Source of the DNA: Clostridia bacterium
GTDB lineage: Bacteria; Bacillota; Clostridia; Oscillospirales; CAG-272
Direction of reading: 5' to 3'
Assembly (NCBI GenBank): GCA_017452895.1
Contig: JAFTLE010000007.1
Location: 1-55,623 of the forward strand
DNA: 55,623 nt
Shown here: piece after piece, positions 1-55,623 of the stretch
Layout: each line of letters starts with the position of its first letter
Numbering within the stretch: position 1 is the stretch's first letter
Position numbers and translations under genes: made by a program
Notes under the pieces: model-generated
The model's database searches: none
Seen by the model: the letters and a program-made list of their open reading frames with translations, nothing else
Told to the model about the DNA's origin: nothing

Positions 1-1
1 C

Positions 2-2326
2 TATTTCAAAAACGAGGCGATTCCGTGGGCTTGGGAATTTCTGACCTCGAAGGAGTGGCTCGCGATCCCCGAGGAGCTGCTTTGGCCCTCGGTCTACGAG
101 GAGGACGACGAGGCGTACGAGCTTTGGAACAAGGTCATCGGCGTGCCCGCAGAGCGCATCACGCGCCTTGGGAAGGCGGACAACTTCTGGGAGCACGGCT
201 CGGGTCCCTGCGGTCCCTGCTCGGAGATCTACTTTGACCGCGGCGAAAAGTACGGCTGCGGCTCGCCGAACTGCCGCCCCGGCTGTGACTGCGACCGCTT
301 TATGGAGATCTGGAACAACGTTTTCTCGCAGTTCAACAACGACGGCAACGGCAACTATACCGAGCTTGCCAAGAAGAATATCGACACGGGTATGGGGCTT
401 GAGCGTCTTGCGTGCGTAATGCAGGGCGTTGACAATATGTTTGAGGTCGACTCGATCCGCAAGGTGCTGGATTCTGTCTGCGCCATCGCGGGCAAGTCTT
501 ACGGCAAGGATGCCGACAACGACGTCTCGATCCGCGTGATCACCGACCACGTCCGCAGCGCGACCTTTATGATCTCCGACGGTGTTATTCCGTCGAACGA
601 GGGACGCGGCTACGTTCTGCGCCGCATTCTGCGCCGCGCCTGCCGCCACGGCAAGCTGCTCGGCATTGAGCGCCGCTTCTTGCCCGAGCTTTGCGAGGTC
701 GCCATCGGCGAATCGGCAGACGCATATCCCGCGCTCCGTGAAAAGCGCGACTATATCTTGAAGGTCATTTCGCTTGAGGAGGAGCGCTTCAACGCAACGA
801 TCGACGCTGGTCTTTCGATCCTCTCCGAGCTGATCGAAAGGGCGAAGGGGAACGGCAAGACTCTGCTTGACGGTGCCGACGCCTTCAAGCTTTACGACAC
901 CTACGGCTTCCCCTACGACCTCACGCGTGAAATCGCGGAGGAGGCAGGGCTCTCGCTTGACGAGGCCGGCTTCCGCGCCCTGATGGAGGAGCAACGCGTC
1001 CGTGCGCGTGCCGCACGCGGTAACATCAGCGGCTGGTCGGATTCCGAAAAATCGCTTCTCAACGATCTTCCCAAGACCGACTTTGTCGGCTATACCGAAA
1101 ACGAGACCGAGGCGCGCGTGCTTGCGATCCTCTCCGACGACCGCACGGTCGACAGCGTCAACGAGGGTGAATGCACCGTAATCCTCGACCGCACCGTGTT
1201 TTACGGTGAGGGTGGCGGTCAGGTCGGCGATACGGGTATGCTTACCGCCGACGGCGTCGCACTCACGGTCAACGACACCAAAAAGAGCGACGGCGTTTAC
1301 ATCCACCTTTGCACCCTTGAGACGGGCGTGCTGAAGGCGGGCGACAGCGTCAGAGCAAGGATCGACATTGACCGCCGCACGGCGATCCGCCGCAACCACT
1401 CGGCGTGCCACCTTCTGCAGGCGGCTCTGCGCGCGGTGCTAGGCTCACACGTTGAGCAGGCGGGCTCGTATGTGGACGAGGCGCGTCTGCGCTTCGACTT
1501 CTCGCACTTCGCCGCCCTCACGGCGGAGGAGCTTTCGCGCGTGGAGGCACTCGTCAACGCACATATTCTCGCGGCTGAGGCGGGAAAAACCCTCGTGACC
1601 GATATGGAGACCGCAAAGGCACACGGTGCGATGGCTCTCTTCGGCGAAAAGTACGGTGCCGAGGTCCGTATGGTGAAGCTTGGAGACTTCTCGACCGAGC
1701 TTTGCGGCGGTACGCACGTATCCTCGACGGGTGAGATCGGTCTTTTCAAGATCCTCTCCGAGTCCTCGGTTGCCGCAGGCGTTCGCCGTATTGAGGCAAC
1801 CACCGCGTGCGGCGTGCTCTCCCTACTCGCCGAAAAGGATGCGCTGATCGCCGCGACCGCGCGTGAGCTGAAGGCGGCAAATCCCGCCGACCTCTCAAAA
1901 CGCGCGTCTGCCGTCGTTGATGAAAACCGCGAGCTGCGCCGTGCGCTCGATTCCGCAAACGCAAAGCTTGCAAACGCAAAGCTTGACTCTCTGCTTGCCT
2001 CCGCCGAAGCGGTCGGCGCGCTCCGCCTTCTGACGGCGAAGCTCGAGATGCGCCCCGACGAGGCACGCGGTATGTGCGACACCATCAAGGAAAAATATCC
2101 CGACATGGTTGCCGTCTTCGCCGTGACCTTCGACGGCAAGCTCAACTTCGTGGCTTGCTGCGGTGCGGCGGCTGTAAAAGCGGGTGCCCACGCAGGCAAC
2201 ATCCTCAAAAGCATCAGCGCGATTGCAGGCGGTAAGGGCGGCGGACGCCCCGACAGCGCAATGAGTGGCGGACGCGATCTTGATAAGATTGATGAGGCGC
2301 TTGCTGCCGTAAAGAATCTGCTTTAA
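2..2326 (+). CDS. alaS: Alanyl-tRNA synthetase, 5'-truncated by the window edge
   Basis: Frame is open from base 2 (YFKNEAIPWAWEFLT...). Motifs DNFW..GPCGPCSEI, IDTGMGLER, NHSACH editing site, ELCGGTHV and C-terminal GGKGGGR. Confidence 0.97.
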   Translation, partial: YFKNEAIPWAWEFLTSKEWLAIPEELLWPSVYEEDDEAYELWNKVIGVPAERITRLGKADNFWEHGSGPCGPCSEIYFDRGEKYGCGSPNCRPGCDCDRFMEIWNNVFSQFNNDGNGNYTELAKKNIDTGMGLERLACVMQGVDNMFEVDSIRKVLDSVCAIAGKSYGKDADNDVSIRVITDHVRSATFMISDGVIPSNEGRGYVLRRILRRACRHGKLLGIERRFLPELCEVAIGESADAYPALREKRDYILKVISLEEERFNATIDAGLSILSELIERAKGNGKTLLDGADAFKLYDTYGFPYDLTREIAEEAGLSLDEAGFRALMEEQRVRARAARGNISGWSDSEKSLLNDLPKTDFVGYTENETEARVLAILSDDRTVDSVNEGECTVILDRTVFYGEGGGQVGDTGMLTADGVALTVNDTKKSDGVYIHLCTLETGVLKAGDSVRARIDIDRRTAIRRNHSACHLLQAALRAVLGSHVEQAGSYVDEARLRFDFSHFAALTAEELSRVEALVNAHILAAEAGKTLVTDMETAKAHGAMALFGEKYGAEVRMVKLGDFSTELCGGTHVSSTGEIGLFKILSESSVAAGVRRIEATTACGVLSLLAEKDALIAATARELKAANPADLSKRASAVVDENRELRRALDSANAKLANAKLDSLLASAEAVGALRLLTAKLEMRPDEARGMCDTIKEKYPDMVAVFAVTFDGKLNFVACCGAAAVKAGAHAGNILKSISAIAGGKGGGRPDSAMSGGRDLDKIDEALAAVKNLL

Positions 2327-2335
2327 TATCAAACG

Positions 2336-2368
2336 AAAAGGCTTTCACTTTGACGTGAAAGCCTTTTT
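2336..2368. terminator. Bidirectional intrinsic terminator
   Basis: AAAAGGCTTTCAC-loop-GTGAAAGCCTTTT between convergent genes. Confidence 0.85.
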
Positions 2369-2388
2369 TATATCAACTTTTATTTACA

Positions 2389-2718
2389 TTAAAAGAGCGT
2401 GCCGATCAAAAGCAGCTGCTCCACCTCGTTGATCATCGTATACATATTATAGATCAGTAGCGGGATTGCAATCACGGTCGCGACGATGCCGAGGATCAGG
2501 CCGACGAGCGACGCGGTGGAAAAGCTGCCGTTTTGCTTGCGGTCAAGCACGGCAAACACGATCGCAAGGATCGAGGGCAAAAGACCCATACAGATCATCG
2601 AAAAAATACCGAGGATCAGCGACGCTGTCGCAAAATGATTGTTCCGCGGGCGCATTTGTCTCGGATCGATCGGCACATACCCGCCGAAGGGATTGTTTGG
2701 ATCATAATTTCCGTTCAT
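2389..2718 (-). CDS. Small membrane protein, DUF4190-like
   Basis: GGAGG RBS before ATG 2718. Pro/Asn-rich N-terminus then hydrophobic helices (ATASLILGI, GLILGIV). Confidence 0.7.
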   Translation of the reverse strand: MNGNYDPNNPFGGYVPIDPRQMRPRNNHFATASLILGIFSMICMGLLPSILAIVFAVLDRKQNGSFSTASLVGLILGIVATVIAIPLLIYNMYTMINEVEQLLLIGTLF

Positions 2719-2752
2719 GTTCACGCCTCCGTTCATTTCTCTTACGCATTCT

Positions 2753-2781
2753 ATTGTAACACTCTTTTTCGATTTTTGCAA
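2753..2781 (-). promoter_or_regulatory. Sigma-A promoter of the DUF4190-like gene
   Basis: TTGCAA-17 bp-TACAAT with extended -10 TG. Confidence 0.6.
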
Positions 2782-2865
2782 GCCCTTTTCAAAAAGCCGT
2801 TTTTTAAAGTATAGCGCCCAACCCTTCATTTTACTTAAAAATAAGGTTTCCCTTCAAAAACGCGG

Positions 2866-2894
2866 GTATATTTTCCCCCGCGCGTGCCATACTC
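2866..2894 (+). promoter_or_regulatory. Putative forespore sigma-G promoter of spoVA
   Basis: GTATA-N17-CATACTC resembles the sigma-G consensus; spoVA is sigma-G dependent in model spore-formers. Confidence 0.55.
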
Positions 2895-2913
2895 AACAAA
2901 AAGGGGGGCTCTT

Positions 2914-3357
2914 ATGGATCAAAAGCACTATGAAAGACGGGTGGCGGCGCGTGCGGCACGCTCGCCCGTTTTTAAAAACTGTATTGCCGCGTTTTTCTTC
3001 GGCGGCGGCATCTGCGCGCTCGGGCAGGGGCTGTCTTTTCTTTACCGCGCCCTCGGCGTACCACACAGAACGGCGGCCGCACTTGTGACGGCGTCGCTGA
3101 TCTTCCTTGCGGCGCTGCTTACGGGGCTCGGTGTCTTTGATAAACTCGCACGCATCGCGGGGGCGGGCACGCTCGTTCCTGTTACGGGCTTTGCTAACTC
3201 GGTCGTCTCCCCCGCGCTCGACACGAAAAATGAGGGGCTCGTGCTCGGCGTCGGGGCGAAGATCTTTACGGTCGCAGGCCCCGTGCTTCTTTTCGGCACG
3301 CTCGCGGGCTGTATTTACGGCGTAATCTATGCGGTTTTCTACGGGTTCTTTTTATGA
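2914..3357 (+). CDS. spoVAC: Stage V sporulation protein AC
   Basis: AFFFGGGIC, GAGTLVPVTGFANS and GAKIFTVAGPV motifs; RBS before ATG 2914. Confidence 0.92.
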   Translation: MDQKHYERRVAARAARSPVFKNCIAAFFFGGGICALGQGLSFLYRALGVPHRTAAALVTASLIFLAALLTGLGVFDKLARIAGAGTLVPVTGFANSVVSPALDTKNEGLVLGVGAKIFTVAGPVLLFGTLAGCIYGVIYAVFYGFFL

Positions 3358-4349
3358 ATCGGGTACTGCGGCTTCAGGTGCCAATACGGATTGCCGCGGC
3401 GGCAAGTGCCGTCGGGTATGAGGAATTTCGCGGTCCGCTTGGCGAAAAATTCGATTTTCACGACGATAGCGACCGCTTCGGCGAGTCGACCTTTGAGCGC
3501 GCGGAGGGTGAGATTGGGCATATCGCACTCAATCTCGCCTTAAAAAAGGCAGGGCTCTCGCACACCGAGATCGATCTGCTCTTTGCGGGCGATCTTCAGA
3601 ATCAATGCGTCGCCTCCTCGGGCGGACTTCTCTCCTTTGGGATTCCCTATATCGGTCTCTACGGTGCTTGCTCCACGCTGGGGGAAGGGCTTTTTTCCGC
3701 CGCGCTCGCCCTCTCGGGTGCGACAGCGCTTTCACGCGTTGCCGTCGTCACGACCTCGCACAACTCCGCGGCGGAACGACAGTTCCGTCTGCCGCTGGAG
3801 TACGGCGGTCAGCGTACCCCGACTGCACAGTGGACGGCGACCGCGGGGGGTGCGTTTCTGCTCGATCGCGAAAAGCAGGGGGTCCTGATCACGCACGTAA
3901 TGGCGGGGCGGATCCTTGACTACGGCATCCGCGACCCCGCCAATATGGGCGCGGCGATGGCACCCGCCGCCGCGGACAGTATTCTCACCTATCTTGAAAA
4001 AACACGCACGGCACCCGAGGATTATGACGCGATCGTCACGGGCGATCTTGGGCGTGAGGGGAGCGCGCTCCTTTCGGAGCTTCTCCTCAAGCATAGCGTC
4101 AGGCTCAACAATCACAGCGACTGCGGCTCGATGCTCTATTACGAAAAAAAACAGGACTCCCACGCGGGCGGCAGCGGATGCGGATGCAGTGCCGCCGTCC
4201 TTGCAGCGCATTTTCTGCCGCTGTTGCAGGGCGGTGCGCTCCGTCGGATGCTCCTGATCCCGACGGGTGCGCTGATGAGTCCGTCAAGCATCGCGCAGGG
4301 AGGCAGTATCGCGGGCATCGCTCCCGTCGTTTGTTTGGAGGTTTTGTAA
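3354..4349 (+). CDS. spoVAD: Stage V sporulation protein AD
   Basis: GDLQNQC, GLYGACS, AERQFRLPLEYGGQR, TGDLG and GGSGCGCS motifs. Confidence 0.95.
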   Translation: MNRVLRLQVPIRIAAAASAVGYEEFRGPLGEKFDFHDDSDRFGESTFERAEGEIGHIALNLALKKAGLSHTEIDLLFAGDLQNQCVASSGGLLSFGIPYIGLYGACSTLGEGLFSAALALSGATALSRVAVVTTSHNSAAERQFRLPLEYGGQRTPTAQWTATAGGAFLLDREKQGVLITHVMAGRILDYGIRDPANMGAAMAPAAADSILTYLEKTRTAPEDYDAIVTGDLGREGSALLSELLLKHSVRLNNHSDCGSMLYYEKKQDSHAGGSGCGCSAAVLAAHFLPLLQGGALRRMLLIPTGALMSPSSIAQGGSIAGIAPVVCLEVL

Positions 4350-4715
4350 ATGTTAGTTGACGTTTTGAACGCGTTTTGGGTCGGCGGTCTCTTTTGCGTG
4401 CTGGCACAGCTTCTGATTGACCTGACGAAGCTGACACCCGCGCGTGTGCTGGTCTTTTACGTCGTGCTTGGCGTTTTCCTTGGAGCTGTCGGCGTATACG
4501 AGCCACTTTACGACTTCGCGGGGTGCGGTGTCTCGGTGCCGCTTGTCGGCTTCGGCGGCGCGATCGCACGCGGCGTGCGGGAGGCGATTCATACCGACGG
4601 TGCCATCGGCATCCTCTCGGGCGGTCTTACTGCCGCCTCGGTCGGTACGACGGCGGCACTCGTTTTCGGATATCTTGCGGCGATCTTTTTCAAATCCAAG
4701 CCGAAGCGAATGTAG
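4350..4715 (+). CDS. spoVAE: Stage V sporulation protein AE (SpoVAEb type)
   Basis: AFWVGGLFC..QLLID..TPARVLV and AGCGVSVPLVGFG; position in the operon. Confidence 0.9.
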   Translation: MLVDVLNAFWVGGLFCVLAQLLIDLTKLTPARVLVFYVVLGVFLGAVGVYEPLYDFAGCGVSVPLVGFGGAIARGVREAIHTDGAIGILSGGLTAASVGTTAALVFGYLAAIFFKSKPKRM

Positions 4716-4717
4716 AG

Positions 4718-4750
4718 AAAAAAGGGGCTTTTCAAAAAGCCCCTTTTTTT
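4718..4750. terminator. Bidirectional intrinsic terminator
   Basis: AAAAAAGGGGCTTTT-CA-AAAAGCCCCTTTTTT between convergent operons. Confidence 0.85.
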
Positions 4751-6719
4751 ATTCTAACTCTTTTTTGCCCGTGTAAAGCTCGTAATAGCGTCCCTTCATC
4801 GCAAGCAGCGTATCGTGATCGCCGCGCTCAATGATCTCGCCCTTTTCCAGCACCATAATGGCATCGCTGTTGCGGACGGTAGAGAGTCTGTGCGCGATCA
4901 CGAAGGTCGTGCGGTCCTCCATCAACGCATCCATACCGCGCTCGATCAGCCGCTCGGTACGCGTATCGACCGAGCTTGTCGCCTCGTCAAGCACGAGTAT
5001 CGGCGCACGCGAGAGTGCCGCGCGTGCAATATTGAGCAGCTGTCGCTGTCCCTGCGAGAGGTTTGCGCCGTTGCCCTCGATCATCGTATCGTAGCCGTGC
5101 TCCAGCCGCATAATGAAGCTGTGTGCCGACGCGGTCCTTGCCGCGGCAACGATCTCCTCGTCGGTCGCGTCAAGCCGCCCGTAGCGGATATTTTCGCGCA
5201 CCGTACCCGTAAAGAGATTGGTCTCCTGCAGGACCATTGCGATATTGCGCCGCAGCTCCTTTAGCTGATAGTCCTTGATATCCACGCCGTCGATCGTAAT
5301 CCGTCCCGATCTTATATCGTAAAAGCGGTTGAGCAGATTCGTGATCGTCGTCTTCCCCGCGCCCGTACTGCCGACGAAGGCGATCTTCTGCCCGGGGTGC
5401 GCATAAAGCGAGATATTCTTCAGCACCGTCTGCCCCGGCAGGTAGCCGAAGCTGACGTTCTCCAGCACCACGTCGCCGCGGATGTTTTTCCCGTCCCTTG
5501 CGTCCGCTCGGTCGGCAGGCTCGGGCTCCTCATCCATCACGGCAAACACGCGCTCCGCACCCGCGAGGGCGGCGAACACCGTGCTCATATTCTGCGAGAT
5601 CATATTGATCGGCATAGAAAATTGGCGCGAGTAATTTGCGAAGACGGTCAGATCTCCGGGGCCCAACCCCGTCGTACACATCAGAATGCCGCCGATGCCG
5701 ATGGTCACGGCATAGCTGATCTGGCTCGTGTTCCCCATAATCGGACCCATAATACCGCCGAAAAACTGTGCCTTCAGCTGCTTGTCGCGCATATCGTTGT
5801 TGAGCAGCTCAAATTCCTCAACGCAGGTATCCTCGTGATTGAAGACCTTCACGACGCGCTGTCCCTTGACCGTCTCCTCGATATAGCCGTTCACCGCGCC
5901 GAGGGCGGCTTGCTGACTCTTATAGTGGCGGGCGGAGAATTTTGCGATCCGCGCGCCGCCGAGCATAAAGATCGGAATGAAAACCACCGTCACGAGCGTC
6001 AGCCAGATATTCGTCGTCACCATAAAGAAGAAGGTACCGAGCAGCGTAATCACGCCCGAGACCAGCGAGGTCAGCGTATTGTTCAGCATCATATCAATGT
6101 TGTCAACATCGTTTGTGAATCGGCTCATCACCTCACCGACGGGGTTTTTATCGTAATAGCGGACGGGTAGCATCGAGACCCTGTGGAACAGATCGTTACG
6201 GATCCGCTCGCTCGCCCCCTGCGAGACCGACAGCATAATCCTACTTTGCACGTAGGTGGTGACCACGCTGACGAGGTAAAAGCTGAACATAATGACGACC
6301 CCCGCAAAGACGTACGCCATCACCGTCGGGAATTTTCCGTAGGATGCGATTTTCTCAAAGATCGCCGTCTCGGCGACCCTTCCGATCACGCGGTCAGCGA
6401 CCCGTCCGATTGCGGAGAGCGAAATGTCGGCATCGGGCTTCAGCGCCAGCGTAATGCGGTTGATGATTGGAGAGAGCAGGTACGCACCGATAAGCGAGGA
6501 GACCGTGCTGAAAAGCATACAGAAAAGAACAGTGAACAGTCGGTATTTATAGACCGAAACGTAGGACCAGATCCGTCCGATCGTCTTTTTCATATCCTTC
6601 GGCTTTCCGTGCATCCGCATAGCGGGGCCGCCGCGGGGACCGCCCATCATCGGACGCTTCTGTCCCTTATCGCTTCTGCTGTAACGTGCCTGCAGATCGG
6701 CAAGACTTCTTTTTGCCAT
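4749..6719 (-). CDS. Heterodimeric ABC exporter, consensus half (TM288-like TMD+NBD)
   Basis: Walker A GSTGAGKT, LSQGQRQ, Walker B ILVLDE, H-loop IAHR, N-terminal TM helices. Confidence 0.92.
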   Translation of the reverse strand: MAKRSLADLQARYSRSDKGQKRPMMGGPRGGPAMRMHGKPKDMKKTIGRIWSYVSVYKYRLFTVLFCMLFSTVSSLIGAYLLSPIINRITLALKPDADISLSAIGRVADRVIGRVAETAIFEKIASYGKFPTVMAYVFAGVVIMFSFYLVSVVTTYVQSRIMLSVSQGASERIRNDLFHRVSMLPVRYYDKNPVGEVMSRFTNDVDNIDMMLNNTLTSLVSGVITLLGTFFFMVTTNIWLTLVTVVFIPIFMLGGARIAKFSARHYKSQQAALGAVNGYIEETVKGQRVVKVFNHEDTCVEEFELLNNDMRDKQLKAQFFGGIMGPIMGNTSQISYAVTIGIGGILMCTTGLGPGDLTVFANYSRQFSMPINMISQNMSTVFAALAGAERVFAVMDEEPEPADRADARDGKNIRGDVVLENVSFGYLPGQTVLKNISLYAHPGQKIAFVGSTGAGKTTITNLLNRFYDIRSGRITIDGVDIKDYQLKELRRNIAMVLQETNLFTGTVRENIRYGRLDATDEEIVAAARTASAHSFIMRLEHGYDTMIEGNGANLSQGQRQLLNIARAALSRAPILVLDEATSSVDTRTERLIERGMDALMEDRTTFVIAHRLSTVRNSDAIMVLEKGEIIERGDHDTLLAMKGRYYELYTGKKELE

Positions 6720-6721
6720 CC

Positions 6722-8470
6722 TTACGCCCCCCTTCTGTCGGTCTGCGACTCGTAAATCTCGCGGTATTCGGTATTGGTCGCGAGCAGCTCGTCGTGCGTG
6801 CCGATACCCGTCACACAGCCCTCGTTCATTACAATGATCTGATCGGCGTGCTGTACCGAGCCGATACGCTGAGCAATGATGATCTTCGTCGTGTCGCGCA
6901 GCTCCTCGCGGAAGGCGCGGCGGATCTCTGCCTCGGTCGCGGTGTCCACCGCGCTCGTTGAGTCATCAAGGATCAGAATTCTCGGCTTTTTGAGAAGCGC
7001 CCGCGCGATGCAAAGGCGTTGCTTCTGCCCGCCTGAGACGTTTGATCCGCCCTGACCGAGTGCCGTATCGTACCCGTCTGCAAAGGACTCGATAAAGCCG
7101 TGTGCCGCCGCAGAGCTTGCCGCCGCCTTGATCTGTTCATCGCTCGCGCTCTCGTCGCCCCAGCGCAGATTTTCGGCAATACTGCCCGAGAACAGTACAT
7201 TCTTCTGCAAGACCATACCGACCCCCTCGCGCAGATTATAGAGCGAGTAGTCGCGCACGTCCACGCCGTCTACTAAAACCGCCCCCTCGTCCACGTCGTA
7301 AAGGCGCGGGATCATAGAGACCAGCGTCGTTTTTCCGCACCCCGTTGAGCCGATGATGCCGACCGTGCTTCCCGCCTCGATTTTCAGGTCGATCGCGTTC
7401 AGCACCCTCCCCTCGCTCTTCTTATAATAACGGAAGGAGACGTTTTTAAATTTAATTTCTCCGCGGGTAACCCTCTTTTCCCTTTGCGTGGCGTTCTCAT
7501 CATGCAGATCGATCGATTCATCCAGCACCTCACGAATACGCCGCCCCGATGCCATCGCGCGGGAGGAATGCATTAAGAGCATGCTGATCATCATAAGAGA
7601 GGAGAGAATCTGCGTTACGTAGGTCAGAAAGGCCGACAGATCGCCGATCTCCATTCCGCCGATGAGCACGTTCCGTCCGCCGATGACAAGGACGGCGAGC
7701 GTCGTCAGATTCATCAGCACCGTCATCACGGGCTGAATGCAGATCATCACCTTCACGGCATTCATACCGTGCTCCTTCAGCTCTCTGTTTGCTTTCCCGA
7801 ACTTTTTCTTCTCCTGCTCCTCACGGACGAAGGATTTGACCACACGCACGTTCGTAATGCTCTCCTGCACCGTGGTGTTGAGGGTATCGATCTTCTTCTG
7901 CATCCTTGAAAAGCGGGAAAATCCGACGCGAATCATCCCGAAGACAAGCAAAAAGAGGATTGGCACCGTTACCGCAAAGACGAGCGACAAAGACGGCTTG
8001 ATCGAGATTGCCATAATCAGCGCACCAATCATCATACCGGGGGAGCGCAAAGCCATACGTAGGATCATATTCACAAAATTCTGCAGCTGTGTGACATCGT
8101 TGGTCAGACGCGTCAGAAGCGAGCCCGAGGTAAATTTATCAATATTGGAAAAGGAAAATTTCTGCACCTTTCGATAGACGTCAGCACGCAGATCCGCCGC
8201 GAAATTGACCGACGCCTTCGCGCCGAAATAAGCACCGCCGACACCGCCGAGCATCATCACGATCGCGATACCGATCATCCCGCACGCAATACCGATGCTC
8301 CGCCCAACCGTCAGGGTCGCCGCCGCCTGCTCGGTCGCCGTACCCGCCGTTACGACGAGTGAGAGCATCTTCGGCATCAGCACCTCGCCGATGACCTCGA
8401 CGATCATACAAAGCGGCCCTATTATAAAATAAGGAAGATAGGGCTTTACGTAGCGAAACCATCTTTTCAT
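6722..8470 (-). CDS. Heterodimeric ABC exporter, degenerate half (TM287-like)
   Basis: GSTGCGKT, VSGGQKQ, degenerate Walker B ILILDD and switch IAQR. Confidence 0.92.
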   Translation of the reverse strand: MKRWFRYVKPYLPYFIIGPLCMIVEVIGEVLMPKMLSLVVTAGTATEQAAATLTVGRSIGIACGMIGIAIVMMLGGVGGAYFGAKASVNFAADLRADVYRKVQKFSFSNIDKFTSGSLLTRLTNDVTQLQNFVNMILRMALRSPGMMIGALIMAISIKPSLSLVFAVTVPILFLLVFGMIRVGFSRFSRMQKKIDTLNTTVQESITNVRVVKSFVREEQEKKKFGKANRELKEHGMNAVKVMICIQPVMTVLMNLTTLAVLVIGGRNVLIGGMEIGDLSAFLTYVTQILSSLMMISMLLMHSSRAMASGRRIREVLDESIDLHDENATQREKRVTRGEIKFKNVSFRYYKKSEGRVLNAIDLKIEAGSTVGIIGSTGCGKTTLVSMIPRLYDVDEGAVLVDGVDVRDYSLYNLREGVGMVLQKNVLFSGSIAENLRWGDESASDEQIKAAASSAAAHGFIESFADGYDTALGQGGSNVSGGQKQRLCIARALLKKPRILILDDSTSAVDTATEAEIRRAFREELRDTTKIIIAQRIGSVQHADQIIVMNEGCVTGIGTHDELLATNTEYREIYESQTDRRGA

Positions 8471-8471
8471 A

Positions 8472-8993
8472 TTATTCCCCCTCCTTTATTTCAGATAGGA
8501 TCGAGTCGCGCACCGTACGCAAAAGCGTGCACAGCTCCTCTTTTTTTTCCTCAGTTATATCCCGCATCAGCGCCGCGTCAAGAGAGGAAAGCGATTCCCT
8601 AATCCCCCTTTGCAGCTCTCTGCCCGCATCGGTCAAGCGGATACAAACACCCCGCCGATCGGTTGGATTTTTACTCTTTTCAATCAATCCGCAATGCTCC
8701 ATCTCGGACAGCTCGACACTCAGCGACGCACCCGAAAGATGCGAATGCTCTATCAAATCTGTCAGGGATGCCGTCTCGTTATGCGACAGATAATGTAGGA
8801 TCATCCTGCGCGAATAGGTCATTCCCGCCCCGTGTGGCAGGGTCTGCTTCAATGCGATCGAGAATAGCTTTGAAATCTCATTGATCAACATCCCCGCCGT
8901 CGGACGGACTCCGTCCTTTTTTTCCGCGAGGGAATGCTCGTGTCCTCTTTTGATCTGTAAAAGGTCTCTTTCCGTTAATCTTTTTTCCTTCAT
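8472..8993 (-). CDS. MarR-family transcriptional regulator
   Basis: GLIEKSKNPTDRRGVCIRLTDAG winged-helix motif; leads the exporter operon. Confidence 0.88.
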   Translation of the reverse strand: MKEKRLTERDLLQIKRGHEHSLAEKKDGVRPTAGMLINEISKLFSIALKQTLPHGAGMTYSRRMILHYLSHNETASLTDLIEHSHLSGASLSVELSEMEHCGLIEKSKNPTDRRGVCIRLTDAGRELQRGIRESLSSLDAALMRDITEEKKEELCTLLRTVRDSILSEIKEGE

Positions 8994-9016
8994 TTTTTCT
9001 CCGCTTTTTAATCATT

Positions 9017-9062
9017 TATTTAGTTAACAAAATAATTATACTCGAATTTTGGGCTCTGTCAA
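9017..9062 (-). promoter_or_regulatory. Sigma-A promoter and palindromic operator of the marR-ABC operon
   Basis: TTGACA(9062-9057)-16 bp-TATAAT(9040-9035). Palindrome TATTT-A-GTTAAC-A-AAATA (9017-9034) lies over the start site. Confidence 0.65.
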
Positions 9063-9215
9063 GAGAAAAAAGAAAAATACTGTTTACATTTTCTCGTTAT
9101 TTTAACTTTTCCTTTACATTTTTGGTTTTGTAAATTTTTATTTACATTTATTTTTCTTTTTCCTGCGAAAAAATGAATTTTTTATAAATTTTTTGTGATA
9201 TTTTTTTTGAAAACC

Positions 9216-9282
9216 TGTTGAAAACTTGCTTTTCTTATGATATACTCTATAATGTATTAATATATTATATAAGTTATCCACA
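9216..9282 (+). promoter_or_regulatory. dnaA promoter region with DnaA box
   Basis: TATAAT at 9248-9253; perfect TTATCCACA at 9274-9282 next to the RBS; degenerate box TGTTGAAAA at 9216-9224. Confidence 0.75.
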
Positions 9283-9291
9283 GGGGGTTTT

Positions 9292-10689
9292 ATGTTTTCA
9301 CTGGAAGACGTTTGCTCTGCTTTTCTCGCGATCCTTGAGCAAAAGCAGTCTAAAACTATGTTCGATCTTTGGTTTAAGGACCTGAAAATGGTTTCCTTGA
9401 CGGAAAACTCGGCGGTTTTTTCAATTAACAGCGATATCAAAAGATCCTTTTTGGAGACCAAGTGGACCGACCTCGTTGCATCCACGCTCGTTGAGGTCGT
9501 AGGCTTTAAGCCTGAGGTCACCTTTACCTCAAGCGAGAGTGAATTTACCATTCCCGAGGAAATCCTCTCCACCCACGAAAAAAAGGAATCGATCACCTCT
9601 CTTCTTTCCGAGAATGAAAAGAAGGAGGAAAAGATCGACTTCGGCACGGCGATTGAAAATCATTCCATCGTCGCCGATTACACCTTTGATAATTTCATTG
9701 TGGGTGAATCCAATAAATTCGCACACGCCGCCTGCTACGCGGTGGCTACCTCTTCCGACACCTCCTATAACCCGCTTTTGATCCACGGCCCCAGCGGTCT
9801 CGGTAAGACGCATCTGCTTTACGCGATCACAAACGAAATCAAGCGCAACAATCCCGACGTCAGAATCGTATATAAGCGCAGTGAGGATTTTACGAACGAG
9901 CTGATCTCTCACATCCGTACCGACTCAATGCCTGCATTCCGCTCAAAATACAGAAACGCCGACGTGCTTCTGATTGACGATATTCAATTCATCGCGGGTA
10001 AGGAATCGACGCAGGAGGAATTTTTCCATACCTTCAACGAGCTGAATGAAAACAATAAACAGATCATTCTGACCTCCGACCGTCCCCCGAATGAGATCCG
10101 CACGCTGGAGGAGCGTATCCGCACCCGTCTTGAATGGGGACTGATCGCCGATATCCAGCCACCCTCCTTTGAGCTGCGTACCGCCATCATACAGAAAAAG
10201 GCAGAGGCTCTTCATATCAGCATCCCCGCGGAAATCGTCAACTATCTCGCGGAAAAGCTGCAAAATAATATCCGACAGATTGAGGGTGCCATTAAAAAGA
10301 TAGCCGCCATCAGTATGCTCACGGGAAACCCCGTAACCGAGCAGATGTGTAAGAACGCGATCTCCAACCTCGTTTCGGGTAAAGAGCCGCCGAGCGTTAC
10401 GGTGGACAAGATCTTAAAGGTCGTCTCCCAGACCTACGAGGTATCCGTTGAGGATATGAAGAGTAAAAAAAGACAAGGAGAGATCGCAAACGCCCGTCAC
10501 GTTGCCATTTACCTGATCCGTCAGCTGACCGACCTTTCCTTAAATAACGTTGCGGATATCTTCAACCGCGATCATACAACGGTCATGTCCTCGGACAGAA
10601 AGGTGAAAAATGACATCGATTCCTCAAAGGCGGCAGAGGCGGAGATAGACGAGTTAATTCGTAAAATCAAAAACTTTTCCACCTTCTAA
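9292..10689 (+). CDS. dnaA: Chromosomal replication initiator DnaA
   Basis: YTFDNFIVG, YNPLLIHGPSGLGKTHL, LLIDDIQF, QEEFFHTFN, RDHTTV. Confidence 0.99.
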   Translation: MFSLEDVCSAFLAILEQKQSKTMFDLWFKDLKMVSLTENSAVFSINSDIKRSFLETKWTDLVASTLVEVVGFKPEVTFTSSESEFTIPEEILSTHEKKESITSLLSENEKKEEKIDFGTAIENHSIVADYTFDNFIVGESNKFAHAACYAVATSSDTSYNPLLIHGPSGLGKTHLLYAITNEIKRNNPDVRIVYKRSEDFTNELISHIRTDSMPAFRSKYRNADVLLIDDIQFIAGKESTQEEFFHTFNELNENNKQIILTSDRPPNEIRTLEERIRTRLEWGLIADIQPPSFELRTAIIQKKAEALHISIPAEIVNYLAEKLQNNIRQIEGAIKKIAAISMLTGNPVTEQMCKNAISNLVSGKEPPSVTVDKILKVVSQTYEVSVEDMKSKKRQGEIANARHVAIYLIRQLTDLSLNNVADIFNRDHTTVMSSDRKVKNDIDSSKAAEAEIDELIRKIKNFSTF

Positions 10690-10915
10690 CGTGGAAAAGT
10701 TGAAAAAAACCTGTGTATAAAAAACACGAAAATTTCAGTTTTTTTGACACTTTTTTTCCCCGAAAATATCCACCCCATTATCCACATCCTTTTCAACAGG
10801 CAAGGCGGTTATTTTTACTTGATCATTAAAGTATTTTCCGCTTTCCCACATTTAAAACCTCCCCTATTACTTTTATTACTGTTTGATATATTTTAATCTT
10901 TTTTTGAGTTTTGCC
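10690..10915. other. oriC core (DnaA boxes, DnaA-trios, AT-rich unwinding region)
   Basis: Perfect boxes TGTGTATAA (10712-10720) and TTATCCACA (10778-10786). Degenerate boxes at 10690, 10766, 10790 and 10842. Trio run CTA TTA CTT TTA TTA CTG (10864-10881) followed by a T-rich tract. Lies between dnaA and dnaN. Confidence 0.88.
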
Positions 10916-10939
10916 TGACGGCAAGCAGAAAGGAATCCT

Positions 10940-12091
10940 ATGAAAATAACCTTCCGTAAAAACGTACTTCTTGACGGTCTTTTTCCTGCGATGAGCACCG
11001 TCTCCACCCGCAACACCATCTCCTCGATTGAGGGTGTACTGATCGAAACGATGGAGGGAAACACCGTCCGCCTTTCAACCTACGATATGAATAAGGGCAT
11101 CCGCATTCTGATTGAGGCAGAGGAGATATTAGAAGAAGGAAGCTATATTATTAACGCACAGCGTCTTTTACAGATCGTTAAGGTTATGACCGACGAGCTT
11201 GTGACCATTGAGGTAGACGCACGCTATAACGCGCGTATCAGCAGCGGAAAGAGCCAATTTTCTCTCTTTGCGCTCAAGGGCTCCGATTTTCCGAGCCTGC
11301 CTGAGCTGAAGGGTGACCGCGGCTTTGCTCTCAAGAGCAATCTTCTCAAAAAGGGAATCAACAAGATTCTGCATTCGGTTGCGGAAAACGACACGCGTCC
11401 GATGCTTTGCGGCGCAAACTTCAAAATCGGTGAGGGAAAGATCGAGCTTGTCTCCTGTGACAGCTACACGCTTTCCAAATACACGCTTTACGGTGAGATT
11501 GAGGATATTGGTGATGAAAGCTCTATGGAATCATCCTTCATCGTTCCCGGTCACGCGCTGAATGAGCTGATCCGCCTTCTTCCCGACGGTGAGGATCATA
11601 TTACCGAATTCTATATGACGCGCAAGCACTGCATCATTGAGATAGACAATATGGTATTCTTTACGCGTATGATCGACGGTGATTATATTGATTATAATCG
11701 CATCCTGCCGAAGGAGCAGACGATCTTCGTCAGGATCAATCGTGAGGAATTTTTGAGAAGTCTTGAAAGAGCGACCCTCGTTGCCGATGAAAAGATCCAA
11801 GGCAGCGGCCGTAGCCACGTGAAGCTCACGCTTGACGGTAACGTAATGACCGTAACATCCAATTCGGTCAACGGAAATGTTTACGATGAAATTGAATGCA
11901 CGCATGAGGGTGAAGCGCTTGAGATTGGATTTAATTGCCGCTTCTTAATTAACAGTGTCCGTGCGGCAGAGGGAGAGGAGCTTTCCATCACGATGAAATC
12001 TCCCTCACAGAGCATTACCATTGAGCCGACGGAAAAGAGCGACAAAAACGATTTTTACTATATGGTGCTTCCCGTCCGAATGAACGGCTAA
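10940..12091 (+). CDS. dnaN: DNA polymerase III beta sliding clamp
   Basis: Position after dnaA; DFPSLP, TRPMLCG, IGFNCRFL and VLPVR C-terminus. Confidence 0.97.
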   Translation: MKITFRKNVLLDGLFPAMSTVSTRNTISSIEGVLIETMEGNTVRLSTYDMNKGIRILIEAEEILEEGSYIINAQRLLQIVKVMTDELVTIEVDARYNARISSGKSQFSLFALKGSDFPSLPELKGDRGFALKSNLLKKGINKILHSVAENDTRPMLCGANFKIGEGKIELVSCDSYTLSKYTLYGEIEDIGDESSMESSFIVPGHALNELIRLLPDGEDHITEFYMTRKHCIIEIDNMVFFTRMIDGDYIDYNRILPKEQTIFVRINREEFLRSLERATLVADEKIQGSGRSHVKLTLDGNVMTVTSNSVNGNVYDEIECTHEGEALEIGFNCRFLINSVRAAEGEELSITMKSPSQSITIEPTEKSDKNDFYYMVLPVRMNG

Positions 12092-13181
12092 ATGGAGCTG
12101 AAGCGTCTTTCTCTTTCCTCCTTTCGCAATACGGAGGACGGAGTAATTGAGTTTGAGCCGGGTATTAATCTTCTTTACGGAGAAAACGCACAGGGAAAGA
12201 CCAATCTGTTAGAGTCAATCTATTTTTTCGCGCGGGGAAAATCCTTCCGCGGCGCGGGCGACTCTGAAATGCTTGGATTTTCAAAGGATTCCTATTCCAT
12301 ATCGATATCCTTTCACGCAAGCGGCCGCGACCAGACACTTCTTTATCGCTTTGCCGACGGCAAAAGAAGGCGGGAAAAAAACGGCGTGATCTTACAGAGT
12401 CAGGCAGAGATGCTCGGTCATTTCAGATGTGTGATCTTTTATCCTGAGCATTTACAGCTTGTAAAGGGCGGACCCGCAGAGCGGCGCGAATTTTTAAACG
12501 TCGCTATATCTCAGTGCTATCCCGAATATCTGTCGCTTTACGCGGCTTATAAAAAATATCTTGAAAATCGAAACAGCCTGCTTCGCTTCGCGCAGAAGGG
12601 ATTATTTTTCGACTCCGACGAGCTTTCGGTCTTCAGTAAAGGACTTGCCGAATACGCGGCAGAGATCCATCTGTACCGCCGCCGTTATCTTGCACTTTTA
12701 CAAAAGGAAGCGGCGTTCTTTATGAAGGAGATATCGGGTGGTAGAGAGGAGCTTTCCTTATCCTATCTTTCCGACGTGAACGGACAGACGAAGGAGGAGC
12801 TTATCCTTGCCTACATGCGCCTCTTTTCAGAGCAGTTGAATCGTGAGATTGCTGCAGGCTGCACGCTTTTTGGCGTACACCGTGAGGATATTTTGATTCT
12901 CATCAACGGCATTTCGGCGAAGGATTTCGGCTCGCAGGGACAGCAGCGCTCGACCGTCCTGTCGTTGAAGCTTGCGGAGGGTGAGGTTTCCTACGCCGTT
13001 ACGGGTGAGCATCCTGTTTTTCTGCTTGACGACGTATTAAGCGAGCTTGACAGCACGCGGCGGGACTATATCTTACATCGTGCGGGTGAGGGGAAGCAGA
13101 TTATCATCACCTCGTGTGAGGCGGAGAGTTTTCAGGAAAGCGACCGCGTAAATTTGAAAATAAAGGTGGAAAAGGGTTATT

Positions 13182-13207
<26 letters not shown>
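12092..13207 (+). CDS. recF: DNA replication/repair protein RecF
   Basis: GENAQGKTNLLESI, GGPAERREFL, GSQGQQRS, LLDDVLSELD. Confidence 0.97.
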
Positions 13208-15415
<2,208 letters not shown>

Positions 15416-15429
15416 GGAAAGGTAGCAAA

Positions 15430-17985
15430 ATGAGTAAACATATCAAAGTATACGAAAGCGATAATATAGAATTTCCCGAGCAGAAGATCGAAGGGCGGAA
15501 TATGGAGCGGGAGATTAAAAACTCCTTCATAGAATATTCCATGAGCGTTATTACCAGCCGTGCCCTTCCCGACGTCAGGGACGGTATGAAGCCGGGTCAG
15601 CGCCGTATCCTCTATGCAATGTACGAGGATCATCTGACCTACGATAAGCCCTTCCGTAAGTCGGCAACGACGGTCGGTAACGTGCTCGGTCGTTACCATC
15701 CCCACGGCGATGCCGCCGTCTATCAAACGATGGTACGTATGGCACAGTCCTTCTCTCTCCGTTACCCCTTGGTTGAGGGACACGGTAACTTCGGTAACAT
15801 TGACGGCGACGGTGCCGCCGCCTACCGTTATACTGAGGCAAGGCTTGCAAAGCTCGCCGACCAGATGATGGTCGATATCGAGAAAAACGTTGTTGAATTC
15901 GTACCGAACTTCGACAACAGCCGTAAGGAGCCCGTTGTGCTTCCCTCGCGCTTCCCAAACCTGCTTGTTAACGGCTCTGTGGGTATTGCCGTCGGTATGG
16001 CAACGAACATTCCCCCGCACAATTTGAACGAGGTCGTTGACGGCATTGTTTACCGTATGGAGAATCCCGAATGCTCGGTTGCCGAGCTGATGGAATATAT
16101 CAAGGGTCCCGACTTCCCGACCGCGGGCATCATCTACGGCTCGCGCGGAATGTACGATGCCTACACCACGGGTCGCGGCCGCGTAATCGTGCGCGCGCGT
16201 GCGAGGGTGGAGGAGGAGCATCGCCGCATCGTCGTGACCGAGATTCCCTATCAGGTCAACAAGAGCATGCTCGTTGAGTCGATTGCAAATCTTGCAAGAG
16301 ATAAGAAGATCGAGGGCATTACCGACGTCCGTGATGAGAGCGGCCGTATCGGTATGCGTATCGTGATTGAATACAAGCGCGACGCAAACGGAGAGGTCAT
16401 TCTCAATCAGCTCTACAAATACACGCAGATGCAGGATACCTGCGCCGTGAATATGCTGGCGCTGGTCGGCGGTGAGCCGAAGATTCTCTCGCTTCCCGAG
16501 ATCCTCGACCACTATATCACCTATCAGAAGCAGATCATCGTCAACCGCGTCAAGTTCGACCTTGACCGCGCCCGCCGTGAGATGCATATCTTCGAGGGCT
16601 ACAAGATCGCGCTCGATCATATCGACGAGATCATTGAGATCATCAAGCGCAGTGACTCGATCCCCACGGCAAAGGCAAACCTGATGGAAAAATTCGGGCT
16701 TTCGGATGCGCAGGCGCAGGCGATCGTCGAAATGACACTCGGCCGCCTTTCGGGTCTTGAAAGACAGAAGATCGAGGATCGCCTTCTGAGGCTGACCGAG
16801 ACCGTAGCAGAGCTTGAAAGCATTCTGGCAACCGAGGGAAGGGTTGCGGAGATCCTCATCGGGGAGCTGCAGGAGATCAAGCGCAAGTTTGGCGACGACC
16901 GACTGACCGAGCTTGTTGAGGCAACCGAGGAGATCGATATTGAGGATCTGATTGAGCGCCACACCTGTGTGATTACGATGTCGCACGCAGGCTACATTAA
17001 GCGTCAGCCTGCGAAGACCTATTCGGCACAGCACCGCGGCGGTAAGGGTATCATCGGTATGTCCACGAAGGAGGAGGACTACGTTGAAAACGTCCTCGTT
17101 GCCAACAGTCATTCCTTCTTAATGCTCTTTACAAACCTCGGTAAGGTCTATGCGAAGAAGGTTTACAGGATTCCCGAGGCGGGTAGAACCGCAAAGGGAA
17201 CCAATATCGTCAACCTTCTCGAGCTTTCCGAGGGTGAAAAGATCACCTCTATCATTCCGATTGATGCCTTCAATGAAAACGAATACCTCACGATGGTCAC
17301 CAAAAAGGGTGTTATTAAGCGCACCGACCTTTCGGCGTTCGCATATCAGCGGAAGGGCGGCAAAATCGCCATCACACTCGATGAGGGAGACGAGCTTCTC
17401 TTCATCTGCCACACGAAGGGGGATCAGGATATCCTGCTTGCAACGCACGACGGTAACGCCGTCCGCTTCTCGGAGTCCGAGGTCCGCTGTATGGGCAGAA
17501 CCGCCCGCGGCGTACGCGGCATCCGCCTGAAGGGAGACGATCACGTCGTCGGCGTTACGCTGGTTGAGGAGAATAAAAAGCTCCTCACGCTCACAGAGGG
17601 CGGCTTCGGTAAGCGCACCGACTTCGACGACTTCCGCACGATGAAGAATCGCGGCGGCGGCGGTGTCACCTGCCACAAGCTCGGCGACAAAACGGGAAAG
17701 CTTGCGTCGATTGCCTCGGTGGAGGAGGACGACGACCTCATGATCATCACCAACGACGGCACGATCATCCGTACCCCCGTTTCGGGCATTCCGACCTATT
17801 CGAGAACGGCGGGCGGCGTTATCGTGATGCGCTTGTCTGAGGGGGCGAGTATCATGACCTTTACAAAGGTCAAGAGCGAAAAGGAGCTGGAGGCAGAGAC
17901 CGAGCAGGCAGAAGCAACGGCGGCGACCGTGACTCCCATCGCAGAGCTACCCGAAACCGAGGAAAACGACAATGAACAAGCGTAA
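15430..17985 (+). CDS. gyrA: DNA gyrase subunit A
   Basis: RALPDVRDGMKP, HPHGD, RYTE catalytic Tyr, GyrA-box QHRGGKG, beta-pinwheel repeats and acidic tail. Confidence 0.98.
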   Translation: MSKHIKVYESDNIEFPEQKIEGRNMEREIKNSFIEYSMSVITSRALPDVRDGMKPGQRRILYAMYEDHLTYDKPFRKSATTVGNVLGRYHPHGDAAVYQTMVRMAQSFSLRYPLVEGHGNFGNIDGDGAAAYRYTEARLAKLADQMMVDIEKNVVEFVPNFDNSRKEPVVLPSRFPNLLVNGSVGIAVGMATNIPPHNLNEVVDGIVYRMENPECSVAELMEYIKGPDFPTAGIIYGSRGMYDAYTTGRGRVIVRARARVEEEHRRIVVTEIPYQVNKSMLVESIANLARDKKIEGITDVRDESGRIGMRIVIEYKRDANGEVILNQLYKYTQMQDTCAVNMLALVGGEPKILSLPEILDHYITYQKQIIVNRVKFDLDRARREMHIFEGYKIALDHIDEIIEIIKRSDSIPTAKANLMEKFGLSDAQAQAIVEMTLGRLSGLERQKIEDRLLRLTETVAELESILATEGRVAEILIGELQEIKRKFGDDRLTELVEATEEIDIEDLIERHTCVITMSHAGYIKRQPAKTYSAQHRGGKGIIGMSTKEEDYVENVLVANSHSFLMLFTNLGKVYAKKVYRIPEAGRTAKGTNIVNLLELSEGEKITSIIPIDAFNENEYLTMVTKKGVIKRTDLSAFAYQRKGGKIAITLDEGDELLFICHTKGDQDILLATHDGNAVRFSESEVRCMGRTARGVRGIRLKGDDHVVGVTLVEENKKLLTLTEGGFGKRTDFDDFRTMKNRGGGGVTCHKLGDKTGKLASIASVEEDDDLMIITNDGTIIRTPVSGIPTYSRTAGGVIVMRLSEGASIMTFTKVKSEKELEAETEQAEATAATVTPIAELPETEENDNEQA

Positions 17986-18595
17986 ATTTGTAAGGTTTGC
18001 TTGTCTTTTGCTAATTTTGGTTTGCATTTTTTCTCTCTTTTCATGCGGTGCTGACCTTTCGGATGAGGATGCGGCCGCTCGCGCGGCGCAGCTTCTTGAG
18101 CAATCGGTGCTGATTAACCGCATCTATTTTGGCTCGGGCATCCCCGCCGACCCTACGGTGATCGGGGACGCGGCGTACAAGAGAGCCGATCCCGCATTCC
18201 TTGAGGCACACGGCTTTTACAGCGTCGAGCAGCTGAAGAAAAAGACTCTCGAGGTCTACACGAGCTACTGCGCGGAGGATATCTTCTTCAATATCTTCAC
18301 CGCGGTGGTGGGTGTCAGCGACAGCCGCGCGCGCTACCGTGACGATTCGGGAACGCTCTACGTCGACACGAAGGCAGAGGTGCTTTACGCCGACCGCGTT
18401 GAGTTTGATACCGACAGCATCAAGATCGAAAAGAGCAAGAAAAACGTCATCTACTTCACCGTCGATATGACGGTATATAGTGCCGACGAGAGTAAAAGTC
18501 AGACCCTGAAGGAGCAGAGCTTCTCGCTCCGATCGGAAAACGGCGTCTGGCTGCTTGACACACCGACCTACGCCGTCTACTTCGACGGCCGCTGA
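17972..18595 (+). CDS. Lipoprotein, possibly IseA (DL-endopeptidase inhibitor)-like
   Basis: Basic N-terminus, hydrophobic core and LFSC lipobox; ends ...ENGVWLLD; overlaps the gyrA stop. The IseA resemblance is by eye only. Confidence 0.6.
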   Translation: MNKRKFVRFACLLLILVCIFSLFSCGADLSDEDAAARAAQLLEQSVLINRIYFGSGIPADPTVIGDAAYKRADPAFLEAHGFYSVEQLKKKTLEVYTSYCAEDIFFNIFTAVVGVSDSRARYRDDSGTLYVDTKAEVLYADRVEFDTDSIKIEKSKKNVIYFTVDMTVYSADESKSQTLKEQSFSLRSENGVWLLDTPTYAVYFDGR

Positions 18596-18653
18596 AAAGC
18601 CCTATTAGATTCGTATATAAAAAAGAAAAACAAAGAAAAAGGTGGAAAAAAGT

Positions 18654-19055
18654 ATGGAATTTTCAAAAAAGATGATTCTGCTTCGCAAGCAGAACGGCTA
18701 CACGCAGGAGACCTTTGCCGAGGAGATCGGTGTTTCGCGTCAGTCGGTTTATAAGTGGGAGGCAGGTCAGGCGTATCCCGAGGTCGAGAAGCTGATCAAA
18801 ATCGGCAGGGTTCTCGGCATCAAGATCGACGATCTTTTGAACGACGAGTACGTCGTTGAGGCAGCACCCGCCGCACCCCGAGCAAAGCGCGTGAAGAAGG
18901 CCGAGGAGGTCGTAGAGGTCCCCGTTGCAGAGGAGCCCGTCGCGGTAGCCGAGGTGGCACCCGCGCCCGTAGCCGAGGAAGCTCCCGTTCAGCAGGTTGA
19001 GCAAGCACCCGCCGTAAAGAAGGGCTTCTTCAGCAGAATCTTCGGCGGTAGATAA
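18654..19055 (+). CDS. XRE-family HTH protein with A/E/V/P-rich linker and C-terminal amphipathic helix
   Basis: LRKQNGYTQETFAEEIGVSRQSVYKWEAG HTH; tail KKGFFSRIFGGR. Confidence 0.85.
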   Translation: MEFSKKMILLRKQNGYTQETFAEEIGVSRQSVYKWEAGQAYPEVEKLIKIGRVLGIKIDDLLNDEYVVEAAPAAPRAKRVKKAEEVVEVPVAEEPVAVAEVAPAPVAEEAPVQQVEQAPAVKKGFFSRIFGGR

Positions 19056-19085
19056 AAACATAAAAGCGCAAAAAAGAAAAGTCCC

Positions 19086-19115
19086 GTATATTTTTCCGTT
19101 TTTTGGCACATACTG
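19086..19115 (+). promoter_or_regulatory. Putative forespore sigma-F/G promoter
   Basis: GTATA-N15-GCACATACTG, same design as the spoVA upstream element. Confidence 0.45.
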
Positions 19116-19231
19116 GTAGAGGTGGTGCTACAGCGTCTCGCAGAATTTCCGACGGGTTCTGCAAAGCGGCGCTCTCAGCACCCGCGTACATACACGGCGA
19201 AATGCCGTATCACTTGCAAAACGGAGGACGT

Positions 19232-19507
19232 ATGGTTCGCGGTTGTCACAGACGGGTGGTTTTTTTGCGCACCAAGGACAGCAGATTTTTTGAAGAGGCG
19301 TGCTTTTTTCTGCGGGAGGATCTCCCTCCCGCGGAAGGATCTGCCGATATGGTTGATGAGGCAAATCGCATCGTGCGGGAGAGCCTCCTTTCGGGATACA
19401 CGGTATCCGCTCCCGCGCCGATGCGGCGCACCGTTGGGGGACTGTTATTTTCGATCGGGCTGTTGGCGGGCGTTTTACTGACCGTCCTGTTTTTCTGCGC
19501 CCTTTGA
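19232..19507 (+). CDS. Hypothetical protein with C-terminal TM helix
   Basis: GGAGG RBS before ATG 19232; MVRGCHRRVVFLRTKDSRFFEEACFFL; hydrophobic tail. Confidence 0.7.
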   Translation: MVRGCHRRVVFLRTKDSRFFEEACFFLREDLPPAEGSADMVDEANRIVRESLLSGYTVSAPAPMRRTVGGLLFSIGLLAGVLLTVLFFCAL

Positions 19508-19575
19508 CGGAAATAAAGATGATGAAGCTTTCAATCGGGCTTTTGCCCGATTTGTTTTGAATGGAGAATATATAT

Positions 19576-21255
19576 ATGGCTAAAAAAACAAAGAATACGC
19601 AGCCCCTGCGGATCATTTCACTTGGCGGCTTGCAGGAGATCGGTAAAAATATCACCGTTCTCGAATACGGAAACGATATTCTGGTCATTGACTGCGGACT
19701 TGCGTTTCCCGACGATGAGATGCTTGGTGTTGACCTTGTCATTCCCGACGTCGATTATCTTGAAAAAAACGCGGATCGCATCCGCGCCGTTCTTTTAACG
19801 CACGGGCATGAGGATCATATCGGTGCCCTTCCCTACGTATTGAAAAAAATCAACCCGCCGATCTACGGCACGCGCCTGACGCTCGGCATTCTGAAAAATA
19901 AGCTTGAGGAATTCCGCTATGAAAAAAAACCGGACCTTCATACGGTCGAGGCAGGCAGCATTCTGAATTTCGGTGTCTTCCGTGCGGAATTCATTCACGT
20001 GAATCATTCGATCGCCGATGCCTGCTGTATCGCGATCAAAACGCCGCTCGGCACGGTACTGCATACGGGCGACTTCAAGCTTGACGTCTCCCCGATCGAC
20101 GGACAGATGATGGACATCGCGCGGCTCGGACAGCTTGGCAACGACGGTGTACTTCTGATGCTTGGAGAATCGACGAATGCCGAACGTCCGGGCTTCACTC
20201 CCTCGGAGCGGAAGGTCGGCAGCTCGCTTGAGCAGATCTTTATGGCAAACCCCGACAACCGCATCATCATCGCAACCTTCTCCTCGAATGTGCACAGAGT
20301 TCAGCAGATCGTTGACGCATCGGCGCGCCACGGGCGTAAGGTCGCGGTGATCGGCCGCAGTATGCAGAATGTGGTCGGTGCGGCGGTCGAGCTTGGCTAT
20401 ATGAAGGTGCCCGACGGCGTGTTGATCGATATTTCGGAGATCCGCCGCTTCCGTGACGAGGAGCTGACGCTCATCACCACGGGCAGTCAGGGGGAGCCGA
20501 TGAGTGCGCTCTACCGCATCGCCTTCGCGGAGCACGATAAGGTCAAGCTCCGCCCGAAGGATCTCGTCATCCTCAGCTCCTCCCCGATTCCCGGCAACGA
20601 GAAGCTGGTCGGTAAGATCGTCAACGCCCTTGTCAAAAACGGCATCCGCGTGGTCAACGACTCGGCGGCAGACGTCCACGTATCAGGTCACGCCTGTCAG
20701 GAGGAGCTGAAGCTGATGCTCGCGCTGATCCGCCCCAAGTATTTTATGCCGATCCACGGCGAATACCGCCATCTTTACGCGCATAAGGCACTTGCCGAGT
20801 TTATGGGTATTGCGCCCGAAAACGTCTTCGTTTCCGAGATTGGAAGGGTGCTCGAGATTGACAAAAAGGGCGCTCGCTTCAACGGCAGCGTGCCTGCCGG
20901 CAAAATCCTCGTTGACGGCTCGGGTGTTGGCGATGTCGGAAGCGTTGTTCTGCGCGACCGCAAGCATCTGTCGCAGGACGGCCTCATCGTCGTGGTTGCC
21001 ACGGTCGATCTTCAGGACATGACCGTGCTTTCGGGACCCGACATCATCTCGCGCGGCTTTGTCTACGTGCGTGAGTCGGAGGAGATGATGGAGGAGGCGC
21101 GCGCCCGCGCGGGCCGCGCACTTGAGGAGGCGCTTGCCGACGGCACGACCGATTGGATGCAGCTCAAAAACGCGGTCAGAGAGGCACTTTCGAAGTACTT
21201 CTTCAACAAGACCAAGCGCAAGCCGATGATCCTACCCGTTATTATGAACGTTTAA
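19576..21255 (+). CDS. rnj: Ribonuclease J
   Basis: LGGLQEIGKN, THGHEDHIG, HTGDFK, ESTN, GSQGEP, HVSGH, PIHGE. Confidence 0.97.
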   Translation: MAKKTKNTQPLRIISLGGLQEIGKNITVLEYGNDILVIDCGLAFPDDEMLGVDLVIPDVDYLEKNADRIRAVLLTHGHEDHIGALPYVLKKINPPIYGTRLTLGILKNKLEEFRYEKKPDLHTVEAGSILNFGVFRAEFIHVNHSIADACCIAIKTPLGTVLHTGDFKLDVSPIDGQMMDIARLGQLGNDGVLLMLGESTNAERPGFTPSERKVGSSLEQIFMANPDNRIIIATFSSNVHRVQQIVDASARHGRKVAVIGRSMQNVVGAAVELGYMKVPDGVLIDISEIRRFRDEELTLITTGSQGEPMSALYRIAFAEHDKVKLRPKDLVILSSSPIPGNEKLVGKIVNALVKNGIRVVNDSAADVHVSGHACQEELKLMLALIRPKYFMPIHGEYRHLYAHKALAEFMGIAPENVFVSEIGRVLEIDKKGARFNGSVPAGKILVDGSGVGDVGSVVLRDRKHLSQDGLIVVVATVDLQDMTVLSGPDIISRGFVYVRESEEMMEEARARAGRALEEALADGTTDWMQLKNAVREALSKYFFNKTKRKPMILPVIMNV

Positions 21256-21278
21256 TTTGGCAAATCATTTGATAAGAG

Positions 21279-21312
21279 AAGGCTGTCTCAAACCCGGTTT
21301 GAGACAGCCTTT
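21279..21312 (+). terminator. Intrinsic terminator, member of a GGCTGTCTCAAA palindrome family
   Basis: GGCTGTCTCAAA-CCCGG-TTTGAGACAGCC followed by a T tract. Confidence 0.8.
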
Positions 21313-21404
21313 TGATATAGAAAACAAAAAAGAGGAAACATCTGTACTGTTTATCGGACACATCCTTCGATATACTTTAAGTGAAAAGGATGGGAGGTGA
21401 CCGA

Positions 21405-21857
21405 ATGCTCGAATATATGCTTCTTCTTTGTCTTGCGGCGTTTTTCCTCTTGACGCTTTTGCGCTTGCTGTACCGCCACTCACCGTCGGCGGCGATCGCC
21501 GATCCCGCTCTTCACCGTCTTTGCGGCGCAATCACGCTTGATATTTCGCGGCTTTGTCCGTCAACGCTCTCACTTCGCTGTGCGCCGCGGGTCGAACGGG
21601 GGCGCATCATTCTGGATTTTGAAATCAAAAACGAGGGAGCGCTCATTTCTGCCACCGACGGCGTGCGCCTGCTTCTGACCGCCCAGCTGCGCGATCGCAG
21701 CGGTACCGTGCTTGAGGGGGTCGGCATCGACCTTTATGAGGATTTGCCGCCCGACTCCTACGTTGCCGATGCCGTGACGCTAAACGCCGTTCGCTACCCC
21801 GCCGCGGAATCGATACACGTACGTGTGCTGCTGCTTACCGACTTGCTCGTAGCGTAG
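21405..21857 (+). CDS. Hypothetical protein with N-terminal TM anchor
   Basis: GGGAGGT RBS before ATG 21405; hydrophobic N-terminus and beta-rich remainder. Confidence 0.6.
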   Translation: MLEYMLLLCLAAFFLLTLLRLLYRHSPSAAIADPALHRLCGAITLDISRLCPSTLSLRCAPRVERGRIILDFEIKNEGALISATDGVRLLLTAQLRDRSGTVLEGVGIDLYEDLPPDSYVADAVTLNAVRYPAAESIHVRVLLLTDLLVA

Positions 21858-21858
21858 T

Positions 21859-21895
21859 AAAAAAGCAGTCTCAAGAAATTGAGACTGCTTTTTTT
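21859..21895. terminator. Bidirectional intrinsic terminator
   Basis: AAAAAAGCAGTCTCAA-GAAA-TTGAGACTGCTTTTTT. Confidence 0.85.
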
Positions 21896-22520
21896 ACATA
21901 AACAGACCGAGCGTATTGTCCGCCAGCCTGATCAGATCGGGATAAAAGAGGATAAAGATCACGGAAAGCGCCGCACAAAGGAGAAAGGAAAAGAGGATCA
22001 GCAGCGGCGTTGATCCGCGGCGGCGAAACCTAAATTCCGCGCGGTAGCGCAGCTCCTCGGGAATATAGAAGCGCGTCGATTCAAAGTCAATCGTCTCACG
22101 TAGGGAGACCCTCGGCTTTTTCTTTTTCTCCGCGCTCGGCTCCCCCTCACACTTCTCTGCCGCCTCGGGCACATCGGCTTTTTCGGGGGTCACAAGTCGT
22201 ATGAGCTTTCGCATCACAGACCCCTGACTTTGCAGATTGTGACGGATCAGAAGGCTACGCGCAAGCCCAAGATCGGCAAGACTTTGTGCATTTTCCTCGG
22301 AAAATGCCGATTTTTGCTGTAATCGCGTGATAAATCTGCCAAGATATCGCTTTTGATAGATCACCGCAAGCGATGCGAGAAAGATGCCGAGGAAGATTCC
22401 GAGGATGAGGATCACGAAGAACTCGCCCGTCGTGTCTATTTTGAAAAATCGGTATCCCGTCAAGCGCACGTTGACACAGCGATCCATAAAATATGTGTAA
22501 AGCTCCTGATATAGAGACAT
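21894..22520 (-). CDS. Hypothetical membrane protein (2 TM)
   Basis: AAGGGG RBS; two hydrophobic helices flanking a basic loop. Confidence 0.7.
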   Translation of the reverse strand: MSLYQELYTYFMDRCVNVRLTGYRFFKIDTTGEFFVILILGIFLGIFLASLAVIYQKRYLGRFITRLQQKSAFSEENAQSLADLGLARSLLIRHNLQSQGSVMRKLIRLVTPEKADVPEAAEKCEGEPSAEKKKKPRVSLRETIDFESTRFYIPEELRYRAEFRFRRRGSTPLLILFSFLLCAALSVIFILFYPDLIRLADNTLGLFM

Positions 22521-22608
22521 AAAAACCCCTTTGGTAAAAAATGGAAAAACAAGAATACGCTCCCCTTGATCCTATTCTAACAAAGCCGCCTTAAATCGGG
22601 CTTAAGGA

Positions 22609-23505
22609 TCAAAGCTCGTTGTTGAAGTCCTTGCCGCAGATCTGTGAGAGCAGGATCTCGAGGTCCTCGTTGTCCTCGTAGAAGATGGTAACCGATTGCT
22701 TACCCTTCTTTGCAGAGATCTTGACCTTTCTGCCAAGATTGCGCATCATACGGCTTTCAAGCTCCGCCACGTAATCGATTTGCAGGGGCTTTGCCTCGGC
22801 TTCCGCCTCGGTGTCCTTCTCTGCCTTCGCCTTGCGTGCGAGGTGTTTTCTGACCTCATCCTCAAGCGTACGGACCGACCATTCGTTTTCCGCGGTCTTC
22901 TCTGCCAGAAGGAGCATATCTTCCTTTTCGCGCAGAGAAAGCAGGGTGCGGGCGTGTCCTGCGGAGAGCGTTCCGTCCGCTACCAGACCCAGAAGCTCCT
23001 TCGGAAGCTCCAAAAGGCGCATAAAATTAGCAATCGCACTGCGGCTCTTGCCGATTTTCTGCGAAATTTCCTCCTGCGTCATATGATATTCCTCCGCAAG
23101 TGAGCGATATGCCATCGCTTCCTCAAGCGGATTGAGATCCTCGCGCTGAATATTCTCGATCAGGGCGATCTGCGCCACCTTCTGCTCATCGCCGTCCACG
23201 ATTACAACGGGAACTTCGGTCAGCCCCGCCATCTTGGAGGCGCGCCAACGGCGCTCCCCTGCCACGATCTGATAACGGTCGTCAATCAGGTTGCGAACGA
23301 GGATCGGCTGCAACACGCCGTGTACGGCAATCGAATCAGCAAGCTGCGAAAGCGCCTCTGTATCAAAGTTTTTGCGGGGTTGTCCCGCCTTAGGCTCGAT
23401 TTGATTGATGCGAAGGGTCTTTACCCCTTCGTTTTCCTGCGTTTCCAACGCATTTTCAAGGAAAATGGCGTCAATACCGCGTCCAAGTGCAGAATTTTTC
23501 TTCAT
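22609..23505 (-). CDS. parB: Chromosome partitioning protein ParB/Spo0J
   Basis: LGRGIDAI, QPRKNFD, GERRWRAS CTPase motif, ENIQREDL, HTH GKSRSAIAN. Confidence 0.96.
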   Translation of the reverse strand: MKKNSALGRGIDAIFLENALETQENEGVKTLRINQIEPKAGQPRKNFDTEALSQLADSIAVHGVLQPILVRNLIDDRYQIVAGERRWRASKMAGLTEVPVVIVDGDEQKVAQIALIENIQREDLNPLEEAMAYRSLAEEYHMTQEEISQKIGKSRSAIANFMRLLELPKELLGLVADGTLSAGHARTLLSLREKEDMLLLAEKTAENEWSVRTLEDEVRKHLARKAKAEKDTEAEAEAKPLQIDYVAELESRMMRNLGRKVKISAKKGKQSVTIFYEDNEDLEILLSQICGKDFNNEL

Positions 23506-23526
23506 TTTTCGTCATCCTTTCCGAAT

Positions 23527-23542
23527 TGTTTCACGTGAAACG
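23527..23542. promoter_or_regulatory. parS site between parA and parB
   Basis: TGTTTCACGTGAAACG, 15/16 match to the consensus. Confidence 0.85.
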
Positions 23543-24304
23543 TTAGATCCGCATTAAAATTTCCTTGGCAACGGCCTGATATTCAAGCGCACCCTTGTTA
23601 TAGCGCGCGTAATAGCAGATCGGCTTGCCGAAGCTCGGTGCCTCACTCAGCTTGACCGAGCGTGAAATCTCGTTTTTAAAAAGCTTTTCAGTATAGTATT
23701 TGGCTATTTCTTCCTTAACCTGCTTAGTCAGGAGCAGTTGCTTGTTGTACATCGTCAAAAGAATGCCCGTTATATCGAGATTGGGGTTATAAAGCTGGCG
23801 CACCTTACGGACGGTGATCATCAGCTGCGAAAGCCCCTCAAGCGCGTAATACTCACATTGCATCGGGATAATGATGCCGTCGGATGCCGCAAGTGCGTTG
23901 ACGGTCAGAAGCCCGAGTGCGGGCGGACAGTCGATAAAGATGTAATCATAGTCCCCCAAAAGCGGCGCAAGCATCTTTTTGGCACAAAGCGCCTGATTTT
24001 CCATCTGGCTAAGGTCAAGCTCTGCTCCTGCGAGCAGGATATTTGAGGGCATAATGGACAAATTCGTAAATTTCGTCTTATGTACGACCGATTTTGAGTC
24101 GGCTTTTTCAATCAGGGCGTCATAAACCGATACGGTCAGCTTATTTTTCGTAATTCCAAGTCCTGCGGTGGCATTTCCTTGCGGGTCCATGTCCACAAGC
24201 AGCACTCTTTTTCCAAGGCGACCCATTGCGGCGGATATATTGATTGCGGTGGTCGTTTTGCCAACGCCGCCCTTCTGGTTCGCAAATGAAATGATTTTTG
24301 CCAT
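23543..24304 (-). CDS. parA: Chromosome partitioning ATPase ParA/Soj
   Basis: NQKGGVGKTTT, DMDPQGNAT, IDCPP, PMQCEYYALEG, EAPSFG; GGAGGG RBS before ATG 24304. Confidence 0.96.
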   Translation of the reverse strand: MAKIISFANQKGGVGKTTTAINISAAMGRLGKRVLLVDMDPQGNATAGLGITKNKLTVSVYDALIEKADSKSVVHKTKFTNLSIMPSNILLAGAELDLSQMENQALCAKKMLAPLLGDYDYIFIDCPPALGLLTVNALAASDGIIIPMQCEYYALEGLSQLMITVRKVRQLYNPNLDITGILLTMYNKQLLLTKQVKEEIAKYYTEKLFKNEISRSVKLSEAPSFGKPICYYARYNKGALEYQAVAKEILMRI

Positions 24305-24343
24305 AATTCCCTCCGTTTTGTAGAAAAAATTGCTGTTATTAAC

Positions 24344-24373
24344 AGTATACCATAGAATGATACGCCGTGTCAA
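24344..24373 (-). promoter_or_regulatory. Sigma-A promoter of parAB
   Basis: TTGACA-18 bp-TATACT with extended -10 TG. Confidence 0.65.
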
Positions 24374-24400
24374 TCAAAAATTCACGCATTTTTCTCGGAT

Positions 24401-24496
24401 TGTTTCACGTGGAACAAAAATTGACAAATTCCGCAAAAATTGTTTCACGTGAAACAAAGATAGACAGAAAACACTAAGAATGTTTCACGTGAAACA
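24401..24496. repeat. Three parS sites at 40-bp period
   Basis: TGTTTCACGTGGAACA (24401), TGTTTCACGTGAAACA (24441), TGTTTCACGTGAAACA (24481). Confidence 0.95.
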
Positions 24497-24577
24497 AAAT
24501 GCGCGCAATTCGCCGCACAATCGGCAAGAAAAAAGGTCGGAACCGCGAAACAAATCTCACCAACTCTGCAAAAGGCA

Positions 24578-24606
24578 TTGACTTTACACGCGAAAAGCGG
24601 TATAAT
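24578..24606 (+). promoter_or_regulatory. Sigma-A promoter
   Basis: TTGACT-17 bp-TATAAT. Confidence 0.75.
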
Positions 24607-24651
24607 AATAAGGAATAAAGGTACAAGCCGTCACTGGAGGAGGAATGCAGT

Positions 24652-25137
24652 ATGTCCCTTGAAAATGCGCGCGCATATCTTGCAAAATTTGGGCTTGACG
24701 GGCAGATCCGCAGCTTTTCGGTCTCAAGTGCGACCGTGCCGCTTGCCGCCGCCGCCTTGGGCGTTGAGGAGGCAAGAATTGCAAAAACGCTATCGCTTCA
24801 CGTTGGCACGGAGCAGATCCTCTTAGTTTGTGCGGGGGATGCACGCATTCACAACCAAAAATTCAAATTCCGCTTCAGCGCGAAGCCGCGGATGCTATCA
24901 CCCGATGAGGTGGGAACGTTGATTGGACATGAAATCGGCGGTGTTTGTCCCTTCGGTGTGAGGGATGGGGTAAGGATCTACCTTGACGACAGTCTTTTAC
25001 GCTTTGAAAGCGTTTTTCCCGCTTGCGGAGAGGCGAATAATGCCATTGAGCTTTCACCAAACGAGCTTTTTCGCGTTTCGGGTGCGCTCGAATGGGTCGA
25101 CGTCTGCAAATTACCGGGTGAGGACACCGCATTCTGA
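24652..25137 (+). CDS. YbaK/EbsC-family aminoacyl-tRNA editing protein
   Basis: SSATVPLAAAALGV..RIAKTL, GHEIGGVCPFG, PACG. Confidence 0.9.
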   Translation: MSLENARAYLAKFGLDGQIRSFSVSSATVPLAAAALGVEEARIAKTLSLHVGTEQILLVCAGDARIHNQKFKFRFSAKPRMLSPDEVGTLIGHEIGGVCPFGVRDGVRIYLDDSLLRFESVFPACGEANNAIELSPNELFRVSGALEWVDVCKLPGEDTAF

Positions 25138-25201
25138 TTTAAGTAGATTTAATTCGTCAATGTTAGACTGATACAGTTAATTGACCTGAAAGGGAAACGA
25201 T

Positions 25202-26173
25202 ATGATAGAAATTGAAAACCTTGTGAAACGCTACGGCAACGTGTATGCGCTGGACGACGTTTCGCTGAGTATAGGAGAAGGAGAGATCGTCGGTCTCCTC
25301 GGCCCCAACGGCGCAGGGAAGAGCACGACGATGAATATTCTGACGGGCTATTTGTCCGCAACCTCCGGATCGGTATGCGTAAACGGCATTCATATCCTTG
25401 AGAATCCGAAGGCGGTTAAGCGGCAGATCGGCTATCTGCCCGAGCAGCCGCCGCTTTACCCCGAAATGACGGTAAAGGAATACCTGAATTTTGTATACGA
25501 ACTGAAGGGCTGTACGCTGGATAGGGAAGCACACCTTGCGGAGATCTGCAAGGTCGTGCGGCTTGAGGATGTTTCTCACCGACTCATCTCGCATCTTTCG
25601 AAGGGCTACCGTCAGCGCGTCGGCATTGCGCAGGCACTTATCGGCGATCCGCCCGTGCTGATCTTCGACGAGCCGACCGTCGGTCTTGACCCAAAGCAGA
25701 TCATAGAGGTGCGAAATCTGCTCCGTACCCTCGGAAAGAGGCATACCGTCATTCTCAGCACCCATATTTTACCAGAGGTACAGGCGGTTTGCGAGCGGAT
25801 CATCATCATTGACCGCGGAAGGATTATCGCAAACGCGAAAACCGAGGACCTGGCGCGCCGTCTTGAGGACGCGCAGAGCTTCCGTGTGAAGATCTGCGGC
25901 CCGCAGAAGGAGGTTGCCGCCGCCTTGCGTGAGCAAAGCGGCGTTGCGAAGGTCGAAGCACTCCCCGAGCGCGACGGCGAAAGCTACGTATTTATCGTTG
26001 AATCGATGAGCAAGGTCGATATCCGCCGCAGCATTTTCACGCTATGCGCGGGTAAGAATTGGCCGATGCTCGCGCTGGAGCCGATCGGCACCGACCTTGA
26101 GCAGATCTTTTTGCGTCTGGTCGAGGGTGAAAAGGCAGAGAAGGAAAGCAAGAAAAGGAAGGGCAAAAGATGA
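25202..26173 (+). CDS. ABC ATPase, GldA-like
   Basis: GPNGAGKSTTM, GYLPEQPPLYPEMTV, LSKGYRQRVG, DEPTVGLDPKQ. Confidence 0.9.
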   Translation: MIEIENLVKRYGNVYALDDVSLSIGEGEIVGLLGPNGAGKSTTMNILTGYLSATSGSVCVNGIHILENPKAVKRQIGYLPEQPPLYPEMTVKEYLNFVYELKGCTLDREAHLAEICKVVRLEDVSHRLISHLSKGYRQRVGIAQALIGDPPVLIFDEPTVGLDPKQIIEVRNLLRTLGKRHTVILSTHILPEVQAVCERIIIIDRGRIIANAKTEDLARRLEDAQSFRVKICGPQKEVAAALREQSGVAKVEALPERDGESYVFIVESMSKVDIRRSIFTLCAGKNWPMLALEPIGTDLEQIFLRLVEGEKAEKESKKRKGKR

Positions 26174-26874
26174 TAGCAATTTATAAAAGAGAGATGCGCG
26201 CCTATTTCACGACGCCCATCGGATACATATTCCTCGCGTTTTTCCTCGCTACCGCGGCACTCGTATTCAGCCTGACCACACTCTACGCAATGACCACCGA
26301 TGTCACGGGCTATTTTCAGGTGCTTCTTTACGGAATGATCGTGCTTCTACCGCTTCTGACGATGAAGCTCTTTTCCGAGGAGCGAAAGCAGAAGACCGAG
26401 CAGCTCCTGTTGACCGCCCCTGTCTCGCTTTTCAGCATGGTGTTCGCGAAATTCCTCGCCGCCTTCACCGTCTATGCGGGTGCGCTCACCGTTACACTTC
26501 TGTTTTTTCCAATTTTGGAAATTTATGGAAGCGTCAAGCTCGGTATGCTCTTTGGCAACTACCTCGCGCTTCTGCTTGCGGGCATGGCGTTTATCGCGAT
26601 CGGCGTGTTTATTTCCGCGCTGACCGAAAATCAGCTGACCGCGGCGGTTGGCACGATCGGCATCCTCATCCTTCAGCTCGGTATTTCGCTGCTCAATTCG
26701 CTCCTTGGTGAGTATTGGGCACGCTTTATCGTTGCCTCACTGTCGGTATTTTCGCGTTTTTCCGCGTTCACGCAGGGCATTTTCGATTATTCCGCCGCCA
26801 TCTACTATCTGTCCTTTACGGCGATTTTCCTCTTTTTGACGGTTGCCGTCTTCCACCGCCGCCGTTACGAATAA
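26170..26874 (+). CDS. ABC-2 permease, GldF-like
   Basis: KREMRAYFTTPIGY, PLLTMKLFSEERK.KTEQLLLTAP, SALTENQ; about six TM helices. Confidence 0.85.
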   Translation: MIAIYKREMRAYFTTPIGYIFLAFFLATAALVFSLTTLYAMTTDVTGYFQVLLYGMIVLLPLLTMKLFSEERKQKTEQLLLTAPVSLFSMVFAKFLAAFTVYAGALTVTLLFFPILEIYGSVKLGMLFGNYLALLLAGMAFIAIGVFISALTENQLTAAVGTIGILILQLGISLLNSLLGEYWARFIVASLSVFSRFSAFTQGIFDYSAAIYYLSFTAIFLFLTVAVFHRRRYE

Positions 26875-26886
26875 GGAGTGCCCCCA

Positions 26887-28335
26887 ATGAAGAAAAAACT
26901 GAAATTAAAGCCGAAAACACGGCGCAGGCTCTCGCTTGCCGCATTGATCGCCTCCTTCCTTTTGATGGTCGTGATGGCGAATGCGGTGATCTACGCGCTT
27001 GCCTACGAGTATAACGTCTATACTTATACCGAAAAGCGGCAGGAGCATACGATCGGCACGGGTACGGAGGCGGTTTTTGCAGACGTGCCGAAGGACGCGC
27101 GCGTGCGCATTCTCTTCTGTATGGGTGAGGACGCGCTAAAGATCGATGCCTACTGTCAATCGGTGCTGCGGACTGCGCGTCAGCTTGAGCAAAAATACAG
27201 CTTTATCTCGGTTGATTTCACCAACATTTACCTAGACCCCGACAGCGTCTCGGACTATCGCGGTCCCGAAGGCATCGACGCGATCCAGGAAACGACCGTT
27301 ATTGTGGAATCCAACCTCGGCACGGACACCTACGTCACGCAGGATATGAAGGGCTTTTTCCGTTATGAAAACGCCAACAACGACACGCCGATTGCCTACG
27401 TCGGCGAGCAGATGTTCGCTTATCTCATCGGCTCCGTCGTTCACTCGAACCGCCCGACCGTCTATTTCACGACCCAGCACGGAGAAAGCTCGACGCTCGC
27501 GCTCGGCAATCTCTTCGGGCTTGGCGGTTACACGGTCAAGACCATCGATTTGACGCTTGAAAGCATCCCCGAGGATGCGACGATGCTTGTAATCTCGAAT
27601 CCCACCTACGACTTTTCAAAGGGGGCGGAGGGCTCGGGCATCATTGCCGAGATTGAAAAACTGGAAAGTTATCTTGCGCGCGGGGGAAACCTCACGGTCT
27701 TCTTCGACGGCGCGGAGGTCTCGCTCCCGAATTTTGAAAATTTTCTCGCCGAATACGGCGTTATTTGTGAAAAGGCGACTCTACGCGACTTTTCCACGTC
27801 GATCACACCCGACGGCTACGCCCTCGCCACGGCCTATGGCACCTCGGCGCACGCCGCGCTGATGAAGGCGCGTACCGAACCCTACGATAGCTTCGGCTCG
27901 GTCATGGCGCGTGCCGCCCGCATCACAGAGAGAGACGTTGAGGGGGTCAGCGTTGAGCCGTTGCTCTTCGTCACGGGTGAGAGTGAGCGCGACGGCGAAA
28001 TTGTCAGCGAGCAGGGTGAATATCCCGTCGTCACCTTGTCGACGAAGGGAGAAGGACAGATCCTTCTGTTTTCGGGCGTCCGCTTTGCCGATAGCGGCTA
28101 CATTTACAGCAACCGCTATTCCAACGCGGATTTCCTCTACGCCGCCATTGAGCTGATGGATGAAACCGCATCCTCGATGCCGATCGGCTGCACCGAAATG
28201 CCCTATGTGACCACCGCTATCGAGGGCTTGACGATGGGACAGGCACGCACCTTCCTCATCCTCGGTGCCGTCGTCCTGCCGCTTCTGATCCTCGCCTTCG
28301 GCGTAGCGGTCGGATTGCGCCGTAAATTCCGCTGA
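26887..28335 (+). CDS. GldG-family ABC auxiliary component (copy 1)
   Basis: N- and C-terminal TM; VYFTTQHGE, IPEDATMLVISNPTYDF, LESYLARGG, SNADF. Confidence 0.75.
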   Translation: MKKKLKLKPKTRRRLSLAALIASFLLMVVMANAVIYALAYEYNVYTYTEKRQEHTIGTGTEAVFADVPKDARVRILFCMGEDALKIDAYCQSVLRTARQLEQKYSFISVDFTNIYLDPDSVSDYRGPEGIDAIQETTVIVESNLGTDTYVTQDMKGFFRYENANNDTPIAYVGEQMFAYLIGSVVHSNRPTVYFTTQHGESSTLALGNLFGLGGYTVKTIDLTLESIPEDATMLVISNPTYDFSKGAEGSGIIAEIEKLESYLARGGNLTVFFDGAEVSLPNFENFLAEYGVICEKATLRDFSTSITPDGYALATAYGTSAHAALMKARTEPYDSFGSVMARAARITERDVEGVSVEPLLFVTGESERDGEIVSEQGEYPVVTLSTKGEGQILLFSGVRFADSGYIYSNRYSNADFLYAAIELMDETASSMPIGCTEMPYVTTAIEGLTMGQARTFLILGAVVLPLLILAFGVAVGLRRKFR

Positions 28336-28350
28336 AAAGGAGATTTCTAA

Positions 28351-29961
28351 ATGAAGCTTTTTAAAATCAAACGCTTCTTCAGCGGACGGCGCGGGCGTTA
28401 TCTGCTTTTTGCCGCGGTATCCCTGCTTTCGATCCTTTTGCTCTTGGTCGGAAACATTCTGTTTACACAGCTTGCGAAAAAGAAAAATATCTTCACCGAC
28501 CTTTCCGCAGAGGGGCTTTATACGATGACCGACCTGATGGAGCAAACGATGACGTCGGTCGATCGGGATATCACGGTCACCTTCTGCAGTGACCCCGACG
28601 TGCTGTACGCGAACGAGCGATTGCGCCACGTCTATATCCTGGCGCTTGAGGTTGCAAAGAAGAGCGACCGCATCACGGTCGAGACCGTGAATATCAAAAA
28701 AGAGCCCGAGCGGGTCGAGCGCTTCCGCACCACGGGAGCGAGTGAGATCCTTCCCACCGACGTGATCTTCAGTAGCGGTGCGCGCTACGCGATCTACGGG
28801 CAAAACGCCTTCTGGTCGACCGAATCCGACGGCACGACCGTCTGGGCATTCCAGGGCGAATACAAAATGGCGACTGCCATTCTGACCGTCGCCGCAAGCT
28901 CGCTCCCCTCGGCTTATTTCTCGGTCGGGCACGGAGAGCTGTACTACGATCCCAACAATGCCGACCACCCCGACAACGCATACCTTGAGGAATTCTACCG
29001 ACTCCTCCTTGAAACGGGCATGACCGTCGGTACCGTCGATCTTGAAAAGGAGGACGTCCCAGAGGACTGTGCCCTCCTTCTCGTCATCGAGCCGAAGACG
29101 GATTTTGTAAATGATAGTTTACATAGTCTTTACGAAAAGCCCGCGCTCGAGCGACTTGACCGCTATCTGTGCGGCGAGTACGGCTCGACGATGGTATTCC
29201 TTGACCCCGAGCATACCCTGCCGAATCTCAATGAATTCCTCGGTGAATGGGGACTTGCGGTCGGCGATGGGACCGTTGCCGACACCAAAGGAAGTCTTGA
29301 CCCCGAGGCGGGCGGAAAAACGCTGATCGCCACCTACGGCAACGCAAACGATGAGTCCGCGGTCGGTTACTCCTATTATAGCTCGATTGCAAGCCTCGTC
29401 GCACCGCCGAAGACGATCCTGAAGGACGTCCGTCCGCTCTCGCTCACGTGGGGTGAGGAGGAGAGCTACGAATTCCATTATAACTACATCTCACTTTGCC
29501 GCGGCGTATCTCCCTTCTTCCTTTCAAGCGCGGGGGCACAGGTCGTCAAGGGAAGCGAGACCGTTGCACAGGGAGGTCCCTTCGTGCTGGCGGCGATCTC
29601 AACGCAGATCTATACCGACAGCATTGGGAACGACCATTTTTCCTACGTCTTTACCGCGGGCGGCTCCGAGATGATTTCGAGTGAATTCCTGAAAAACGCC
29701 GCCTACGCCAACCGCGACATCACGGCGTCGGTTCTGCGTGAGATTTCGCGTACCGACGCTTACGCCCCGATGGAGCTTGGCGCCGCAAATCTCAACAACC
29801 AAGAGACCTACGGCGGCAACCGTCTGCAAAGCGATGCCTTTGAGAGCACGGAGGGACTCACGCTCGGTAAGATCGTGCTTTACACCCTGCTCGTTCTCGT
29901 GCCGGCGATCGCCGCACCCGTCGTGTGCATCGTGATCCGCATCCGCCGCCGCTATTTATAA
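28351..29961 (+). CDS. GldG-family ABC auxiliary component (copy 2)
   Basis: DLSAEGLYTM, AYFSVGHGE, VPEDCALLLVIEPKTDF, LPNLNEFLGEWGL, ANRD; C-terminal TM plus RRR. Confidence 0.8.
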   Translation: MKLFKIKRFFSGRRGRYLLFAAVSLLSILLLLVGNILFTQLAKKKNIFTDLSAEGLYTMTDLMEQTMTSVDRDITVTFCSDPDVLYANERLRHVYILALEVAKKSDRITVETVNIKKEPERVERFRTTGASEILPTDVIFSSGARYAIYGQNAFWSTESDGTTVWAFQGEYKMATAILTVAASSLPSAYFSVGHGELYYDPNNADHPDNAYLEEFYRLLLETGMTVGTVDLEKEDVPEDCALLLVIEPKTDFVNDSLHSLYEKPALERLDRYLCGEYGSTMVFLDPEHTLPNLNEFLGEWGLAVGDGTVADTKGSLDPEAGGKTLIATYGNANDESAVGYSYYSSIASLVAPPKTILKDVRPLSLTWGEEESYEFHYNYISLCRGVSPFFLSSAGAQVVKGSETVAQGGPFVLAAISTQIYTDSIGNDHFSYVFTAGGSEMISSEFLKNAAYANRDITASVLREISRTDAYAPMELGAANLNNQETYGGNRLQSDAFESTEGLTLGKIVLYTLLVLVPAIAAPVVCIVIRIRRRYL

Positions 29962-29974
29962 GAAGGAGGAAGCT

Positions 29975-31936
29975 ATGACAAAGCAAATTCGTTTATCCCT
30001 GATCTTTACCGCCGTCTTCCTCGTTCTGTTTGCGGTCTATCTTGTCGTCGTCAACCCCTTTGCCGAGGAGCAGGAGACTCCCTCGGTCCTCCTTGAGCCT
30101 GAGGAAGGGGAGGGCGCGATGGGTAAAAAGCGTCTGCTCTACGAGAAGCTCGAGCGAGAGCAAATCAAAAAAATCACCTACCACGTGAAAAGCGGCGAGT
30201 ACCAGCTCGTCAGCACGGGCAAAAACTCCTCGGACTTCCATATTGCGATTGACGGCGAGCTGTATGACGGCGACGAGAATCCCGCCCCCGTCTTTGACGA
30301 GTACGGACTTTCCTACGCGATTACGTCGGTCGCCTGTCTTTACGTGCGGGAGCGACTGATTGAGGGCACCGTCACTGACGAGGTTATGGCAAGCTACGGA
30401 CTCACCGCCGAGACCTGCGAGGCGTGGTTTGAGCTGGAGCTGTGGGAGACCGACAAGGACGGCGCGAGCAAGACCCTGCGCGTCTACGTCGGCAAGCCGA
30501 CCGTCAACGGACAGACCTACTACGTCGGACTTGAAGGACGCAACGCGGTCTATATCAACGACGCGGCGTCCTTACAGTACGCACTCTCGGCGCCCGAGAC
30601 CTATCTTGTCTCCCCGACGCTGACCACCCCGACGCCGAGCGGCTCGCAGAGCGCACAGTACCACATCGGCCACTTCGCCATCCTCGGCGGACAGGGCACG
30701 AAAAACGAGCTGCACGATACGGCGGGCTACCGCGTAAAGGAGACCGACGTCGCCTTCGTCAGCTATCGAATCATCCGCGGTGTCAGCGAGCTGTACCACG
30801 GTGTGACGCAGATCGATATGAGTCTTGATGCAAACGGGCAGAGCGATAAATTCGCCCGCCTTCTGCGTCCGTATATCCTCAACGCAGAGATCGGAGAAAC
30901 GATCTCGCAAAAGGACGTCGATATTCCGAAAAACGAGGGCTATCCCTCACTTTTCGCGGGCAGTGCCGTAAAGATCGAGCTGACCGTGGAATACTGCTAT
31001 AATCCCCGCCTTCTGATCAACGTGATCGGTGAGAAGGAGGAGGATATCTTCCACGCCGACGCATCCTACGTATTCACCGCCCCATCAAATCTTTGCAGCT
31101 ACGTCGTCAGCACCCCCGATTTTCAGAACGTGCTTGACAACTTCGCACCGCTGGTTGGTAGCGAGATCGTGAGCATCGGACTCAACGGTATGGTCATCCC
31201 CGACCACACCCATGACGGAAAAGAATGCCGACTCGACCATATGACGCTCCTGTTCGGTATGCCCACCGCCTTCCGCGAGGGCGACGACGGCAACCCCTAC
31301 GTATCGGATTATGCTGAAAATCGTCTGTATATCAGCGAAAAGCATACCGAAAACGGCAAATCCTTCTACTACGTCGGAAGCAGCGTTTACAGCATCATTG
31401 CGAAGGTGGATGCCGCCACCCTCAAATTCCTTGAGGATTGGGAGCTTGACCGCTGGGTCTCCGACTATTTGCAGGGCGTGCATTATTACAACGTCAAGGG
31501 CGCGGACTATAAGGTCAACTTCGACGATTTCAAGGGTGAATTTAACTTCCGTATCACGCGTGAGAACAATGAGGCAAGCACGGGCAACCCCGTCCTCTAC
31601 GTCACCGAAACGCTGTCGGGCGAGCGCGTGAACGCAAGCCAGTTCAATATGCTCAACGCCCTCTTCGTTTACACGAAGCTGAAGGGAACGGCAGACCTCA
31701 CCCTCGACCTCGATTCGATCATGACCGAGGAAAACTGTATGCTGACCTATACGCTCCACCTGATGAACGGTGAGTCGCACGTCTATCGCTTCTACCCCTA
31801 CTCCTCAGGACGCGTGCTTTTGTCGCTCGACGGGGACGCGCAATTCTATCTTTACACCTCAGATTTGAAAACCATAGTTTACAATTTAATTCGTTTGATG
31901 AACGGAGAAACAATTGACACGGGTGTTCGTTATTGA
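29975..31936 (+). CDS. DUF4340-like membrane-anchored protein with internal FKBP-like segment
   Basis: N-terminal TM; YGL..., VYVGKPTVNGQTYYV...NAVY pattern; follows the gldG-like genes. Confidence 0.65.
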   Translation: MTKQIRLSLIFTAVFLVLFAVYLVVVNPFAEEQETPSVLLEPEEGEGAMGKKRLLYEKLEREQIKKITYHVKSGEYQLVSTGKNSSDFHIAIDGELYDGDENPAPVFDEYGLSYAITSVACLYVRERLIEGTVTDEVMASYGLTAETCEAWFELELWETDKDGASKTLRVYVGKPTVNGQTYYVGLEGRNAVYINDAASLQYALSAPETYLVSPTLTTPTPSGSQSAQYHIGHFAILGGQGTKNELHDTAGYRVKETDVAFVSYRIIRGVSELYHGVTQIDMSLDANGQSDKFARLLRPYILNAEIGETISQKDVDIPKNEGYPSLFAGSAVKIELTVEYCYNPRLLINVIGEKEEDIFHADASYVFTAPSNLCSYVVSTPDFQNVLDNFAPLVGSEIVSIGLNGMVIPDHTHDGKECRLDHMTLLFGMPTAFREGDDGNPYVSDYAENRLYISEKHTENGKSFYYVGSSVYSIIAKVDAATLKFLEDWELDRWVSDYLQGVHYYNVKGADYKVNFDDFKGEFNFRITRENNEASTGNPVLYVTETLSGERVNASQFNMLNALFVYTKLKGTADLTLDLDSIMTEENCMLTYTLHLMNGESHVYRFYPYSSGRVLLSLDGDAQFYLYTSDLKTIVYNLIRLMNGETIDTGVRY

Positions 31937-31961
31937 TTTTTCATAAAAAATAAAAAAAGAT

Positions 31962-31989
31962 TTGCTTTTTTCCTAGAATGTGTTATAAT
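31962..31989 (+). promoter_or_regulatory. Sigma-A promoter with A-rich UP region
   Basis: TTGCTT-16 bp-TATAAT with extended -10 TG; upstream A tracts. Confidence 0.65.
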
Positions 31990-32043
31990 AATATGTAACG
32001 TAAATCCAAAAACAAACAGCAAAACAAAAAAGGAACGAAAACC

Positions 32044-33798
32044 ATGAAAAGAAAACTCATCTCCTTGCTCGCACTCGTGCTTCTATTGACCGCAGTGCTT
32101 GCATCCTGCGGCACGTTTAACTTTGAAAAGAAGGATATGCAAAAGTACCTGAAGGACTTTACCGTTGATACGGTAAACGGCATCAAGGTAGAGGCGACCC
32201 TGCCCGACTACAAAAAGATCGTCACCGATGCCGTCGATGCTGAAATCGCGGCAACCCTTCTGAAGAATAAGTTTATCCGTGACGAGCTGGCAGACACAGA
32301 CGGCTGGACGGCAGACGCAACGCTTGAGGAGGGCGACGGTGCGCATATGTACTACATCGCCGTCAAGGCAAGCGGATCGAAGGATAACAACTTCTACTAT
32401 GACCGCGCAAACGGCAAGTTCGTGCTTCCTCAGATCGAGGAAGAGAAGAAGGATGACGCAAAGGCGGGCGAATCCTCGTCCTCGTCTTCCTCCTCGTCCA
32501 CCGAGACCTCAACGAAGAAGCCCGCGAGCTTTATCCTCGGCGAGAACAAGTTTAGTGCAAATCTTGAGTCTGAGCTGATTAAGAATCCCGTAAAGCCGGG
32601 CGACACGCTCTTTGTCGACGTGTCCGCAAATAGCGCAGAACCCGTCCGCATCACCTCCGCGCACACGATCTACGTCACCTACTCCGCCGTCTATAAGGAC
32701 GTTATGGACGGTGAGAATCCGAAGCAGTATGCCGCAACCGCGACCTCGCGCCTGAACCTCGCGAGCAAAGAGGACTACACCGATATGGACGACGACCTCG
32801 AGACCTTCCTACGCGGCGCGATGGCAGAGACCTCTGAGCGCGTGATCATGGAGGGCACCGAGTATACGGAAGACCTCACGATCAAGCCGAAGAAGGATAG
32901 CGAGGAGACCGTCGTTATCACCTTCACCTATAAGGTCGAATACGTCACCGAGGAGAAGACGGTGAGCTACACCGTCGATGAAAAGAAGAGCACCACCTCG
33001 ACCGCAACCGAGAAGGTGACCTATTACTGCATCATCGCACAGGTACAGGACTACACGATTCCCGAGCTGAACGAGGATACGGTTAAGAACATCCTGAAGT
33101 TCAAGACCGACAAAACGGGTGAGGAGGCTGTGAAGGCTTACCGCGACTCCGTGACCGTTCCCTACGAGGAAAAGTTCGAGGAGGCAAAGAAGAGCAACGC
33201 AAACGACGCGCTCTGGAAGGCACTCGGCGCCAAGATCGAGGTAAAGAAATATCCGAAGTCCTACATCAACGGCTACGTTGACGAGATGATCAACAACGCG
33301 AAGTACTATTACTACAACGCAGGCTACACGGTCACCACCTCGGCAGGTAAGAACGTGACCTACACGGCAGAGCAGCTGCAGGCACAGTATCCCGAGTTCG
33401 TTGCATTCCTGCGCGTTATGCTCGGCAACAAGACCGCAGCACAGATTCCCGATATGAAGGCGGCAAAGGAATACCTCAAGACCGAGGCGCAGGGCGTTTG
33501 TAAGGATCTGATGATCCTCTACGGCTTGGCAGACCTCGCGGGCGTATCGATTGACCGCGCGACGGACGAGGAATTCAAGAAGCTCTGCAAGGACAGCGGC
33601 GTCAACAGCTACTACACCAGCGCACAACAGTTTGAGGAGCTTGGACTGTCCGACTACGCAGACAACTTCTACGAAACGGCAAAGCAGCTGGAGGAGCAGT
33701 GCTACGAGCAGCTTCTTTACTCGCGCTCTCTTGGCAAGTTCTACGACACCAAGCTAAAGAACGAAACGCTGACCTTCAAGGAAGCAACGAGCAAATAA
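32044..33798 (+). CDS. Trigger-factor-like lipoprotein (paralog 1)
   Basis: Lipobox VLASC; FKBP-like ASFILGENKFSANLESEL; PELNEDTV; TF C-domain-like ALWKALGAKIEVKKYPKSYI and AQGVCKDLMILYGLADLAGV. Confidence 0.7.
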   Translation: MKRKLISLLALVLLLTAVLASCGTFNFEKKDMQKYLKDFTVDTVNGIKVEATLPDYKKIVTDAVDAEIAATLLKNKFIRDELADTDGWTADATLEEGDGAHMYYIAVKASGSKDNNFYYDRANGKFVLPQIEEEKKDDAKAGESSSSSSSSSTETSTKKPASFILGENKFSANLESELIKNPVKPGDTLFVDVSANSAEPVRITSAHTIYVTYSAVYKDVMDGENPKQYAATATSRLNLASKEDYTDMDDDLETFLRGAMAETSERVIMEGTEYTEDLTIKPKKDSEETVVITFTYKVEYVTEEKTVSYTVDEKKSTTSTATEKVTYYCIIAQVQDYTIPELNEDTVKNILKFKTDKTGEEAVKAYRDSVTVPYEEKFEEAKKSNANDALWKALGAKIEVKKYPKSYINGYVDEMINNAKYYYYNAGYTVTTSAGKNVTYTAEQLQAQYPEFVAFLRVMLGNKTAAQIPDMKAAKEYLKTEAQGVCKDLMILYGLADLAGVSIDRATDEEFKKLCKDSGVNSYYTSAQQFEELGLSDYADNFYETAKQLEEQCYEQLLYSRSLGKFYDTKLKNETLTFKEATSK

Positions 33799-33803
33799 AA
33801 TAT

Positions 33804-33833
33804 AAAAAGCGGGGGAGCACTCCCTCGCTTTTT
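33804..33833 (+). terminator. Intrinsic terminator
   Basis: AAAAAGCGGGGGAG-CA-CTCCCTCGCTTTTT. Confidence 0.7.
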
Positions 33834-33846
33834 GAGCAAAAGGCGT

Positions 33847-34302
33847 ATGAAGAAAATTGAGATCTACACCGACGGCGCATGCCGCGGTAACCCCGGCCCC
33901 GGCGGCTGGGGCGCAATTCTGGTGTACGGCAAATTCGAGCGTGAGCTTTCGGGCGGGGAAGAACAGACCACCAACAACCGCATGGAGCTGACGGCGGCGA
34001 TCGCAGGGCTCTCCGCCCTGAAGGAGCCGTGTGAGGTCACGCTGTACTCGGATTCCAAATATTTAGTAGATGCGATCAATCTCGGCTGGGCGGCGGCGTG
34101 GCGCGCGCGGGGATGGCGCCGAAGTGCGAAGGAGGAGGCAAAGAATCCCGATCTTTGGGAGACGCTCTTCTCGCTTCTAGAAACCCACACCGTGACCTTT
34201 GAATGGGTGCGCGGGCACAATGGGCACGATTACAATGAACGGTGTGACCGTCTGGCAACTGCCGCGGCGGATTCCTACCGCATACAAGGAGATCAGATAT
34301 GA
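33847..34302 (+). CDS. rnhA: Ribonuclease HI
   Basis: [46 protein letters not shown]. Confidence 0.97.
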
Positions 34303-36017
34303 AAAAAACGATTGCCCTGCTTTTGGCGGCGCTTATGCTTTTCTCGTCGCTTTTTGCATTCGCAGGCTGCGGCGATGATGAAAACACCCCCGCCGCCTCC
34401 ACAACGCCGAGCTACCAGTACATAGAAAAGGCGTTCGACTACCTCGGCACCGATCTTTCCCCCTATATCACGATCACCGCAGATCAGTACAAGGGGCTCG
34501 TCCTCGCGCTGATTGGCTATAAGACCGAGATCACCGAGGAGGAGATCGCCGAGTATTACGAGGACCACCTCCGTTATCTCTACAAGGATGCCGTAAACGA
34601 GGAAAAGAAGGAATACCTGAAGCCCGTCGGCAACACCGACGAGCTGGTGATCAGCTACTACACGAAGGCATACGACAACACGACCGAGGTCAAGATCCTC
34701 TCCTCCAACGGCTACGCTCTCGTGCTCGGCGCGAAGGGCTTCTGGGACGAGACGATCGAGGAATCGCTCGTCGGACTCATCCCCGCCACCTCGGTTGAGG
34801 GCGCGGATACCCTGTCGGTCAAGGACAATCTTGTGCTTGTCGATTACACCGTCAAATATCTCTACGATAAGGACGGCGACGGCACCGACGAGGAGCATAT
34901 TTATAAGGAAGGCACGGGTGAGGCTGTCGATCTTGGCATTGACACGGGCGATATTGCAACCTATTATCAGAAATTTCTCGGCAAAAAGCGCACCGACACC
35001 GTCAGCTTTGAGATCGCTGACAAGGAGATCGTCGTTGTTGAGAAGGCAGACGGCGTTGACGAGAAAAAGGCAAAGGTCACCTTGAACGTCGAGGCGACCG
35101 TTACCGACATTCTCACGCAGAACGTTCACCCGATCACCGTGACCCTGCCCGACGACTTCGTGCCCGAGGAGGACGAGGCATACGGCACCTACTACTACCT
35201 CAACGGTCACGAGATCACGGTCTATGTCACCATCGAGTCCTTCGTCGACTACGAGCTGGCAGAGGAGACCATCGACTTCATTCTCAATGAGGGTAAGTGC
35301 GAATTCGTTCCCGAGGGCTACACTGAAGCGGACTACGAAACCTATTACGCCAAGTACAAGGATATGGAAAACGGCTTTGCGGTGCTGAAGGCAGAGTTCC
35401 TTGAATCGATCGGGGAATACCTCTTCGAGGAAAACGAGCAGGCGACGATTGACCAAAACTACCAGACCATCTGGAACGCCGTCCTTGATAAGGTAACGGT
35501 TAAAAAGTACCCCGAGGAGGCGTTCAACTACCACTTCCAGAACTTCTTCGCATCCCTGCGTGAATATTACGACTACGTCGGCGCGGTGCACGAGGGGTAT
35601 ACCTTCGAGACCTTCACCGTCGAGATGATAAACACACAGTATGGCACCAAGCTCAAGACCTTCGCCGAGGTTCAGGACTACGTCAAGAAGATGTGCGAGG
35701 GCTGGGTGAAGGAGGAGCTTGTCCGCTACGCGATCCATAAGGCGGAGAAGATCGAGCTCTCCGATGAGGAATTCGAGGAGGGCTATCAGGAGATGCTCAA
35801 GCAGGAGCTTGAGTATATCCAGATGAACTACTACTACGGCTACAGCCAGCTCTGGTTCAACACCATCGAGGAGCTGGAGGAATACTACGATAAGAACTAC
35901 GGCGAGGGCGAATTTGCAAAGAGCGCGCGCGACACGCTTCTTTATGAAAAGCTCATTCGGATCGTTTACGATTCCGCTGAAAAGACCGTAAAGGAAGAGG
36001 AAGACTCCAAGTCCTGA
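34299..36017 (+). CDS. Trigger-factor-like lipoprotein (paralog 2)
   Basis: Lipobox FAGC; EITEEEI; FKBP-like [19 protein letters not shown] and ITVTLPDDF...[12 protein letters not shown]; TF C-like [17 protein letters not shown] and [19 protein letters not shown]. Confidence 0.75.
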
Positions 36018-36134
36018 CCGTAGGGGAAGCAATGCGGACCACCCTTCATATGCTGACCGAAACCGGCGCGTTTATTACAACTTCCGCGCTACGTCGCGAA
36101 GGATGGAACGCAAACGCTTCTAATCTGAAAAACA

Positions 36135-36170
36135 AAAAGGGCTTTCTCCTTGCAAGGAGAAAGCCCTTTT
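36135..36170. terminator. Bidirectional intrinsic terminator
   Basis: Perfect palindrome AAAAGGGCTTTCTCCTTGCAAGGAGAAAGCCCTTTT. Confidence 0.85.
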
Positions 36171-36186
36171 CGTTATTAGGATAAGA

Positions 36187-37911
36187 TCAAATTCTGTTTT
36201 CCGTCTTCAATTGCAACAGCTTGCGCTCGCGCAAAAAGCCGCTCTTGAAATGTGAACGAAGTCCCGTGTAGCCCGATTCCGCCGCCTTCGTATACCAGCG
36301 GTTAGCCTTGGCTCTGTCCTCGGGAAGTCCCTCGCCAAACTCGAAGTGACAGCCGAGAATATACTGCGCACGCGCCGAGCCCATCTGTGCCGCCGTGACG
36401 CGCATACGGATCGCCTCCTCCACCTCGCCGCGGTGATAAACGGCGGTCGATTGTGAGTAGATGCGTTGCGCTTCCTTTCTTTTCTTGCGTGCCGCCATAT
36501 CGACAAGCATCGCGTCAGCGGCAGTGTGTCCGTGCTCCTTCGCGTAAAGCAGACACTCCTTCGCCTTCTTATAATCGTAGGGAACACCCTGCCCCTTCAG
36601 ATAGCAAATACCAAGGTTCATCATCGCGGCAGAGCTTCCGTTTTCAGCACCCATACGGTAGTAGGCGACCGCGCGGCGATAGTCCTTATCACAGCCGATG
36701 CCTGTCTGATAGCAGTAGCCGAGGTTGCAGGCGGCACCCGCGTGCCCAAGCTCTGCGGCAACCGTATAAAGACGCACGGCACTCGTGTAGTCCTTCGCCT
36801 CGTAACGCTCCACGGCGCGGTTGAAGGTCTCAGTCAGCTTTGCCGAAATCTCGTGCAGGCGGTTTGCCGCCTTCGCGTGACCCGCAAGGGCCGATTTCTT
36901 GTACCAGCTGATCGCAAGCGGAAGATTTGAGGGCGCAATCTCCCCCTCCATATAAAGGTTTGCAAGCAAATACTGCGCCGTAGAATCGCCAAGCTCCGCC
37001 GCCCTCTGGTAAAGCGCAAGCGCGCGCGCGGGATCCTTTTCGATTCCCATTCCCTGTCGGTAGCAGTTGGCAAGGTTTAAGATTGCGGGCGGATAGCCGC
37101 CCTTTGCCGCCTTGGTGTACCAGATCACCGCGTCGGTCTCGCTTGAGGGCATACCGATCCCGCGCTCACAGCAGGATGCGTAAAAGTTCTGCGCGGGTGC
37201 GTAGCCGATCTCTGCCGCGCGTAGGAAAATGGCGGCGGCAAGCGTGTTTTCCTTTTGCTTCAGCGCAAGCTGCCCCAGCTCGTAATACTCGGCGGGGAGC
37301 GACGGTACGCTGATCAGCGGCGGCTCCTTTGCCGTAACGTCGGAAAGACGGCGCAAAATCAGCTTGTCGGTCAGGCGCAGACTCGGCACCTTATCAAGAT
37401 AGAAGCGGGCAAACTGCTCGTTTTTCATCACGACCTGTCCGTCGCTATACAGATGCGTCAGGCGCAGTGCCGCCGCTTCGCATCCGTTTTTCGCGCTTTC
37501 GGTCAACCAATAAAGCACGTGCTTCGGCGAGGATTTGACTCGCCCCGTCGTCATATACATCTCGCCCAGCTGATGCTGTGCCTCTGCATCGCCAAACAGT
37601 GCGGCAACGCGAAGCCAGAAGAAGGCAAGCGCGGGATCGCCGCACTCTCTGTCATGCTCGTATACACGGAACAAACGGTAGGCGGCAGGCGCATAGCAGG
37701 TGCGCGCCGATTGCTTGTAGCATTTGATCGCCTCAGGCATGCTTCGGCGGCAAGCGCGGTTTCCGCTCTCATAGATCTCGCCAAGGCGCAGTGCGGCGGC
37801 GGCGTGCCCCGCGGCGGCAGCGGCGGTCAAAAGATCAAACGCCTCCACCCATTGCTTGTTTTTTTCGGCGTCAAGCGCCGCCGTATATTTACTTTGAACG
37901 TCAGGATTCAT
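36187..37911 (-). CDS. Sel1-like repeat protein
   Basis: Many A..G...A..NLG.CY..G.G...D...A..WY..AA repeats; GGAGG RBS before ATG 37911; no signal peptide. Confidence 0.9.
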   Translation of the reverse strand: MNPDVQSKYTAALDAEKNKQWVEAFDLLTAAAAAGHAAAALRLGEIYESGNRACRRSMPEAIKCYKQSARTCYAPAAYRLFRVYEHDRECGDPALAFFWLRVAALFGDAEAQHQLGEMYMTTGRVKSSPKHVLYWLTESAKNGCEAAALRLTHLYSDGQVVMKNEQFARFYLDKVPSLRLTDKLILRRLSDVTAKEPPLISVPSLPAEYYELGQLALKQKENTLAAAIFLRAAEIGYAPAQNFYASCCERGIGMPSSETDAVIWYTKAAKGGYPPAILNLANCYRQGMGIEKDPARALALYQRAAELGDSTAQYLLANLYMEGEIAPSNLPLAISWYKKSALAGHAKAANRLHEISAKLTETFNRAVERYEAKDYTSAVRLYTVAAELGHAGAACNLGYCYQTGIGCDKDYRRAVAYYRMGAENGSSAAMMNLGICYLKGQGVPYDYKKAKECLLYAKEHGHTAADAMLVDMAARKKRKEAQRIYSQSTAVYHRGEVEEAIRMRVTAAQMGSARAQYILGCHFEFGEGLPEDRAKANRWYTKAAESGYTGLRSHFKSGFLRERKLLQLKTENRI

Positions 37912-38099
37912 AAGGGACACCTCCGATCGGGACCTAACGGTATTTGCATTTTTCTTACACTCCTATTGTACCATAAAAACGTCGGTAGTGCAAGCCCCGA
38001 CGGAAAAGTCACAAAAATTTCTTTACATAAGCACGCCGCCACGGCAAACAATAAAAACGAAGCACCGCGTGCGGTGTAAAGAGTGAAGGGGGAACGAAA

Positions 38100-38366
38100 A
38101 TGTTTTGCAAAAAAGCACAGCCCACAGCGTGGGAATGTCTGTGGCGCGGGATGACGGCGGTGTTTGCCGTGATCGGCTTTCTCGGAACGCTTGCTTTTCT
38201 CAAAAAGAAGGGTAAGAAGCTCACGAAAAAAATGGAAAAGGTCGGTTGCGACTGCATCGAGGCGTGCGAGGACCTCTGTGAGGATATGTGCGACTGTATG
38301 TCCGATAGCGACGGCAACGAATCGACCAAAAATGGAAAACAAAGCGACAAAACCGCGAAGCAATAA
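38100..38366 (+). CDS. Small protein with TM helix and Cys/Asp-rich segment
   Basis: AAGGGGG RBS; hydrophobic helix, Lys-rich run, GCDCIEACEDLCEDMCDCM; followed by a terminator. Confidence 0.65.
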   Translation: MFCKKAQPTAWECLWRGMTAVFAVIGFLGTLAFLKKKGKKLTKKMEKVGCDCIEACEDLCEDMCDCMSDSDGNESTKNGKQSDKTAKQ

Positions 38367-38374
38367 GGGAAAAA

Positions 38375-38412
38375 GAGGCTTTTGTAAATGAAAGTTTACA
38401 AAAGCCCTATTT
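38375..38412. terminator. Terminator between convergent genes
   Basis: GGCTTTTGTAAA-loop-TTTACAAAAGCC. Confidence 0.7.
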
Positions 38413-38423
38413 TTTAAAAAGCC

Positions 38424-39236
38424 TTATGAACGGCGGCGCTTCATATGCCCCACGACCTTGCCGCAGCAAAGGAAGTCCTGAAAACGGCAAAGCGGAATGT
38501 CGGGGTATTCGGGATTCAGCGAATGGAGTCGGTCTCCCATAAAACGCTTGAAGTAACCCTCGCCGTCCCCGACGAATACGCCGAGATCGCCAAAGTTCAC
38601 GCTCTGCTGGCTGTGGATCAGAAGCACGTCGCCGTCGTTGAAGCTCGGCTCCATGCTGTGCCCCGATACGCGCAGGGCATAATCCGCAAGATCGGTGTTG
38701 CGGGTGCTGGGCACTTGAATATACTCGTGCTCGCCGCTCCCCTCAAGGACCGTGCCGAGTCCCGCGGATACGGGCAACAGAAAGATCGGCAGGGTGCGCA
38801 TACCGCTGCTGCACCGCTTGACGGGCTTTTCAAGGACGGTCGCCGTGGGTGCTTCCTCCTTCGCTCTTTGTTCCTCTGCCGAAAGCACCTGCAGCTCGGT
38901 AAAGGGAATGCTTCTTCCCGCCTCAGCGCCCTTCGCCAGGATCAATTGCACCATCTCACGCGTTGCGTCGTCGCAGATGCGGAAGCTTGCAAGCAGCTCG
39001 CTTTCGGTCTCGGTCAGCGTCTCTGCAATAAAGCTGTCCTCACAGCAGGCAAGAAAGCCAAGCGGACATTCGAGCGCGTGCGCAATGGCAAGCGCGGTCG
39101 AAAGCTTCGGCTCGGTGATCGCGCCCGAAAGCAGCTTCGTCAGCGTGCCAAGCGGAATGCCGGAGCGCTCGCTCAGCTCCGCGGAGGTCAGGCTCTTTTC
39201 ATTCTTCACTTGTTTGACTCGTTCGGAAAACGTCAT
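38424..39236 (-). CDS. LexA/CI-like repressor (XRE HTH plus S24 peptidase)
   Basis: N-terminal HTH; VSAG cleavage site; LRVSGHSMEP catalytic Ser; YFKR catalytic Lys; SLNPEY. Confidence 0.88.
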   Translation of the reverse strand: MTFSERVKQVKNEKSLTSAELSERSGIPLGTLTKLLSGAITEPKLSTALAIAHALECPLGFLACCEDSFIAETLTETESELLASFRICDDATREMVQLILAKGAEAGRSIPFTELQVLSAEEQRAKEEAPTATVLEKPVKRCSSGMRTLPIFLLPVSAGLGTVLEGSGEHEYIQVPSTRNTDLADYALRVSGHSMEPSFNDGDVLLIHSQQSVNFGDLGVFVGDGEGYFKRFMGDRLHSLNPEYPDIPLCRFQDFLCCGKVVGHMKRRRS

Positions 39237-39380
39237 GATCTACGCTCCTTTTTATTTTGTGAGGATAGCATACCATAGATTCCTGCCATTTGTCAAGCAT
39301 TTTTGGAAAAATTTTTTCAAAAAACATCCAAAAATGGAAAAATAGAAGCTAAAAAATCTTCTTTGCAAAGCATTCTTTAC

Positions 39381-39409
39381 ATCACAAGAGGAAAAACACG
39401 GCATATACT
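39381..39409 (+). promoter_or_regulatory. Putative sigma-K promoter of dpaAB
   Basis: ATCAC-N16-CATATACT matches the sigma-K consensus; spoVF is sigma-K dependent in Bacillus. Confidence 0.65.
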
Positions 39410-39439
39410 GAAAGCGAACTGCCCTTACTTGGAGATCGT

Positions 39440-40240
39440 ATGAGAATTGTAACGGTTGGCGGTGATGCACGCATCGTGTACGCCGCTGAATGCTTTGCGG
39501 CAGAGGGACACGCGGTATCCCTCCTTTGCCCTGCCATCCCCTCGCCACTGCCCACTGCCGACACCGCGGACGGTGCGGAGCTGATCCTGCTCCCAATGCC
39601 CCTGACGCGTGACGGTGTAACGGTCACGACCGCAAAGGGAAGAGGGATCCCCCTCAGGGAGCTGTCCGCGCTTGACTGCGTTCTGCTCGCAGGCGGCGGC
39701 GCATCGCCCTTCGACGCGTCGCTTCCTTATTATAATTATGCCGCCGATCCGACCCTCGTTGCGGAAAATGCCCGCCTGACCGCCCTCGGCACGCTCGATG
39801 CGTGGGGGACGCTCGGGGAGGAGGTTGCCGTCCTTTGTGTCGGCTACGGCTACGTCGGCGCGGCGTTGGCACGCGCCGCACGCGATCACGGATATCGCGT
39901 CTACGTCGCCGCGCGGCGGCGAGAGGTGCGCGAGCGTGCGGAGCAGGACGGCTTTTGCTCGCTTGCCATCAACGAGCTACCGCCGTGCGAGCTGCCGCTG
40001 TTCGTTTGTAACAGCGTCCCCGCGCCGATCCACACCGCCGATTTTTTTAAGCGGTTGCCCAAATACTCCCGCTACTACGAGCTTGCAAGTCCACCGGGTG
40101 GTATCTGCCCCGAGACCGATCACGGAGTGATTCCGATCCACGCGCTCCCGGGGATCCCCGGAAAGTACGCGCCAAGGGAGGCGGGGCGGATTATCTACAC
40201 ATCCGTCAAGTCCTTCCTCAGCGCTCGAGGTTTTTTATGA
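39440..40240 (+). CDS. dpaA: Dipicolinate synthase subunit A (SpoVFA)
   Basis: VGGDAR, LILLPMP, NARLTA, VGYGYVG, NSVPA, ELASPPGG, LPGIPGKYAP; upstream of dpaB. Confidence 0.85.
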   Translation: MRIVTVGGDARIVYAAECFAAEGHAVSLLCPAIPSPLPTADTADGAELILLPMPLTRDGVTVTTAKGRGIPLRELSALDCVLLAGGGASPFDASLPYYNYAADPTLVAENARLTALGTLDAWGTLGEEVAVLCVGYGYVGAALARAARDHGYRVYVAARRREVRERAEQDGFCSLAINELPPCELPLFVCNSVPAPIHTADFFKRLPKYSRYYELASPPGGICPETDHGVIPIHALPGIPGKYAPREAGRIIYTSVKSFLSARGFL

Positions 40241-40797
40241 TTGGATACGCATTTTGCGGCTCTTTTTGCACGCTTTCCCACTCGCTTGCCGCCCTACGCC
40301 GCCTGACCGCAGACGGAGAGGAGGTCCAGCCCATCGTCAGCGAAACCGTCTTCAGCACCGATACGCGCTTCTGGCGCGCCGCGGAATTTGTCCGCACCGT
40401 TGAGGAGCTTTGCGGAAGACCCGTCATCCACACGGTCGTCGCCGCCGAGCCGCTCGGCCCCGCGATGCCGCTTGAGGCACTCGTCATCTCGCCCTGCACG
40501 GGCAATACCCTCGCTAAGATCGCGCGCGGGATCACCGATTCCTCGGTCACCATGGCGGCAAAGGCGCATCTGCGGTGCGACCGCCCGCTTCTGCTCGCCC
40601 CCGCCTCCAACGATTCTATGTCGGCAAATCTTTCAAACGTCGCAACCCTTCTTTTGCGTAAGGAGGTCTACTTCGTCCCGATGCGGCAGGATGACCCCCT
40701 CAAAAAGCCGCACTCGCTCGTCGCCGACTTTACCTGCCTCTCGGACTGTCTCGCTGCCGCGCGGGAGGGGCGACAACGCCGCCCGCTGTTTTTGTGA
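40237..40797 (+). CDS. dpaB: Dipicolinate synthase subunit B (SpoVFB)
   Basis: IGYAFCGSFCT, AEPLGP, PCTGNTLAK, MAAKAHLR, YFVPMRQDDP.KKPHSL. Confidence 0.95.
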   Translation: MIGYAFCGSFCTLSHSLAALRRLTADGEEVQPIVSETVFSTDTRFWRAAEFVRTVEELCGRPVIHTVVAAEPLGPAMPLEALVISPCTGNTLAKIARGITDSSVTMAAKAHLRCDRPLLLAPASNDSMSANLSNVATLLLRKEVYFVPMRQDDPLKKPHSLVADFTCLSDCLAAAREGRQRRPLFL

Positions 40798-41028
40798 GGG
40801 CGGGCATCTTTGGGTAAAACCAAAAATGGCGAAAAGAGAGAAGGGAAATTCTATGAAACCTTGTAACCGTTTGAGAAAATCAAGGTTGAAATTCTAACGA
40901 ATTTCTCCCAAAGAGGTCAATGCCATTTTCTTTCGCCGTTTTCGGGACTCGACGTACCGAGTACGCCTCACGCCCCGAACAACGGCGAATTTTCCGCCAA
41001 ATCTGCGCAGCCCCCATCGCCCCTCACA
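40793..41028. repeat. Nested-palindrome intergenic element (MITE/REP-like)
   Basis: Outer TGTGAGGG/CCCTCACA inverted pair and several internal stems. Confidence 0.45.
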
Positions 41029-41156
41029 CTCCCCCAAAAGCCTTGCAAGGAAATTCTTGAAAATCAATCGTATTACGATTATACAAACAGCATTCCGTTG
41101 TTCAAATGTAATTGAAATACGATTATACTAATGATGAACAAGCAAGGGGGGGTGGT

Positions 41157-41477
41157 ATGATCGAAAAAGCGATTGGAAAACGGGTGCAGGAGTTTCGTAA
41201 GAAGAAGCATTTCACACAACAGGCGTTTGCGGAAATGCTCGGTATTTCGACAAATTATCTCTCGGCACTTGAAAGAGGGGTCTATAATATCAAAAATGAA
41301 ATGCTGGTGCAGATTATTAATCTGCTTGACTGTACCGCAGACGATCTGTTTTGCGACGTGATTGACAACGGCTACCGTGTCAGAGCCTCACGTTTGTCCG
41401 AGCAGATTGAAAAGCTGTCGCCCGAGGAACAGGCAAGGATTTTTGCCGTTGTCGAGGCAATGCTCAAAAACCAATAA
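41157..41477 (+). CDS. XRE-family transcriptional regulator
   Basis: IGKRVQEFRKKKHFTQQAFAEMLGISTNYLSALERG. Confidence 0.88.
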   Translation: MIEKAIGKRVQEFRKKKHFTQQAFAEMLGISTNYLSALERGVYNIKNEMLVQIINLLDCTADDLFCDVIDNGYRVRASRLSEQIEKLSPEEQARIFAVVEAMLKNQ

Positions 41478-41502
41478 AAATCTGCAATTTTGCAGATTTT
41501 TT
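41476..41502 (+). terminator. Intrinsic terminator
   Basis: AAAAATCTGCAA-TT-TTGCAGATTTTTT. Confidence 0.7.
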
Positions 41503-41595
41503 GTTTTCCCGCCTTATTCCAACAAAAATCGACAAGCAGAGCGTGATATACGAATCGCACAACGATTATACCAATCAAACAACGAGGGGGATTCT

Positions 41596-41831
41596 ATGAA
41601 GGAAAATCAAAAAAAGCGTGACAAGCTTGGGAGGGTTGTGATTCCAATAGAGATAGGAAAACCTTGGGATTAAAAGCGGGCGACCTGCTTTCGGTCTCTT
41701 TGGCGGGTGCGGAAATCGCACTCATTCCGTTACGACACACCTGCCGCCTGTGCAATCGATTGATTGAGACGCAAAAGCAGGATCTGCCGCTTTGCAAGGG
41801 TTGCATTGCTAAAATCAAAGCCTATTTATAA
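41596..41831 (+). pseudogene. AbrB-family regulator split by a 1-nt frameshift near 41655
   Basis: First frame MKENQKKRDKLGRVVIPIEI; -1 frame RKTLGLKAGDLLSV...TCRLC...LCKGCIAKIKAYL*; GAGGGGG RBS. Confidence 0.8.
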
Positions 41832-41834
41832 GAA

Positions 41835-41892
41835 AAAGCCGAAGCATTGGCGTGATACTCTTAACGGAGTATCACGCCAATGCTTCGGCTTT
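41835..41892. terminator. 26-bp perfect inverted repeat between convergent genes
   Basis: AAAGCCGAAGCATTGGCGTGATACTC-TTAACG-GAGTATCACGCCAATGCTTCGGCTTT. Confidence 0.7.
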
Positions 41893-41961
41893 CATAATTT
41901 ATCCCATTTTGAAGTTTTTCGGGCGCCTTTTTTCAAAAAGGCGCAAACGTCGGCGCAAACC

Positions 41962-42924
41962 TTAGAAGCGGGTGCGGTTATCCTTACCGACGAAGGGGAG
42001 CGGCTCAAACTCACCGAACAGGCGGCTGGTGATGCGGTCATCGTAGATCTCGCGCAGGGCTTGCGCGGTGAGATTCGTGCTGATGACGGTCGCGCGGCGG
42101 TGGTTGATGCGTGTATTGAGCAGATTATAAAGCACCGAGACCGAGAACTGATTGACAAGCTCGGTACCGAGGTCGTCAATGATGAGAAGCTCGCAATCGA
42201 AATACTTATCCGAGAGCGATTCGGTCTCATTTCTGCCGCTTTTGAAGCGATCGTACTCAAAATCCGAGAGGATATTCGGTGCGCTTTCGTAAAGCACGTC
42301 GAAGCCGCGCTCGATCACGCGGCGCGCAATGGCGGTGGACAGGTGCGTTTTTCCAAGCCCCGTCGTGCCGACGAGCAGAAGGTTGCCCGTTCCGTTCGGG
42401 AAATTCTCGGCAAAATCGCGCGCCCTGCCGTAGGTGGCGCGCATTCTTTCGTAATCGGCGGTATTATCCATATAGTAATCGAGCGAGAAATTCTCAAAGG
42501 ACTGCCGCTCGATCAGGCTGCCAAGCCCCGAGGTACGGAAGCCCTCCAGCACGAGTGCGCGGCGCATACAGTCGCAAAGTCGGGTCTCGATCACGCCCGT
42601 ATCCTTACAGAGCTTGCATTCGTAGGCGGGCTCGGTATAATCCGCGGGCAGCCCCAGCTTTTTGAGAAGCTCGGCACGCATCGCCTGCAGCTCAAGATTT
42701 TCTGCCTCTGCCGCCTGCAGACGCTCGCTGACGTTCTCGCCGCCCTCACAGGCGATACGGAAGAGCGAAAGTCCCGTACGGGAGAGGGCGCGGTCGATCT
42801 CTGCCGCCTCAGGACACTTTAGATGCAGCTGCTCGGTATGCGCGGCGGCAAGGTCAAGCGCGCGCTTGCGCTTGGTGTCGAACGCATCCCGCACGCGGCG
42901 GTAGTTTTCACTGTTAAAGCTCAT
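41962..42924 (-). CDS. DnaC/DnaI-like helicase-loader ATPase
   Basis: Zn motif CKLCKDTG..CDC; GTTGLGKTHLS; LLIIDDLGTE; ISTNL; DRITSRL. Confidence 0.9.
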   Translation of the reverse strand: MSFNSENYRRVRDAFDTKRKRALDLAAAHTEQLHLKCPEAAEIDRALSRTGLSLFRIACEGGENVSERLQAAEAENLELQAMRAELLKKLGLPADYTEPAYECKLCKDTGVIETRLCDCMRRALVLEGFRTSGLGSLIERQSFENFSLDYYMDNTADYERMRATYGRARDFAENFPNGTGNLLLVGTTGLGKTHLSTAIARRVIERGFDVLYESAPNILSDFEYDRFKSGRNETESLSDKYFDCELLIIDDLGTELVNQFSVSVLYNLLNTRINHRRATVISTNLTAQALREIYDDRITSRLFGEFEPLPFVGKDNRTRF

Positions 42925-43910
42925 CCCTTTTGCTCCTCTTCCTTTTTCTTGAACTTTTCATAGCTGCGCTGTACGGCGCGGTTGAAAAAGTCGTCGGTGT
43001 CAAAGTTACCCATCCGCGGCACACCGTTTTGCTTCGCCGACACGGGCTTTTTATATTTCTGCGCCTTCTCGGCACGCTCGCGCTCAAGGTGCGCCTCCGC
43101 CTCGGAAAGAGAGCGGACACCTGCGGCATGCCAATCGGCAAGGATCTTATGCGCGTAATGGATCGATGCCTTCCCCGAATTGTTGACGGTGATATCGTAG
43201 GCAAGCCCGATGACATCCTCACCGTATCCGAAGTCGGCAACCCACGCGGTCACGCGCTCGCTCTCCTTCTCGGTCAGCGTGCGCTCACCCAGACCGAACA
43301 GACGGCGAATCTTCCCCTCTGCCGAGTGAAAGAGATACTGTCTTTGTATGTAAGCATCGAGCGCCGACACGGTATGGATGCCGTTTTCGGTCAGTGTCTT
43401 TGCGACCCGCTCGGCATAGCGGTAGGACTTTTTCCCCATTGCGTAGCAGTAGGAAAAGAGGGTCAGGATAAAATCCGCCTCCAGCCCGCAGGCATCGAGC
43501 AGATACAGCACCGTCTCGATCTCGACCTTGCTTGGCATCTGTCCGTAAATGCGCGCGCACTCGGATAAAAGGGCGCGCAGATTGCCGTCCTCAATCCGCT
43601 GTGCGAGATATTCCGAGCTGCGATAGGGGTCGATCGGCTCGGGTGCCTTTTGCTTCGGCAGATCGGTATCACGCTGAGGCGTCGCACCCTTTTCGCTCAC
43701 AAGGACACCCGCCCCGCGCCAATAGGCGATCGCCGATGCCGCCTCGTCAGTCGAAAGACCCGCTGCCGCGGAAAGCTCCGCCGCCGTGCGGGCGGTATCC
43801 GAAAGGAGGGCGGCGCAAAGCAAGCGCAGCTCGGGCGCCTCTGCCTCCGCGAATGCGGGAAGCTCGGCGAGCGAGACCCCTTTTTTAAACTTAAAGCTTG
43901 CGTTTTTCAT
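42921..43910 (-). CDS. DnaD/DnaB_2-domain replication protein
   Basis: Two DnaB_2-like units (YAERVAKTL.ENGIHT; YAHKILADWHAAGVRS); coupled to the loader ATPase; start at ATG 43910. Confidence 0.85.
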   Translation of the reverse strand: MKNASFKFKKGVSLAELPAFAEAEAPELRLLCAALLSDTARTAAELSAAAGLSTDEAASAIAYWRGAGVLVSEKGATPQRDTDLPKQKAPEPIDPYRSSEYLAQRIEDGNLRALLSECARIYGQMPSKVEIETVLYLLDACGLEADFILTLFSYCYAMGKKSYRYAERVAKTLTENGIHTVSALDAYIQRQYLFHSAEGKIRRLFGLGERTLTEKESERVTAWVADFGYGEDVIGLAYDITVNNSGKASIHYAHKILADWHAAGVRSLSEAEAHLERERAEKAQKYKKPVSAKQNGVPRMGNFDTDDFFNRAVQRSYEKFKKKEEEQKG

Positions 43911-44589
43911 TGCTTTTCGAGGAAAGGGCGTAGCACAGCGCGAGCAGAGAATCACCCATATGCATATTTTCAATGATAACGTCGGGATCGTCGCTCTTGA
44001 GTGCCATATTCGAGAAATTCCAGATGCCGGGCACACCCGCTGAGGCAAGTCGGTGCGCGATTTCCTCCGCGGCATCCTTCGGCGTCGTCAGAACGCCGAT
44101 CTCCACGCGGTTGCTCGCGCAAAATTCCTCAAGGCTATCAATATGGTAAACGGGCACGCCCGAGAAGGACTGCCCGACCAGCTCCTCCGCCACGTCAAAC
44201 ATCGCAAGACGGGTCACGCCGCGACGCTCAAACATATGGCTAGAAACGAGCGCGCGTCCGAGATTGCCCGCGCCCACGATGATCGCCTGATAGCCCTCGT
44301 TCACGCCCAGCAGCTCGCTGATCTGCGTGTAAAGATACCCAACGTTATAGCCGTAGCCCTGCTGACCGAAGGAGCCGAAGCAGTTCAGATCCTGACGGAT
44401 CTGCGATGCGGTCACGCCCATCATACCGGCAAGCGCCAGCGAGCTGATGCGGCTCGTCCCCTGTGCAAGAAGCTCACCGAGATAGCGGTGATAATGCGGC
44501 AAGCGGCGAATGACGGCGGCAGGCACGGCAAGCTCCGCCGACGGCTTTTCGCTTGTCGAAAATTGTTGGTTTTTCAGGTCTTTTTTCAA
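43891..44589 (-). CDS. rex: Redox-sensing transcriptional repressor Rex
   Basis: VIRRLPHYHRYL, SQIRQDLNCFGSFGQQGYGY, GAGNLGRAL, GIWNF. Confidence 0.95.
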   Translation of the reverse strand: MKKDLKNQQFSTSEKPSAELAVPAAVIRRLPHYHRYLGELLAQGTSRISSLALAGMMGVTASQIRQDLNCFGSFGQQGYGYNVGYLYTQISELLGVNEGYQAIIVGAGNLGRALVSSHMFERRGVTRLAMFDVAEELVGQSFSGVPVYHIDSLEEFCASNRVEIGVLTTPKDAAEEIAHRLASAGVPGIWNFSNMALKSDDPDVIIENMHMGDSLLALCYALSSKSNEKRKL

Positions 44590-44625
44590 AACAGTAATCC
44601 TCTTATATATCGCGATAAATCAGAC

Positions 44626-44722
44626 TTTTCCACAGCTACGAACACTGTCCCACACGGTTTTCCACCGTTTCAACACGAGTTTTCCACATCTTTTTCCGTT
44701 CTGTGGAAAAGGGTGTGGATTA
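44626..44722. promoter_or_regulatory. Cluster of about 7 DnaA-box-like 9-mers
   Basis: TTTTCCACA (44626, 44680), TGTCCCACA (44646), TTTTCCACC (44658), GTTTCAACA (44667), TGTGGAAAA (44702), TGTGGATTA (44714). Confidence 0.8.
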
Positions 44723-45799
44723 AAAATCAGCGGCACACGCATTGAGACTGCTGTCGCCGAATGCACCCTTCAGGGCAGCAAAATAACCCGCGGCGGCGAT
44801 CATTGCGGCGTTGTCACCGCAAAGCGACGGCGGGGGTACGAAGAAGCCGCGATGGAGTTTTTCGGTCAGCACCGAAAGGCGGTGGCGCAGGTGTGAGTTG
44901 GCGGCAACACCGCCGCACAGCACGAGGTCGCAGTCGGGATAGGCGGTAAGCACGGCCGACAGATGTGTTGCGACCGCCTCGACCGCCTCAAAGGTATAGC
45001 GCGCGGCAAACGCGGCAAGCGGTAGGGGTATCGCCTGCTGCTCAAAGCGGTGGAGCAGATTGATTGCCGCGGTCTTGAGTCCCGAGAAGGAAAAATCGTA
45101 GGAGCCGTCCGTGAGGGCGGGCGAGGGCAGCTTCAGCTGTGGGTCACGCCGCGCCGCACTCTTGGCGTACGCTGCAAAATAATTTTCGGTGTCGCCGACC
45201 GTCTCTGTAAATCCCTCCCGCGCAAGCGCGTCGAAGCCCGCCCCCGCAGGGTAGGGGATGCCGATCAGTCTGCCGATCTTATCAAACGCCTCCCCCATCG
45301 CATCGTCACGCGTCGAGCCGATGAGCGTATGCTCGGTATAACTCGTCACGTGATAGATCGAGGTATGTCCGCCCGAAACGACAAGCGCGATAAAGGGCGG
45401 CTTCGGCGGCGTATATCCGTCACGCGCAAGATACGCGGCGGCAATATGCCCCTTGATATGGTCAACGGGTATGATTGGAAGATGCGCGTTCACCGCGAGC
45501 GATTTTGCAAAATTCACGCCGCATAAAAGTGCTCCAATCAGCCCGGGATGGTCGGTCACGGCAAGGCCGTCAAGCAAACCAAGCGACACGCCCGCCTGCT
45601 CAAGCGCGGCGTAGGTAATGCGCGAGAGCGCCTCTACGTGCGCGCGGCTTGCGATCTCAGGCACGACGCCGCCGTAAAGACGGTGCACGTCGACCTGCGA
45701 GGCAACAATATTCGATAAAATCCGAATCTCTGAGCCCTCAGCCAGAACGACGGCGGCGGCGGTCTCGTCGCAGGAGCTTTCGATGGCAAGTAGTCGCAT
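44720..45799 (-). CDS. tsaD: tRNA N6-threonylcarbamoyltransferase TsaD
   Basis: LAIESSCDETAAA, GGVVPEIASRAH, HIKGH, SGGHT, DDAMGEAFDK, FSFSGLKT, DNAAMIA. Confidence 0.97.
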   Translation of the reverse strand: MRLLAIESSCDETAAAVVLAEGSEIRILSNIVASQVDVHRLYGGVVPEIASRAHVEALSRITYAALEQAGVSLGLLDGLAVTDHPGLIGALLCGVNFAKSLAVNAHLPIIPVDHIKGHIAAAYLARDGYTPPKPPFIALVVSGGHTSIYHVTSYTEHTLIGSTRDDAMGEAFDKIGRLIGIPYPAGAGFDALAREGFTETVGDTENYFAAYAKSAARRDPQLKLPSPALTDGSYDFSFSGLKTAAINLLHRFEQQAIPLPLAAFAARYTFEAVEAVATHLSAVLTAYPDCDLVLCGGVAANSHLRHRLSVLTEKLHRGFFVPPPSLCGDNAAMIAAAGYFAALKGAFGDSSLNACAADF

Positions 45800-45801
45800 A
45801 C

Positions 45802-46251
45802 TCAATCCTCCCCGAGTGTCAGCTTCATCAAAACGGCATCCTCGTTCGGAGCCTTGTAGTAGTTGCGCCGCACGCCGTATTCGGCAAAGCCGAAGGAGCG
45901 ATAAAGCCCCTGCGCGGCAGAATTAGAGGCGCGCACCTCAATGAAAAGCTCCTCGACATTTGCCGCGCGTGCGGTTTTTAAAAATGCAGAGAGCAGAGCG
46001 CGCGCAAGGCCGCGGCGGCGGTATGCGGGTAAAACGGCAACGCGGTAAATCTCCCCCTCGGGGGCAAGGAGCGACCCCGTCAGCGACCCCACGGGAACGC
46101 CGTCGGCGGTCAGCAGGAGCGCGACCGAGCAAACGCCGTCAAGATGACTGTCCATCGCGGCAGGACTCCACGCGTCGGAAAAGACCGACGCCTCGATTTC
46201 TGCGAGGATCTCTGCATCCTTTTTTGTCGCAACGTAAACTTCAGTTTGCAT
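45802..46251 (-). CDS. rimI: RimI-like GNAT acetyltransferase
   Basis: VAVLPAYRRRGLA, IEVRASNSAAQGLY, RRNYY..EDAVLM; start at ATG 46251. Confidence 0.85.
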   Translation of the reverse strand: MQTEVYVATKKDAEILAEIEASVFSDAWSPAAMDSHLDGVCSVALLLTADGVPVGSLTGSLLAPEGEIYRVAVLPAYRRRGLARALLSAFLKTARAANVEELFIEVRASNSAAQGLYRSFGFAEYGVRRNYYKAPNEDAVLMKLTLGED

Positions 46252-46726
46252 TTTCGCCCTCCAATGCCGACAGAATATCGGCAAGAGCAGCAGAATAGGT
46301 GGCAAGATCGCCACCATAAGGGTCGGCAATATCCCCAAGCGTGCGGATGCGCGCGGCATACTGCGGCGCGGCAGTAAGAAGCGCCATCGCGTGCGAGGGA
46401 CTGATCGCGACGATCTCGTCCATCTCACCCAGCATCGTCAGCGTTACGGGTGTCGCCACGTGCGCCTTGTAATCGTTGTCGGGCGTTGACGGGATCCCCG
46501 CCGCCTCAAGTGCCAGGATCGCGTTTTGCGAGATCGGCTCACCCGCGAATGCGGCAAGCCCCGCGCTGTATGCGCGGCGGTGAGCTCCGCGGTTTTTGTG
46601 GTTATATACCGCCGCTGCCATCGGCGAGCGACAAGTGTTGCCCGTACAAACGAACAGCACGCGATGGAGCTTTTCCCCATCCTCGGTTTTCTGCAGTACG
46701 GGTGCGGTATCGGTCAGACTTGCCAT
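46241..46726 (-). CDS. Low-molecular-weight protein phosphatase (YwlE/arginine-phosphatase-like)
   Basis: VLFVCTGNTCRSPMA P-loop, SAG, DIADPYGG. Confidence 0.9.
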   Translation of the reverse strand: MASLTDTAPVLQKTEDGEKLHRVLFVCTGNTCRSPMAAAVYNHKNRGAHRRAYSAGLAAFAGEPISQNAILALEAAGIPSTPDNDYKAHVATPVTLTMLGEMDEIVAISPSHAMALLTAAPQYAARIRTLGDIADPYGGDLATYSAALADILSALEGENAN

Positions 46727-47604
46727 CAGAGCTCCTTAACGAACTCCTTGAGGTACGCACGGAAATCCGCGCCGACCTCGGGATGGTCGATCCCCTTCAC
46801 GACGTTTGCCATCAGAAATCCGAGCTTCGAGCCGAGATCGTAGCGCGTGCCCTCAAACTCCAGCGCGGTTACACCGCTCTGACGGGCAACCATCGCCATT
46901 GCGTCGGTCAGCTGAATCTCACCGCCCGCACCGGGGGCAAGGTTGTCGATCAGATCGAAGATCGAGGGCTCGAGAAGCACGCGGCCAAGGATCGAAAGGT
47001 TGGAAAACTCCTTCCCGGGCGCGGGCTTCTCGATCATATCGTCGCAGAAATATGCGTTGTTCTCAATATGCTCGACCTTCAGGGAACAATATTTGCGGAC
47101 CTGCTCCATCGGTACGGGCTTGACACCGACCACGGGGCGGCCGTATTTTTCATAGGTGTCGATCAGCTGACGGCAAACGGGCACCTCGGAGAAGATGATG
47201 TCGTCACCGTATAAAACGACGAACGGCTCGTCCCCGACAAAGCTCCGCGCGCGGCCGATGGCGTGCCCCAGCCCCTTTGCCTCCTTCTGGCGCAGGAAGT
47301 ATACGTTCGCCTGATCGCAGATGCCGTGCAGCTGCGATACGATCGTATCCTTACCGCCTGCCGTCAGGCGTGCGTCGTATTCGGGCGAATAGTCGAAAAA
47401 GTCCTCGATCGCGCCCTTCTCACGGTTGGTAATGATGAGGATCTCCTCGATTCCGCTGTCGACCGCCTCCTTAACGAGGTGCGAGATGGCGGGCATATCC
47501 ACGATCGGGAGCATTTCCTTCGGCACGGCTCTCGAAATAGGGAGCATACGGGTACCAAGTCCCGCGGCGGGAATGATCGCGCGGCGTATTCTTTGATTTC
47601 TCAT
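46726..47604 (-). CDS. galU: UTP-glucose-1-phosphate uridylyltransferase
   Basis: AIIPAAGLGTRMLP..VPKEMLPI, RQKEAKGLGHA, EKP, EIQLTDA. Confidence 0.93.
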   Translation of the reverse strand: MRNQRIRRAIIPAAGLGTRMLPISRAVPKEMLPIVDMPAISHLVKEAVDSGIEEILIITNREKGAIEDFFDYSPEYDARLTAGGKDTIVSQLHGICDQANVYFLRQKEAKGLGHAIGRARSFVGDEPFVVLYGDDIIFSEVPVCRQLIDTYEKYGRPVVGVKPVPMEQVRKYCSLKVEHIENNAYFCDDMIEKPAPGKEFSNLSILGRVLLEPSIFDLIDNLAPGAGGEIQLTDAMAMVARQSGVTALEFEGTRYDLGSKLGFLMANVVKGIDHPEVGADFRAYLKEFVKEL

Positions 47605-47704
47605 TGTTTTTGTCCTCTTTTTCGTTTTTCTTCGTATAATTTCGGCGAAAAAAGCATCGCCGATCCAAGATGCGTATTCTTATCCACTTTGTTTCTACTA
47701 TATT

Positions 47705-47733
47705 ATTATAATATATCTTTCCGCAATAGTCAA
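47705..47733 (-). promoter_or_regulatory. Sigma-A promoter of the galU operon
   Basis: TTGACT-17 bp-TATAAT. Confidence 0.75.
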
Positions 47734-47763
47734 GAAAATCTTTTTTCGGGCAAGAGATACAGT

Positions 47764-47792
47764 GGCTGTCTCAAATGAAATTTGAGACAGCC
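47764..47792. repeat. GGCTGTCTCAAA palindrome (second copy)
   Basis: GGCTGTCTCAAA-TGAAA-TTTGAGACAGCC; stem identical to 21281-21309. Confidence 0.8.
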
Positions 47793-47867
47793 CCTGCTGT
47801 TTGATATTGGGCTCGTCAGATTTCGCGAAAAATTCGTTGGTTTCAATCCAAAAAAGCGACAACGCTT

Positions 47868-48407
47868 TTATCCAATCGTAATGTTTCCGTCGTTATCCGC
47901 ATTCGGCTGCACGTAGTGAAGGGTAACCCCCTCGTTCGTGCCCGATAGCGTCACGCGGCTGTTTTCGGTGTTCCAGGAGTAGTAACGGCGCACCGCAGAG
48001 GCACTGCCGATCGAGATCGACTTTCCGTAATGTCCCGACAGGATCTTCTCGATCGCGGTGGCGGCATCCTGATTGCTCTCGCCGCTGTTCGGGGTCACGT
48101 AGACCGCCACCTCGGTCAGCTTGCCGTCCGCAAAGGTGTAAAAAATATTGCACTTGCGATTTCCGACAAGCGCGCAGTCGGTCACGTCGGGCGCACAGAT
48201 CACGCCCTCGGTGTCGGTCTCGCCATAGCCGCGTGCAGGGTTGGAGCAGACCTGCTCCTGCGAAAAGCCGAAAAGCGCCTCCTCAAAATATCCCTCGGCG
48301 GGATCGGTCTTGAACATATCGGCCTTCTCTTTCTTTTCGTCCTTGCAGAAGGTCAGCGTCAGAAGCGAAAGGATCGCCAGAAGAAGAGCAAGGACACGCC
48401 GCGTCAT
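47868..48407 (-). CDS. Putative lipoprotein or secreted hypothetical protein
   Basis: MTRRVLALLLAILSLLTLTFC signal; GGAGG RBS; ATGA overlap with aspS. Confidence 0.7.
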   Translation of the reverse strand: MTRRVLALLLAILSLLTLTFCKDEKKEKADMFKTDPAEGYFEEALFGFSQEQVCSNPARGYGETDTEGVICAPDVTDCALVGNRKCNIFYTFADGKLTEVAVYVTPNSGESNQDAATAIEKILSGHYGKSISIGSASAVRRYYSWNTENSRVTLSGTNEGVTLHYVQPNADNDGNITIG

Positions 48408-50203
48408 TCTGTATCCTCCGTCTCGGTCACCGCAATGCAAAGCTCGGTGAGCGCCGCGGGATCCGCCTCGGACGGGCACTGCGTCATCAGCTCGGATGCG
48501 TTCTGCACCTTCGGGAACGCCATCACGTCGCGGATGTCGGTCAGCCCCAGCGTCAGCGCGACCAGACGGTCAAGCCCGAAGGCAAGTCCGCCGTGCGGCG
48601 GTACGCCGTAGCGGAACGCGTCGAGCAGATAGCCGAACTTGTTCTGCGCCTCCTCGGGGGAAAGACCCAGCACCGAGAACATTTTCGACTGAATCTCGCT
48701 GTTGTGGATACGGATCGAGCCGCCGCCAAGCTCGGTACCGTTTAAAACGATATCGTACGCCTTGGCACGCACGCGGGCAGGATCGCTGTCGAGATACGGA
48801 AGATCCTCGTCCATCGGGCTCGTGAAGGGATGGTGCTTCGCATAGAAGCGTCCGTCCTCCTCATCATATTCAAGCAACGGGAACTCGGTCACCCACAGGA
48901 AGCGGAAGTCCATCGGGTCAAGGAGTCCGAGCTTATCGGCACAGTGACAGCGCAGAGCGCCGAGCGAATCAAACACGACGGCGTCGCGGTCGGCAACGAT
49001 CAGAAGCAGGTCGCCAGCCTCCGCCTCAAGGCGCGCCTTGATCGCCTCATTCTCGGCATCCGAGAGGAATTTTGCGTAGGAGGAGGTGATATCCCCCGTC
49101 TCGGGCCACTTCAGGTAGGCAAGCCCCTTCGCCTTATAGGTCTTCGCGTACTCGGTCAGCGCATCAATCTCCTTGCGGGAGAATTTCGCACCGCCCTTGA
49201 TATTGATGCCGCGCACGGAGCCGCCCGCGGCAACCGTGCCAGAGAAGACCTTGAACTCGGAATCCTTCACGATGTCGGAGAGATTCTTCAGCTCAAAGCC
49301 AAAGCGGATATCGGGCTTGTCCGAGCCAAAGCGATCCATCGCCTCGGCGTACGGCATACGGATAAAGTCCTCCTTGAAGTCGATACCGTGGAATTCACGG
49401 AACAGAAACTTCAAAAAGCCCTCGTGCATTCTCATAACCTCGTCAGCGGTGACGAAGGACATCTCGGTATCGATCTGCGTAAACTCAGGCTGGCGGTCGG
49501 CGCGCAGGTCCTCGTCGCGGAAGCAACGCGCGATCTGGAAGTAGCGGTCAAAGCCCGAGACCATCAGCAGCTGCTTGTAAAGCTGGGGCGACTGCGGAAG
49601 CGCGTAGAACTTACCGGGATGCACGCGGCTCGGTACGAGATAGTCGCGCGCCCCCTCGGGCGTCGGCTTGCAAAGGCTCGGCGTCTCAATGTCAACGAAG
49701 CCGTTTTCGGCATAGTAGTCGCGCGCAAGCTTCGTAATGCGGGAGCGTGCGAGAATATTCCTTTGCATATCGGGACGGCGCAGGTCAAGATAGCGGTGCT
49801 TCAAACGCACCTCGGGACGGACGGGGCTGTTTTCCACGATCTCAAAGGGAGGGGTCGCGGCGGCAGAAAGCACCTTCAGCTCGTCCACGTAGATCTCGAT
49901 CTCGCCGGTCGGGATGTTCTTATTGATCGCCGCCTCGCCGCGGGAGCGGACGACACCCTTCGCGCAAAGCACGAACTCACCGCGGATGGTAAACGCGGTG
50001 TCAAAGATCTCCTTTTCGGTCGTGTCGTCAAAGGCGAGCTGAACGACACCCGTGCGGTCGCGCAGATCGATGAAGATCAGCGAGCCAAGGTCGCGCTGAC
50101 GCTGTACCCAGCCCATCACGGTAACGTGCTCCCCTATATTTTTAGCCGAAAGCTCTGCGCAGTAGCAGGTGCGCTTGTCCTTCTCGGAAAGTAACTGTGC
50201 CAT
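48404..50203 (-). CDS. aspS: Aspartyl-tRNA synthetase
   Basis: RDLGSLIFIDLRD, PEGARDYLVPSR, LPQSPQ, FRDEDLRADRQPEFTQ, GGGSIRIH, PPHGG. Confidence 0.98.
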   Translation of the reverse strand: MAQLLSEKDKRTCYCAELSAKNIGEHVTVMGWVQRQRDLGSLIFIDLRDRTGVVQLAFDDTTEKEIFDTAFTIRGEFVLCAKGVVRSRGEAAINKNIPTGEIEIYVDELKVLSAAATPPFEIVENSPVRPEVRLKHRYLDLRRPDMQRNILARSRITKLARDYYAENGFVDIETPSLCKPTPEGARDYLVPSRVHPGKFYALPQSPQLYKQLLMVSGFDRYFQIARCFRDEDLRADRQPEFTQIDTEMSFVTADEVMRMHEGFLKFLFREFHGIDFKEDFIRMPYAEAMDRFGSDKPDIRFGFELKNLSDIVKDSEFKVFSGTVAAGGSVRGINIKGGAKFSRKEIDALTEYAKTYKAKGLAYLKWPETGDITSSYAKFLSDAENEAIKARLEAEAGDLLLIVADRDAVVFDSLGALRCHCADKLGLLDPMDFRFLWVTEFPLLEYDEEDGRFYAKHHPFTSPMDEDLPYLDSDPARVRAKAYDIVLNGTELGGGSIRIHNSEIQSKMFSVLGLSPEEAQNKFGYLLDAFRYGVPPHGGLAFGLDRLVALTLGLTDIRDVMAFPKVQNASELMTQCPSEADPAALTELCIAVTETEDTE

Positions 50204-50239
50204 AGTAAAAACTCCTTGTGAAAATAAAGGTCAATCCAT

Positions 50240-50268
50240 ATTATATACGCGTTTTTGAAAAAAGTCAA
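50240..50268 (-). promoter_or_regulatory. Sigma-A promoter of aspS
   Basis: TTGACT-17 bp-TATAAT. Confidence 0.65.
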
Positions 50269-51224
50269 TCGGTAAGCACACTTTTCAGCGCATCCAGCAC
50301 CAAATCGAGTGCGCAGCTTGCATCCTCTGCCGAAACGGTACAGCCCGCCGCACGGGCATGTCCGCCCCCGCCGAAGTGGGTGGCGATTGGCGTGATCGAA
50401 ACGTCGGTGCTGCGCAGGGAGACCCTGTGCTGTCCCCTCGCCTTCTCCTTAACGGTCACGGCGATCCGTACACCTGCAAGCGAGCGGACCGCGTCGATCG
50501 CGGTATCAAATACCTCCTCGGGCAGCCCGAGCCGCTCGCGCTCGGCAAGCGTTAAAACGAAGCTGCCGACCCGCCCCTCAAAGGCGGTCGATATGTGCGA
50601 TAGCACATACGCCTCCGCCGCCAGCTGCTCCCTTGACTTGCTGTTGAACAAAAGATGATTGATCTCGTCCGCGCGCACGCCGAGCGACAGAAGCTCCGCC
50701 GCGCACAGATGCGTGTCGGGCGTTACGTTTGAAAAGCAGAAGCAGCCAGTATCCGAGCTGATCGCGGCGTAAATCGGTGACGCAATCTCCGCGTCGATCG
50801 AGAGGGCACCGCGCAGAGCGAGCCGCTTCGCAATCGCAAGCACGACCTCGCCGCACGCCGCCGCGCTCGGCACGACGTAGTGATCCGCGAATGGGGTGCC
50901 GAATTCGTGGTGGTCAATCTGCAAATCGGGCGTGAACTGCTCGGCAAAACTGCCAAGCTGCTGCGGGGACGCAACATCCACCGCGATCACGGTATGCTCA
51001 CCCTCGGTGACCTCTGTCGGAATGCCCTCAAGCAGAAAAGCGTAGCGTGCGTGAAACTCCCGCTCGGGCAGGACGGCGGGCGACTTTCCCAGCCGCTTCA
51101 GTATGCGGTAAAGCGCCGCCGCGGAGCCGACGGTATCCCCGTCGGGATTTCTGTGCGTCAGGATCAGCGGATCCTTCGCCGCGAGCAGGCGGTCGCAGAG
51201 TGCGTCAAGCGTCAGCGCCGTCAT
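50265..51224 (-). CDS. nrnA: DHH/DHHA1 nanoRNase / pAp phosphatase
   Basis: THRNPDGDTVGS, IDHH, SDTG, VSLRS, GGGGHARAAG; follows rbfA. Confidence 0.88.
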   Translation of the reverse strand: MTALTLDALCDRLLAAKDPLILTHRNPDGDTVGSAAALYRILKRLGKSPAVLPEREFHARYAFLLEGIPTEVTEGEHTVIAVDVASPQQLGSFAEQFTPDLQIDHHEFGTPFADHYVVPSAAACGEVVLAIAKRLALRGALSIDAEIASPIYAAISSDTGCFCFSNVTPDTHLCAAELLSLGVRADEINHLLFNSKSREQLAAEAYVLSHISTAFEGRVGSFVLTLAERERLGLPEEVFDTAIDAVRSLAGVRIAVTVKEKARGQHRVSLRSTDVSITPIATHFGGGGHARAAGCTVSAEDASCALDLVLDALKSVLTD

Positions 51225-51573
51225 CGTTTTTCTTCTCGCTTTCCTTAATCTCGGACAAAAGCTTCGCAATATGCGCGCCGTGCTCAATCGAGCCGTCCGC
51301 ATAGAACACAAGCTCGGGCGTGATCCGCAGATTCAGCGTCATCGCCAAATGACGGCGGAAGAGCCCCGCTGCATGCGTCAGCGCGGTCTGCGCCTCCTTT
51401 TTGTCACCCATCGCAGAGAAATAGATCTTTGCGACCTTAAGGTCGGGTGCGACCTCCGCGCGCGTAATGCTCACGAAATTGCCCGCAATGCGCGGGTCGC
51501 GCACGTCACGCAGAGCAATCGCCAGCTCCTTTGCGACCGCGTCGTTGATTCTTCCACGTCTGTAATTTGCCAT
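51205..51573 (-). CDS. rbfA: Ribosome-binding factor A
   Basis: RDPRI..VSITRAEVAPDLKVAKIY, LNLRITPELVF..D.SIEHG. Confidence 0.95.
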   Translation of the reverse strand: MANYRRGRINDAVAKELAIALRDVRDPRIAGNFVSITRAEVAPDLKVAKIYFSAMGDKKEAQTALTHAAGLFRRHLAMTLNLRITPELVFYADGSIEHGAHIAKLLSEIKESEKKNDDGADA

Positions 51574-51590
51574 ATCGTTCTCCTGTTGGT

Positions 51591-52388
51591 TTAGAATTCG
51601 GAGCAGTGGGGTTTGACCCGCTCGGCACGGATTGCGTGTCCGAGCAACAGCTCCGCTGTGTTTTCAAAGGAATGTGGGTCGTCGCTTACGCAAAAGCGGC
51701 ACTCTCCGCGCTCGACCCGCGGCGGGAGTGACAAAAGCTGCGTTGCGGCGGCGCGTCCGCTATCGATCAGCGCCACACCGCGGTAGATTTCACCAATCGC
51801 GTCGGCAAGCAGGGGGAAATGCGTGCATCCCAGGATCAGCACGTCAGCGCCAAAAGTCCGCAGGGGCGATAAATGGCGGCAGATCGCCAGATGCAATAGC
51901 GGATCGTCCTTGTCAAGAACGCCGTTTTCGACAAGCGGCACGAAGAGCGGGCAGGGAAACCCACGCGCGCGCACGCGCGCCTCACGGCAAAGAAGTGCCG
52001 ATGAAAAAGCACCGCTTTCAACCGTCCGCTTCGTCGCCGCAATTGCAATGCGGTAATTCTTCGTTGCGGAAAGTGCAGCTTCGACCGTCGGCTCAATGAT
52101 CCCAAAAATCGGGATTGAAAACTCGCCGCGCAATCGCGGCAATGCCGTCGCGCTCGCCGTACCGCAGGCAACGAGGATCGCCTCGACCCCCGCCTCACAA
52201 AGGAATCTGAGTGAGGTGCGCGTGTGGCGCAGGATCGCATCGGGCGAGCGGTTGCCGTACGGCACGTGCGCGGTATCGCCGAAATAGAGAAAGTTGCGCG
52301 TCGGCAAAAGCTCCCGCGCCGCCCGCAGGGCGGAAAGTCCGCCAACGCCGCTGTCAAAAATGCCGATCAAGGGCGCGCCGCGGCGCAC
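51591..52388 (-). CDS. murI: Glutamate racemase
   Basis: IGIFDSGVGGLS, GDTAHVPYG, VACGTA, LGCTHFP. Confidence 0.93.
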   Translation of the reverse strand: MRRGAPLIGIFDSGVGGLSALRAARELLPTRNFLYFGDTAHVPYGNRSPDAILRHTRTSLRFLCEAGVEAILVACGTASATALPRLRGEFSIPIFGIIEPTVEAALSATKNYRIAIAATKRTVESGAFSSALLCREARVRARGFPCPLFVPLVENGVLDKDDPLLHLAICRHLSPLRTFGADVLILGCTHFPLLADAIGEIYRGVALIDSGRAAATQLLSLPPRVERGECRFCVSDDPHSFENTAELLLGHAIRAERVKPHCSEF

Positions 52389-53347
52389 AGCCGCAGAATC
52401 AGCGCATCCATCGGAATGCCGATCGCTTCAAAAAGGCGCGGATACATACTCCCCGCGGTAAACCCCGGCATTGTATTGATCTCATTGAAGAATACGCCGC
52501 GCTCGGAAACGAAAAAGTCTACGCGCGCAAGATGCCGACAGCCGAACAGAAGAAAGATCCTTTTCGCATAGTCGGTGACAAGCTCCGCCGTTGCTCGCGG
52601 CAGCGCGGCGGGAATAGAAAGCGGCGGCGTGTGCGCGCCGTATTTCGTGTCGTAATCGTAAAACTCCGCCGTATGCCCGACCTCCCCCGGCGGCGGCAGG
52701 GTCAGCACCCCGCGCTCCTCAAGGATCGCGACCTCAATCTCCCGCGCGGGCTGATAGGGCTCAAGCAAAATGCGCGCGGTATCCGCTTGCGCTAAACGGC
52801 GACGAAGCTCCGCACGGTCACGCGCGATCCCCGCCCCGATTGAGCTGCCGCCGTCCGACGGCTTCACGAAAATCGGATAGAAAAGCGCCGCCTCGATCCG
52901 CTCGTAGAGCAACGGGTCAGAAAGCTCATTTTTGTAAACTAAAGTTTGCAAAAGCGTCGGAATCCCGATGCTGCTCGCCAAAAGCTTCGCCATGTATTTA
53001 TCCATACCGATCGCCCCCGCAAGGGTGGTACAGCCGATATAGGGAATGTCAAGCGTCGAAAGATACCCTTGCAGCTCGCCATCCTCCCCGTGCCGTCCGT
53101 GCAAGAGCGGGAAAACGACGCCGTCCGCATCAAGTGACGCGGGCGACCACGGGGCCGCGGCATCCTGCCACGCGTCGCGCAGAATGGCGCACGCGTCGGG
53201 GTCTGTTTCTAAAAATCTGCCGTCCCTCGTAATGCCGACGGCGCGGCAGGGGAGTGTCGCCGCACGCAAAACGGCGGCGGCAGAGCGCAGGGAAACGGCG
53301 TATTCGTCACCCCGCCCCCCAAATAAAACGGTAAGCGTCACAAGCAT
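52367..53347 (-). CDS. ddl: D-alanine--D-alanine ligase
   Basis: LFGGRGDEYAVSLRSA, LHGRHGEDG, MDK, FVKPSDGGSSIG, FYDYDTKY, NEINTMPGFT. Confidence 0.93.
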   Translation of the reverse strand: MLVTLTVLFGGRGDEYAVSLRSAAAVLRAATLPCRAVGITRDGRFLETDPDACAILRDAWQDAAAPWSPASLDADGVVFPLLHGRHGEDGELQGYLSTLDIPYIGCTTLAGAIGMDKYMAKLLASSIGIPTLLQTLVYKNELSDPLLYERIEAALFYPIFVKPSDGGSSIGAGIARDRAELRRRLAQADTARILLEPYQPAREIEVAILEERGVLTLPPPGEVGHTAEFYDYDTKYGAHTPPLSIPAALPRATAELVTDYAKRIFLLFGCRHLARVDFFVSERGVFFNEINTMPGFTAGSMYPRLFEAIGIPMDALILRLCAAARP

Positions 53348-53381
53348 TCATCCCTTCGGAAAATATTGCTTGCTACGTCCT

Positions 53382-54185
53382 TTATCTGACCAGTGCAACG
53401 CGGTCGTTGCCGCCAAAATCCTTGAAGATTTCAATTTCGCGCCGATGCGCCCGCGCAAGCGCGCACAGCTCCTCTGCCTGGTCGTACCCGATCTCAAAGA
53501 GGAAAAAGCCGCCCGCCCGCAGACGGTCCGCATAGGTGCCAAGCAGCCGCCTGTAAAAGATCAGCCCGTCGTCCCCTCCGCAAAGCGCGATGCGCGGCTC
53601 GTGCATAAGCTCGGGCGCGAGCGTATTCATCACGTCGGTGCGGATGTAGGGCGGATTACAAAGAATCGCGTCAAATTCGCCGTCAACCGACTCTTTTAAA
53701 AGATCGGCGGTGCAAAGAGCGAGGCGATCTGAAACGCCGTTTGCACGCGCATTCTCCTCGGCAAGCGAGAGCGCCGCGCGGGAGATATCTACGGCAAGTG
53801 CCGTTGCGTCGGGTCTGTGCGCGAGCGTTGAGATTGCGATACAGCCGCTCCCCGTGCAAAAATCGGCAAAATGCGCACCCTGAGGTAGTTTTTCCACCGC
53901 AATCTCAACGAGCAGCTCGGTATCGGGCCGCGGGATCAGACAGTCGGGCGATACCCGATAGACCTCGTCAAAGAAAAAAACTCTACCTATTATATATTGT
54001 AACGGCTCACGGCAGGCGCGGCGCTCGATCGCCGCGCAAAGCGTCGGTTCGTCGCAGCAGGGATCGGCTGCGAAAAGCTCCGCCGCCGCATACCCGCCGA
54101 AGTGCGCAAACAGCTCACGCGCCTCGTGCGCGGCGTTCTCAATTCCCGCCGCGGCAAGCCGTGCCCGTGCCTCAGACAGCCGCAT
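53382..54185 (-). CDS. prmC: Release factor glutamine methyltransferase
   Basis: REPLQYIIG, LIPRPDTE, DFCTGSGCI, NPPY, EIGYDQ. Confidence 0.94.
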   Translation of the reverse strand: MRLSEARARLAAAGIENAAHEARELFAHFGGYAAAELFAADPCCDEPTLCAAIERRACREPLQYIIGRVFFFDEVYRVSPDCLIPRPDTELLVEIAVEKLPQGAHFADFCTGSGCIAISTLAHRPDATALAVDISRAALSLAEENARANGVSDRLALCTADLLKESVDGEFDAILCNPPYIRTDVMNTLAPELMHEPRIALCGGDDGLIFYRRLLGTYADRLRAGGFFLFEIGYDQAEELCALARAHRREIEIFKDFGGNDRVALVR

Positions 54186-55212
54186 TGCCGTCCTCGCCGT
54201 CGATTTTCTTTTCGTCCTCTTTCTGCTTCGGCGGTGCGTAGGCGGTGCGGTCGAAATCGGGAAAGTCCTCGACCAGCGCGTACTTGAGCGCAACGATCGC
54301 AACCTCCAGCTGCTTTTCATCGGGCTCGCGCGTCGTGATGCGCTGCATCCAGAGTCCCGGTGCCGACAAAAGCCGCGTTACGAAATTCGGGTGCTTGCCC
54401 GCCAGCATAATAAACTCGTACCCCAGCCCCACGACCAAGGGAAGCAGAAGAAGGCGCACGGCGGTATAAAGCCAGCGATTCGCGATAAACCAATCGGGCA
54501 AAACGAAGCGCAGACCAAAGCCGAGCAGTACGCCGAGCAGGATCATAAAGAACATAAAGCTCGTGCCGCAGCGCGGATGGAAGCGCGTGTGCTTCTTCGC
54601 GTTTTCGGGGGTCAGCTCCTCACCCGCTTCAAAGCAGGCGATCGACTTATGCTCCGCACCGTGATACTCGAAGGTGCGTCGGATATCCTTCATCAGCGAA
54701 ACGAGAAGCAGATATAATATGAAGATCACGACCTTCATACCGCCCTCAATCGCGGCACTCCAAACGCCGAAATCCGTGTGCAGCAGGCGCGAGAGACCGT
54801 CGGCCGCAAGACGCGGCAGATACATAAATATCCCGACGGCAAGAAAAACGCCCAGCACCGCCGCAATGACCGTGATGACATTGTAGATATTCACGCCGAA
54901 CTTCGACTTCAGCCACTTTTCAAAGCGGGTCTCCTCCTCCTCGACACCCATCGCCTCCGCAGAGATCGTAAGCGTTTGGAAGGAAAGCCTCATCGATTCC
55001 ACGAAATTGACGATCCCGCGTAAAAGCGGAAGATTCAGGACCTTATGCTTTTTCCGCACCGAAACAAAGGTATTTTCGTAAACCGCGATGCTTCCGTTGG
55101 AAAGGCGCACCGCAGTCGGGCAGTTTTCGCCCGCCTTCATCATAATACCCTCGATAACCGCCTGACCGCCAACCTTACCAAGCCGCGGGCAGGACTTCTG
55201 TTCTTTTGCCAT
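54172..55212 (-). CDS. DUF1385-domain membrane protein
   Basis: GGQAVIEGIMM, FEYHGAEHK, HPRCGTSF, TTREPD; usual position upstream of prmC. Confidence 0.9.
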   Translation of the reverse strand: MAKEQKSCPRLGKVGGQAVIEGIMMKAGENCPTAVRLSNGSIAVYENTFVSVRKKHKVLNLPLLRGIVNFVESMRLSFQTLTISAEAMGVEEEETRFEKWLKSKFGVNIYNVITVIAAVLGVFLAVGIFMYLPRLAADGLSRLLHTDFGVWSAAIEGGMKVVIFILYLLLVSLMKDIRRTFEYHGAEHKSIACFEAGEELTPENAKKHTRFHPRCGTSFMFFMILLGVLLGFGLRFVLPDWFIANRWLYTAVRLLLLPLVVGLGYEFIMLAGKHPNFVTRLLSAPGLWMQRITTREPDEKQLEVAIVALKYALVEDFPDFDRTAYAPPKQKEDEKKIDGEDGNAAV

Positions 55213-55346
55213 AATATTTTCCTTGTATGTTCAGATTTAGTATATGCAAAGTCCGTATTTTCGTACGGTCGAAGTATATTATATCATAGGAAAAGAAAAA
55301 AATAAACCGTATGTAAAAAAATTTTTGAAAAAATAAAAAAAGATGC

Positions 55347-55488
55347 TTGACAAACCCGAATATGTCTGCTATAATAACCAAGCACGCTTGAGAGGGACAA
55401 ACTTTTTAGGTGCTGAATATACGAGCGAAAAAGAATTGAAAAAACTTTTAAAAAAGGTATTGACAAAGCTTTAGTGCTTGTGTATAAT
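55347..55488 (+). promoter_or_regulatory. Tandem rRNA operon promoters P1 and P2
   Basis: TTGACA-17-TATAAT at 55347-55375 and at 55460-55488, each with upstream A tracts. Confidence 0.88.
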
Positions 55489-55534
55489 AAGAGAGTCGCC
55501 GACTTCCGGGAGGGAGTAAAGCGCGGCAGAAAAC

Positions 55535-55623
55535 GGTCTTTGAAAATTGAACAACAGAAATTTCGAGCACTGAAAAGAAGTGCGAAGAGATCTCGTTAAG
55601 ATACACTTTGAAAACTCAAAAAG
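55535..55623 (+). other. rRNA operon leader with boxA/processing stem; 16S expected beyond the window
   Basis: GGTCTTTGAAAATTGAACAA after tandem consensus promoters. Confidence 0.75.

Follow-up and report, generated by a model that had tools for sequence, protein, structure and literature searches.

The locus described here raises the question of what a small protein may be doing that begins with an XRE-type helix-turn-helix (HTH), ends in what resembles the membrane-targeting sequence of MinD, and is encoded next to the replication genes. This protein, designated P0001, is encoded in a 55,623-nucleotide stretch of clostridial DNA, called the window below. The original prediction regarded it as a DNA-membrane tether or a membrane-sequestered regulator, and compared it with RocS and TubY. 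HTH proteins with a MinD-like helix that tether DNA to the membrane, such as RocS and RicO, have only recently been recognized as segregation factors, in cocci without full ParABS or Min systems.

P0001 is a real gene and not a chance open reading frame (ORF). Its orthologues share the start, with the same M-x-F-x-x-K, and a comparison of upstream regions revealed AAGGAG-like sites at the equivalent place. Protein size in the family ranges from 98 to 246 aa. Five variants of P0001 were found in other samples, comprising three substitutions in the linker and two silent changes. In a metatranscriptome run (X7), where cover was sparse and contigs alone were available, contigs lay over the upstream lipoprotein-like gene, the spacer before rnj and rnj itself, and zero over the P0001 ORF. 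Rfam gave zero matches within 17900-21400 at E <= 1. The features of the locus are collected in the table.

Table. Features of P0001 and its surroundings, in positions of the window.
Feature	Position	Strand	Remarks
CDS of XRE-HTH/amphipathic-tail protein (P0001)	18654..19055	+	133 aa; stop codon included; start ATG 18654, stop 19053-19055 (ORF reading)
Ribosome-binding site AAAGGTGG	18639..18646	+	7 nt 5' of the P0001 ATG
XRE (Cro/C1) HTH domain, residues 1-66	18654..18851	+	Recognition helix V-S-R-Q-S-V-Y-K-W-E
Basic patch, residues 76-82 (RAKRVKK)	18879..18899	+	Directly C-terminal to HTH
Acidic disordered A/E/V/P-rich spacer, residues 83-121	18900..19016	+	Net charge -9
MinD/RocS-type membrane-targeting sequence (predicted), residues 122-133, KKGFFSRIFGGR	19017..19052	+	MinD match and conservation
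gyrA, end of dnaA-dnaN-recF-gyrB-gyrA block	15430..17985	+	Upstream of P0001
207-aa lipoprotein-like gene (lipo207)	17972..18595	+	Overlaps gyrA end; 58-nt gap to P0001; no Pfam match
RNase J gene (rnj)	19561..21255	+	Downstream of P0001; Pfam scan
parB	22609-23505	-	Sole ParB-like gene of the window
parA	23543-24373	-	Between parS sites
Four parS sites flanking parA and parB	23527..24496	.	At 23527, 24401, 24441, 24481

The predicted anatomy was borne out, with a basic patch between the XRE HTH and the disordered acidic A/E/V/P linker, and KKGFFSRIFGGR as the C-terminal tail. The N-terminus belongs to the XRE/Cro-C1 class (HTH_3). Pfam HTH_3 covers residues 10-61 with E 2.9e-17 and 62.9 bits against a cut-off of 23, and AlphaFold2 places five helices in residues 3-62 with pLDDT >90. 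The Foldseek neighbors of this domain, all at E > 0.001, are the DNA-binding domains of ImmR, P22 c2, SinR and the 434 repressor (rmsd 0.8-1.7 A); a sequence search of solved structures matched short XRE domains alone, and the ESM Atlas returned unnamed HTH_3 clusters and nothing else. All 45 homologues compared share R29, Q30, K34, W35 and E36, and mean pairwise identity of the HTH in 73 orthologues is 70%. The basic patch has the family consensus PEKKKxKR, and residues 67-90 contain a median of 7 lysines and arginines (73 orthologues). P0001 scored far under the cut-offs of the NCBIfam antitoxin and repressor models. We also considered, and rejected, an XRE antitoxin or prophage repressor: there is neither a toxin or ImmA-like neighbor nor a prophage setting, and the genes nearby are gyrA, the lipoprotein-like gene and that of RNase J.

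The linker is predicted to be disordered. AlphaFold2 gave residues 63-124 a pLDDT of 45-63 and zero secondary structure, and in this helix-free region, as in the rest of P0001, no coiled coil was found. Linkers are 45-166 aa long in 73 orthologues and about 17 aa in G358, cannot be aligned, and consist of proline to 12%. What is conserved among orthologues is the charge pattern, which in P0001 runs from +4 (residues 67-82) through -9 (83-121) to +4 (122-133). Pfam scans of P0001, reported at E <= 0.01, detected neither a deviant Walker A (MinD/ParA) ATPase domain nor the N-terminal (CTPase) and HTH domains of ParB; no sensor or dimerization domain was seen in the AlphaFold2 model. P0001 has no transmembrane segment, its maximum 19-residue Kyte-Doolittle mean (KD19) being 1.03.

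The claim of a close match to the membrane-targeting sequence of E. coli MinD (KKGFLKRLFGG) was upheld: the retrieved end of K-12 MinD, EEKKGFLKRLFGG, and the P0001 tail, compared by eye, are identical at 8 of 11 positions. The shared pattern, K-K-G-F-x-x-R-[LI]-F-G-G, stands at the extreme C-terminus, and AlphaFold2 predicts a helix at residues 125-130. All 72 complete orthologues found in other species keep the tail, as do 116 of 120 database homologues; among 45 homologues, F130 and G131 are invariant, and G124, F126 and R128 occur in at least 90%. The consensus has 3-5 basic residues on either side, and a second flavor of tail in the family reads GGFFGLFRRKK. Selection thus acts on the HTH and the tail and spares the linker.

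In a tail this short, helical amphipathicity is nothing unusual by itself. As many as 6182 of 10000 shuffles reached the hydrophobic moment of the 12-mer, and the best 8-residue moment had an orthologue median of 0.65 in the tail vs 0.56 in the best linker window. The P0001 moments (12-mer 0.254, 11-mer 0.367) may be set beside the values of 0.245 and 0.424 quoted for RocS and MinD in a recent report, which also describes the RocS tail as a K-x-G kink followed by a helix (PMC13042908); P0001 shows the same layout. The moment is not statistically unusual, and the evidence for the tail comes from its conservation, its composition and its match to MinD, by which it belongs, at the level of sequence, to the MinD-type membrane-targeting motif class. 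In sister genera the ending GFFxR[IL]FG is also found on DnaJ and YabP-family proteins, and this modularity is more in keeping with a membrane tag of general use than with a peptide that docks to one particular protein.

One very species-rich and diverse GTDB genus, g1 (GyrA identity 59-75%, one locus at 98%), carries the gene in at least 95 of 101 genomes. It is a core gene there, retained across >90 species of an uncultured gut lineage that is abundant. Orthologues were not found in the other genera sampled: in a family-wide search of 150 genomes from 97 genera, matches >100 bits were confined to its own genus, and of 20 candidates with small ORFs, 17 belonging to other genera of the family and 3 to other families, none had the tail and two gave no ORF. 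An exact DNA pattern for GFFxRxFG detected no XRE gene outside the genome itself (27 matches vs 14 in a reversed control), but it missed the two same-genus genomes of that sample as well and is therefore insensitive. Order-wide matches were rejected as orthologues, the best of them aligning in the HTH alone, with longer XRE proteins whose ends are transmembrane-like.

The position of the gene was also as predicted. P0001 is the last gene of the run dnaA-dnaN-recF-gyrB-gyrA-lipo207-P0001, co-directional with gyrA, and the parS cluster, placed at about 5 kb by the original prediction, lies 4.5-5.4 kb downstream (four sites observed vs 0.02 expected). Positions 9274 and 10778 carry perfect DnaA boxes. 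Among 72 orthologous loci, gyrA is upstream in 65 and the remaining 7 have too little flank to tell; the lipoprotein-like gene is syntenic in 61, and an RNase J gene follows within 1.6 kb in 60. All these orthologues belong to a single genus, so the conserved position largely reflects shared ancestry and is weak evidence for a link to the origin. The lipoprotein-like gene follows gyrA in other genera too, there without an XRE gene behind it. Between lipo207 and P0001 there is no predicted terminator and no promoter-like site on the + strand; the sole + strand hairpin around P0001 is at 19533-19552, just 5' of rnj. A small GC hairpin was noticed in some of 73 P0001 upstream regions.

Our best reading, offered tentatively from the sequence, is that P0001 may be a DNA-membrane bridge that tethers the chromosome. 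The XRE HTH would contact DNA, aided by the adjoining lysine/arginine patch, and the acidic, proline-rich linker, repelled by DNA and anionic lipid, would serve as an extended flexible spacer. The C-terminal 12 residues would fold on the membrane into a short amphipathic helix of the MinD/RocS type, with the flanking lysines and arginines binding anionic head groups, and attachment at the inner face of the cytoplasmic membrane would be reversible. A single MinD-type tail binds the membrane weakly, as is established for MinD, so that P0001 should attach stably only where several copies assemble on DNA; such DNA-bound clusters would then be kept at the membrane. The most likely role would be positioning or segregation of the nucleoid or the origin region, which would make P0001 a functional analogue of RocS, RicO and Noc without homology to them. 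We infer all of its DNA binding, membrane binding, avidity and cellular role.

We counted in favor of the tether that the gene behaves like a housekeeping gene (at least 95/101 genomes, no toxin partner, no prophage setting). Counted against it were the facts that XRE domains are overwhelmingly those of transcription regulators, with BcrR-like regulators as the nearest relatives, and that the abundance of a candidate target palindrome, described below (0-47 sites per genome), does not track the near-invariant recognition helix. Clustering is assumed, since P0001, unlike RocS and RicO, has no coiled coil or oligomerization domain.

The main rival is the possibility, given about the same likelihood as the tether, that P0001 is a transcription regulator gated by the membrane or resident in it. 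The tail might sequester the protein until a change in membrane potential, charge or fluidity releases it, or P0001 might control promoters from the membrane in the manner of BcrR. The XRE fold and the invariant recognition helix imply a specific DNA target, and the nearest sequence relatives in these genomes, its closest paralogues as well, combine an XRE domain with 1-4 transmembrane helices (KD19 >1.6 vs 1.03 for P0001), an architecture for which BcrR provides the precedent (PMC10269533). Against a regulator speak the missing sensor or dimerization domain and the surroundings of the gene: no operator-like conserved palindrome was found upstream in 73 loci, whose common features are an A/T-rich spacer and the ribosome-binding site, and no divergent target gene lies beside P0001.

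A possible target is the 18-bp palindrome TGTAAA-N6-TTTACA, which has the size of an XRE operator. It is enriched in the genus (37/41 genomes, 0-47 sites each) and rare in sister genera, occurring in 15 of 79 genomes outside the genus with at most 7 sites. This genome has 29 perfect sites, within and between genes, beside such genes as those for glutamate dehydrogenase, nrdD, rpiB, a permease and dnaA. Of the 29, about 12 are intergenic, vs about 11% of non-coding DNA, which favors a regulator; about half, however, fall in coding-like sequence, and only 5 of 29 are at promoter distance from a -10-like box. One site is 163 bp upstream of dnaA, where a site with <=1 mismatch recurs in 15 of 44 relatives. 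The link to P0001 is a co-occurrence in one clade: palindrome counts did not co-vary with the recognition helix, which was nearly identical in 18 orthologues (20 genomes were taken, 18 with a readable ORF) whose genomes have from 0 to 47 sites.

The same palindrome is the basis of another, doubtful reading, in which P0001 would act as a Noc-like XRE coupler that binds TGTAAA-N6-TTTACA, many weak tails pinning the bound loci to the membrane for origin positioning or nucleoid occlusion. Around the origin, a search for candidate binding sites gave no array, and the sole enriched palindrome is dispersed, which counts against the tether. Repeated 14-16-mers of the genome, considered as origin arrays, turned out to be dispersed REP-like elements.

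It is improbable that P0001 is a plain cytosolic XRE regulator whose basic-aromatic C-terminus is a docking peptide, e.g., for the sliding clamp, or a degradation tag. Some orthologue endings are indeed less MinD-like and partly acidic (NLFDVF, SLFDRLF), the amphipathic moment is not exceptional, and P0001 belongs to a replication cluster, with the clamp, whose binding motifs also end in L-F, encoded four genes upstream. However, clamp-binding motifs are defined by a glutamine that the tail consensus lacks while carrying its basic residues on both sides, and the 8/11 match to MinD and the same tail on DnaJ and YabP also argue against this explanation. Least probable of all is a RodZ-like cytoskeleton adaptor, in which the HTH would bind an MreB-like protein instead of DNA and the tail would replace the RodZ transmembrane helix: the layout does resemble that of RodZ (XRE-like HTH, basic juxtamembrane stretch and membrane anchor) and the genome has MreB (215.9 bits) without a RodZ_C domain, but P0001 gave no HTH_25 match (Pfam, E <= 0.01), its recognition-helix residues typical of DNA contact are invariant, and RodZ_C was found in 0/61 genomes of the whole family, so that its absence is not specific to the P0001-bearing genus.

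To our knowledge, the HTH tethers with a MinD-like helix all belong to one MerR-type, coiled-coil family. P0001 probably links DNA to the membrane, in a manner so far undescribed for its protein class. It has a two-ended design like theirs, built independently from an XRE domain and a disordered, charge-patterned spacer. Should P0001 act as proposed, DNA-membrane tethers would be a convergent solution that can do without a coiled coil, and the short MinD-type tails of Clostridia, also carried by DnaJ and YabP, would be a membrane tag that moves between proteins. For annotation, this calls for caution, as membrane-associated proteins may be hidden among the thousands of entries named "XRE family transcriptional regulators". 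A literature search of open-access main texts for XRE proteins with an amphipathic membrane helix returned only RocS, RicO, TubY and unrelated papers. The supplementary tree of the RicO preprint, with 137 homologues, might include members from Clostridia.

Several known systems share parts of this design. RodZ combines HTH_25, a transmembrane helix and RodZ_C, whereas P0001 has no match to the first and no transmembrane helix. MinD resembles P0001 in the tail (8/11), but P0001 lacks the ATPase and thus the nucleotide-driven dimerization that switches membrane affinity; searches of this genome and of 41 genomes of the genus gave no MinD scoring over the TIGR01968 cut-off, and a MinD-like ATPase is missing from 33 of the 41. 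Noc of Bacillus subtilis is described as binding palindromes at dispersed sites and bringing DNA to the membrane by an amphipathic helix (PMC8429893). It is a ParB-like CTPase with an N-terminal helix, and P0001 lacks both a ParB fold and a nucleotide switch. BcrR is among the known transmembrane transcription regulators (PMC10269533; "amphipathic" and "XRE" occur 0 times in this paper). Its type shares with P0001 an N-terminal XRE HTH attached to the membrane, an attachment predicted in the case of P0001, but is integral, with 1-4 transmembrane helices, whereas P0001 has none; its binding would be peripheral and reversible.

The comparison with RocS and TubY was right in kind, in that all combine an HTH with an amphipathic helix, but it does not extend to kinship. 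TubY, of type III plasmid partition, has an HTH and a C-terminal region reported to bind membranes (PMC7762940); it is plasmid-borne, this region is tetrameric, and its sequence class is unrelated to that of P0001. In RocS of Streptococcus pneumoniae and RicO of Staphylococcus aureus, both the DNA-binding domain and the amphipathic helix are needed for segregation (bioRxiv 10.64898/2026.03.06.710092; PMC13042908). RocS, RicO and RacA have a MerR/DUF536-type HTH and an oligomerizing central coiled coil, in contrast to the XRE HTH_3 and the proline-rich disordered linker of P0001, which matched XRE-clan and other HTH models only and neither MerR nor DUF536 (Pfam scan, E <= 0.01); a search for DUF536 in this genome (84% complete) gave no match. 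The original prediction stands in its anatomy and its motif. Of the three refuting conditions that it named, an unconserved tail and random genomic positions of homologs were checked, and neither applied. P0001 is unrelated to RocS, RicO, RacA and TubY. Because P0001 has neither a MerR/DUF536 domain nor a coiled coil, its likeness to RocS, RicO and RacA is, judged by domain content, convergent and not homologous. This likeness comprises small size, an HTH at the N-terminus and a MinD-like amphipathic helix at the C-terminus, as well as, for RocS and RicO, in which DNA-membrane bridging is known, a gene near the origin and the ParB locus.

The gene at issue encodes a small protein that joins an XRE-type helix-turn-helix (HTH) domain to an acidic linker and a MinD-like C-terminal tail (hereafter, the XRE-tail protein). 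Pfam HTH_3 covers residues 10-61 with 62.9 bits (cut-off 23) and related XRE-clan models also match; in NCBIfam, phage repressor and antitoxin models match at sub-threshold level only. With 45 aligned homologues as input, AlphaFold2 predicts five helices in residues 3-62 (pLDDT >90), no structure in residues 63-124 (pLDDT 45-63) and, at residues 125-130, a short helix. Among solved structures, the HTH is closest in fold to the ImmR, P22 c2, SinR and 434 repressor DNA-binding domains (rmsd 0.8-1.7 A over ~60 residues), every match having an E-value >0.001 because the domain is small. The protein contains no transmembrane segment (top 19-residue Kyte-Doolittle mean, 1.03), and its charge is +4 in residues 67-82, -9 in residues 83-121 and +4 in the last twelve.

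The protein ends in KKGFFSRIFGGR. The end of E. coli K-12 MinD, obtained by fetching the min locus and translating minD, is EEKKGFLKRLFGG; the two agree at 8 of 11 positions and differ at the remaining three by conservative or polar changes. Both the resemblance to MinD and the three-part anatomy put forward in the original prediction were thus confirmed. On a helical wheel, F125, F126, I129 and F130 share one face. Hydrophobic moments of the 12-mer, the 11-mer and the core GFFSRIFG come to 0.254, 0.367 and 0.633, respectively; values given in a recent NMR study of the RocS tail are 0.245 (RocS) and 0.424 (E. coli MinD) (PMC13042908). Since 6182 of 10000 shuffles of the 12-mer reached the observed moment, these values are ordinary for so short a peptide. 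Among 73 orthologues, the median best-window moment is 0.65 in the tail vs 0.56 in the linker, a modest difference only, with the tail higher in 59. The tail's moment not being unusual, the argument for a membrane tail rests on conservation and on the match to MinD.

Conservation was assessed with a rule for the last 14 residues: two hydrophobic pairs, at least two aromatic, at least two basic and at most one acidic residue. A word-indexed protein search yielded 205 homologues, and such a tail was present in 116 of the 120 matches listed; of the other four, P0045 and P0082 stop abruptly, P0086 is a variant that the rule misses and P0102 has an acidic end. An exhaustive search of 50%-identity representatives gave 33349 matches at E <= 0.001, as expected of an HTH. 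The best 150 of these included 146 new proteins, 64 of them tailed by the rule (59 among the 90 of <=260 aa), with several further near-misses of the rule obvious; the remaining new proteins are long or contain multiple HTHs, and have the HTH domain alone in common.

Alignment of 45 tail-bearing members revealed three conserved modules, the HTH, a basic patch (consensus PEKKKxKR) and the tail, with gaps elsewhere. M1, K6, L10, R11, Q18, R29, Q30, K34, W35, E36, P42 and D59 are invariant in the HTH, as are F130 and G131 in the tail, where G124, F126 and R128 are conserved at >=90%. In the 73 orthologues, mean pairwise HTH identity is 70%; the linker is 45-166 aa long and composed of 22% E, 18% A and 12% each of V, P and K, and median charge is -9 in the distal linker and +4 in the last 14 residues. 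Their tails are of the type GFFxR[LI]FG[RK][KR] (n=50), GGFFGLFRRKK (n=7) or otherwise basic-aromatic (n=16), five of the last group containing aspartate (NLFDVF/NLFDLF endings). The shortest orthologue, at 98 aa and with a linker of ~17 residues, is tailed (genome G358). Variants from three independent metagenomes carry P90S, V106I and E109Q in the linker and two silent changes, with HTH and tail unchanged.

The window is contig 84 of the source assembly (1.41 Mb, 84% complete). In 101 genomes sampled from its GTDB genus (g1), itself a larger group, the family profile scored >100 bits in 93, and two weaker matches were recognized on inspection as tailed orthologues in a syntenic position, giving at least 95 of 101. 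In a family sample of 150 other genomes (97 genera), such scores occurred in the two g1 genomes only. None of 20 short candidates fetched (17 from other genera of the family, three from other families) has the tail, and many have hydrophobic, transmembrane-like ends. Outside g1, four of 10 family genomes also have, behind gyrA, the lipoprotein-like gene that precedes the XRE-tail gene; two of these loci, with ~1.5 kb of downstream sequence, lack an XRE gene after it, and the flank is too short in the other two. The best matches in 200 genomes of the order were XRE domains fused to transmembrane helices. By these non-exhaustive methods, the XRE-tail gene was not found outside g1 among the genomes searched, and it therefore looks to have arisen within this single genus, which is large, diverse and uncultured.

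Proteins consisting of an XRE HTH and 1-4 transmembrane helices (BcrR-like, ~160-225 aa) are very common in the order, where one genome can have as many as 23 HTH matches; examples are found at loci L027, L035, L018, L022 and L029 and on contigs C19 and C70 of the source genome (L002, L003).

The TIGR01968 cut-off for MinD was reached neither in the source genome and five other carriers of the XRE-tail gene nor in any of 41 g1 and 61 family genomes. Among g1 genomes, 8 of 41 have a weaker MinD-like ATPase (107-199 bits), compared with 34 of 59 from other genera, and all eight also have the XRE-tail gene; because relatives are not independent, a relation between this rarity and the gene is suggestive at most.

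To examine genomic position, we scanned one genome per GTDB species and obtained 80 loci with flanks of up to 10 kb, all from gut or rumen metagenome-assembled genomes labeled Eubacteriales, Clostridia, Oscillospiraceae or Ruminococcus. Eight were dropped (the gene leaves the contig, or the ORF/BLAST filter gave none). The ORF ends in the tail in all 72 retained loci, and gyrA lies <=4 kb upstream in 65, the other seven having <2 kb of upstream sequence; the tail and the place after gyrA, which the original prediction had singled out for checking in homologs, are therefore both kept. The lipoprotein-like gene is directly upstream in 61 loci, the complete dnaA-dnaN-recF-gyrB-gyrA block is upstream in 53, RNase J is <=1.6 kb downstream in 60, and a parB homologue occurs within 10 kb in 32. 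GyrA identity to that of the window is 59-75% (median 71%; a single locus at 98%), so the comparison is not between near-identical strains. Within the window, the predicted origin-proximal setting was borne out by perfect DnaA boxes and by parA, parB and parS sites (see table). Since all orthologues share one ancestor, the fixed position is mostly inheritance, and taken alone does not link the protein to a function at the origin.

The XRE-tail gene is co-directional with the gyrA-lipoprotein pair, 58 nt behind it, and no terminator, promoter or conserved operator was predicted between it and the lipoprotein-like gene. The product of the latter has a signal peptide with a cysteine and no Pfam or NCBIfam match. 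The gap that follows the XRE-tail gene may be an rnj leader. Elsewhere in the window, a group of nonamers may, by sequence, be a DnaA-box cluster. REP-like repeats dispersed in the genome include GGCTGTCTCAAAT, with 26 copies, two of which form an inverted pair in the window, and GCGAATAGAATATCAC, with 13. One fetched locus, L079 (JAGHTD010000116.1), is a 3.8-kb contig with a Clostridia-type locus within a bin named Candidatus Colimorpha enterica, which is Bacteroidales in NCBI taxonomy; this contig may be mis-binned.

Positions of features in the window and of tails on other proteins in fetched loci
Feature	Position	Strand	Remark
Perfect TGTAAA-N6-TTTACA	9129-9146		163 bp 5' of dnaA ATG
Perfect TGTAAA-N6-TTTACA	29106-29123		
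Perfect TGTAAA-N6-TTTACA	38383-38400		
Perfect DnaA boxes	9274, 10778		
Lipoprotein-like gene	17972-18595	+	207 aa; overlaps gyrA stop by 14 nt
Ribosome-binding site	18639-18646	+	AAAGGTGG; 7 nt 5' of ATG, good match
XRE-tail ORF	18654-19055	+	133 codons
Gap before rnj	19056-19560		505 nt; no Pfam-matching ORF
Metatranscriptome coverage	19211-19434		one contig
Hairpin, then T-run	19533-19552		9 nt 5' of rnj ATG
rnj (RNase J)	19561-21255	+	
parA, parB, four parS sites	4.5-5.4 kb downstream of XRE-tail gene		
DnaA-box-like nonamers	44626-44722		four within 100 bp, TTTTCCACA x3 and TAATCCACA x1; distant from dnaA
REP-like repeat	47764-47792		24 further genome sites
GFFxR[IL]FG tail on DnaJ, YabP-family and 284-aa proteins	L150:379-1536, L151, L154:1494-1781, L162:1488-1757, L145:685-1539		

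We infer a function for the XRE-tail protein as follows. It would form a two-ended bridge, with the HTH and basic patch on DNA, an acidic, proline-rich spacer in extended form, and the tail in the membrane. A single MinD-type helix binds weakly, as established for MinD, and for this reason firm attachment would need several DNA-bound copies. The protein could instead be a membrane-gated or membrane-resident regulator, a somewhat doubtful reading that nevertheless stays strong in that the nearest relatives are membrane-anchored XRE regulators. The gene's behavior is that of a housekeeping gene: nearly every g1 genome has it, it follows the gyrA-lipoprotein pair closely and in the same direction, and neither toxin nor prophage genes lie beside it. 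This behavior leads to our slight preference for a structural, chromosome-tethering role, which we regard as tentative.

A screen of the whole source genome for perfect 6-N(0-8)-6 inverted repeats was topped by TGTAAA-N6-TTTACA (18 bp), found perfectly matched 29 times and with one mismatch 56 times, over many contigs. It occurs in 37 of 41 g1 genomes (0-47 sites each; reversed control, 0-2) and in 15 of 79 genomes of other genera (maximum 7; control, 0-4). The 72 orthologous origin loci (1.18 Mb) contain 19 perfect sites vs 1 for the control. With up to one mismatch allowed, 15 of 44 loci have a site in the 350 nt preceding dnaA (control, 4), vs 0-4 of ~60 for dnaN, recF, gyrB or rnj. Approximate gene calls put 12 of the 29 perfect sites between genes (~3 expected); only five are at a promoter-like distance from a -10-like box, and no theme unites the neighboring genes. 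That the XRE-tail protein is Noc-like, with this palindrome as its target, is improbable: co-occurrence with the XRE-tail gene is a single event, being confined to one clade; genome G352 has no profile match at E <= 1e-20 yet 7 sites, G358 also has 7, and near-identical recognition helices occur in genomes with 0 to 47 sites. We therefore treat the palindrome as unexplained.

A DNA pattern for GFFxRxFG, run on 151 family genomes, also matched extreme C-termini in other genera, on a complete DnaJ (in two genomes), on sporulation proteins of the YabP family (in two genomes) and on an unassigned 284-aa protein. Sequence comparison thus makes the MinD-like tail look like a portable tag, and one peptide common to such unrelated proteins argues for lipid binding over docking to one partner, e.g., the sliding clamp.

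No description of an XRE domain with a MinD-type tail was found in the main texts of open-access literature or bioRxiv. Noc is ParB-like, unlike the XRE-tail protein, and BcrR-type regulators differ in having transmembrane helices. The NMR study describes the RocS tail as kinked at a lysine-x-glycine motif, with a short inserted helix after it (PMC13042908), and the tail studied here likewise begins K-K-G. A preprint (bioRxiv 10.64898/2026.03.06.710092) places RocS, RicO and RacA in a single family characterized by a MerR-type HTH and a coiled coil; RocS and RicO have in addition a C-terminal amphipathic helix, and in S. aureus origin positioning requires both the DNA-binding arginine and the helix. 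The XRE-tail protein has another HTH class and neither DUF536 nor a coiled coil, and therefore falls outside this family; no DUF536 gene was seen in the source genome, which is 84% complete. The original interpretation has partial support: the architecture, the selection and the analogy stand (tail in 72 of 72 loci, MinD match of 8 of 11), and homology to RocS does not. By analogy, the XRE-tail protein would be at most a functional counterpart of RocS, RicO and RacA.
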